Assembly (NCBI GenBank): GCA_964035545.1
Contig: OZ037771.1
Span: 3,359,628-3,423,627, forward strand
Length of the DNA stretch: 64,000 nt
Origin: Bugula neritina
Lineage: Eukaryota; Animalia; Bryozoa
Direction: 5' to 3'
Shown here: positions 1-64,000 of the stretch, piece by piece
How the letters are laid out: every line of letters begins with the position of its first letter
Position numbering within the stretch: the stretch's first letter is position 1
Notes under the pieces: generated by a model
Databases searched by the model: none
Told to the model about the DNA's origin: nothing
The model's input: the letters and a program-made list of their open reading frames with translations, nothing else
Translations under genes and position numbers: made by a program

Positions 1-431
1 TTTAATATCACTGCCTCAACAATAATTCTCATTACATGAACAATACATATGAAAAATACAATTTATGGTGAAAAGAAATTTAATAGATTTCATTGAAAAA
101 CAGTGCCTACAATATAAACTTTAATGCTTCTACCTGCAGCCTACTCATATTTTTTGAGATTTAATGCAATCAAGTTCAAACCCAAGTTTATGCACGAAGC
201 TCAATTGCAGAAATTAAAATCAACTAAAAGCTTTAATATTTAATATTTTCCCAACTACATGAATATATTGTTGAAAATTGTTTTTTGGAAACAAAAAGCA
301 GCTATTTGTAGCATCAATTCCAATGTTTCACTTTTAAATTATGTGCAAGGCATGCAATAAATTGTCAACCAGCATGTGAAAGATTTTAATCTTTCTTAAT
401 CATAAAAGTTATGCTATAGCTTTATACTTGC

Positions 432-584
432 CATATATTCTAGTTTCAGTGCATTGACTTTTCTCATATGGAGTACTGCATCCCGTTTAAGTCTGTCCAG
501 TTCAGAGGCTTTCTCGTCAAACGCCGTGATGGTCATCTGAGACATTGACCGAGGCGTTGAGCACGTTGAGTACAGGAAGGACAT
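432..584 (-). CDS. Probable first coding exon of a gene continuing beyond the left edge (helical/coiled-coil-like N-terminus, unidentified)
   Basis: The minus strand reads ATG at 584, then MSFLYSTCSTPRSMSQMTITAFDEKASELDRLKRDAVLHMRKVNALKLEYM, followed by a GCAAGT donor-like site at 431. A ctgcag acceptor lies upstream at ~612, and GC content is higher than in the flanks. Confidence 0.5.
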
Positions 585-1553
585 CTTTATTTAGCCCTTG
601 ACCTTCAAAACCTGCAGTTTCAGTGAAACTACTTTTACATAAATACATTATAACCCAATAATGCTTCGTAAAAGGTTTAAGAACTGAAATTATTAAATAT
701 AGATTATAGTGTTTAAATGGTATAGCAAAAATGTTTGCTATTATAATTTTGTTATATGTAACCAATAAAAAATTTAATTACTTGATATTCAGCATAATTT
801 ACTTTACTTCTCACCTTTCTTTATTAGTTGTGGTCTCAATATATAATAGTGAATTGTTGTTATTCAGTACATAGTAACTAAGTATCAAATAGGGAATCTA
901 GGCAACTTAAACTAATAGCTAGCACTGGTCTTTACCTGGAGCACACTATGAATAAGTGTTTAGACAGCACAAGAAGAAAATGTCGTCAACTATCAATCAA
1001 TCATGATTATAAGATTTACAAAGGTGAATTGTTGAATTCGAGTACACAAGCTATCACTCAAAATAAACACTCTTTACAGTATATTAAGCATTAGAAATAT
1101 GAAGTTGAAATTAATCGATAGTTTAGGTCCCTAACCGTAACAGATTGCTATTGGGACTTCGCATGTAGGTGCCTTACTTTTACAGTAATTAGCGTAAAGC
1201 TGTAACTTGTTCATCTGTAGTGTAAATATTGAATTGGTTGTGATCAATAATTTACATAATAGATATGCTATTGATAACTACCTGTATGTTGAACTTTTGA
1301 TTTCAAGTGTGTATATAGTAGAAGAGAATACATTTTATACAATAAACTTTGCTAAGCTTTAGCGTACACATGAAATACTAGGTAGGCACATGATTATTTT
1401 AGTAATTTTATATGAACCCACCACATAACAAAAATATATTAATATATTATATAATTGTTATTAGAATGTAATGATTATATACTGCTGTGATATCCAGAAA
1501 TATTATAGCAATAACTATGTATTATTTCTATGATGCATTGTGAATTTATATAT

Positions 1554-1715
<162 letters not shown>

Positions 1716-2545
1716 ACTAAAGTATTCTCTGTAAATAATGAAACTTATGGTTTGTAAAGAGAAAGCTCCAATACATCAAACTGCACAATAAAATGACAAA
1801 ATAAATATTTATTACAGGCTACATTTGAGAAGATTTTAAAAAATACCAAGGTGCTGAAAATAACAAAAATAATTTATTTGTAAATTAGACAAAAATAAAT
1901 CCAGATTTAATTTTATAGAATCACAAGAACTAAGTATTTAAAATCATTTAAAAAAAATCACAAAGATGACAAAAACGTACCATTTCAATAGTCTCACCAA
2001 TGAAATGGAGACAGGCCATGCTTGCATCTCAAACACAGTATTAGTCAATATATAGTTGCATTGTAACACAAATTAATGTAATTAACAATCTATAATAATT
2101 TTACACAATATATACTTAAAAGTATATGGGATGTGTAGCAATTATATTCTGGGAACACTATCAGCAAGCTGTGTTTATACAAGAACATACAAAAATATAT
2201 TAAATCTTGAGGTTTAGCTTTACTCACTAGCACTTAACATGCGCGTAATACAATGTTCAGCTATTACAATGTAACCCTCTATACTACATAATATTATTTT
2301 ATTTTATATCATCAGAACGCCTACTAACTTTTCTGCACACTTTGTTGATACAAATTTATCCATTTGTGCAGTATTATGTAATTAGTGCATGTGATCAGTA
2401 ATTATACCAATATATAATTTATTATATGATATATGATATATATACTATATGCTATGCCTACATAATATATAACATTTAGAGTTATACAAGAAAATCCATT
2501 AAATTAAAATTTCAGGAGATGAGTCATTCCATTCATAGAAGCTGT

Positions 2546-5500
2546 CTAAACTTCATTTACAGCTGCATTCAAATACTTCTTCCGTCTCTCCATCCTAAGG
2601 AATAAACATTATTATGAATTTTACTATTTATTTCATGCAACATAATTATCTTTGTGTGTACTGTGCATGAGTGCGTGCATGTGTATGTGGTGTGTGCACA
2701 TGTGTGTGGGCGTGTGTACCTGCGTGTGTGTGCGTGTGTGTGCGCGTGTGTGCGCGTGTGTGTGGTATAAGCTCTGCATCATTTGATCTTGAACAAATGC
2801 ATGTAAAATCATAATGAAAGGTTGTACATATAATATAGAAATACCCTACTACATGTATGCTTTCTATATCATTCTTTTCAATTAGCAGCATAAAATAAAA
2901 GCGTTAAACAAATAAACAAGGAATAATGATCAGGATTGTATACTTACACTACGTTGATGTCACTGAAAAGTATATCATATATTTTCATATTAAATTGAAT
3001 ATATTGAAGTAATTAATACTTTAATATGGTATAAAAGCACATCAAACTGTAACATAATCAACATTTTTTAAAAATAATCAATGTGTTCATGTTTAAACTA
3101 GGAAAATTTTTAATTTAAATAAAAGTTTTATAAAAAACATCTTGTTATCTTGGATGTATATAGAAAAAGCTTGCAATTAGTTTGTTTCATCGACATTAGA
3201 CATTTTGTTCATAAAATAAAAGACAATAATACATATTTCGCAAACAAAACAAATAACTCACTGGTCCAACACTGGTAAGATTCGAGTTTTCATTGCATAT
3301 CTATCAGTGTATTCACTAAAGTGAGGCCACTGCTCTTTAATCTGCCCCAACTGGTCTTTTTGGTATTCTTCAATTTGTTTGTAGAGTTGTGTGCTCTTAG
3401 CAGGTACAGTTTGTAGTACTTTGGTTCTGTTCAGTGGAACTCTAGACTCATTCCAAGTGGTGTCAGCTAAAATTTCCCACAGAAACTTGATAATTTATGA
3501 AGGATATACACCCTAATGAACACACCTACGTACGTATATAAGTATGTTTGAATATATATGTATGTATATGTATATTTATGTATGTATATTAATATAAGTT
3601 GTCAGCTACAATAATTGTAGTCTTTATTATAAAAGTAAAATGGGTAATGAACTAACTTTTTTTTTACAAATTTTTAATAAATTCAAGTAATGAAGTTGAA
3701 AAATATTTAGATATTTAGATATTTTAATTCTATGTCAAATATAAAAAAATGATGTACTACTATAAATAAACCGAAATAGCTTGCTACACCACAGTAAGAC
3801 CAATTGCAACAGGCAAGTGTAAACAAAAATGAACAAGGTTCAATGAAGTAAGGCTTTAGCTTAATAGTTTACAAGAGCAAGTATAAGGTTCTTACATGGA
3901 TACTTTTGGGTGTAGTATCCTTCGGCAGGTCGGCCATATTTAACAATTGTTTCTCCTGGAGTATTGGTAGGATTCCTTCTATACATGTCTATCTTAGTGT
4001 ACATGTGTGTAGGCTGGCCGTAGTGGTATCCAGCAGTTCTTATTCCTACACATATGAATCACAGCTACAGTGATAACAGCTTAACTATAGGCTTAGCATT
4101 TCACATGTTGAAGTTGTCCTCTCCTACTGCTTGTTGGCTGTCAGTGTATACTTGTATAGCAATATAGTGAAGTGATTATTATGCAGTAATAGATGTGAGT
4201 GGAAGCATCACATCCTACTTTAAGCATAATGTATTACAATTTTATATTTATAAATATATATCAATGTAGTAATTATCTAGTGAAATAGTGTAATTCAGTA
4301 GGGTGTAGAATAGCTTAATGCAGTACGGTATAAAGCGGTGTAATGAAAAGTATTATAGTGTAGAGTTAGAGCAGGTCATTTATCTAGCTTTAGCATTACA
4401 AATGCACAAAGCAAACTTTCTTCTGCTCCACTATGCATGTATATAAATAATAACACATTATATGCTGTAATATTATGTACAGTTTATTACTACATATAAT
4501 TATTAGCACATTACATATTATATGTCATAATATTATACAATATATACAGTTCCTTATTACGTATATTATATGTCATAATATATAGAGTATATTACTAAAA
4601 ATATTAACTCACCACATTTGTATGTACCCCATTTCTCTGATGCCAATGGTCTACACGTGTCATACTGTTGGGTTGGATATCGATTCCATTGGTCGTCCAC
4701 ATAGCAAAACCTGCAATGTGTTTGCAACAAAATAGTTTAATAATGCTATAATAACTTCTGATATTACATTTTAGTCTATCGACTCAGAAAATTATGTGTC
4801 CCAATTTCCAAAGTATATGAATATTCCCAGAACTTAATTTATATTTCTACAAGCTATCTGTTAACTTTATTCATTATTTTCACTATAAACAATGAATTAA
4901 CTTTAATATATCTTATATGAGAGTTAACAGCAATCAATGGAACAGTTATTATCTAATAGCATGTACTAAGTCACATCTGTTAGAGTTCTGGCTGAACCAT
5001 TGGCAAAGTTAAAAAGGCAGTTAGTCATAATGTTCCTGTGCTACTTGGAAACTACCAAAATAGTGACAAGCATGTAAATACCAGGAATTTGCACAAAAAT
5101 AGACACTTTGAACAAACAAGTGTTTATATGATAGTAAATGTCTCAATGTAATCATTAGTAGACAAATATTTTAACATAGAAAATGCAGTGCTTCTTTAGG
5201 CTATTAATTGAGTTTAAATGGAATTTTGACAGTAAAGTTGAGAATAAGTAAAGTTCTATGTTTATTGCAATTGTGTGTAAATTTTATTTAGTGCTATATT
5301 CTCAATTAACTCTAATTTAAATGACTTTAGTGCCTAGTAATTTTCAGGCTCTTGAAGCAAATAAATTCTAACTTAATCATGCTGGTTTGGTAAAAAAACT
5401 TATCACACAAGCAATTCACCAAAGAGAAAATACATGTATTTTTGTATTGTTGCATGCAAAACTTTATTTTAAACTTACCTTTGTGTTTTGTATCCTGATC

Positions 5501-5831
5501 CTTCTCTTGTCAAGTGCTGGCTGTAGCTATCCACGTATCTATTTTTGTAATGTTTAGTCTCATCAAACTTTTTAGGGATGGAGGCCGCAAAAAGTGTTTC
5601 AGATTTACTTTTCTAAAAGACAAGAACTTAAATTAAGTTTTATACTTTGAAGAGAAGTTGCATATCAGGTTGCTATTCTTATAAAGTTTTTAAAATTCTA
5701 GTCATATGGAGTTGTCATACCTTTTGAATATTAGCTAACTGTTCATCAGTTAGACAAGTATATTGTGTATTTGGAGTCCGTGGTCGTCCTGTAATTACAT
5801 CTATCGGGACATCTTTATCAGCTGCAGCCAT
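2546..5831 (-). CDS. Uncharacterised 248-aa protein, 6 exons, possibly ciliary/sperm axonemal
   Basis: Exons 5721-5831, 5479-5612, 4613-4710, 3896-4045, 3262-3466 and 2546-2594 have GT-AG borders and join in frame (747 nt): MAAADKDVPIDVITGRPRTP...YGRPAEGYYTQKYP...WPHFSEYTDRY...MERRKKYLNAAVNEV*. The functional guess rests only on composition and an upstream X-box-like site. Confidence 0.8.
2652..2765. repeat. Degenerate (TG/CG)n intronic microsatellite
   Basis: gtgtgcgtgtgtgtgcgcgtgtg tract. Confidence 0.9.
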
Positions 5832-6704
5832 AATTACTAAAAACTAATACAATAGAGATCTTATTAAAAAAATTTAAATTAACTTGCGTTTAGTTTGATG
5901 AACTAAAAACTAGTATTTTTTGAGTTGTGTAGCTCTGGTGTACACACAAGTCTTGCAAAAAATCGCTATTAGCTGCATTTTATTGTACCAATTCTCAAAG
6001 CTAACTAACTAGCTTGATAAGCAGTAAGTAAAGACAACTTAAATAAACTTGAAAACCACAATATAATTATTTTGACAGCACCATTGTATTGCACTATAAC
6101 ATCCCATAATATAAGACTATGAGATGAAATGGGTCACATATGGGATAATATTGACAATGCCTTAGTAAACAAACAAAAACATCACTGTAAGGTGACTTAT
6201 TTGAAAGCTAGGAACAAAATATTAAATAATGTACTTTATTGAAATATAAGTCAACTATTAAGTATTAGCCTTAGCCCTTAGGCCTTAGGTAACTATGATA
6301 ATGATAACTACTAAATTTATTATGTTCTGTAATTTAGAATAATGGTCATTTATATTCATAACTATACTTAAAGTTTTAGTAAATTTTATACCTGTGTTTA
6401 CTTTAAAGTTTATGTAATAAATAATAACTAATAATTACAATAACTATGAATCTAAAATGCAATTATAAATATTTGTGATCTGAACCATGAAAAATAAATA
6501 AATTAAAAAAAATGTCTATATTAGTGTGAATTAGTAAACAATAAGTTACTTGCAAATTGTAACAAAACAGGCAATAAATTTTTATACAAATTAATGTTCC
6601 CTTACTGATGTTACAGTGATGGTTGGCCAATAAACAAATTTGAATTAACACATCCAAGAAAACTATTTACATCTTATTATTGTGAGAAGTTATTGAGGTT
6701 TGTG

Positions 6705-6718
6705 GTTGCTATGCAATA
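6705..6718. promoter_or_regulatory. RFX X-box-like element in the divergent promoter between the uncharacterised gene and AARS2
   Basis: GTTGCTATGCAATA compared with the X-box consensus GTTGCYATGGCAAC: strong left half-site, imperfect right half. Confidence 0.35.
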
Positions 6719-6811
6719 GTAAAATTAAAATATTTTATTAATTGACTCGGTAAAACTTTATATATAGTCGTCGAATCAAAAGTTGTGTAAGTCGTTTCTG
6801 CGAATGTTTTA

Positions 6812-6844
6812 AAGATGGCTGCGCCCTGATGGCTAAACTAAAAT
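6812..6844 (+). promoter_or_regulatory. AARS2 5' leader exon with a YY1-like AAGATGGC motif and two overlapping uORF starts
   Basis: AAGATGGCTGCGCCCTGATGGCTAAACTAAAAT|gtgagc. Donor at 6845, acceptor ttgcag at 7617. Confidence 0.55.
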
Positions 6845-7015
6845 GTGAGCGTTCAAATTTTGATCGTTTTATTATGAAATTAAATCAGCATTCTAACGAA
6901 TGAGCATGAAACAGTTTTTACTTTTTAAAATTGTTTAGTAATAATAAACACATGTTGGTCATAAATGTACTAATTACTATCAAGGATTACTTATTACTAA
7001 CAATTGTAATAATTA

Positions 7016-7103
7016 GTACTAGTACTAGTAGTACTACTACTAGTAGTAGTACTACTACTAGTAGTAGACGTAGTACTAGTAGTAGTAGTAGTACTACTAC
7101 TAG
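7016..7103. repeat. (TAG/TAC)n compound microsatellite in AARS2 intron 1
   Basis: Alternating agt and act runs. Confidence 0.9.
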
Positions 7104-7633
7104 CTGCTACATTCAGTTTCACATTGAATTGTACATTTATATTGTCATTGTAATTTATTGATAATCATTATCAATATCATTGTAATTATTAAATTGAATA
7201 TCAATCACAATGGCAACAGTCAGTGTGAATATAGCCAAGCCTACGGCTATGCTTGCAGAACTAAAAGTAAAAGGAAATATTTTATTGCTGTTAATTTTCA
7301 ATTGTATGGCTGTCTGAACAATTGAATTTTTCATTTTTCTTACCAACTGTTAGTGATGCATGTGAAGATTATTAAATTGTGCCTGAAAGCGATATCTAAC
7401 AATTATTTATAATTTTGAAATGAACTTAGACTTAGAGGTGGGTACAAAATTGCAGGTTTATTTTTGATTAGCGCTCGAATTAATGGAAGTTTGTAATATA
7501 TCAAGTATATATTGCATTGTAATACTAAGTATATATTATAAGGTAATACTAAGCATTCACTAGTAATAGAGTAATCATGCTGAACAGAAATCTACATATC
7601 ACTTTCTTTTCTTGCAGGTAGATTGAAGTAAAA

Positions 7634-18227
<10,594 letters not shown>

Positions 18228-18736
18228 CAGTTATTGCACTTGGTATATCGCCTGTTTATTTGTAGATACTATTTATAAATGTTATTAACCATTTAGTTTA
18301 AATCATTTTTTACTCTAAGATATTTTTTCTAACATTTTAATAAATTTAGAGTCAGATGTTCAAGTGCCAGTCAAAGTATGTGTTGCTTTTCACTTTGTCC
18401 TAAAGCAGTGATTAAAAGTACACTGTAATATATCGTCCAGTACAATACCGCTGTCAAGACATCAATTGTGTTACTGTATACATTTATTTATGATAAAATA
18501 GTAGATACATGAATTGTTCACATGATAACAACTGCAGTGATTTACAAAACATAAACAATGTACTGAAGTGTTGACAATAATAAATATTCCAATCATATTG
18601 CTACCAATTGCGTTACAACATTTACAATAAACGTCAGGTGTTCATTGCTGGAACTTAGCATTACAGTTGAAGCAAGGAATTCTACATTTTTACATAAAGA
18701 ATAGAGGAATTGATGAAAAAAGAGATGAAATGTTCT

Positions 18737-20980
18737 TTATTGTTTGGAGGTAAGAATGAGAGCGACAATGAATCCGTATAGACCGAGTACTTCCGCAAAG
18801 ATAAGAATCAAGATCATACCCACAAACAACCTAAAAATTCAGCAACAAACAGTGTCACACCAAGTGATTTTACATTAAAGAACAAATAATGTTAGCAACC
18901 TGCATTTAATAGCATGAAGGTTTGGTAAAACCCCTTGAATCTTGTAAACACTCTCCATGAATGAACATCTGAAGCAAAACAAGCCCTCACCTGGGTTGTT
19001 GCGCTGTCCCTCTAACACCAGAATCTCCGACGACTCCTATAGCATAGCCGGCAGCCATCCCACTAATACCTACACTAAGTCCAGCCCCTAAGTGAGCAAA
19101 ACTCCTACAACACAGAGATGAACACTAAATCAGTATACGGGGCATGGCCGCTCACACTTCAACAGATAGCTTGTGACCGCTAACAGTTGAGGTGGCATTT
19201 CAAAACTGCAAAACACAAGATTCAAGAATTTGCCATCAATACTTACTGGAATAGTGTGTACCCGGTGGTGGGAATATTGTTAGTTATGACAGCAGCCACG
19301 ACCAGACCATAAATACCTAAGATACCAGCCATGACAACAGGGATAACGCTTCTCATGATTAGCTCAGGTCTCATAACAGACATTGCAGCGATACCTGTAC
19401 CAGACTTGGCTGTCCCATAAGCAGCGCCCATGGCTACAAAAATATTCAGTGCTGAGGTATACATCTCTTATAAATAAGCTCTACTTTTCAAGATGCATTT
19501 GATCTCATTGACAGAGTAATAAATAATTACTGACCAGCCGTTGCACCCACAAAACTATAATTTTATTTTAAATAAGAAAATGGATCCAATTACACAGAAA
19601 AAGGTGGGTAATATTTTAATACTGAGTCAAAATATTGCATCGAAAGTTGCATTTTATAATTCCGGATTTCAACTTTATGTATTTCTAGAAAATTTAAAAT
19701 ATATTTCAATTGAACGCAAGCCTTGTCCCTCTAATTATTATAATAACAATGTTAACTACCATTGCCACTTACATAAAATTTATTGTTGAACTACTTATAA
19801 CAGATTTTGCTAGTTGAGTTGATAGACTTTGAAATGATTTAACTGAGTTGGAGTCAATTTACGGCTACATCTACAGTTGAAGAATTAAAAACTAACAGTC
19901 TGTTGCCATAACAAACCAAGAATCTTCAGTTTTTGTTTGAAGTTATAACTACTGCCCATATTGACTAGTTAGTCAAGCCTGCTTGGTTTAATTATGGAGT
20001 GGTATAATAATAGCAGGCCTAACTATTTTAAATTTTAATTAGCACCAACAAATACTCTTCAGCTGTTAAAGTTATCAGAAAATCTTATTTTCATTTTGTT
20101 AGAGTTTAAAGTTAAATTGATCATCAACTAACAAAGATAAACACATTTGTAAAAGGGCGAATTTCAAAATCAAAGTGTTTGTCCAGAATAATCATAATCA
20201 CAATGACCATAATTGAATTATAGGGGAGCTATGCACATATGAACTTGAAGTGATGACAAAAAATTGACATAAAATGAACATAATGAATTTACTTTTAGCA
20301 AATTCAATCATGTATCCAAAAAAATATAACCTCTCAATCCTGTTTGGTATTACGCTTACTGTTTCATTTTTTATTCAACATAAAACTCAATCAGTAAATG
20401 AATCGCTATCATTCGTTATTAGGCTACTAGTACTAGAGTAAGAGTTCCAATAAATTTAATAAGAGTCAGTGGTTACTGATAGTGATACTGATTAGTCTTT
20501 ATTTCCGAGTGTGTCCAACTGAAGCTAAAGCAAAGGTGGCTAACCCAACTACTACTAATGGTAATTATAATACCAACAGGAAACAAGATATCAGTATACA
20601 TAATTCATATAAATATTCATAAATTAAAATAACTTAAATTTAAGTTTGACACCAAAAAACTAAAAGCAAAAGTAAAAGTAAAACTAAAAGTAAATTATCA
20701 ACTTCACGATGAAGAGGTAAAGCAAGAGTTGACTCCAAGTTCTTAAAAATTAAAGTAGCTATATAAACATAGGTATTTCTCATCTATAATTATATTAATA
20801 TTTATATCAAGTTCAACTTCGTGTTAAAGTTTAACTAAAACTTCAATGTAAAACTAAAAGTTCAACTTTTACTTTTAGTCCAAACTGAGACTTACCACTG
20901 AATGCGACAGCTGCTGTGGCGCCCATAACGCCAAAAAAGGGAGAGTACACAGGTGCACCGGCTGTGAAGGTAGCAGCCAT
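18737..20980 (-). CDS. ATP6V0C: V-type proton ATPase 16-kDa proteolipid subunit c
   Basis: Exons 20896-20980, 19247-19433, 18991-19104 and 18737-18830 give [21 protein letters not shown]...[36 protein letters not shown]...[34 protein letters not shown], with the essential Glu in FAEVLGLYG. Confidence 0.98.
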
Positions 20981-20999
20981 TTTAATTTTGATAAATTTC

Positions 21000-21272
21000 A
21001 AATATACTTTCAAGAATAAAACAAATAAATAATTAAACTACGCTCACGTCCTTTCTCGGTTACAGAGGCACTGACACTTATCGACCGTCAAATCCGTGAA
21101 GAATTGAATTGGCAATCATGTGACCAGCGAAGGCCAAGGTTGTTTCCGGCTGTAACTTACAGGAATGACTATTGGGCTAGGGTACAAAAGTAAGCCAATT
21201 AAATCAAGATGTGTTTAAACCGTAGAAAAATATTTCTCCTATAAAAAACCTGATAACAGAATCAGCTCAAGT
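21000..21272. promoter_or_regulatory. Bidirectional promoter ATP6V0C/MRPL52 with a CLEAR/M-box (TCATGTGACC, 21116-21125) and an ETS-like TTCCGG
   Basis: The divergent ATGs are only 293 bp apart, and the motifs are read directly. V-ATPase genes are established MITF/TFEB targets. Confidence 0.65.
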
Positions 21273-21779
21273 ATGGCTGCCTACAGGGAGATAAATAGCT
21301 TGTTTGCTTTAGCAAAACGCACAGCTACAGCTCAACCTTTTAAATTATTTTACGTTCAGAGAGTATGTTTCAACACATCTTCTCCTAATTTTAAAAAGAT
21401 TAAAAAGTTTCCCAAACACGTATCATATTATAAAATTGTTTCTGAATATGAATTAGATAGGATTGAAAAGGGCCTCTCACGCACTGGCTCGGAGTATGGC
21501 CCATTGACAGATAAATCCGACTGGTCTTTTGCTGACGGCCGAGCAGGTTACATGAGCACTGGACAGCGTCGTCGTCAACTGCAACAACGTCGTGTACTTT
21601 CCGAAGTTGCTAGCTTCCATGAATTTTTGGCTGACACCAAAATAAAGGATGCTGATATTCATAATGATAGTCACACTCACAGTTTTAAAACTAACAGTAA
21701 CAGTGATAGTAATACTAAGCTTGAACTATCTAGTGGAAACCAAGCAAATACGGAGAAAAATGTCGATGTCATAAGTTAA
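21273..21779 (+). CDS. MRPL52: Mitochondrial ribosomal protein L52 (mL52), single coding exon
   Basis: Signature GLSRTGSEYGPLTDKSDWSFADGRAGYMSTGQRRR and a basic N-terminal targeting-like peptide. Confidence 0.9.
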   Translation: MAAYREINSLFALAKRTATAQPFKLFYVQRVCFNTSSPNFKKIKKFPKHVSYYKIVSEYELDRIEKGLSRTGSEYGPLTDKSDWSFADGRAGYMSTGQRRRQLQQRRVLSEVASFHEFLADTKIKDADIHNDSHTHSFKTNSNSDSNTKLELSSGNQANTEKNVDVIS

Positions 21780-23152
21780 TTGTGTTTCAACAAGTCTGGT
21801 TGAAGGAATTTCATCATGTGCAAAGTGAAAGTAAGTTGAAAAGTGTGTCGACTAAAACTATAAGTGTTATCATGATGCATGTTCATACTAATACTGCTAC
21901 CATTTTATTGTAGGTTTTAAATCAATTCTTAAAATCTCAAATTGAAATTTGTTTAGTTTCCAAGATCAATGTTCAAATACCGGTATGGATAAAATACTAA
22001 TTATAGACCTATGATTGAGTAATAGTAGTAGTAGTACTGGTATCCACAGAAAACTGAGTAAACACATTAAGATGATCATTTCAGGCTCAGCTGTTTCAAG
22101 TTGACTCAACTATTCATTTTGAGTGATCTAAATTGAATTATTTCCAGGTTATTGTTACTGGATTCCAATTTATGTAGAAACTCATTATTAAGTGGGCATA
22201 TTCTGATTAATTTACGAAATTGAAAGACACTGCTATTTAAATATTTTCTAATATATTTTAGCTAGTATTCATACATGTATACATCATACAAGCAAACATC
22301 ATTCTCCATCTCTTTAAAATTTTATGCATCTGGGTTCCACGGTTTTTTTTTGCAAATCTCGCTTAGCATTTTTTGTACAATTTAAAAAGTATAGAAAAAA
22401 AATTTACATAGCATCTCTTGTGTTATATAGTATAAACTTAATCATTGCTATTTTTTGTAGATTAGCTACTCTAAGGACAATTGTGTAAGCAATACAGCAT
22501 AAAGGTTGAAGAAACGATGAATCTTAACAAGTGATAGCCAACATCCCTATATTTATGGATAGTTGTGTTTTGTAAAAGTCTGCCATTTATGATATTTACT
22601 GCAAAAATAGATTACTACTGTTTTATAGTATATCTGCAATTTATGTGATCTGTACATGTTGTATTTTATTGATCCAAGTTCAAGAATTTGCATTTTCAGT
22701 AATTGTATTTAGTGAGTTGTAAAAATAAAAATGTATCTTTGTAAAATTTATAGTAAAAAATTGTATTGATGATAAAATAGTATACTGTGTGCATAGCCAT
22801 TAAGCAAAATAAAAGAGTAACAGATTGTACATAGTTGAGTGATTTAATGTTTTTCATTTATATACATATTAGTTTACTGCAACTGGAATAATCTAAAAAA
22901 ATAGAGTAATCTTTGTGGCTTCATAATAATGCCTCTTCATTAGAATAAAATATAAGATAAATGTAATGCAACATTGCATGTTGAATATGGAAGAACCAAT
23001 ATTTGATGAATTGTAATGAACTGTTAGCTATCAACAAATAGTTTTTGCAACATGTTTCCATTTTCCGACCTCTCTTCAAAAATCAAGTTTTCAGAAATGG
23101 CTACGCCTATACAATCTTTTAAGCCATTGTCCATTGATTGGAACTAAAATCA

Positions 23153-26100
23153 TCACCTCCTAGCATCTAGCACATTTTGGTATATGTTCTCTTCACAGTC
23201 GCTATAATTATTCTGCTGGCCAACATCGTCATATGCTTGCTGTTGGTCATCATATGCTTGCTGTTGGTCATCATATGCTTGCTGTTGGTCATCATATGCT
23301 TGCTGTTGGTCATCATATGCTTGCTGTTGGTCGTCATATGCTTGCTCTTGGTCATAATTTCCTACGTGTTGATCCGTTGTGCCAGTATTGCTAGCAGCAT
23401 AAGTGTATTCCTCTTCACAAGGCTCTCTCTCAGCAACTGCTGGTGATTTGCTGTAATTAGCAGCGGCTTGTAACAACTTAATAGTGTGTTGAAGGCCCTT
23501 TGCAACTGGAGCATTAGTATAACCGTGTCCAGTCTGATTAGTATTAGTATCACTTGTAGTTGCTTGAGAGTTTTCAGTCATCGACAGGTAGGAGGGCTGT
23601 TGGTTGCTGCCATCCATTGGTAAATAAACTTGTTGTGACTCTCTATTAGCTGGTGTTTGCATTTGACTCTCTGTTGGACGTCTTGGGCTAACAATTTCAT
23701 TGTTCTCATATATTTCTTGTTCAACAACTGTAGGAGATGGTGAGAAATTTTCATACACTTCTTGAGTAGATGAATCTTGCATTTCCACATTTTCATAATC
23801 TTCTAAATTCTGGTCATCAATCTAAATTACAAGAACACAAGTTTTTCCTACAAAATTGCGACTGATGACTATAGGCTATGCATTCTGTATATTACTATTC
23901 TATATAATATATATTAATATATAGTTTTTTTAAAACAAGTTAGAAATAGTAAAAGATAATCACTGTACTAACTGGGAGTATACGTTAGAAGGCCATCAGA
24001 ACTTTCAAAGCTATGATAAATTAATTTTAGTAACATAACCTTGTTCAAAATAAATTAGCAAAAAATCCTACAGCCACAAAATTGCCTTTCTCTTGTTGGC
24101 TCATGTTTAAGCTGGGAACAATATAATATTTTCTATAGGATTATCTGCATTTATAATAGTTGCATGTCTTATTTCATTGTTAGAGAAAAGTTGTTAGCAG
24201 CGAAATGTGCACACAGGTGCACACAATATAAATAGGCTGTTTATTATAAAATGTGAATTGTGAAAGAATATATAGAGTGGTAGAGGGTTTTAATTATGAA
24301 GGTACGAAAAACTTAAACCCGGAGCATTTATGAAAAATACATGTTTTAGCTGTTGATATTTTTACCTACCACCATAAATTTGGTGGTAAAACAAGCCATT
24401 TTAAGGATAATCGCCTTTCATCAAGAAAAACTCTAAAAACATTGACATAAGTACCTGGGATTGCAGGGGTTGCAGGGGTTGTATGCTGTCTACTACACCA
24501 TAGTCATCCGCTGGTGGAACGTGAACTCCCTAACAAAAGAGGAAAGAAACATTATCCTCTACTCTCGGACAACACACTATGCATGCATACAATGAGAAGG
24601 CATCAGTTCTGTGACAGCTTTTAAAAAATAATCTACAGACTCCAACAAATGTAAAAAATCTGCATAATGTCACAAAATTTACAAAGTGCACACATGTGTA
24701 GTTTGTAGGTTGTCCCATTTTGATCAACATGTTATATACAATTCAAGCTGAAGATGCATTCATGCTATATGCTATTTATTAGTATGCTTAAGTTATTAAT
24801 ATTACCGGGAGAAAACATTTCTTTATATTGAGAACCTTTGAGTTGAAAAAATAAAAAAAGATCACATGAAAACATATTATCTGATTGGTTCTCTCAGTTA
24901 AGATATGATTGGAGAAAAGTCACTTGAGGTCTGAACACAATTTGAGAAGTTTGTGGCAAGAAAAGAAAGTTAAACTTAAAATTTAGTTGCTTGACCAATA
25001 GTCTGCAAGTGGGTATTGCGAAGTAAGTTTACTTTTGCTTTTCCAGCTGTTCAATAAAATGCAGTTCACTAAGTTCACTAGCTATTTAACTAACACTGAT
25101 TATCAAACTCAAGACAGTAGTCCATCTCGAGAACTTCCTTGCTTTTGTTTGCAGCAAAACATGAGACAGTAACTCTTAAACGAAATAATTTAGTACCTCA
25201 TTCTGTTTCTTGCTAGCTACTAAAATTTAAATTTTCAGTGATTCACTAATAATCAAAATGAAGAAATTATAAGTTGTTAGTTACAATATTTATAGCACCC
25301 CATGCACCACTAGAAGGTTATAAATAGAATTATTGAATAGATTAGTAAAAGATGTAGGAATATTTATTAGATTATTGGAGAGTGTTAGAGCATGTCATGC
25401 TTTAGTAAAAGAAGCATAAGGATGCGTTGTGTTGCTATATCGTTGTATATCCATCATTGGTGAGATGTATCATGCTTTATTAGAAGGTGTAGAAGTATAT
25501 TTCATTACATTCTTAGTGAGTATGAAAACATCTAATGCATTGTTATCTGCTAACCTGTACCGTCCCTTTCGATCCCTTGTAATCATTAAATTTAGTAGGC
25601 CTTCTATTACTTAAATTTTTCAATGAAGGGCGGGCAAATCTTGAACTTCCTTTTTTATCACCAAGCTCTTCTTTCTAAAAGAACAGAGTTAGGATTGTTC
25701 ATCATGAATTTGTAGATTTTACCTAAATCTAAAATTTCTGCTCAACACCTAGGTTTGTAATATTATTGGAAATTCCAACAAGTCCTTCAACATATAACAG
25801 TCTAAATATATTGCATATAAATTTCAGAACTGAGCTAATAAGTTATGATTTAATATTGTTTTTTTTATTCACTTTGTACCCTGAAAAATACTTGCTGGTG
25901 AAACTTTCTATACGTGAAGTTAGCAAAGGAGTTGTGCATACGTGTGGGGTGCAGCTAAATCTGATTAATTCAGATGCTGATTGTGTAATCTATTCAAAAA
26001 TTATACGTATAACTATAATGATTTCATAGCTCTTCGATACAAAATAACTATTAGAAGATACTTTTGATTTAACTAAGACTGTATAATAACATATAACATG

Positions 26101-29100
26101 AAACAAGTTCTACTTTGTAAGAGACACAGAATTTTACATTGAAAAAGATTTTAAAAACTGGGTCAACATCATTTTTCTCAACATTTATATAATGACGGTC
26201 AATATCAACCAATAATGCAGCAGCGAATAATTCAGCTATAGCAGTTGTTTACTAACATTTGGGACCAAAGGTTTTATCTAATCATATGCAAATAACTTAC
26301 TTGCCATTTAATACTGATTCATTGTTTAACAGTTTGAGCAAAAAATAAAGGATTTTAATAAACAAATTATATATCTAAACAAGCAGCACATTTATTCTCA
26401 GCTGTTTTATTCATTTTGTTGGAACATCGTAAAAAATTCAAAACATTCATTTTCAAACAAATTATGCAATGAGCGAAATCATTTGTATTTCAGTATAACC
26501 ACGTTTAAATTTTTCTTTATTATTTCACCATAAAGTATTTGTGCTTTGTTTAACAGTCTGATTATTCAAAGGCTTGTTGGTTATTAAGTGTTAACAAAGT
26601 TATTATCTCTACATGAAGCGAACCAATCTGCTAGGTGGAACTGCAGTTTAACTTCCTGGTTTATTAGTCATCAGAGAGTTGGGGTAATTTTGTTGGTACA
26701 AAGAGAATTGAAAGCAGACAATACGCAGTATGAAGTATTCCTACGCGGTATTCTTCCACGAATTACAGTCGTGAAAATGGGAAAAAATACTTTCCCTTTA
26801 TCCAATAGAATAGAATTAGTTTTAGCATTGTAGGCCCGAACAGTAGTTCATATTTCGCGTATTATCTTCAATCATTCTATAGGTGCTTATCCTTAATTCT
26901 CAAGTACTTGTAAAACTGTATAATAATTATTATATTTTCAAAACAAATTCACCTCTTTACAACATTTTCTACATTTTCAATAGAATTTTATTCTTTTTAC
27001 TTATTTGCTTTAAAGTTCTTCAATAATACTATATAGCAAAGAAAATTATTATTATTACGCGAAAGAAAATACACCTCTAAGGACTATAAAGATCTAAAAT
27101 AGCAACACACCTAGCATGCACGTGGCACACCTCTTATATTATATATTATGGCGATGTAATACAGTGTAAGATGATGCAAGAAAGAGCATCATAATTGCCC
27201 TTTTATAGCCCTCTTATAAACCCTTACCATCTGGGGTACTCACAGGGTACAAACCCTTTAGCATCTGGGGCACTCACAGGGATATAAATTTTATATAAGA
27301 GTGTCATTGCACTAGTACTAAATACATAATATAATTAAGGAGATATTTAGTATTTGTGTTGCAATGTCACAGTTACTTACAAATTTATCCAATGTACGCA
27401 CAGAAAGTATTTCAAGTGCATACATTTTAGATTATTACAAAAAAATATGATTTGTGAAGTTTTTATTTGATCTGTTTAAAGAATAAATGCATCAATAGAG
27501 AAATAATACTCACACCAGGTGGTGAATTGGTCACTTCTGGGTTTCTTCTTCTACATCTTTTACAACAAACCGCAACAAGTATAATAACCAATATCAGAAC
27601 AGCCCCTGCTGGAGGTATAACAACAAGAAGGTAGAAGTTTGGAACAAAAGGAACGCATTTTCCGTCACCAGTAACTTCATATATCTTAAAGAGCAGCTTG
27701 TTGCAGGGATCTTTTTTGGTAGGCGCAGCAGTTGTGCTAGAGAATGCAGTAGTGGTTTGGTCAACACTTGTGGTTGGCATGAAAATTGCTATGCATTTGG
27801 ACGAAATCAGTTCATAACCACATGGACAGCTTCGCACGCAGGTATTGTTGTATACATATGTCTCATTACAAGAGGCTGAGGGTAGAGTTGTGGTACCATT
27901 AACACATGTATCATTTACCACTTGACACCCAGAAACTGTTTCTAACGGGGATTCAATTTTGCATCCTGAATGATGAGTGTCATTTTTTTCTGTGCAGCAC
28001 ATAATGTTCTGGGAACTGTTGCAATAGAAGACTGTAGGTAAGACCATGGTGGTGTTCTGGCTACTGTACGTAGTACTGCCATAATTGGTTAAACTAACAG
28101 TTGTGCAATTGTCTGAATGACAACTACAGTTCGGGTATGTTGGATGTGTTTCCCCCTGTAAAATAGTCAACAAATTTTGAAGGATGTAATATGATGCATA
28201 AAGTAACAAAGAATAGGAGTTTGATTAATTAACAAGTAAACAACAAGCAATTATGAATAATTTGTAATAATGATTAGCCAAATACTAAATAACAACTGTT
28301 TGGTTTAGAAATGAATTAGCAAATCAGGCAGTCAGGAAAAGCAAGGAGTTATCTTTCCTTGTCAACAGAGCATGGTACCCTTTTATCAATAGCCAAACCT
28401 AACATTAACTGCCACATAAACATGTTATCTTTTTAAGCTAGTTCAATGTATTTGAAATACTCGAGGCAAATGATCTAACAAATAAATAACTTAGTCTAAA
28501 AGGCCATGGTAGATTCTAGATTATATAGTCTGCGTTGTCTACAGTCTTTTTAGCTTTCAAATTCATTTAAAAAAATATATTAAACACATTTTTGAATAAA
28601 AAATGTTTGTCCCAGATGAGTCACTTTCTTATAAAATATCAAATTATCTCTTAGCATAAAACATACAAGTTGATAAAGAAAGCAAATAAACTTTGGCTAC
28701 AATTTGCATTACTTAAACTGTATGCTTACTTTCACTGGAGTGCCTTACCTACATATATACACAAGTTCTCTCTCTTTCATATATAGTGGTTTATGATAGT
28801 TATTGTCATAGTTAGCAATACAGAATAGTTGTAACTATTGGCTATATAACTTTCTAACAGGGTTAGGCTGTTATAACTAAGGACATTATAGTTCTATCTA
28901 GAGTCTATCTTATAGCAATGTTCATGCAGCTGGTAGCTTTACGTGGCCCATGAACTACGTTCGTAGGTTCTGTTTTCATCACAAGATCACATTAATAGTC
29001 TCATGTTCTAATATTTCCTGTTGATAAAAAGTAATGCGCATTGTTGCTTCACAGCGATAAGAAATGACAGAGGCTGTGACAATTTGATAATGACTTTGGC

Positions 29101-30438
29101 ATGCACAGTATATTATAATCTACTGTGTTATGTTGTAATATATAAGGAAATGTGATGCATCAAATGCCCTATCCTAATTCACACATTGTTTCAGCAATTC
29201 ACAAAATTTAATTGAAAATGAGTTAACAGTATGGCATTTGCTAAAAAAAACTATAATGCGTAAACCAAGCCTGTCTGTCAAAACCTGGCCTGTAAATTAG
29301 CTTTTTTCCTTGTTTATCATCACTCACAATATTCACAAAGGGTTCGTGGTTGAAGCATTTCATGGGAAGACTACTCAGCTTACTTATTATATCTTCGCAT
29401 TTATATGCTATAATTATTAATAATACTTTCACAAGTTTGATAAAAGTTTAGAAAGTCACTGCAGTTATAAAATATTGTCCGAAATAACTCAAATGCTGTA
29501 CTGCAACAACGAGCATTAAAAATCACTATAAATCTGTGACAGTCTACCATATGTTTATCATCTATATTCTATAACATCATAATGTTTATCATTTTATGTA
29601 TTTGTAACCACTTCACAGCATGCATTACTTGTAGCTTTAAGGAAGATGGCTTGAAACTGTACACTGATAAGATTGAGTTACAAACTAGTTTATAGTGGTT
29701 TATGATTTGTAATAAAACACTATCATCAGAAAATGTTACATAACATTGTAGAGTTTAGATAGTATGTAGTGGTGTGATGTAGCAGAGCAGTTACATGTAC
29801 AATCTCTGAATCTGTTTTAGACTCAGTACCAATATCCTATATATGGAATCTTGTTGTTTCTACATGATTTATAACCAATTCAGACAAACAACTATAACTT
29901 TCAATAATTAGTCTAATAATAATAATAGCATCAAATGCTTGTCTTCCCCAAAGAAAACTCAACAGTTGTACTATATGTTAATTTTTTAATTACCATTATC
30001 ATTATCACTTTGAAACTTCGATAACAATTCAAAAGAGAGAACTGGAGCTGCTTTAATGACTCATTACAGCAGAACCTTTTTGAACTTGAAGTACTTCAAG
30101 TCTAAACTTGTTGTCCAATTCAAGTCACCAAATCTAGTTTGTAGCTATGCACATTCAAGTCATTAAATTTAGTTTGTAGCTACGTTTAAGTCACCAAGTC
30201 TACCAGGTGACACCTGTTTAAATTCAAGTAATCAAGTCTAACTCTAGCGCTCTGATACATTCAAGTATACATAGGCTACATGATTGAGAATGGAGCAATA
30301 TTGGCTACGACCTCCAACACGATATACACAGAATTCGCTACACACCCGCACTAAGAGAAGCTGTAAGAAAACCAGGAGTAGTCCAACGGTGATGCTGCTT
30401 TTCCATCTGCGGTCAACTGATGAAGTTGCTGACACCAT
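23153..30438 (-). CDS. Orphan type-I transmembrane receptor/adaptor, ~530 aa: signal peptide, Cys-rich glycosylated ectodomain, Thr stalk, TM, Tyr-motif-rich tail
   Basis: Phase-0 exons 30346-30438 (tentative signal-peptide exon), 27514-28155, 25555-25674, 24455-24529 and 23153-23821 join in frame. Furin-like CVRSCPCGY motif; TM FYLLVVIPPAGAVLILVIILVAV followed by CCKRCRRR. Confidence 0.8.
23223..23355 (-). repeat. Coding 21-bp minisatellite, ~6 units, encoding (AYDDQQQ)n
   Basis: catatgcttgctgttggtcat repeated on the + strand. Confidence 0.95.
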
Positions 30439-31485
30439 GTTGCATCTGTCTTCTGCAAGTCTCCCACAGGTGAGCGCTGACTTTAACAAGGAAAGCAGAC
30501 TGCGCAATGAGGGCTCCACAGAACGTAATACTTGAGTTTTTATCAGCAGTGAGCTTCAAGTCTCTATACTGTTTACTAAGCAAATATACTTATGCCTCCT
30601 CCTGATATCATACCACTGCTGATAGTGCTTCAAACTTCCTTATTCCACTAACAAACGTTCTGAGCTCCCACTATAACCTTAGCCAGCCAATCACATTGTC
30701 TTTTACATCGAAGCTCTCTGGACATGTATTTTCAATAGCTTTTGGGAAAACAGCTACTACTAGTAAATGGCTTTAGCCTCTTGACCTTCCTCATTGTGTA
30801 GCCTAAGTTCTTATGACTAGTGTGGGGAGAGGGGGTAGAGCATCAGTCCCGTAAATGTGACATGTAAACAGCTATATAGCAAGCAGACGCAGAACTGGAT
30901 GAACAATCATATTACAAAGTACAAAGCAAATATTATGGCTCTACCAACCCGATTGTTAAACTGAAAGAACTTGATTGCTATTATGAGTTGAAAATTCCTT
31001 TCACAGCCACAGCAAGGATAGCAAAAGATGTTGAAAGTGTTTGTATTCATGGAGTTTGTAGGGCGTTTTCTGTGTTCATACAATTCAAAGAGAATTTTTT
31101 GACACAACAAAAGATGTTTAGCTTCTTTGAGTACATTCAAATGGAGTTTAGAATTAGTATCCCTAATTAGGGATGAGTCATATCTAGTGAGCATATTGGT
31201 CTAGCAGGAACCTATAACTAATCCAGGAAAAACAAGTGGCATTAAACAACCGGAGTGCCTCATAATGTAGTCATCCTATATTACAAATGAATGAAATGCA
31301 GTGAAGTAACTTACTAATTGGGAGGGGAAGAGAGAAAGGGCAAAGGTGGGAAGAGCAGTAACAGGAGATTTGAGGTCATACAATGTTTAGACTAATAAAT
31401 AATGAAAGTGTATTAATAGTTTATAAATATCTCCAGAAAAAGGTGATTGACATCATACAATAAAAAGTTGCAGTCTACCAGATGC

Positions 31486-31881
31486 GTATGCTACATGCTA
31501 CATGCTACATGCTACATGTTACATGCTACATGTTACATGCTACATGCTACATGCTACATGCTAAATGCTACATGCTACATGCTACATGCTATATGCATAC
31601 ATGCTACATGCTACATGCTACATGCTACATGCTACATGCTAAATGCTACATGCTACATGCTACATGCTACATGCTACATGCTACATGCTACATGCTACAT
31701 GCTACATGCTACATGCTACATTCTACATGCTAAATGCTACATGCTACATGCTACATGCTACATGCTACATGCTACATGCTACATGCTACATGCTACATGC
31801 TACATGCTACATGTTACATGTTACATGCTATATGCTACATGCTATATACTACATGCTACATGCTACATACTATATACTACA
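31486..31881. repeat. (ATGCTAC)n heptanucleotide tandem repeat
   Basis: About 55 units, degenerate at the ends. Confidence 0.98.
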
Positions 31882-34304
31882 TGTTTTCAAACAAAGAGGA
31901 ACTGAAACAAACCAAGTTTTTTACTAAAAAGTACATGTAATTATATACAAAAACTAAACTTTCAACCTATATTACATGCGCCTATCTTTTATCCTTTGCC
32001 CTATATCCTGTATTATATTCCAATGTACCCTATATGCTATACCCTATGTTAATGCAATACAACATAGGGTACATATATTGAATATAGGGTGTCAGGTATA
32101 GGATATAACAAATAGTGTATTACTTGTCGTCATTTACATGCAGTATTACATTTGCACACCTCTTGGATATGAAAAGACAGGTTTAAAATTGCTGTCAAAT
32201 CATGTTGTTGTTTGCTCTGAAAAAGCAATAGTTGAGCAAAGACTTTTATCAAACTGGTTGCATTATGGGCATCAATTACTGTAGAGAAATTACTACTTTG
32301 ATCAAGCGATGAGGTTAAAACGGTGGGAAGCGGCAGGAACCAGTGAGAAATAGTGAGAAATAATGAGGAACAAGACATGAGGTATAAGCAGGAAAACATA
32401 GCTTTAGTATGCAGTGTGCTGGCTTGGCTTTTAGTTTGTGCTATAATAAACATATTATTACAGTAAACAAATCACAAATACTTTTTGATTAACTAGTATT
32501 GAATTCTACAGCTCAACAACCTTTATACAAAGAAGAAATCTGAATGTAAACATGCATAGGCATGAACATGAATTTATATATTCGTAAAATAATTATGGAC
32601 ATTAGGGGAGGGGTGGTGTATAAACCCGCAATATGGTAAATTAGTTAGGTTGCTGTGAAAGCAGTACTTAATAATATAACATAAGCAATCAGAAGAGGAA
32701 GTATATTGTTATACACTTTAATCTGTTGGGCTAAACTGCTTTGATAAGAATTCCCATATTCCACTGTAGAAGTTTTCTGTTGGTTGTTAACGCACAGCTG
32801 AATGCAATTTAGAGTAGTGCAGTGCACAAATTTGTAAAATAAAACTGCTAAAGTCATTTGAAAAATACACAGTTACATGGATAATTTTATTTTGTGAAAA
32901 ATATCTTTGTAGTAACAGTGGATTTCAAAAATGCTAATTGCAAACCCTATAAGTAGTTGTTCAAAGCATATAAAGCCACAAAAAATATGCATAGGTTGTA
33001 AAATATTATGAGTTCTGGTGCTTTGGAGCTGTGCCAGAAACGTTAAAAGAATAACCTTGTACTTTGTCATCAGCCATCGGGGAAATTGTTAATAAAGTTT
33101 GTTACTGACTAGCCAATCAGGATCTGAGATAAAAATTATATTGTTTTATCATACTCGAGTTAAGCTGACTATTTATAGGAATGCTCTGATTGGCTACACA
33201 GTAGGCCTATATTTGAAGTCGTCTGGTGACAGTTAGATATGCTGTTGACCTTTACACTGGGAAGACTAGACAGTGCCAACATGATAGCATTGAGTAGTAA
33301 GTTATGTAACTTAACCCAGAGCAGATGGCAGAGGAATTTAGCTCTAGTTCTTACTACCCTTTACTAGATTACAGAGGAATGCTGTCTCTGCCTGTAACAT
33401 ATGCATCTGTTTAAACAAGCAACATAACATGATGCTTGTTTTCTGTGATGATGAAATTAATTTCCCTCAAAAAGGGTGTAAATTTCAGAGAATTTAATTG
33501 TTTGGCCATATTTCATCTGCTCCATCATACCCAAGCATCATGATGTTTCCATGTAGCTAAAAGGCATTTGGAATCGGCTACTATTGGAGTAGCTGTGGTA
33601 TGTTTTACAGTCAAGTCTCACAGAGCGTACTCACTATAACTACTTCAAGTCAAACCCGCAGCCTACTCTACTTTGACAGAGCAGTGCCAAAAGAAACTAT
33701 GCTGTTGCTAGGAGCTTATCTTACTGGGTTACTTACATTGGCAGCAACTACAGACTATTACTACAGCAGCAACATCAAAACAAGCACTTCTGTAGTACAG
33801 TCCATATAGCAGGAAATATGAAACTTCGAAATCAACTATACATGAAAAAACTGCAACAGTCACACATCGATAAAATAAATGGTTTGCTAAACGATAATTA
33901 CAACTTATTACAAACACTTTTCAGGAAATTATTCTTATCAAATACCACTGAGATAACTCATGTTTGAAATTCATCAAGTTGAGTTGTTTGTCCGAAAGAA
34001 TGGATCTTAATTTAAATTACTTAAGATAGGTAGTGTGTGCACAACATGTTAATATGATATTGTGATAATGATATGTTATAGTATACCTACCTACTGAGAA
34101 TGCACTAATTTTTGATAAAGCAAATTCATATTAAAAGTCTTTTTAATTTCCTTGTCAATCAAATATGCCATAAAATACAAAACTTTAGACAATTGCAAGA
34201 ACATGCCATTTTATAGACAGAAAGGTAATGCTTTAAAATTGTTAGTTGAATAAATTATTACAGTCCCTTCATAATGCCTAACTTCTTATACAATTAATGC
34301 TATA

Positions 34305-34490
34305 GGCCTAGTTGCTTGTTCACAAATTAAAAATGCTCCTAATCGAGGTCATGGGTTCGAATCCAGGTAAAGCCATTGGTGATATGCTAGGAAGAGCATC
34401 CAGACATAATTGCTCCTTTACGACAATAGAAAGCAAGTTATTAACTCTCTTTGCAAAAAGCCCTTACTATCACGGATGGAGACTTTAAAA
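34305..34490 (+). mobile_element. tRNA-derived SINE (family B), copy 3
   Basis: B box GGTTCGAATCC, then GTAAAGCCATTGGTGATATGCTAGGAAGAGCATCCAGACATAATTGCTCC and 3' GGATGGAGACTTTAAA, matching the reverse complement of 13432-13625. Confidence 0.75.
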
Positions 34491-36111
34491 AAGAGAAGGG
34501 CAGAATAGTAGGCTATCTTAAGCTGTGTTTTTATTTCACTTTTTGTCTATTGTCATATTATTTTAAAATTGCCATCTTTTAGATTGCTATAATATCTTTA
34601 TATAAATATATAAATTAATATTATTTGATATAAATTGCATACTTCATACCAATAGTGCTATGTTATAGTCAGTTATATAATATTGTTAAAAACATAAACT
34701 AGATAACAGAGATTAGAGCCTTAATATATCCACACAATATAGAATAGGACTAATGAATTACAATAATATAGCTATATTGTAAGGTTTCTATAGAAAAGGA
34801 ATCCTGTGGTATAAAGTAAACATGTAGTTTCTATATTTGCCTTAGCAAAGTTGAGTGCATCAAAAACCATATGAATTGCTTAAAAAATATCCAATAATTG
34901 AGCTAAAGTTGGCAGATAATTGCTGCGAGTAGAGTTATGAGAAGCAATACATGAATATATTATTTGTATTAAAGTGTTGCTTATTTATGCTGGGCAAAGT
35001 TTCCTTTCACGAAACTTTTTCAATAGGGTATCTTGTCACACTTGGAAATATTTGCTATGCAAATTATATACAATAAGTAATAAGAAACAGCAGAGTAATT
35101 GAATAATCTATATTTTTTATATGATTGCCCAGTTGATGTTATACTATATAGTTGTGAGGAGAAAATCCCTGAGTAGAAGACAAATTCCAAGACTATTAGT
35201 GTACACTCGTGTAATCAATACCGCAGTATCGGTGAAGCGTGTTGTACAATTTAGACTTTATCTTCATCGTAAAGTTACCAATTTCAATCTTCTTTGCAAG
35301 CTAGATCTTAAATAGTCTATATAAGCCGCGCAACTTTATAACATTTGTTGCATTTCTAACAGTCCAATAAGACATAGTTATAGTTATAGTTGGACTTAGA
35401 ATAAACAATTACAAACATTTCACTCTGTCTGCTGACCCTGCCATTGAATGTAAGAGTAAGAGTATATTTTAATTATAGCCTGGAGAGCCTTAGAATTATT
35501 ACTTCAAGTAAATATAATTATGATAACGTTTGCAAAATGGTGAATTTGCTTGTTGATCATCAGTGTTGACTGACTTTCACTCTAATTCTAAACTTAGTCT
35601 GACAATGACTCTAAAGTTATTAGTTAAAATTTAAAACTAAAAGTAAACATTAAATTTGAAATAAAAGACTACAAGTGAAAGTAAAACTTTAACTTGAAAT
35701 TAAAGCTGTTTTCATTCTGAGTCTCATACTCATAATTATACTAATTCTCGTAAGTCATGCTCATACTGATACTCATACTGATACTGATTTTGGTAGCCTA
35801 ATTTCTACAAGTACATAATGATAATGATAAACATTACTCATCACTGCACTAGCACAGCCACATATCAATAAAAATATAATTAGCAGCTACTAATAGCTAT
35901 ACTTATAAAGTTATACGTCTTATACTGAACAGCAAAATTAAAATTAATTTTTATTATATATTAAATGAATATAGTTGAATATTAATATCATTATCAGTAT
36001 TATAATAAACATAAACTTTGTTTAAATCTAATATTATAAAATTAAATAATCAATAATGATTATCAGTAGCATATGAAAATGTTCAACACAAGAATTCAAT
36101 CCTGTTCACAG

Positions 36112-37067
36112 ATGCCAGTTGGTAATAAAAGTCAACGTTCAAGAGTTCAGGGCGGCTGGGCAAAACCATCATCAGCAGTAAGCAAACCCAGCAGTAAACA
36201 ACGTGAGGAAAAAGCAAGTGAGAACATTCAAAAGCTGCCTGTATGGGTGGGAAAAGGAAGTGGGGTTGATGACCCTCCTAACATAGCTATACGTTTCCAG
36301 CAGCCAGACGAAAAGGTAGACACCCGTGGATGAACCCATGTTCCTATGCCGATGTTATGAATTCTCTGACATTTTGATGTATTTATTTTTTGCTGTAGAT
36401 GATTCATAATTTTTTTTACCTATTTTTTACAATTTACTAAACACCTGATATATCAATGTATCATTTATTATCTAAATATTTTGTTTTATTTCAGGATTTA
36501 AAGTTAGATGATACTCATACCAGATTGATAACGTGAGTTAGTTGATACGTACTCTGAGATAAATCTAACTTGTGTAACCTATATCAGAATGTGTGTGTAT
36601 ATTCAGCATGATAAGTATAATATAACATTCTGGTAGAAATTGAAGTTCATGCATTCGCTAACAGATATATAAAAATTGCTTTCTGCTCAGTCACATGCAT
36701 TCTGATTGATATTAATAAAATTTGTATTTGCTGCTTACATGCTTTTAGACTGAATTATATGCCAATGATTTATATCCTGGTGAGTCAGATTTAGAATATG
36801 TATTGTGGAACTATTTATCTGATGTATTTCTAGGGAGCCTGGTGTGTATGATCTGAGTGCAGAACCAAGTGGGGTATCAAGGTACTCTATTGTTGATACT
36901 ACTTCTACTACTACTACTACTACCTGCTACTGCTACTGCTGCTACTACTACTACTGCTACTACTACTACTGCTACTACTACTACTGCTACTACTACTACT
37001 GCTACTACTACTACTGCTACTACTACTACTGCTACTGCTACTACTGCTACTACTACTACTGCTACCG

Positions 37068-37108
<41 letters not shown>

Positions 37109-39539
37109 ACTGCTACTACTAGTACTATTACTAGTACTACTATTACTACTACTACTGCTACTACTACTACTACTGCTGCTGCTGCTACTACTACTGCTAC
37201 TGCTACCGCTGCCGCTGCTGCTACTGCTACTACTAGTACTACTATTACTACTACTACTGCTACTACTGCTACTACTACTACTACTACTACTACTACTGCT
37301 ACTACTACTACTACTACTACTGCTACTACTGCTACTGCTACTACTGCTACTACTACTACTGCTACTACTACTGCTACTGCTACTGCTGCTACTGCTACTA
37401 CTGCTACTGCTACTACTGCTGCTACTGCTACTACTGCTACTGCTACTACTACTACTGCTACTACTGCTACTACTACTGCTACTACTACTACTGCTACTAC
37501 TACTACTGCTACTACTACTACTGCTACTACTACTACTGCTACTACTACTACTGCTACTACTTTTATTGCTGCTGCTAATGCTACTACTTTCTCGTATTTA
37601 AATTTTCAGAATAAAACTGTTTCACAATTTTATTGATGAGAAGTCTGCAGCCAGGATGTTCACAGAGCTGTCAAATGAGGTGCCGTGGGAGCAGAAAAGT
37701 GATGTAAAAGATGGGGTGAGGTACTTGCAGCCCCGAGTTGTGGCGTGGTATGGAGACCAAGGCTATAGCTACTCCGGGTTGTCTCATTCTCCCAGACCTC
37801 AGGTAGTTAATTGACCTTCACCTTCAATATTCATAGCTGTTCAAGTTTATTAAAGTTGAAATAATTGTTCTTTTTGAAACTGAATTGAGCTCTATGGTTG
37901 TTCTTAATGCGAGACATCATGTTGTACATTTTCTACCACATAATCTCTGCAAAATGCTATGATTCCCTCTTCACACTACAACTCAAATGGAAATGTTGCC
38001 TTGTGCATTCACTGCATGTTTTGTCATAGTTGACTGATTTTGGACTGTGGAACTAAACATTCAGTATTCCAAACCCATATTTGTGGCTCAAGTGTGAATG
38101 GATTTCATTTCTTGTTATCCAAGTGTTGATTGGCTGAGCTGTTCCACATGTTACTGTCTGCTTTTATCATTTAATTCATTGGGATTGCATTCATCACAAA
38201 AAATGTTTTAGTAGTTTTTGCCTAGCTGCTAATGTTTAGTAGGAAATGCTGAACTGTAATCTTGGTTAAGAGATAAGATTCTTATCAGCTACTGGTTAAT
38301 TTAACTGAGCATAAATTGCAGTGTGTACTTTGTGAACATTCAGCATAGCAATTTCAATAAATGCTTGCTTCTAGCTAAGTGTAAACATGAGTGATGGCTG
38401 ATTTTTACATTTATTTCTGATAAGAGGAATATAAATAGCAATTTGATTTTTACAATTTTTTTCTGATGTAATAAGGCCAGCTTAAACATATTAAATTTTG
38501 TTACTCATGTGCTTCATCAACTAATAAGAAATGTCTCAGAAAATTTTCTTACATAAACAGAAAATTCTGAACAAACTGTTGTCATTGCTCTAGCTCTTGC
38601 CGCCATTGGCCGAAGTGAAACATATGCTAGAGGAAAACACAGGTCTGCAGTTTAACTCTGTTCTGTGTAATCTGTACAGAGACAACAAGGACCACGTCAG
38701 CTGGCACTCTGACGATGAGGAGCTGTTTGGTAGACTTCCTACCATAGCCTCAGTATCTCTTGGCGATACGAGAATGTTTGAGTTGAGGCGAAAAGTCAAA
38801 CCCGTAAGTTTTACTAAAATAACTGCAACTCTCTGTCTATCTATTACAGGGTTAAGTTCTGTATTGTAAGCTAAACTGTATTGGTATTCATAAAGTGTTG
38901 ATGTTCAACTAAATTGCTATCTGCAATAAATACACTATTTTAGAATGCAATGTTGACGTGTACAAACTACTATAATGATGAATGCCAGTGCCGCAGCATT
39001 GCTGCAAATAGTTGCTGAATGTTAGTCTAAATGTTTGTTGCATTGGATTAAAGATAGTACTGTTTGTCTGTGTAGAATAGTGAGGGGGAGTTTGTGTACA
39101 AGGAGTTTGTTAAGGTACCGCTCCCAGCTGGGAGTCTGCTGCTTATGGAAGGAGCTACGCAACTCGACTGGCAGGTGAGATTCTCAGTCGTGTTATGTTT
39201 ACCTCGAGTGAAATATCTTTCACAATGTATGAATTCGTCAATGAAATATTTCATATATCTTCGCATAACTATAAACACGGAAACAAGTTTTAGCTCTCAT
39301 AATTTATTCCGTTGTGTTTGATCACCCACATTATATGAAAGGTGTATAATGGGAATTTTTATTAGTTTTCGGTCAACTAAGGATTTAAAGTTCTTCCCGT
39401 TCTCTCTATTTTCTGTTTTCTTTATTTCATATTTTCTCTATTTCTTGTACAATGTCTGGTTTTACAGCATCGAATACCTACTGAATACCACGATCGAAGT
39501 CCAAGAATAAATCTCACGTATAGAAACATTGTTACGTGA
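36112..39539 (+). CDS. ALKBH3: Alpha-ketoglutarate-dependent dioxygenase AlkB homolog 3
   Basis: Approximate exons 36112-36315, 36495-36532, 36833-36881, 37610-37802, 38594-38783, 39076-39174 and 39468-39539. N-terminal RSRVQGGWA, then QPRVVAWYG, FNSVLCNLYRDNKDHVSWHSDDE (HxD), IASVSLG, LLMEGATQLDWQHRIP and RINLTYR. Confidence 0.96.
36896..37589. repeat. (CTA/CTG)n compound microsatellite filling an ALKBH3 intron
   Basis: About 690 bp of triplet repeat inside the 728-bp intron 36882-37609. Confidence 0.98.
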
Positions 39540-41107
39540 CACAGCGTGCTACTACAGTGCCACATAACTGTGTGCTAGTCAAGAAGCTGGAATTTAGAAG
39601 CTAAACCAGATCTGGACTGTGACTGTATTTCTCTCTATAATATAGCAGTATTTATTTCATGGCGGGCATTGTTCTAAGGAGTACTGTTAAAGCAAACCCC
39701 TGGGCAAGGTATCTTGTGACTATGCGCTGTAGAGAGTGCTAATCATTAGATGTTATCTCTAGTAAATTATAGTGTATGTGGTTTTGTAAATTAAGAGCCT
39801 AGTAAAATGTCCAGGCTGGCTTTTTAGTTCAATTGTATATATGGCAGCTAAGAAAAAAGTGAGGAATTAAAGTTAAAAATATTGTGGTTATGCTATTAGT
39901 TTAAAAATGACTATTTTCTGCTCAACTATCAGTAGTGGAATCTCGGACGAAGAGCATTGAGAAGTTAAAGATTCACTCTGCAACATCTTTGTTTGGTGCA
40001 TTTGATCTGTATTTGTATTATTATCTTTACACGTGTATTTTATGACAGAGTGCTGTATGTATATTTTTACTTTTAAATAAAATAATAGTATGACAAGTCA
40101 AATTACCTGCCTTTGATTTAATAGCATTTTCTACAGTTACTTTGGGTGATACAGACTATGAATTTATAACTTATTAGTATAAAAGAAAGCCTTCATGAAA
40201 CTTTTTTAACTTTTAGCATTAGGATCATATACATGGGTATCACTGTTAAATGTAAAACTAACACGAGTAAAATATAATATTATATTATATAACATATGCC
40301 ATGAACTTTAGCAGAAATAATAGAAAAATTAGACAATTAAATCTCTAATTACATAATATTCTACTGAAGCAATTCTGATCATAACAGCTACAATCCAGTA
40401 ATGCTTGGCATTCCACAAAAAATTTATATTAAAAATTTCTATTCTGTTGAGAATTCAACAAGACTGAATCAGAAGCTGATATATTTTTGGAGTTGGCATA
40501 TATGGGAGATTTCAGTAGAATTGGAAGGGCAGGCATGAATGCAGTCACTGCAACTTATCCTAGTTCATGCAACAGTAAGCCTTAGCCCTAATCACTGTAT
40601 GAAACTATGTGTGTGTAATTGTGAAACTCGTACTATATTTAACAGTATATTGATATTGCTATTTCACACTTGCGGTTCATTGCAATGGATACCTATATCA
40701 CACTACTTAGTAAGTCACAGCAAAAGCTACAAGTGTGACCTTGCAATCCTAAAACTATTGTCTTAAACTATATAATTATTTACCCATATAATATAAATGG
40801 AATAGACAAAGCATTATCATTATGCAATAATTACTGAAATATACTTAGACTTCAGTGCTCAATATTGCTGCGTATTACTGCATGTTCCACATTATAGTTA
40901 CTAAACAATATAACTTCATATGTTGGTGTTTGCTTGAGTTACATGTAGAATTTGTCATCTAAATACATGAAACTATTTTATTACATTATGTAAGTCCAGT
41001 GTTTACAGTATATAGAACACGTTTTTATTTGTATCACAGGACCAACTGTAAAGTTAGGTCAATCTGGAAGGTTCTTTTGTGCCTGTGATGACCAGATTAA
41101 GAGGTTT

Positions 41108-43330
41108 ATGATGGCCACATCAGAGAGTGTCATCGGTAGAGGCGGTGCAGTGGCGCTCCTGGTTCTAGCCGGAACATTTGCTGGACGTGTATACGGTACG
41201 AGTTGCATACTGTCCGCAAAGCTGTGTGCTAGTTTATAAGAGCAACTGCTATATACAGCTTTGTGCTTGTGTACATTATCAGCTTTAGTAAGACTAGTTT
41301 CTTTAAAATATCCTAAGTGTAGGCTAGTGTAGTGTTTGCAGCCTATTAAAGCCGAAAGCCATTGTCCATAGTTCACTAAATAAATACATGACTCATTTCT
41401 TGCTGTAAAAATATACTAATTTCCTTCAAGGAGAATTATGAAAACAAATATTATTTGATTGATATGTGAGATAATATTGTACAGTGCAACAAAAGTCGCT
41501 ACAAATATTATTAGTAATTCACTAGTCAAAATATATCATGTCAGATGTAGCATTGTATATGTAATATGTACAGTCAATGTAATAAAATACATGTACAATC
41601 TATGTAGTAGAGTGTAAAATCTGTGTAAGATAATGTACAATTTATATAATATAATGTATAATCTATGTAATAGAATGGTATTGAATTTTACAGCAAAAAT
41701 TCTGCATAAGAATGGAGGAATTACATGCTTTACCTATAGAGTGAGTATTCTAACAATAGAGATATAAGTTAATCTATAGTATTTCTTTAAAGTAAATACA
41801 GTATAACTAAAATGTCTCTACTTATACAGAAAGAGCTCGCATCAACTATAATTATATAGAGACAGAGCAAGTACATGTCTATACATGACTTATCTATATT
41901 ATGGAATAAGAACACTATAACCACAATGTCTTCATAAAGTATTAGGTGTGCAGCTGTAATGCTGAGCAATGGCCTAAGCTAGATCATATTATTTCTGCAA
42001 TAGATAGGCATTCTGCATTAAAACTTGATGTTGCAGCATCACAATAGCTTTTCTAAAACAGTTTTAATCAAAGTATTGATAGCTTGATTGGTGAATAGAG
42101 ATTATATGTTATATGATATATGATAGCTCAATACCTCTTTCCCATTTTTCTTAATATATAAATGTTTTTCTTAATTATAACATTAAAAAAATATATTATA
42201 TTGTATCTATTGTTATGAGGATAACAATTTGAACATTTTTAATATAATATCAATATAACAATAATATAATACTTAATGCAAATAACATTGTTACATAATG
42301 ATTATGATCTTCATTTAAAATTTGATACAAATTTATCTCAACTGAAACTGTCAATTGGTATATGTTTGTACATACAAACACTGCATACAACCTAGCATTA
42401 TATTGTACTACCTTGGGCTATAATACTATTTATTAACTGTTGTGGTATTAAGTCTAAATATCAGTTACTGCAGGCAACTTTTAACACGAAATATATTGGT
42501 AAATAAAATATACAAATTTATGTTGAATAACACTTAAGAAAATATAAATTTAGAAAATTTCACTGCAATACTTATTATATGCAAGTTTATTAGCAAAAGC
42601 GCGTTGTGTTGCTACTTTTAGAAACTAAAAGACTTGGCAACCCACCAGCCGTGGTTTTGCATACCTCTGATATCAGTTCCACTGGTTAATTTCAGCAGTG
42701 TGGGAAGATGGAGGCCTCCATTTCTGGTATGTTTCAACACATCAACGTATTACTGATACAATCATATAAGATGGGGGGGGGGGGGAGAGGGGGGTCTAAG
42801 ACAGTGTGGGCAACTTGTAGATTGTGTATATTGTGATTATATTTGTTTATACAATGTGATCCTTAGTTCATGAAGTTTACATTCTTTTAAATGGCCCAAA
42901 TGCTTAAAAGGTTGCTCACCCTGACTTAGTACATCTAGTTGCTTGCTAGAGTGTATTTGCTTCTGTATAGACCAAAGACTAAAGTACATAGCCTCATGTT
43001 CCCATATGTGCAGAAATTTAGTACAATATATTCCCAAGATCTTGTATACCAGACTAATCCATGAATCTAGCTTATGAAATCTTGCGCAACTATCTATCAA
43101 TATGTTTGAAACTTAAAAATTATCGGATGCTGAAAGGCTTGGTATTGCAGACGTACACACTACTGGTAGCTGGATGGATACTCAACACTTCTGGTCATGT
43201 GCTAATGATAACCACAAAGGAAGAGAAGTACAAGAAATACTGCATTCCAGTCAGTTACGTCAGCTTAGCGCTGTCGGGAGTGGCAGCCTTACTCGGTCTT
43301 TATGCTCACCGATCGTCTTGCTGTTGTTAA
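41108..43330 (+). CDS. Small 4-TM membrane protein, 137 aa, divergent TMEM256/DUF423-like
   Basis: Exons 41108-41195, 41830-41870, 42622-42726 and 43151-43330 join in frame (414 nt): MMATSESVIGRGGAVALLVLAGTFAGRVYERARINYNYIETEQKLKDLATHQPWFCIPLISVPLVNFSSVGRWRPPFLTYTLLVAGWILNTSGHVLMITTKEEKYKKYCIPVSYVSLALSGVAALLGLYAHRSSCCC*. The family call is by eye, from size and helix pattern. Confidence 0.65.
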
Positions 43331-43889
43331 AGATTTTAAATTTGAAAAAGTTTAACTTTATTTTTGTATAAATCATAAGTTTCGACATTTGTAGTCTGTA
43401 TGGATAATAAAATTAAATGTTTTCCCCAATAGTTTATTTCAAATTATGTTTAATTTGGAAACATGATATACTGCTGAAATGCAGTAAATGTTACTATGAC
43501 AACAGCAATAACAGAAAATAGAAGTGACGTGCAGCATTACTAAAGATAAACAATTAGACGGGTACAAGTGGACACAACTCAAAAACAATGGAAGGAAATT
43601 GCATGAAATAAAATTATTTTAGAAATAAAACACGAGGACGGAAATTAAAAAAAACAGACAAAAATTAAATTATAAACAAGCCAACGGCAAAAACTACTAG
43701 ATACAAACTCAGCATAATAAAGTATTATGTGAATGAAATGGAAATAATCAATAAAATGAGGTTTCAATAGTAAGCACAGTATTAAGTAAGATAACTGCAT
43801 TCGTTGAATTTCAGTCCCAGAAACTGTTCACCAATACGTAGCACTCAGTGTAATTCAAAAAGAACTCTGCATGAAGAGGTACTTGAATT

Positions 43890-46800
43890 CTATCTCCATA
43901 TCCTACATGTATTATCTTTGCTACCTGTTGAAAAAAAAATTCAACTTAAAACAATTCTTTCAAACTACGGCAACTACGGCAAATATTTTAGCTAAATTAA
44001 ATTCTAATTTATATTACAAGTATAAGCATGTGAGTCTGATACATTACCAGTTATAATACAATTTCCTTCATAGTTGAAGGCACAGCTGAAGATCTCATCT
44101 GTGTGTCCTTCTAGAACTTGCTTGACCTCTCCAGTCTCGGGGTCCCAGAGTCTGGCCGTCTTATCCGAACTGGCGGTCAGAACCCGACTTCCAGATGGAT
44201 TGAAACAAATCTGAGAACACAAACACAGTACGTACAGAGTACACAAAAACAGTACGTACAGAGAACAAGCATTTAGTCACTAGTAAATAATGCACATGAA
44301 TTTGTCACTTATGATGTAATAAACTGGTATTTAAAACAATTAAATAAAAAAATTCATCATGTCATGGCTTGTTTATACAGAAACTCTGCATGTGTTTTAA
44401 AGTACCTATTTGCAAACAAAAACATTTTCGTATTCAAAAATGAGAAAAGATCTCACTTTTGAAATTTCTCCTTCATGGCCTTCCATTTTACTAAGTAGAC
44501 TGTGAGTAGTTGAGTTGTAGCAGCGGGCTGTACCATCGGCAGACGCTGTAAGTAATCGTTGTCCAGTATAATCAAAGGCTATGTCCAGCACTTCGTCATC
44601 ATGACCTCGCAGAGTGCCAATGCAACAGCCTGTATAAGTAACAAACTAGGGTTTAACGTCTCCATCTTCTGTGAAAACCTCGATTACAAGAGTAAACTGA
44701 GAATTCCCCTCTTATCATGCTGGCATGTGACATAGGAACAATTACGATTGGAAACTCTTAATGGCATCACCAGTGACCTTTACTCGAACTCATGACCTAA
44801 TGACCCTCACTCTGTCCAGTAAAATAGATTACTAGCACATAATACAACAGTTTGTATTAAACCTGTTACAATAATAGCACAAGTGATATATTGTTATACA
44901 TGAGGGCTTGAACACTTGCGCTGACAAGTACCAACCAGGGCTGGGGTCAATCACATATGAGTGTAACTAATTACAATTACATGAGAATTTGTCAATTACA
45001 ATTACAATTATAATTACAGTTGAAATAAATGTAATTAATTACAATTACATTTTTATACATCAATTACAAATTACATTCAATTACTTGTAAAAATGTAATT
45101 AATTACAACCAAATAAAATTACAAATTACAATTATTCCAACCCTGGTACCAACACAATGAGTTATAACTTGATACCCTAATAGTGAGGACAACTCCAATA
45201 ATAACCCTCACCTCTAGTGAAGTCCCAGAGCTTACAAGTCTTGTCCATGCTGCCAGTGGCAATGAGTGAACAGTCAAAGTTAAACTGAGCACTGCTGATC
45301 TCTGCCTGGTGGCCGACCAGCGTGTACACCCTCTTGCCAGTGTTGACGTCCCACACCATCACCGTGTTGTCAAAACTACCAGTGATCAGATGCGTACCGG
45401 TAGCGTTGAATGACAGAGAAATAATTTCAGCTGTGTGACCCTGCAGCACACAAAATTATAGGTGCTACTTATATTTTATCTGCTCAGAATTGACTTACCA
45501 ATAAAAGGAATAACCGAGTCACACAGCCCAGAATTTATGACATTTAAATCCCGTTTGATTTAAAAACAGACAAAACTACTTATGAGAAAAATAATTTGAA
45601 AGATCAAAAACCTTATTTATCAATTTACAACTGCATCCTACTGATACTAACTTTATATCAGAAGATCAACATGATAGCCAAACATAAGATATATTTTTCA
45701 TCTAAACTAGACATAAAGATTTCTGAGTGTATAAACAACTAGCATGGCAGCCTATATGCTACAGTAAATCTGAGTAGTGAACAATCACAATATGCGAGAA
45801 CTTTGAGAGCCTATCAAGGGACACCCCTTTCGTTCTGGGAGAGTTGTTCCATGATAATAGTTTTATCCACTCACAGAGAGAGTACAGAGCTCCACTCCTG
45901 TTTCCACGTCCCAGATCTTGGCACTAGTATCCATACTTCCTGTGGCCACCTTGGTGCTCTTCGGGTCAAAGTTGAGACACACCTGGCAAGTAAACACACA
46001 TCCACCCACTTGGTGTACAGACATTATCAATGATGTGATAGACTATTATATCATGTTCAAAAAAAGCATATATTACAGCAATGTTGATTAACACAGCAAA
46101 ATATAATTTAAATCACTATATATAAGTTTACTTTACTAAAATATATTGTCTTACATTCTTAATACAAGTTTTTACAATACACATTTTTATAATATTTATA
46201 AACTGTGAACTTCATATGTAAATAAATTTTCTAAACTGCATGTTTAAACTTTTGCTAACGGAGCTTACTATTTCCGAACTGTGTCCTCTAAATGTATGGA
46301 AGCATTTGCCACTTTCACTGCTCCACAGTTTAGCTGTTTTATCAAAGGAGCCTGTCAACACTTTATCTCTGAAACAACCAGACAAATATTTCCTGCGCTA
46401 GTTTTAGACAAAGGCTCACAACTCTATTAGTAAAAATTGTAGTTTATTCATTTGTCTGTTTGTCTCTTTGTCTTATCTTATGCCATCATAAATAAAAAAA
46501 ATCAAACTCTCTTGACACAATTAATTACCTTCTTTCATAAATAATTTTTATATACAGTTAACTTTTACTCACCCATAAGGATTATTAAAAGCGATAGCAT
46601 AAACCACATTTCTATGACCTTCTAGAGTGTGTATTTCTTCCCCTGAACCTGTATCCCATATTTTACATGTTCTGTCGTAGCTACCAGTGATAAAACTGCA
46701 ACACAACAAAGCAATGAAGTGTGTTGATAGGACAAAACTCAACAACGGTGGATATTTGATAAAACAATACAATTAAAAATGTTATGATAAACTAAAGATG

Positions 46801-48375
46801 TCATCAAAAAGTTATATTAAAAGCTAGCATAAATGTTTTCTATTAAAATCCTATAAAACATGCAGTTAAGTGTTGAGCGTAATCTGTAAATTTTAGAAAC
46901 ATTAATAGAAACTTTTCTTACTTATTAACATATAAAACCCACCTTGACCCGCTTTTATTAAAAGCGACATTGGTGAGAGGCAATATATGAGCTCTAAGTA
47001 CTTTGAAGAGATAGAATGTCGAGTCTTGCGTCTGCGCCAACTTATCCTGCAGACGTTGAACTAGTTTCCTTACCTACACGTGAACATTCCAGAACAAAAC
47101 ACAATCAGTAGGTGATGTAAGTAACTCCACTGTAGCATATAAAATTATATATATAGAGTCAAACCAATTGTCAAAGTCAATTGCATTTGGTAATCAACTA
47201 TAAACTGACAGGTGCAAATTTTGCAGAAACAAGTAATGAATTACAGTTTTGTTGACTCAAACCTTGCAGTTCTAGGTAAGGCATCAGAGCCAGTTTAGTT
47301 TTTATCAAATACAACACAAGCTCTAACATCATAAAATTGGTGTTAAAAAGTATAACAAACTTCACTTGAAAAATTACTACTATTAAAATATGAAAATAAA
47401 ATGTGTTTAGGCATAGAAATGAGCTACTTAACAAACCTGTTCAACTTTGGAAGGTGTTATAAGCTTCTCTGTTCGTACCAAATCATCCACAATTGCATCT
47501 ATATCGGACCTAAAAAAATCAGCTACAAATTCAACACCAAAAAATAAGAAAAAACTAGTAAACATAAATAAAACTTATCAAATAGCTTTTCAATGACAAA
47601 AACGTCAATTTCCATCAAAAATTAATACAAATATTTATTGCAAAAAAAACTGACGTTGGTTGAAGGTTTAGTATATCCAGAGTTCTTTGCTTTAGTAGTC
47701 CTCCTTGCTCATACTCCAAAATAATTCCTAAAATAGATTTATCACTCTCACTCTGCAATATTCTGATAACATACAAAAAGAAAAACAGTTAAAAAGCCCA
47801 TATTGCAAAAATTTTTCCACAAGTTTCTATTTCTAATATCCTTACTAATTTCAATAAAATTGCAAACAGCAAATAGTAATTTACTAAGTTATATCTTTCA
47901 ATTCTTTATGATAATATATATATCAAAATGAGTAAGCTAATTTTATAATAAACATAAATATTAGTTATCTAATTAATAAAATAATTTAGATAAGCTATAA
48001 TACTAATACTTACAGTTGCTAATACTAATAGTAATAGTTACTAATGCTTAACTCATAACTGATAACTGTTACTTATTACTAGCTAGTAGTAGTAGTAACA
48101 CTTGACTTACTATTTCTAATAACAATATTGATACTATCCTTGGCATTAATAATAGACTAATAGTAATAACAACAATATTACCAATAGCGTTACTAAATAA
48201 CAATAGTATTAGTAACAGCCAGCTACTGTTAGTTTCACTTTCAGTTTGAGTTTAGATTAAGACAATAGACATAGTCATGGTGATGGTGATAGACTGACAT
48301 AGTAAAGCAATTGCACGTATTATTTTATCGTTTACCTGGTGGGTAATAGCGTAATAAAAACTTTTTCAACTTCAT
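43890..48375 (-). CDS. DAW1: Dynein assembly factor with WD repeats 1 (ODA16/WDR69)
   Basis: N-terminus [23 protein letters not shown], then [18 protein letters not shown] and [15 protein letters not shown]40 repeats, and terminal exon 43890-43924 [11 protein letters not shown]. About 11 exons with GT-AG borders. Confidence 0.97.
44936..45145. mobile_element. hAT-type MITE (210 bp) with a perfect 8-bp TSD, in a DAW1 intron
   Basis: Termini CAGGGCTGGG...TCCAACCCTG, flanked by GTACCAAC at 44928-44935 and 45146-45153. Internal (AATTAC)n subterminal repeats. Confidence 0.9.
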
Positions 48376-49162
48376 TATATTCGTGTAATTAAATAATGAA
48401 TGTAAATAACTCAAATTTATTGTATAAGCAGTAACACTCAGAATGCACAACGTAGGTCGAAGGAAGAAAAATTTAATCTCTACTTCTCAAACCAAACAGG
48501 AAATGGAAGCCTAGGAGAATTTAGCCGAAGCCTGTGAAAAATGAGTTGGGGGAAGTTGACATATCTCAATAATGTCAACTTTATCTAGATTCTGAACTAA
48601 TAATATAGTAAGTTGAAACGCCCTTTACTAAACACGTATATAATGTCTTCTAAACGACTAGGTTGGTAGCCATAAAAATTAAGTCTGGTGAAGGGTTTAT
48701 ATCTGAAAAGAACAAAAGTAGAGGAGACAACTCTATAAACAACCATGCATATAATTATTTGCCGACTGAGCCTGTGTTTTTGGGAGTTTCTATATCAAAA
48801 CATAAAATTATAACATGAATGTAAACGGCAAAATACAACAGCTCTAAATTGTTTTAAAATGCTGAAAAAGTCTTTGACTTTTAAACTTTTGTCTTACTGC
48901 TTAGGTTCTTTGCAGTATTGTTTATTGTGTGCATGCAGTTTGGGAAATTTGTGTGAGCTAATATTATTGTTACATGGTATGGATAGTATCAGTTTGTGCA
49001 ACAAAAATCTTAACTAGTAAAGATAGAGCTTATCACTAATGTAGTGTGTAGTGAATTCAGGTGATTCTAAAGCTTGCTTTATTTATCATTTAACGGAAAT
49101 TGCATACAAGTAACAATTTGAATAATAAGGAGAAATAGCGGAGGAACTTTACTAGTCATGAG

Positions 49163-52100
49163 CTAAAAGCTTAAAATCAAGGCTAACAAAATGAAAGTAA
49201 AGTGAGTCCAACGCAAAGAGGGCGCAGTTCCAGTAACATCATTGACGATCTGTTCAAGCAATGTTTTATTGATAGGGAGATCAGTATCCAATGACTTTGA
49301 ACTGGTTGTTTCTGGTGAAGGTCGTTGCGATGAACCAGGTGAAGGTTGTTGGGATGAGCCAGGTGAAGGTCGTTGGGTTGTAAAGGGTGAAGGCTGTTGG
49401 GTTGTAAAGGGTGAAGGCTGTTGGGTTGTAAGGGATGAAGATTGTTGAGGTGAAGACACGGTGGTTCCTTCTGTAGTCGTCAAGTTACCGAAAGTAGCTT
49501 GAGCATCTTCATCTATATTTTGTTCTACGGCTTCATTTAAGGCATCTTCAACATCTAATACTGAATATAAACACAGGTTTGATTTAAATTCTAGACAAAA
49601 TATAAGAATTGCACAGATTTTAATTCAACTCAAATCTACTCAATAAACCCAGCACCAACTGTACCTGGGAAAACACCACCAGAAGCTTGCAAGTCTCCAG
49701 GAGATGGCGTGGTTGTTGGAACTTCAGTAAACGATTCAACTTCATCAACTGCTTCTTCTATCAACTCTTGATCCACAGAAGGAGATTCCACGACACTATT
49801 AACTACTTCTTCTACAGACGAGTAGCTGCTAGCTACAACCTGCCAACACACACAGCAGAACTTAGTAAACAATCAACTATTGGTCAAACAGTTGAAAACC
49901 ATCCAATAAAAACACAACTTACATCATCTTCTGTTCCAGATTCCTGGGCAGCTAGACAGTCATATGAACACATGTCTCCAAAACCATCCACGTCTGCGCA
50001 GACATCATTGCAGTCCACAGACCTCTTACGTCGAAGTTCCTTCTCCTTATTGATTACTTCACTTCTGTCAACTGCATCGGGACATCCATCAACCAGCAGA
50101 CCAGTAGAAGCTTCCAGAAGAGGTCTACTTGACCTCACATATACGTTGACAATCTCTCTGTTGAGAAAAGAGCAGCAGATAACTTATTAGTATAACTAAC
50201 CATATATCTAAAGTAGTGTTGATATTTGCTAGTAGCCCCTGTGGTGTAACGGTTAGCGCAATAGATTGCAAGCCAGAGGTCTGTGGTTCGAATCTCGGTT
50301 GGGGAAATATTTTACATCGGAAAATGAAACAATTTTAAATGATCAGTTGGAGTATTTAATAGTTTCCAAAAAAGTGACTGCTTACATCTTACAGTCCAGG
50401 AAAAACAGTAGACTTACACAAAGTCAGTCAAGAAACACTTAGGGTAGGTTATGCTCACCCTGAAGGATTGCTGAAAGCTATAATTGTTCCAGACTTTAAC
50501 TCTTTGATCACAACTCGCTTTTGACCCTTAACCTCTTGTGTATCTATTGTAAGAGACAGGCTTTGCACATCTGTGAGATGCTGAAATATCACAAGATATC
50601 ATAAATACGCTGAAAAATATCCCTAAAGAATTTCTGACAGATTACACTGTTTATTATTTATTTTATTATTTATTAAAATACTTAAATATAATCTTTTGGC
50701 TATCATCTACGGACTGTTTGAGGGTTGCATGCTCAAACGATTTTATTTCATGATGAATTTTGTGCAAACATGTCTTGAATTAATTTAGGATTTCTGATTA
50801 CTTGTTGATGGCATTTCTAGTCTACGTTGAAGTTTATGGTATATAAAACGAATACTAAGTATTGCTGACTTTCAGTGCATATAATTCTTAGCTGCTGCAT
50901 AAGTGAAATGGTTCAATGATTCGTTTAACAGAATCAGAAGTTTAGGTGAATTTTTCTGGAATATTCTCACTTCATGTTGAACTTCAGCGTCTTCTCCCGC
51001 ACCAGCTTCGTCAGAGCTGAGCTTTTTGCTTATTTTAAACTGTGGAGCTTGTTCTAAATTAGTGAGAGAGTTGAATGTGTATGTCACGTAATCGGCCTTG
51101 TCGTCACCAACTTGCTTTTCCACAATAAACTTCACCTGTAATTCAAACAATGCTTGAAATAAACTACATAATATTTATAATATATAGTTGGTAGTAGACC
51201 CACAGCTATTACTTACACACACCAACAACAGGTACAAATCTCTGAAAAGAAGTAAAAAAATAGAAGCCAATAATTATTTTTGTCACTATTCAATATTTTG
51301 CTAATTAACAAATGCTTGAATAAAAAATTCATTTCTTTCAGTCATGATTTAACCTACATTAACTTATAATATATATTTAACTTATATAAAAGTTATTAGG
51401 ATATGAATATATTTGAAACGACACACTCAAAATTGAACTTAACTCACAAGTTCATCATGGTACATGTGAAGCCATAAATTATGAGATTATATTATATAAC
51501 TATAAAATAAAAGCCTGTAGTATATTGCATTGAATAATATTACAATACATGATGATATATATTATCATATAATGCAATATTGCATCATACCATATGAGAT
51601 GATAAAATATGTTTATTGCTTCATCGCTATTGATCTATTTACATATTACCTAATACCTTCATCAATCTTTACCTAGCTTTAACTAAAGATAATGAACAAA
51701 TAACTAAAAGAGACTATTGGTAAAATTATTCAAAATCTTTAAAACGTCCACAAGTATTCAAACAGACAAGACATAATGCTATCAGAAGAAACAGCAAGTT
51801 GCTATCAGCAATACAGCAATATCAACCTATAAATCTGCTGCTATCATAAAAGGAGAAAATATTTGTACCTCTTTGAAAAAAGTTCCAGTAACAGAACTGG
51901 ACCACCTGGCCAATGTGCCTTCCACTCTAAACCAATCATTAGATATAAGTACAGTTTTTGCAGATGCAACTAGAAGGTCTGAATCTGCACCAGATTCGAG
52001 TTCCAGGGTTTCAGTGGTGGACATATACTCTGGTATAGGCATGGGCGTGGATGTGAAACCCGATGTAGTTGGTGGCAACATAGCTGTTGGAAATGCAGAA

Positions 52101-54691
52101 CTGTCAGGTGCGTTTGTTGCACCGTACAGATATTTGGATTTATAGGTAAAATATTCCAACTCATTACATGTTTCAAACTTGTCGGGATTCTTCAGAGATT
52201 TAACGTGTGGATCACCTACTACCGCAAGTGTGATTCTGTCGTTGGTCTTGAGAGACTAAAACACATAATTCTATATTCATCAGCAACAAAAATTTTTTTA
52301 AAGTATTAATTTAGATAAACATAACATAGGATGTTGTAACAAACTATTTGCATTAAAGCCGAAATATCATAAAATAAAAAAGTTATGGTAGTCATTCAAC
52401 AACTAGTAAAAGTAACATTGAAAGGGCACGCACCAGTTTGGTTTTGTAATTGGACACTTTAGTAGGTATATTCACAATGCCGAATGTGCCGATGCTAATC
52501 ATAGGTAGTACTTGTTTCATGGCTGCTCCCAGGTCTACTTTACGTTGTGCACAGAAAGGATGGAGATGCTTTGCAAGGCATCGAAGAGCTGCCGCTGTAG
52601 TACTGTAAATTTAACAAATGGTTCAAGTTGAAATAACAGCGGCATGAGACAAAAGCTCATTCGAGTATATAACTTTGTCAAGTTTGTATTTCTGTAAGAA
52701 ACGAAAGGTAGGCGCAGTGAGGGAGAAATTTAGAAAAATATTGGCTTGATATATATAATAAGAAAAAGCATCAACATTAAATTAATTAGGGTTAGTATCA
52801 CTTTTCCATTCAGGTAAATTTCAACAAATAGTTTTAATTTTGCAAAATGAATAAATGTTAACAAAAATTTAATGAGCTAACTTGGCAGTTGTCTGTAAGG
52901 TGTCAACTATCTTCATTATATCCATTTCCTTGTCTCTGTTTGACTTCAGTATGGCAGACATAATTACTTCTAGTCTTCCCACAAACTTATTAGTGTGGCA
53001 TGCTTCAATTGCTTTTTCTAATGGCTCAAGCTGGAAAGCTTCAGAAAGAGCTAAAAGATGTACCAAATATTAGAGTGGAATGAAAATTGCTAGACTAGCC
53101 CTCATTAAAGTTGACTACAGTAAACTTTAACTTTAGGTATAAAACACCAAAAAGAAAGGACAACTCTAACAAAGATAACCTTTTTTTTATTGAAATGCTG
53201 TGCAGAGAATTTTTATAACAAACACAGTTAAGTTGAAATATCAGTACACTCACTACTTTATACATACATTTGATATTCATCCAAAAATAAGTTACCATCA
53301 AATAACTTACATGAGGCATCTTGTAATTTATCCGAATCATGAAGGAAACAGGATAGAAAGTTAAAAGCGAATCTATAGTTTACTTTGAGAACTAAAACAC
53401 AGAAACGTAACAATTTTAAACTAAAAATAAAATGCCTGTTAAAAGAACAAACTATTTGTATGAGCCAAATAAAAAAAAAATTTACGCCACTTCACATGAC
53501 AAATAACTCACACTAAACGTCGCCATTTCTTTTATCAAATCTAACTGAGAAAGGTAACCAACTGTAAAATACCTGTGAAGTTTGTGATTATATTTATAAG
53601 AAGCACACAAAAGATATACAATCAGCCTATTCAGGCTGTGTGGTGCTGATATTTTATTTTAGCTCAACCCTCCGATCTGAAATAGCAGTATCTTTCAACC
53701 TTGAACTCTAGTTTCACCTTTCAATGCAGGTTGGCTGGGAATGAAGCCAGAGTTGTCCCTCGTGCACATTCTCAAAGGCAGAGTTTCCATCCAGGGTTTA
53801 ACATCTGGCCATCTGATTCCACACGAAGAGCTGTCAGCTTCTGCCTCCATAGAGTTCCGCATGCATGGCATGAGAATATCGAAAAACCTGAAAAATGAAC
53901 ACCAAAAATAAAATACTACTAGCTGTGTCCTTTATAGCCATAAAATCTTCACCACACACATGAATGAAAATTACTGCTATAAAACTAAACTGTGACTAAG
54001 TATATGCTTACATATAAAACAGTTTTATAATATTTCTGTAATTAAATTGTTAGTTTTGAGGTAATTTGATTGCTAAAATAACATAAAAGACCTGTAGGTT
54101 TTATTTTGATACAAGGCTTATTTGTTACCATCAGAAAGAAACCTCAAATGTTGGAACAAAAATACTATAAAAGCCAACATGTTTCTCTTTATTGTAATTT
54201 GTTAAAAAATGAACTAAGCTAAGCAAACACAAGCAGAAGTGAGACCATAGTGCAAAAATTACGGACTGATCTAAATTGAAACATGACTCAAGCACAAAAA
54301 ACTAATCAAAAGGTCCTTTTCCAAATCAACAGAAGAAAAAATTTCACTTTCTAGGCATGTGCATATTTTAAATTACAATACACTCAGCTTTGAATAAATA
54401 GTTTTCAAAATATTCTCATTTCTAAACAGACCTGCAGAAGTTGCGCACATATCGGGGAAAATTGTCAAAACTAAAAACATTTTCTTCTTCCAAAATTGCT
54501 TTGCTCTCTTCAGCAGAGAAGATTTTGCTGAATTCCTTTGTTAGCAGCTCATGCAGCATAGAGCCGGGCTTAAAGAACTTTATACCGATAGCGTTCTTTA
54601 CATACGACAAAATTGGAACCATTGTGGATAACTAAAACGTATTAAAATACTCGTATGTATTCACCAATTAGCAGCTCTTGAGTAAGTAATT

Positions 54692-54751
<60 letters not shown>

Positions 54752-57700
54752 AAGTCATAAAGAGACTACAATTTAGCTCATGCAACAACTTACATGGTCA
54801 AAAGAAGTTAAACTTTGTAGTTTAGATTTGTCTTCCCCACAGAAACTTTCTGTAAAGCAAAAGCATCGACTTTATAATGTAATATATTTCAGCAGCATAA
54901 ATCTCAACAAGTGTATAACTTTACATCACATTATGTGCGATAGCTAAAATTGATGTTGATGTTGGACCTATCTATAATTCACAATCACAAATTTTAATGA
55001 GAATTTTCACTACACACTTTGGAGTCATTCATATATTTAAGAATTTCCCATATTTTATAAACGGTTTGTAAATAGCCTAAAGCAAGCTAACCAACTTCAA
55101 GGTCATACGTTTCTAGGTCATGTTGAAATAACCAAATACACAGAACAAAGGATAATTCTTGAGCATTTACATTTAAAGCTTTGAGGAGAAAAATGGTATT
55201 AGCCACCAAACATTAGGCCACTGGTGTTGGAACTATCTATAATTCACAATCACAAATTTTAGTGGGAATTTTCACTACACGCTTTGGAGTCATTCATATA
55301 TTTAAGAATTTCCCATGTTTTATAAATGGTTTGTAAATAGCCTAAAGCAAGCTAACCAACTTCAAGGTCATATGTTTCTAGGTCATGTTGAAATAACCAA
55401 ATACACAGAACAAAGGATAATTCTTGTGCATTTACATTTAAAGCTTTGAGAAAAAAATGGTGTTAGCCACCAAACATTAGGCCACACCCATAAAAGTTTG
55501 AATACGCCTGTATATATACAACAAAGCACGGTTCATGAAAAAACTACTAAACTTACCATTAACTACAATTTTTCGCTTCACAAATCCCATCACAGATGTT
55601 GTGGCTTGAAGCAAGTTTGTAAAACCCAGAGTTTGCTCTTTCTCAGCAGACGGTTTCTTAAACAGAAACTTTTCTTTACCTTCTTTAAGAGACTGATAGA
55701 GTTGAATGGCGTTGGAGCATTTGATCTCCGGCTCTGATCCTACAGTTAGAGCTCATTGCAACTGAATCTTAAAACTACAAACTAAAACCTACTTGAGTAC
55801 GATTTATAAAATGGGAAAAAAATGAGTAGTGTATTGCAATGTCAATGCTAAATATAATAAAATGAAAGCAAACTTGCCACATGTGAATTAAATGAACTAA
55901 GACATTATAATTTATTAAATAGATTTCTAACCATTTCTGGAAGTTTTTTTTTAGTTTCTTGAAGTCTTTTAAAATATAGATTGATGGCTACATAATATCA
56001 TACATAAACATCTTATATTCTGCAGCCATGTAATCCAAGTTTAAAAAAAAAGTGCGGAACCCCCTCGTGCACCCCTAACTCCACCACTGGTTCACCTCAA
56101 CATCACAATTACTTCATTGGTTAAATTTTTTAGACAGCTTCCTATGACTCAGGGCTATGACTCAGGAGTATTTAAATTAATAAAAAGTTTACCTATTGGT
56201 GCTCATGATATTTGAAATATACACATGACGCCCACACACTGGCGCAAAGTCACTTACTGAAAAAGCGCTGCACCACTTGCAGTGCTGTCATGGTTGGCTC
56301 ACGGGCTCCTTGAATAGAATATTTAGATTTTTCATCAACTACTTCTTCAAAAGCGTCCCAATCAAAGAGTTTCTGTAATATATTTTATATTTCCCACAAC
56401 TTCGTACACCCAAAATCAAAAAGTTCTTTTAATATACAAAACTTGACATTTCCTAAAAAACCTCACACCCATCATATGTTGACACTAATAAAAAAGCCTC
56501 ATTTTATGATTAAGTTAGTATATTGATACACCAATAGTAAGACAGGGTGTAAACTAACAGTGAATTAACCAATAGAAAGATAGTACGAACCTGGGAGGCG
56601 GGGCCATTCAGCACAAACATGTAGAAAGAATGGAGTTCCTCTGCGAATTCCAATCGCATGTTGAAGAGATTCAGAACTTTTTTGACTAGATAAACAAACA
56701 AAAGAAATAACTTGAAATTTTTCAATGCATAAATATTAAACAATTACATAATTTGGTAAAATTTTGAATTAAAATTTTATTTCTGAAATTAAATTGCAAG
56801 TCGTCAAATAGGTTTTTCAAAGCATACCAAATTATAATGCAAATCTTTAAAATATTTAATGTTTAAATATACAACAATAAATTAAAACAACAAACAATCC
56901 AAGCCCACACAAAAATCTAAGACCATATGTTTCAACATTGTGCACTTATTGCTGCAAAACCAGACAACTATTGGTAATTTCAAACTAGACCGTAGTTTGT
57001 AGTGAGATAACTGTATGTCATGCTATTAAAGATTTTCATTTTAAACCCTTTTTGTTTAAAAGCATTTTTAACAAAAACTCTAATACATTATTACTTTTAT
57101 AATTAGTTCAATTGAAGAACATTTCAAATTAAAATGAAATCAGAGACTTTTCTGTTAACTCAAGATTTCCCAAAACGCTTCTTTTCACAGAGAGAGCACA
57201 ACTACCGATTAAAGTAATTAGAATGCTATCAACAAGGGATGCACAAGAGAAGAGAGACAACCAGGACAGTAGAATGCCCTTTATAGCCTGAAAATTATTC
57301 TTTTCAATAGCCAACAAATGGAGGTTGCAATTAAGTCAGCACCTAGTCTACAGGTTAGAACTGAAGCTAATCCTGCAGCCAATCAAATTTTTAGATGGCA
57401 AGACAGCAATAAGCTGAGTGAGTTTATACACCAGCTATGAGTGATATCAAAGCCTACAAATTTACTTTTGAGTTATTATATAATACTAGCACAGTAATGG
57501 TAGTTTTTAAAAGTCTATATAATATAAAGGTTATGAATTTCTTACCTTGAAAAACTTTAAGGAGTTCTGTTGGGAGGTATTTCTCCTTTTGTGATTCAGT
57601 CAGGCCTGCTCTTTGTACAGCCTAAGTTACAAGATAGACAACTCCAAACAATCATTCTCTAAATTTATAGTATTCTTAAACAGATTAGAGCAGAACAGTA

Positions 57701-59825
57701 CTGTGGTTGGAAGCGAGTCATTCTACTTAATTTTGTACACACTTGATGCCTTTAGTTTTCAACTATTTTTCACAATTTTGCTGCTAATGTAGATGTTCTT
57801 GTCTTAAAATGATAAAATATTAGCAAATACAGCTGATCGAAAGATCGACTGTTTTTCTAATTTTGCTCAATTTTTTATGCTTTTTCCTAATTTTTTAGTA
57901 AAGTGCTGACAAGATGTTTTTTTTTCATCACAGTTTGTATTTCTATATTTAGCTCATGACAATGCTGTTGTGCTTTAATTTTGCAGAACCCCCTCCAAGC
58001 AATATTTTATACTTAAAAGCTTCTAAAATCCAAAACTAATCAACATCTTACTCAGCTATTCTCATTAGAGCCAAAGCAAGGCTTTGAGTGGAACAAAGAT
58101 ATTTTACATTCTAAAGTTAACTACTTTATTATGGCACAAATACTTTCATTTAAAATAGATTTAAATAGATTTGAGGCTAATTATTAATCTAAAGTAAAGC
58201 TGATAGTAGAATGAGTTCAATAAAATAGGCCTGACCTTCTGAAAAGAGGGTTGTGACAAAATATATTTATTGAAGGCCTCCGCTGCTTGTACCCTTTCAA
58301 ACTCTGTTTTCTTATCGTTTACAGAAACCACTTCTTTTGACACTACAAGACAAAGAATAATTGTAGTCGTTGATAAAATCCCAAAACTTTACAGACTTTT
58401 CACTCTAAAACAATTCTGAAATATTTATCCAGCAAAAATTACTTGCCTTTATGTTTGAATCTTGCGTATAATTCCTTTTCTGACTTTGAGTTTTGATACC
58501 CGGCACTTGACTTTGTGATATTCATCTCGCTCTTTTGTTAAAAAGGTACATTGAAATACAATAGATTAATTGCTATCCGTTAAGTGTCAACCTTACAATA
58601 TGCTTCAATATACCAGCAGTATGTCTGCTCAATCCTATATGATCTGAAAAAACTGGAATGAGAATATTCACTTCCACTCACCAGTGACACGACATTTCAA
58701 AAATGACAATTGGAAACAATGACTTGGAAAACGAACAATTCACCAATAGACAACTCAAAAATAGACAATTATAAAATGAAGAATATTCAACATGGACTAG
58801 TATCTGGGTGGATCTACAATAACTTTTGTAAACAGGTGCATTTTAAAATTGAAACTATTCGGTATCTAATTCTACTTTCATGAGAGGCCTAGCTGATTCG
58901 GACTTTCTATTTATTGTTGACGTAGTCTATGTTGAATATTCTTCATTTTCCAAAAGATGTCTATTTTCCAAATGCCACTTTCTAATCGTCTATTTTCGAG
59001 TTGTCTATTGGTGAATTGTCCATTTTCCAAATAAATCTTTTACTAATTGACATTTTCGAATGGTCGTGAATTTCACTTACCAGTGTCTGTTCCAAGAACT
59101 TTCTATTGCTTTCCGCAGGACAAGCTACTGAGTAGATGCTGTCATACAACTTCTCTTCTACACGAGGGTGTAAACTCTTTTTCAAATACGCCTTTTCTAT
59201 CAAGTCATATCTTTCCCTTTCTTCCTTGCTCAGCTCATTTAGTCCAAACAAGTACTCTTTTAAAAAGTACGGGTTATCCTTAGCAGGAGAATTCAGTTTA
59301 TCATCAGTGCTTCTCTTTTGAGGCTACAAAACACCACATAAACCTACATAGTGAAAACTTTAGATAGTTCAGTGCATTTATTTGCTATGTCATATCTACA
59401 CACATACACACACGAACCCACGCACACAAATGCGCATAATGGTGCGTACTTATACAATTATATTTTAAGCACCTACTAGTTTGTGTACGAAGCTACCGTA
59501 TGTGTTTTCGACTTGTTCGATTTTGAGTTAAATTAAATTAAAAACTAAATTGCTTTTTGCACACTGTCCTAAAGAACTCGACAATTTTACATTCTCAACT
59601 GACAAACTTTACAGTATATATTCTTGTTTTCAGTAAATTCGCTCACTTTTCGCATAGAACTTTGAGCGCCTTTAGCAAGCTTGACTTTTTCCAACAAACC
59701 TGCAGAGTTCTCAGGAAAAACGTCATCAATACCTAAAACAAGCAGAGGGGCACAAATAGTAGTACTACTAGTACTACTAATAGTACTATTAATAGTAGTA
59801 CTACTAGCACTAATAGTACTACTAT

Positions 59826-59860
<35 letters not shown>

Positions 59861-59868
59861 ATAGTAGC

Positions 59869-59935
<67 letters not shown>

Positions 59936-60169
59936 ATATTAGTAGTATTAGTAGTAGTAGTAGTGGTAGTAGTAGTATTAGTAGTAGTAATAGTAGTAGT
60001 AGTAATAGTAGTAGTACTAGTAGTGGTAGTAGTAATATTAGTAGTATTAGTAGTAGTAGTAGTGGTAGTAGTAGTATTAGTAGTAGTAGTAATATTAGTA
60101 GTAATAATAGTAGTAGTAGTAGTGGTAGTAGTAGTGGTGGTAGTAGTAGTCTTAGTACTACTATTAGTG

Positions 60170-60230
<61 letters not shown>

Positions 60231-61267
60231 TAGTAGTAGTGGTAGTAGTAGTATTAGTAGTAGTAATAGTAGTAGTAGTAGTGGTAGTAGTAATAGTAGT
60301 AGTAGTAGTAGTAATAGTAGTAGTGGTAGTAGTAGTAGTAGTAGTAGTATTAGAAAAAGAGTATTTTATTTTTACTTGAATCCTCATCAACTATGAGTCT
60401 GTCGATTTCCTGCCTGTTCAAGTAGTCACCGATCGAAATAGGACTAGTGTCTTCTACACTATTTGATTTCACGACACTTTTGGTATACACGTTCAACTTG
60501 GGCTTAAAGTACCTCTCCTCTGGTGAGAAATATTCAGTCAGTGTCTTCAGCTTTTCTTTGTTCGGGTATTTGGGAAACCGCAGCGCCTCAGCTACATCAT
60601 ATAGAAAGTATTTCCCCGTTTATAGATTTCAGAATACTTTTGTAGTTATAAAAGAACAATCTCTGGCAACATATTACACATAGCTTCTTCCACATAATAT
60701 CTGCAATACACAGTAACTATTACGGATACACTGTAACAAACTTTCACAAACTGAAATTTAATAAGCAATGATAGATACACACTATGCAGAGGTACTGATC
60801 ATATAGCATACCAGCGCCTTTTGCTACCGTCCACTCTTCATCTAGCCATTTTAAATCCTCATCTTCATTTACCGTGTCTTGTTCGTCTCCACTGAGAACG
60901 TCCAGCATAGAGCTGACAGCCTCTGATGGATATGATTTAACACAACCAGATGGAACTGTAAAACCCCAAAATCAAAATTGACAGCTTGTTAAACTGCTCT
61001 ATCAGCCCACAAACAACACATTTGTCACTAAATACGAGACATCTTGGTTCTCAAAACCTTTAAATTTGACACATGGCTAATTGAATCACACTCACGATCA
61101 GTGCTGAAATCATCGTAGATCTTTCTCATGGCTGAAACTAAACATGGCTTTACAATTTTCAACAAACTAATAGGACCACATGCTGGCTGGTTGGCCTTTG
61201 GTAAAGGTACTCGTCCATTTAAAGCTAAAAATAAAAAAACACACACAATGTAACCTGTGGCAAGCAT
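49163..61267 (-). CDS. Large (~1,270 aa, ~23 exons) secreted GPI-type protein: long unassigned N-terminal region, RGM/vWD-like GDPH domain, S/T/P stalk
   Basis: Phase-consistent exon chain from the signal peptide MLATGYIVCVFLFLALNG (61096-61267) through 60812-60955, 60376-60591, 59647-59732, 59081-59323, 58447-58531, 58236-58342, ~57546-57621, ~56591-56685, ~56258-56372, ~55556-55739, ~54794-54849, ~54431-54631, ~53719-53887, ~53514-53561, ~52882-53050, ~52434-52603, ~51869-52255, ~50971-51135, ~50459-50581, ~49923-50157, ~49664-49839 and 49163-49560. Motifs GDPHVKSL..FETC, LISNDWFRVEGT, LLVDGCP, RRKRS and CSYDCL. Hydrophobic C-terminus HFTFILLALILSF* with no cytosolic tail. Confidence 0.8.
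50234..50305 (+). mobile_element. tRNA-like SINE head or tRNA pseudogene in an intron
   Basis: A box TGGTGTAACGG and B box GGTTCGAATCT at tRNA-like spacing, but the acceptor, anticodon and T stems pair poorly. Confidence 0.6.
54693..54750. repeat. (TA)n microsatellite
   Basis: TA tract in an intron. Confidence 0.95.
54960..55485. repeat. Recent ~265-bp tandem duplication (2 copies), intronic
   Basis: gttgga(c/a)ctatctataattcacaatcac...cattaggccac occurs at 54961-55221 and 55226-55485 with few substitutions. Confidence 0.95.
58684..59076. mobile_element. MITE/foldback element with long imperfect inverted arms
   Basis: acaattcaccaatagacaactcaaaaatagacaatta (~58736) is the near-perfect reverse complement of 58983-59019. 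aaaatgaagaatattcaacat pairs with atgttgaatattcttcatttt. Termini GTGA...TCAC, flanked by tcacca/ttacca. Confidence 0.8.
59757..60351. repeat. (TAG/TAC)n microsatellite filling an intron of the RGM-like gene
   Basis: About 595 bp of triplet repeat inside the 643-bp intron 59733-60375. Confidence 0.98.
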
Positions 61268-62728
61268 TTCCACTCAATAATGGCAGCACACACAACATAG
61301 CAGTGTGGGAAATGTATAGAAATATAGTATAGTTATTTCAAATGCGAGACGTAAAAGCGTTTAATGTTCAATTGATAAATTCTAAATACAATAGTAGTCT
61401 TAGAGTTTACCCTTCTTAGATAACATCTTTTTCTCGAGTACTTTATCTGCCCCGCTGACTTTCCCGGACTTGTCAGAATCTGATTGGCCATTGGTACAGC
61501 AGCTGGCTAGTAACATAAACACCCAAGTATATAATAACAATCGCTTGTCCTGTAACATGTTGAAGCACAGCTCAACCTGTTACTCTACCGATTCCATACT
61601 ACTGATAGAAATGCCCATAAAAATATTTCAAATATTTTTGAACATTTCATGCATTCTTGAAGTAAAACAAACAACTGTAGCACAAAGAACTTTTCTCTTA
61701 CTAAAAAAAGTGTTTTGTGCTTTCACTTATAAAATCAGAAGCAAACAATGTTGATAGTGATATGCATTAGTCATATACAATTTTATTTAAACATCAATTG
61801 GGTAATTGCGTCGCATCACAACTTTTATTAACATACACAACTTCATTCTTTACTTCAGAGAAAGCACAACTGTGGGTTGAGACACTTTGACCACATCAGT
61901 AATAATTATGATGTAGGTCTAATCTATAGAGCGTAAACAAGACCATATATTATATATTACATATACTATACATACACTCACACATGTATGCATGTATTTA
62001 TAAAACAGAAAATAATGCATTTAGAGGGTTTAAGTAAAGCATGCTAATAATAATAATGAGTGCTCTATTCACAAGTAACGGATATAATATATCGCCAGCA
62101 TACTGACACCATAACTTAGAAGTCTCCCTTCCCTTCAAACAACCAACAGAAGCTACGAGCTGCTCCGATATCACAAGTATATTATAATATAAGTGCTAGA
62201 GTTGAACTTGTAACCATGCAAAAACCTGACCCTATGGCTACACGCAAACTATAAACCTAATGAATTGACATAGATCACAGGCTATGCCATAAAAAAACAA
62301 TTAAATCTAGCAAGGGCTCTGCTTTAGTAAAAAACACATTTCAAATTTCATAGCTAGTAATCATTAGGTTTCAAACAAACAAATAATATTTTAACACTGA
62401 AGGACCTGAAAATAGATTATTTAATTGCAGCCAAAGAAAATGGTCACATTTCTTTCACCTTTCACCGCCGTGATCCTGCACGGGTGGCCAAAGATAATAT
62501 TTACTTTATATGTAATCAAATAGAAACATTAAAAATAAATTGCCAGCAAAATAATTTTGCTATCATTTATTGTTATAAAATATTTTGTGTTTATATCATT
62601 TATTTGCAAAACGACCACATTAACGAAAAATGCTAATATTTATTTACTAAATACAGCTCTTGTGAAACTTTCTTGTTAATTTGAAAACATTGATACACTT
62701 GAGCTTGACATTGTAGACACAGATAGTG

Positions 62729-63681
62729 TTAGAGTATTCCTCCATAACCTAGCACACATATAAGTATAACCATTATGGTGGTATATACAGAAGGGTGGGT
62801 AGTAGTTCCGTGTGAAAAGGCTTCGGCTAAATTAGAGTTGTTGAGGAAATTAAAGAAAGGTGTTGTGCCTTCCGTAACAGAGATTTTACTAGTGACAGAC
62901 ACTTGCTCTGTTGGCGCATTAGTGGATGGCTTAGATGTAGGGGGTTTGGTAGTAGGGGGTTGAGTGGTGGATTCAGTGGTGGCAGGGGGTTGAGTGGTGA
63001 GGGATTGAGTGGTGGATTGAGTGGTGATGAGTTGAGTGGTGATGGGTTGAGTGGTGAGGGGTTGAGTGGTGGATTTAGTGGTGGGGGATTGAGTGGTGGG
63101 GGATTTAGTGGTGGGGGATTGAGTGGTGATGGGTTGAGTGGTGAGGGGTTGAGTGGTGGGGGATTGAGTGGTGGGGGATTGAGTGGTGAGGGATTTAGTG
63201 GTGGGGGATTTAGTGGTGGGGGATTTAGTGGTGGGGGATTTAGTGGTGGGGGATTTAGTGGTGGGGGATTGAGTGGGGGATTTAGTGGTGGGGGATTGAG
63301 TGGTGGGGGATTGAGTGGTGATGGGTTGAGTGGTGGGGGATTGAGTGGTGGGGGATTTAGTGGTGGGGGATTGAGTGGTGGGGGATTGAGTGGTGAGGGA
63401 TTGAGTGGTGGGGGATTGAGTGGTGAGAGACTGAGTGGTAGAAGAATCAGCTACTGAAGATGGGGTCACACCTGCAGACTTGATGACTGTTGCAGCCATA
63501 TCTCTATCACCAGAAATGTTGGCTGATTTTTCCAACTTCATCATGGGAGTTGATGCAGTAGTTGATTCATTGTCAGGCATCATAGCTGAGGTGGTAGACT
63601 GCAGGTTAGCAATCAGCTGTTGTTCGTCCTCGGCTATATTCATTTCTGCGGCTTCATTCAGAGCTTCCTCCATCCCCTCAA
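62729..63681 (-). CDS. Terminal exon (mucin stalk plus GPI-type signal) of a tandem paralog of the RGM-like gene; the rest lies beyond the right edge
   Basis: Phase-1 exon starting VEGMEEALNEAAEMNIAEDEQQLIANL, versus VLDVEDALNEAVEQNIDEDAQATFGNL in the 49163-49560 terminal exon. Then (TTQSP/TTKSP)n and a hydrophobic end VYTTIMVILICVLGYGGIL*. Confidence 0.85.
62940..63440 (-). repeat. Coding 15-bp minisatellite (TTQSP/TTKSP/TTQPL units)
   Basis: gattgagtggtgggg-type units, about 30 copies. Confidence 0.95.
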
Positions 63682-64000
63682 CTTTATCAATAGACAAACA
63701 AACTCCCATAAAATTTGCTTAAAGTAAAATATTTTGTGAAGAGTTTTAATTGAAAAGTATTGGCGTTGATGTATAATACTATAATTATTGTAAATGGGAA
63801 CATTTTATTAGTGCCAGCATCTAAAATTGGTAAAGTTAAAAGATGATGAATGCACATAGATATGCACACCGTTAGTAGAATGAGGTCATTTATTAGCTAT
63901 TTCTTAAATGTTATTAAATTTCACAATATAATTTGTGCCAGTAGTGTAAAAGTAAACTATTAGCTGTTACTGAGACAGTAGTTAAAGATTAAAGTTTTAA

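Follow-up and report, generated by a model that had tools for sequence, protein, structure and literature searches.

A tandemly duplicated Bugula neritina gene probably encodes a large, GPI-anchored surface protein with a remote RGM_C/VWD-type GDPH domain

A chain of small exons in the bryozoan Bugula neritina raises the question of whether a GDPH-bearing, RGM-like domain can belong to something other than an RGM. The chain lies on the minus strand of a 64,000-nucleotide stretch of contig OZ037771.1 (positions 3,359,628 to 3,423,627, referred to hereafter as the window), and the preliminary description had read it as an RGM/hemojuvelin-like protein spliced from ~23 exons into ~1,270 amino acids. 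In the rebuilt model a single chain stands, as proposed, at 61267..49163, but with 21 exons and 1,228 amino acids; it forms one open frame with a single stop codon (49165–49163), and all 20 introns are bounded by GT and AG and are phase-compatible at each junction. Judged from these splice sites and from the paralogues described below, the chain is a real gene.

Exon 1 (61096..61267; this and all following exons on the minus strand) opens with the start codon (61267–61265) and encodes the predicted signal peptide and the first conserved Cys pair; its homologues are the first exons of three paralogues, B, C and D (the window gene being A). Exon 2 (60812..60955; AG/GT sites, phase 1 to 1) is kept in B, C and D with predicted splice sites, and exon 3 (60376..60591), with its RFPKY...YFSPE motif, shows weak conservation in C and D, where the splice sites are as projected. 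The least certain exon is the fourth (59647..59732), phase-compatible and without significant paralogue matches; the intron before it contains an (ACT)n microsatellite of ~530 bp, and splice logic alone places both this exon and the precise junction of exons 2 and 3. Exon 5 (59077..59323) has a tandem donor, GTAAGTG, that is also present in paralogues C and D; its second GT is taken as the splice site, the only one of the two that keeps exon 5 in phase with exon 6; comparison with C and D ruled out both the first GT and a donor at 59044 in favor of 59077. Splice sites and paralogue comparison define exon 6 (58236..58342), exon 7 (57546..57621), exon 10 (E10, 55557..55739) and exon 11 (E11, 54794..54849), while exon 8 (E7c, 56591..56685) carries a conserved EELH.FY...NGP motif and exon 9 (E8, 56258..56372) has a homologous ORF in paralogue C. 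Two other ORFs were rejected as exons: 55987–55932 is phase-incompatible, and a conserved junction in compatible phase skips 57335–57132.

Exon 12 (54432..54631), for which four helices are predicted when it is taken alone, is followed by exon 13 (53718..53887), a Cys-rich segment of the form C..CG.RWP..RPW.E.LP.R.C, and by exon 14 (52882..53050), found also upstream of the GDPH exon on a contig from another source (L016). Exon 15 (52434..52602) encodes a helical LRC...C segment that adjoins the domain; L016 and L034 both show this exon collinear with the GDPH exon. The domain begins in exon 16 (51869..52255), which holds strand 1, GDPH, FETC, a Ser/Thr/Pro-rich insert and then LISNDWFRVEGT...GTFFKE, and continues through mid-domain exons 17 (50971..51135, its E|V donor kept in all four paralogues) and 18 (50459..50580, with ...FSNPSG) to exon 19 (49923..50157), which supplies LLVDGCP, a polybasic RRKR and C..C....C.YDC, and aligns to the "GCP ... 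CVFD" block of RGMs. Exon 20 (49665..49839; acidic and Ser/Thr/Pro stalk, 96–98% identical to paralogue B) and exon 21 (49163..49560; Ser/Thr/Pro stalk, (T)TQQPSP(F) repeats, hydrophobic C-terminus and stop) complete the frame. Every motif quoted in the preliminary description is thus present in the spliced protein, and in the order given there. An AATAAA lies 80 nt past the stop (49083–49078, minus strand), weak evidence because the genome is so AT-rich; ARAGORN found no tRNA in 48000–64000.

The gene is one of four tandem paralogues, the other three on the same contig, and exon order and splice positions are common to all four from signal exon through stalk. GT/AG sites fall exactly where projection from gene A puts them in most of the 26 exons checked, and within ~10 bases in the others. 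Because three more genes on this contig repeat these exons in unchanged order, the chain is not a chance assembly. Synonymous change among the paralogues is saturated and non-synonymous change far lower in every partition (pN 0.25–0.45 against pS 0.63–0.84, for distal N-terminal, proximal N-terminal and C-terminal exon sets); the retained exon order and splice positions, together with a pN far below pS, therefore support one coding gene.

The GDPH domain spans ~300 residues (736–1038), with GDPH itself at residues 749–752 (codons 52216–52205) and the Asp-Pro bond between Asp750 and Pro751; each of the four motif residues is at least 90% conserved among 21 family sequences. The Ser/Thr/Pro-rich insert remains in frame while varying in length (57 residues in A, 52147–51977; about 25 in C and D; about 340 in B, whose domain exon contains a 57-nt repeat in 13.5 copies). 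RGM sequences carry C-x-(L/M)-F-GDPH, whereas no family member has a Cys in the 13 residues preceding GDPH.

Profile–profile comparison (hhalign, spliced domain models against an RGM alignment) suggests that residues 736–1038 are a remote homologue of the RGM C-terminal/partial VWD domain. The four paralogues alone match RGM at E 3.8e-5, the core family without more distant members at 45–71% probability, the family without the genes of a second cluster (C6, below) at 95.2% probability (E 2.9e-8), and all 21 sequences at 96.8% probability (E 3e-10) over 195 columns, from the RGM GDPH to CVFD..TGD; 40 column shuffles reached at most 28.3 against 38–79 for the real alignments, and the reversed alignment 12–15. 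A transitive link exists as well, because exons of the related C6 genes, to which the core family aligns at E 1e-21 (E 1e-35 for the group around a fifth family member), match Pfam RGM_C outright (E 7e-5 to 4e-4, positions 6–51 and 189–221). The RGM-type domain of the preliminary description therefore survives, intact GDPH included, as a remote homologue, but not as a direct Pfam or PDB match. Scanned exon by exon against Pfam, 20 candidate exon ORFs returned no informative family; none matched RGM_C (PF06534) at E up to 10, so that the cut-off was not reached, and no exon of the gene reaches RGM_C, RGM_N or VWD. PDB sequences searched with the GDPH exon and three widening exon profiles (phmmer, hmmsearch) gave nothing significant, the best matches (RGMB, E 0.84–1.1; FCGBP VWD, 0.25) running through the GDPH..TC motif only, and the ESM Atlas gave no usable match to the GDPH exon of paralogue C.

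The appearance of FCGBP (E 0.25) beside RGMB (E 0.84), both via GDPH..TC, would also suit a MUC4-like or generic VWD membrane mucin, in which the RGM_C likeness reflects the shared VWD superfamily and the domain did not come from an RGM gene. We consider this unlikely, although the in-domain inserts and the stalk are both mucin-like and GDPH cleavage likewise divides MUC4 into a large outer chain and one bound to the membrane (PMC10880436). The hhalign alignment continues through the RGM-specific GCP...C.YDC, and the top Pfam family for the related Bugula exons is RGM_C rather than VWD, the C-terminal CVFD block included. This block falls outside VWD proper. The protein does resemble MUC4, FCGBP and MUC2 D4 in that a GDPH turn in a VWD-type sandwich would split off a large extracellular chain, yet C8, TIL, NIDO and AMOP domains were not found in the Pfam exon scans and EGF modules are likewise missing; its end resembles a GPI signal rather than a transmembrane helix; what lies upstream is no mucin repeat but a Lys/Glu-rich sequence, helical at least in part, in which Cys residues are scattered; and it lacks the tethering disulfide of FCGBP.

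Upstream of the Asp-Pro bond lie 750 residues, or 732 once the predicted signal peptide (residues 1–18, 61267–61214) is removed. The N-terminal cargo first put at ~790 residues is accordingly smaller, but it remains a large part matching nothing known: its ~730 mature residues, Lys/Glu-rich and with 13 cysteines (the mature protein has an odd count, 13 + 6), matched no known family. The suggested echo of the RGM N-terminal helical bundle was not borne out, in that hhalign of the exon 12–15 profile against the RGM alignment paired GDPH only and detected no RGM_N signal. In profile searches exon 13, the segment compared with RGM_N in the preliminary description, showed neither RGM_N similarity nor a PDB sequence match, and exon 12 likewise had no match among PDB sequences; within the genome both exons are restricted to the four cluster genes. 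The one exon that was folded (exon 12; AlphaFold2, mean pLDDT 73.5) is helical, and its profile retrieved only two fragments from a large protein collection, probably Bugula DNA in metagenomes.

Exons 15 and 16 meet in phase 0, and a break at that point would leave both frames intact, as if a gene encoding a secreted helical protein were followed downstream by at least one other for the GDPH domain, stalk and anchor. Such a division seems distinctly improbable, given that exon 16 begins mid-strand with neither Met nor signal peptide, that neither a stop-terminated end nor another hydrophobic segment occurs in exons 2–15, and that the protein has a single signal peptide, from exon 1, and a single hydrophobic tail, at the C-terminus. 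The whole unit from exon 1 to exon 21 is, moreover, present four times with its splice positions kept, and the collinearity of exons 14, 15 and 16 extends from the four paralogues to the fifth member and to L016 and L034 (both from other sources).

That this single gene is a true, merely enlarged RGM orthologue (a BMP co-receptor and neogenin ligand) is hardly credible: the ordered GDPH, xxTC, LI.N.., GCP and C.YDC motifs speak for it, as do the probable GPI-type terminus and a convertase-type site in the position known from hemojuvelin, whereas Pfam RGM_N and RGM_C match a canonical RGM gene on a separate contig (C1:527131-537431; 29.6, 81 and 103 bits) and not the window locus, nothing similar to RGM_N precedes GDPH, and both RGD and the Cys before GDPH are absent. 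Six-frame genome search with PF06534 gave, besides the C1 gene (81 and 103 bits), weak matches on C6, C4 and C2, and PF06535 (RGM_N) found C1:527131-527349 (29.6 bits) and a C239 repeat; neither matched the window locus at E up to 10. RGM_N is the BMP-binding helical bundle of RGMs. On its domain content, then, the gene product is not an RGM and probably not an RGM-type BMP co-receptor, and the role implied by the label RGM/hemojuvelin-like is not supported, given the missing RGM_N half and the canonical gene elsewhere. What it has in common with the RGM family (RGMA/B/C, DRAG-1; PF06534) is the motif order GDPH, xxTC, LI.N(D/E)(W/Y/F), GCP, C.(Y/F)DC, a remote profile match spanning the whole of RGM_C, probably a GPI-type end, and a polybasic site placed like the RNRR of hemojuvelin. 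It differs in ~730 unrelated upstream residues, a mucin-like in-domain insert of 25–340 residues, a long mucin stalk, a size ~3 times that of an RGM, and four tandem paralogues.

Beyond the domain, the stalk of ~175 residues (Ser + Thr + Pro = 37%) has low-complexity Pfam matches only (DUF3432, Mucin, Cornifin) and leads, via the small residues TGTAPS, into a C-terminal tail of 15 hydrophobic residues (49210–49166) with no cytoplasmic residues after it. GPI-type tails are predicted also in paralogues B and D and a C6 gene, and the protein is large, secreted and probably GPI-anchored, the signal peptide and hydrophobic end of the preliminary description both being recovered. The RRKR site (residues 1002–1005, 50033–50022) falls after the GCP motif and before the final Cys cluster; paralogues B and D and a C6 gene also have a polybasic site at that point of the alignment, L016 and the fifth member show weaker runs of basic residues, and paralogue C has no such site.

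We therefore favor, with reasonable though incomplete confidence, one 1,228-residue secreted glycoprotein comprising an unassigned N-terminal part, an RGM_C/VWD-related domain, a stalk and a GPI-type tail, which would cleave itself at an Asp-Pro bond into two chains. The product is most likely a lineage-restricted, two-chain surface protein; self-cleavage, GPI anchor and convertase cleavage are all read from motifs. In VWD domains the GDPH motif lies between strands 1 and 2, self-cleavage needs both the Asp and the His, and the tethering disulfide is missing in some cases (PMC10880436). By analogy with RGMs, MUC4 and FCGBP, a strained Gly-Asp-Pro-His turn after domain strand 1 would self-cleave at Asp750/Pro751 during secretion, separating a large N-terminal chain from one anchored in the membrane. 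No family member has a Cys in the strand before GDPH, which leaves strand pairing or a disulfide elsewhere to hold the two chains together, unless nothing does, and the N-terminal chain may be releasable from the anchored one. Hemojuvelin forms GDPH heterodimers and has a furin site at RNRR (PMC4395201); RRKR, at the corresponding position, could release the ectodomain. The mucin-like insert of variable length would sit in a domain loop.

Other GDPH-domain genes of Bugula form a cluster at C6:3.24–3.27 Mb, with a further member at C7:0.21 Mb; these have in common with the window gene the domain, the GPI-type tail and the polybasic site that precedes the final Cys cluster, although the C6 genes are much closer to Pfam RGM_C. 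Their upstream exons differ, and a likeness of exons 14–15 to them was ruled out for want of similarity. Searched with a profile, 1.84 billion representative proteins yielded 17 matches: 15 exon-sized family fragments and two proteins (P0014, P0016) rejected as unrelated and of low complexity. None of the 17 is an RGM. As none is a full-length relative either, the family is apparently absent from public protein sets, bar exon-sized metagenome fragments.

The self-cleaving RGM_C/VWD module would thus not be confined to small, conserved RGM signaling proteins, but appears in a bryozoan to have been reused as the membrane-proximal base of large, fast-evolving, lineage-restricted ectodomains, a family of candidate surface molecules for an under-studied phylum, albeit of a familiar domain type, and a natural experiment on the consequences of GDPH cleavage without a tethering disulfide. 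It is a long shot that these are surface proteins of a colonial animal that are shed on demand; if so, strand pairing alone would hold the N-terminal chain, which would detach under force, low pH or convertase cleavage, and the fast-diverging tandem copies might serve recognition or adhesion, for example in larval settlement or self/non-self contact between colonies. Among these copies, one has gained a TSP1 exon and another a module triplication, and there is gene conversion at the 3' end.

We placed the splice sites of gene A, which lies on the minus strand at 61267–49163 of the window, from the minus-strand stop-to-stop translation together with the DNA itself. The resulting chain comprises 21 exons, from an ATG at 61267 to a stop codon at 49165–49163; all 20 introns are of the GT..AG type and every junction is in phase, giving a single open reading frame of 1,228 codons. 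The preliminary description had placed here an RGM/hemojuvelin-like GPI protein of ~23 exons and ~1,270 aa with a ~790-aa N-terminal module. Its exon chain and ordered motifs were all recovered, the motifs in the order it gave, although its figures were slightly too large: the chain has 21 exons and the protein 1,228 aa, of which 750 precede the Asp-Pro bond. Exon 5 ends at 59077, in a tandem donor (GTAAGTG) of which only the second GT is in phase with exon 6; the same tandem donor is present in paralogues C and D. Two exon-like ORFs were discarded: that at 57335–57132 is skipped by a phase-compatible junction of the conserved exons 57621–57546 and 56685–56591, and that at 55987–55932 breaks the phase. 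Intron 3 holds a ~530-bp imperfect (ACT)n microsatellite (59830–60350); its minus strand reads as a poly-Thr “ORF” of 267 aa and its plus strand as poly-Val/Leu, the ORF being mechanical and non-coding. Intron 10 contains a near-identical pair of copies of a ~270-bp element with the same ORF text (55090–55212 and 55355–55462), probably an interspersed repeat. A tRNA-like stretch on the plus strand of intron 18 (50235–50310, with a T-arm-like GGTTCGAATC) is probably a fragment of a tRNA-derived SINE; ARAGORN called no tRNA at this position.

Several features of the sequence argue for exons 1–21 belonging to one gene rather than two. Exon 16, which encodes the GDPH motif, starts mid-strand and has neither a start codon nor a signal peptide; the sole signal peptide lies in exon 1, the sole other strongly hydrophobic segment being the C-terminal 15 residues; and exons 14–19 are collinear on one metagenome contig of other source (L016), as are exons 15–16 on contig L034. 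The N-terminus is a typical hydrophobic signal segment, and the protein ends in small residues followed by the 15-residue hydrophobic tail, with nothing beyond. Similar tails occur in paralogues B and D and in one gene on contig C6 (described below), and such a tail would fit a GPI signal.

The window corresponds to positions 3359628–3423627 of contig C7 in the Bugula neritina genome. A search with the GDPH exon gave relatives in nearby DNA only, and tblastn with exon peptides, extended to 76 kb past the window end, brought out four genes: A and B (minus strand), C and D (plus strand). B is directly upstream of A, with its last exon inside the window (~62.7–63.7 kb). Each of the four has the same exon set in the same order, from signal-peptide exon to stalk. 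Gene A exon ends projected on B, C and D met right-phase GT/AG sites exactly in most exons, the rest being at most ~10 bases off, and stop-free spliced models were obtained for exons 12–20 in all four genes and for several distal N-terminal exons in C and D. Synonymous change among the paralogues is saturated (pS 0.63–0.84), and pN is much lower (0.25–0.45) in each of three exon sets (distal N-terminal, proximal N-terminal, C-terminal); A–D are old duplicates under purifying selection over their whole length.

Direct searches did not connect the A–D cluster with RGMs. Pfam scans of single gene A exons gave no match to RGM_C (PF06534), RGM_N (PF06535) or VWD, and PDB sequences yielded nothing significant, whether searched with the GDPH exon, with a profile of the four paralogues or with two wider ones; RGMB (E 0.84–1.1) and FCGBP (E 0.25) appeared via GDPH..TC alone. 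A six-frame genome search with Pfam RGM_C and RGM_N left the A–D cluster unmatched and located a canonical RGM gene on the plus strand of contig C1 (527131–537431; loci L020, L021 and L027; RGM_N 29.6 bits, RGM_C 81 and 103 bits). This gene has CTLFGDPHLITF, a GPI-type end and long coding-looking simple repeats in a large intron. On contig C239 (300000–392000), at least 14 tandemly arrayed copies match Pfam RGM_N positions 1–47 at 20–28 bits; every copy contains an in-frame stop, and the match is possibly spurious.

When 1.84 billion representative proteins were searched with a profile, the matches were 15 exon-sized fragments of the family, from metagenome and SRA contigs, and two unrelated low-complexity proteins, which were set aside; no RGM was among them. 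With the family fragments included, a profile search of the genome reached a fifth family member (C7:211738) as well as a group of genes at C6:3.24–3.27 Mb. The fifth member (C7:210300–214000; L038, L039) is divergent, with FGDPH, no insert and exon 19 in two parts; the C6 genes, at least two in number (C6:3241000–3262700; L040–L042), have a shorter and more RGM-like domain, other upstream exons and a GPI-type tail. Their exons do match Pfam RGM_C (E 7e-5 to 9e-5 at positions 6–51; 4e-4 at positions 189–221).

Domain models (exons 16–19) were assembled for A–D, the fifth member, two C6 genes and L016, the spliced models serving for local alignment only (MAFFT, hhalign) and all database and fold searches using single exons or ORFs. 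Against an alignment of 111 vertebrate RGMs and ten RGM first-exon fragments close to the Bugula RGM, hhalign returned a probability of 71% for the four paralogues (E 3.8e-5, score 43), 45% for the core family (E 2.2e-4, score 38), 95.2% for the family without the C6 genes (E 2.9e-8, score 65) and 96.8% for all 21 sequences (E 3e-10, score 79), the last match beginning at GDPH, ending in the CVFD..TGD block and covering 195 columns. In controls, 40 column shuffles scored at most 28.3 and reversed alignments 12–15. The core family itself aligns with the C6 genes at E 1e-21 and with the fifth-member group at E 1e-35. From the hhalign matches and this transitive link via the C6 genes we conclude, on sequence grounds, that residues 736–1038 of the gene A protein are remotely homologous to RGM_C, which in RGMs forms a partial VWD domain.

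The preceding part (residues 19–735) is rich in Lys (10%) and Glu (9%) and contains 13 cysteines, conserved in position across the paralogues. Exon 12 alone is predicted with moderate confidence to fold as four helices (mean pLDDT 73.5), and the rest may be helical too. In keeping with the preliminary description of an N-terminal cargo lacking a family assignment, single-exon scans of the N-terminal exons gave zero Pfam matches and exons 12 and 13 found no match among PDB sequences; its suggested echo of the RGM N-terminal helical bundle was not borne out, exons 12–15 having no likeness to RGM_N. Across the genome, profiles of exons 12 and 13 matched no genes other than A–D, and exons 14–15 share no similarity with the exons upstream of the domain in the C6 genes examined.

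The GDPH motif occupies residues 749–752, each of its four residues being at least 90% conserved across the 21 sequences. In VWD domains this motif lies between strands 1 and 2 and self-cleaves at Asp-Pro, a reaction that requires the Asp and the His and splits MUC4 into two subunits; strand 1 is kept via a disulfide in some VWD domains, the disulfide being absent in others (PMC10880436). RGMs read C-x-(L/M)-F-GDPH, whereas the strand before GDPH lacks a cysteine in every member of the gene A family. What the sequence documents is the gene structure, the coding constraint, the remote RGM_C homology and the conservation of GDPH, polybasic site and terminal signals. By inference, self-cleavage at Asp750-Pro751 would produce a two-chain surface protein whose large outer chain would not be tethered via strand 1. 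The polybasic site lies 3′ of GCP (RRKR in A, RPKR in B, RRRRKR in D, KRKKR in one C6 gene), with weaker basic runs at this position in L016 and the fifth member; in the domain alignment it is absent from paralogue C. The RNRR furin site of hemojuvelin likewise lies between the GCP motif and the last Cys block. Furin cleavage of hemojuvelin at RNRR yields soluble HJV (PMC4395201). The ectodomain of the gene A protein may be released by a convertase. Full-text literature searches turned up no account of such a family, and we regard gene A, as judged from its sequence, as a known self-cleaving domain set in a new architecture.

The domain also differs from that of RGMs in an in-frame Ser/Thr/Pro-rich insert between xxTC and LISNDW, where RGM has zero residues in the alignment. 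The insert measures 57 aa in A, ~25 aa in C and D and ~340 aa in B, where a 57-nt unit is repeated in frame 13.5 times at 96% identity (L005:680–1451, within B's GDPH exon), encoding a Thr/Asp/Ser/His-rich repeat within the predicted self-cleaving domain. B, arranged head-to-tail with A (62700–63720 and on past the window end; C7:3422300–3439500; L008, L012), is 80% identical to A in exon 19 and 96–98% in exon 20, against 53–73% in exons 12–15, and the greater closeness of exons 19–20 suggests gene conversion at the 3′ end. Exon-5-like and exon-7c-like segments (exon 7c being exon 8 of the gene A chain) occur three times in B, such that an internal module is triplicated. Paralogue C carries between exons 13 and 14 an extra ORF without counterpart in A (L010:1403–1642, plus strand), a candidate exon encoding a thrombospondin type 1 repeat (Pfam TSP_1, 31.1 bits against a cut-off of 21.6).
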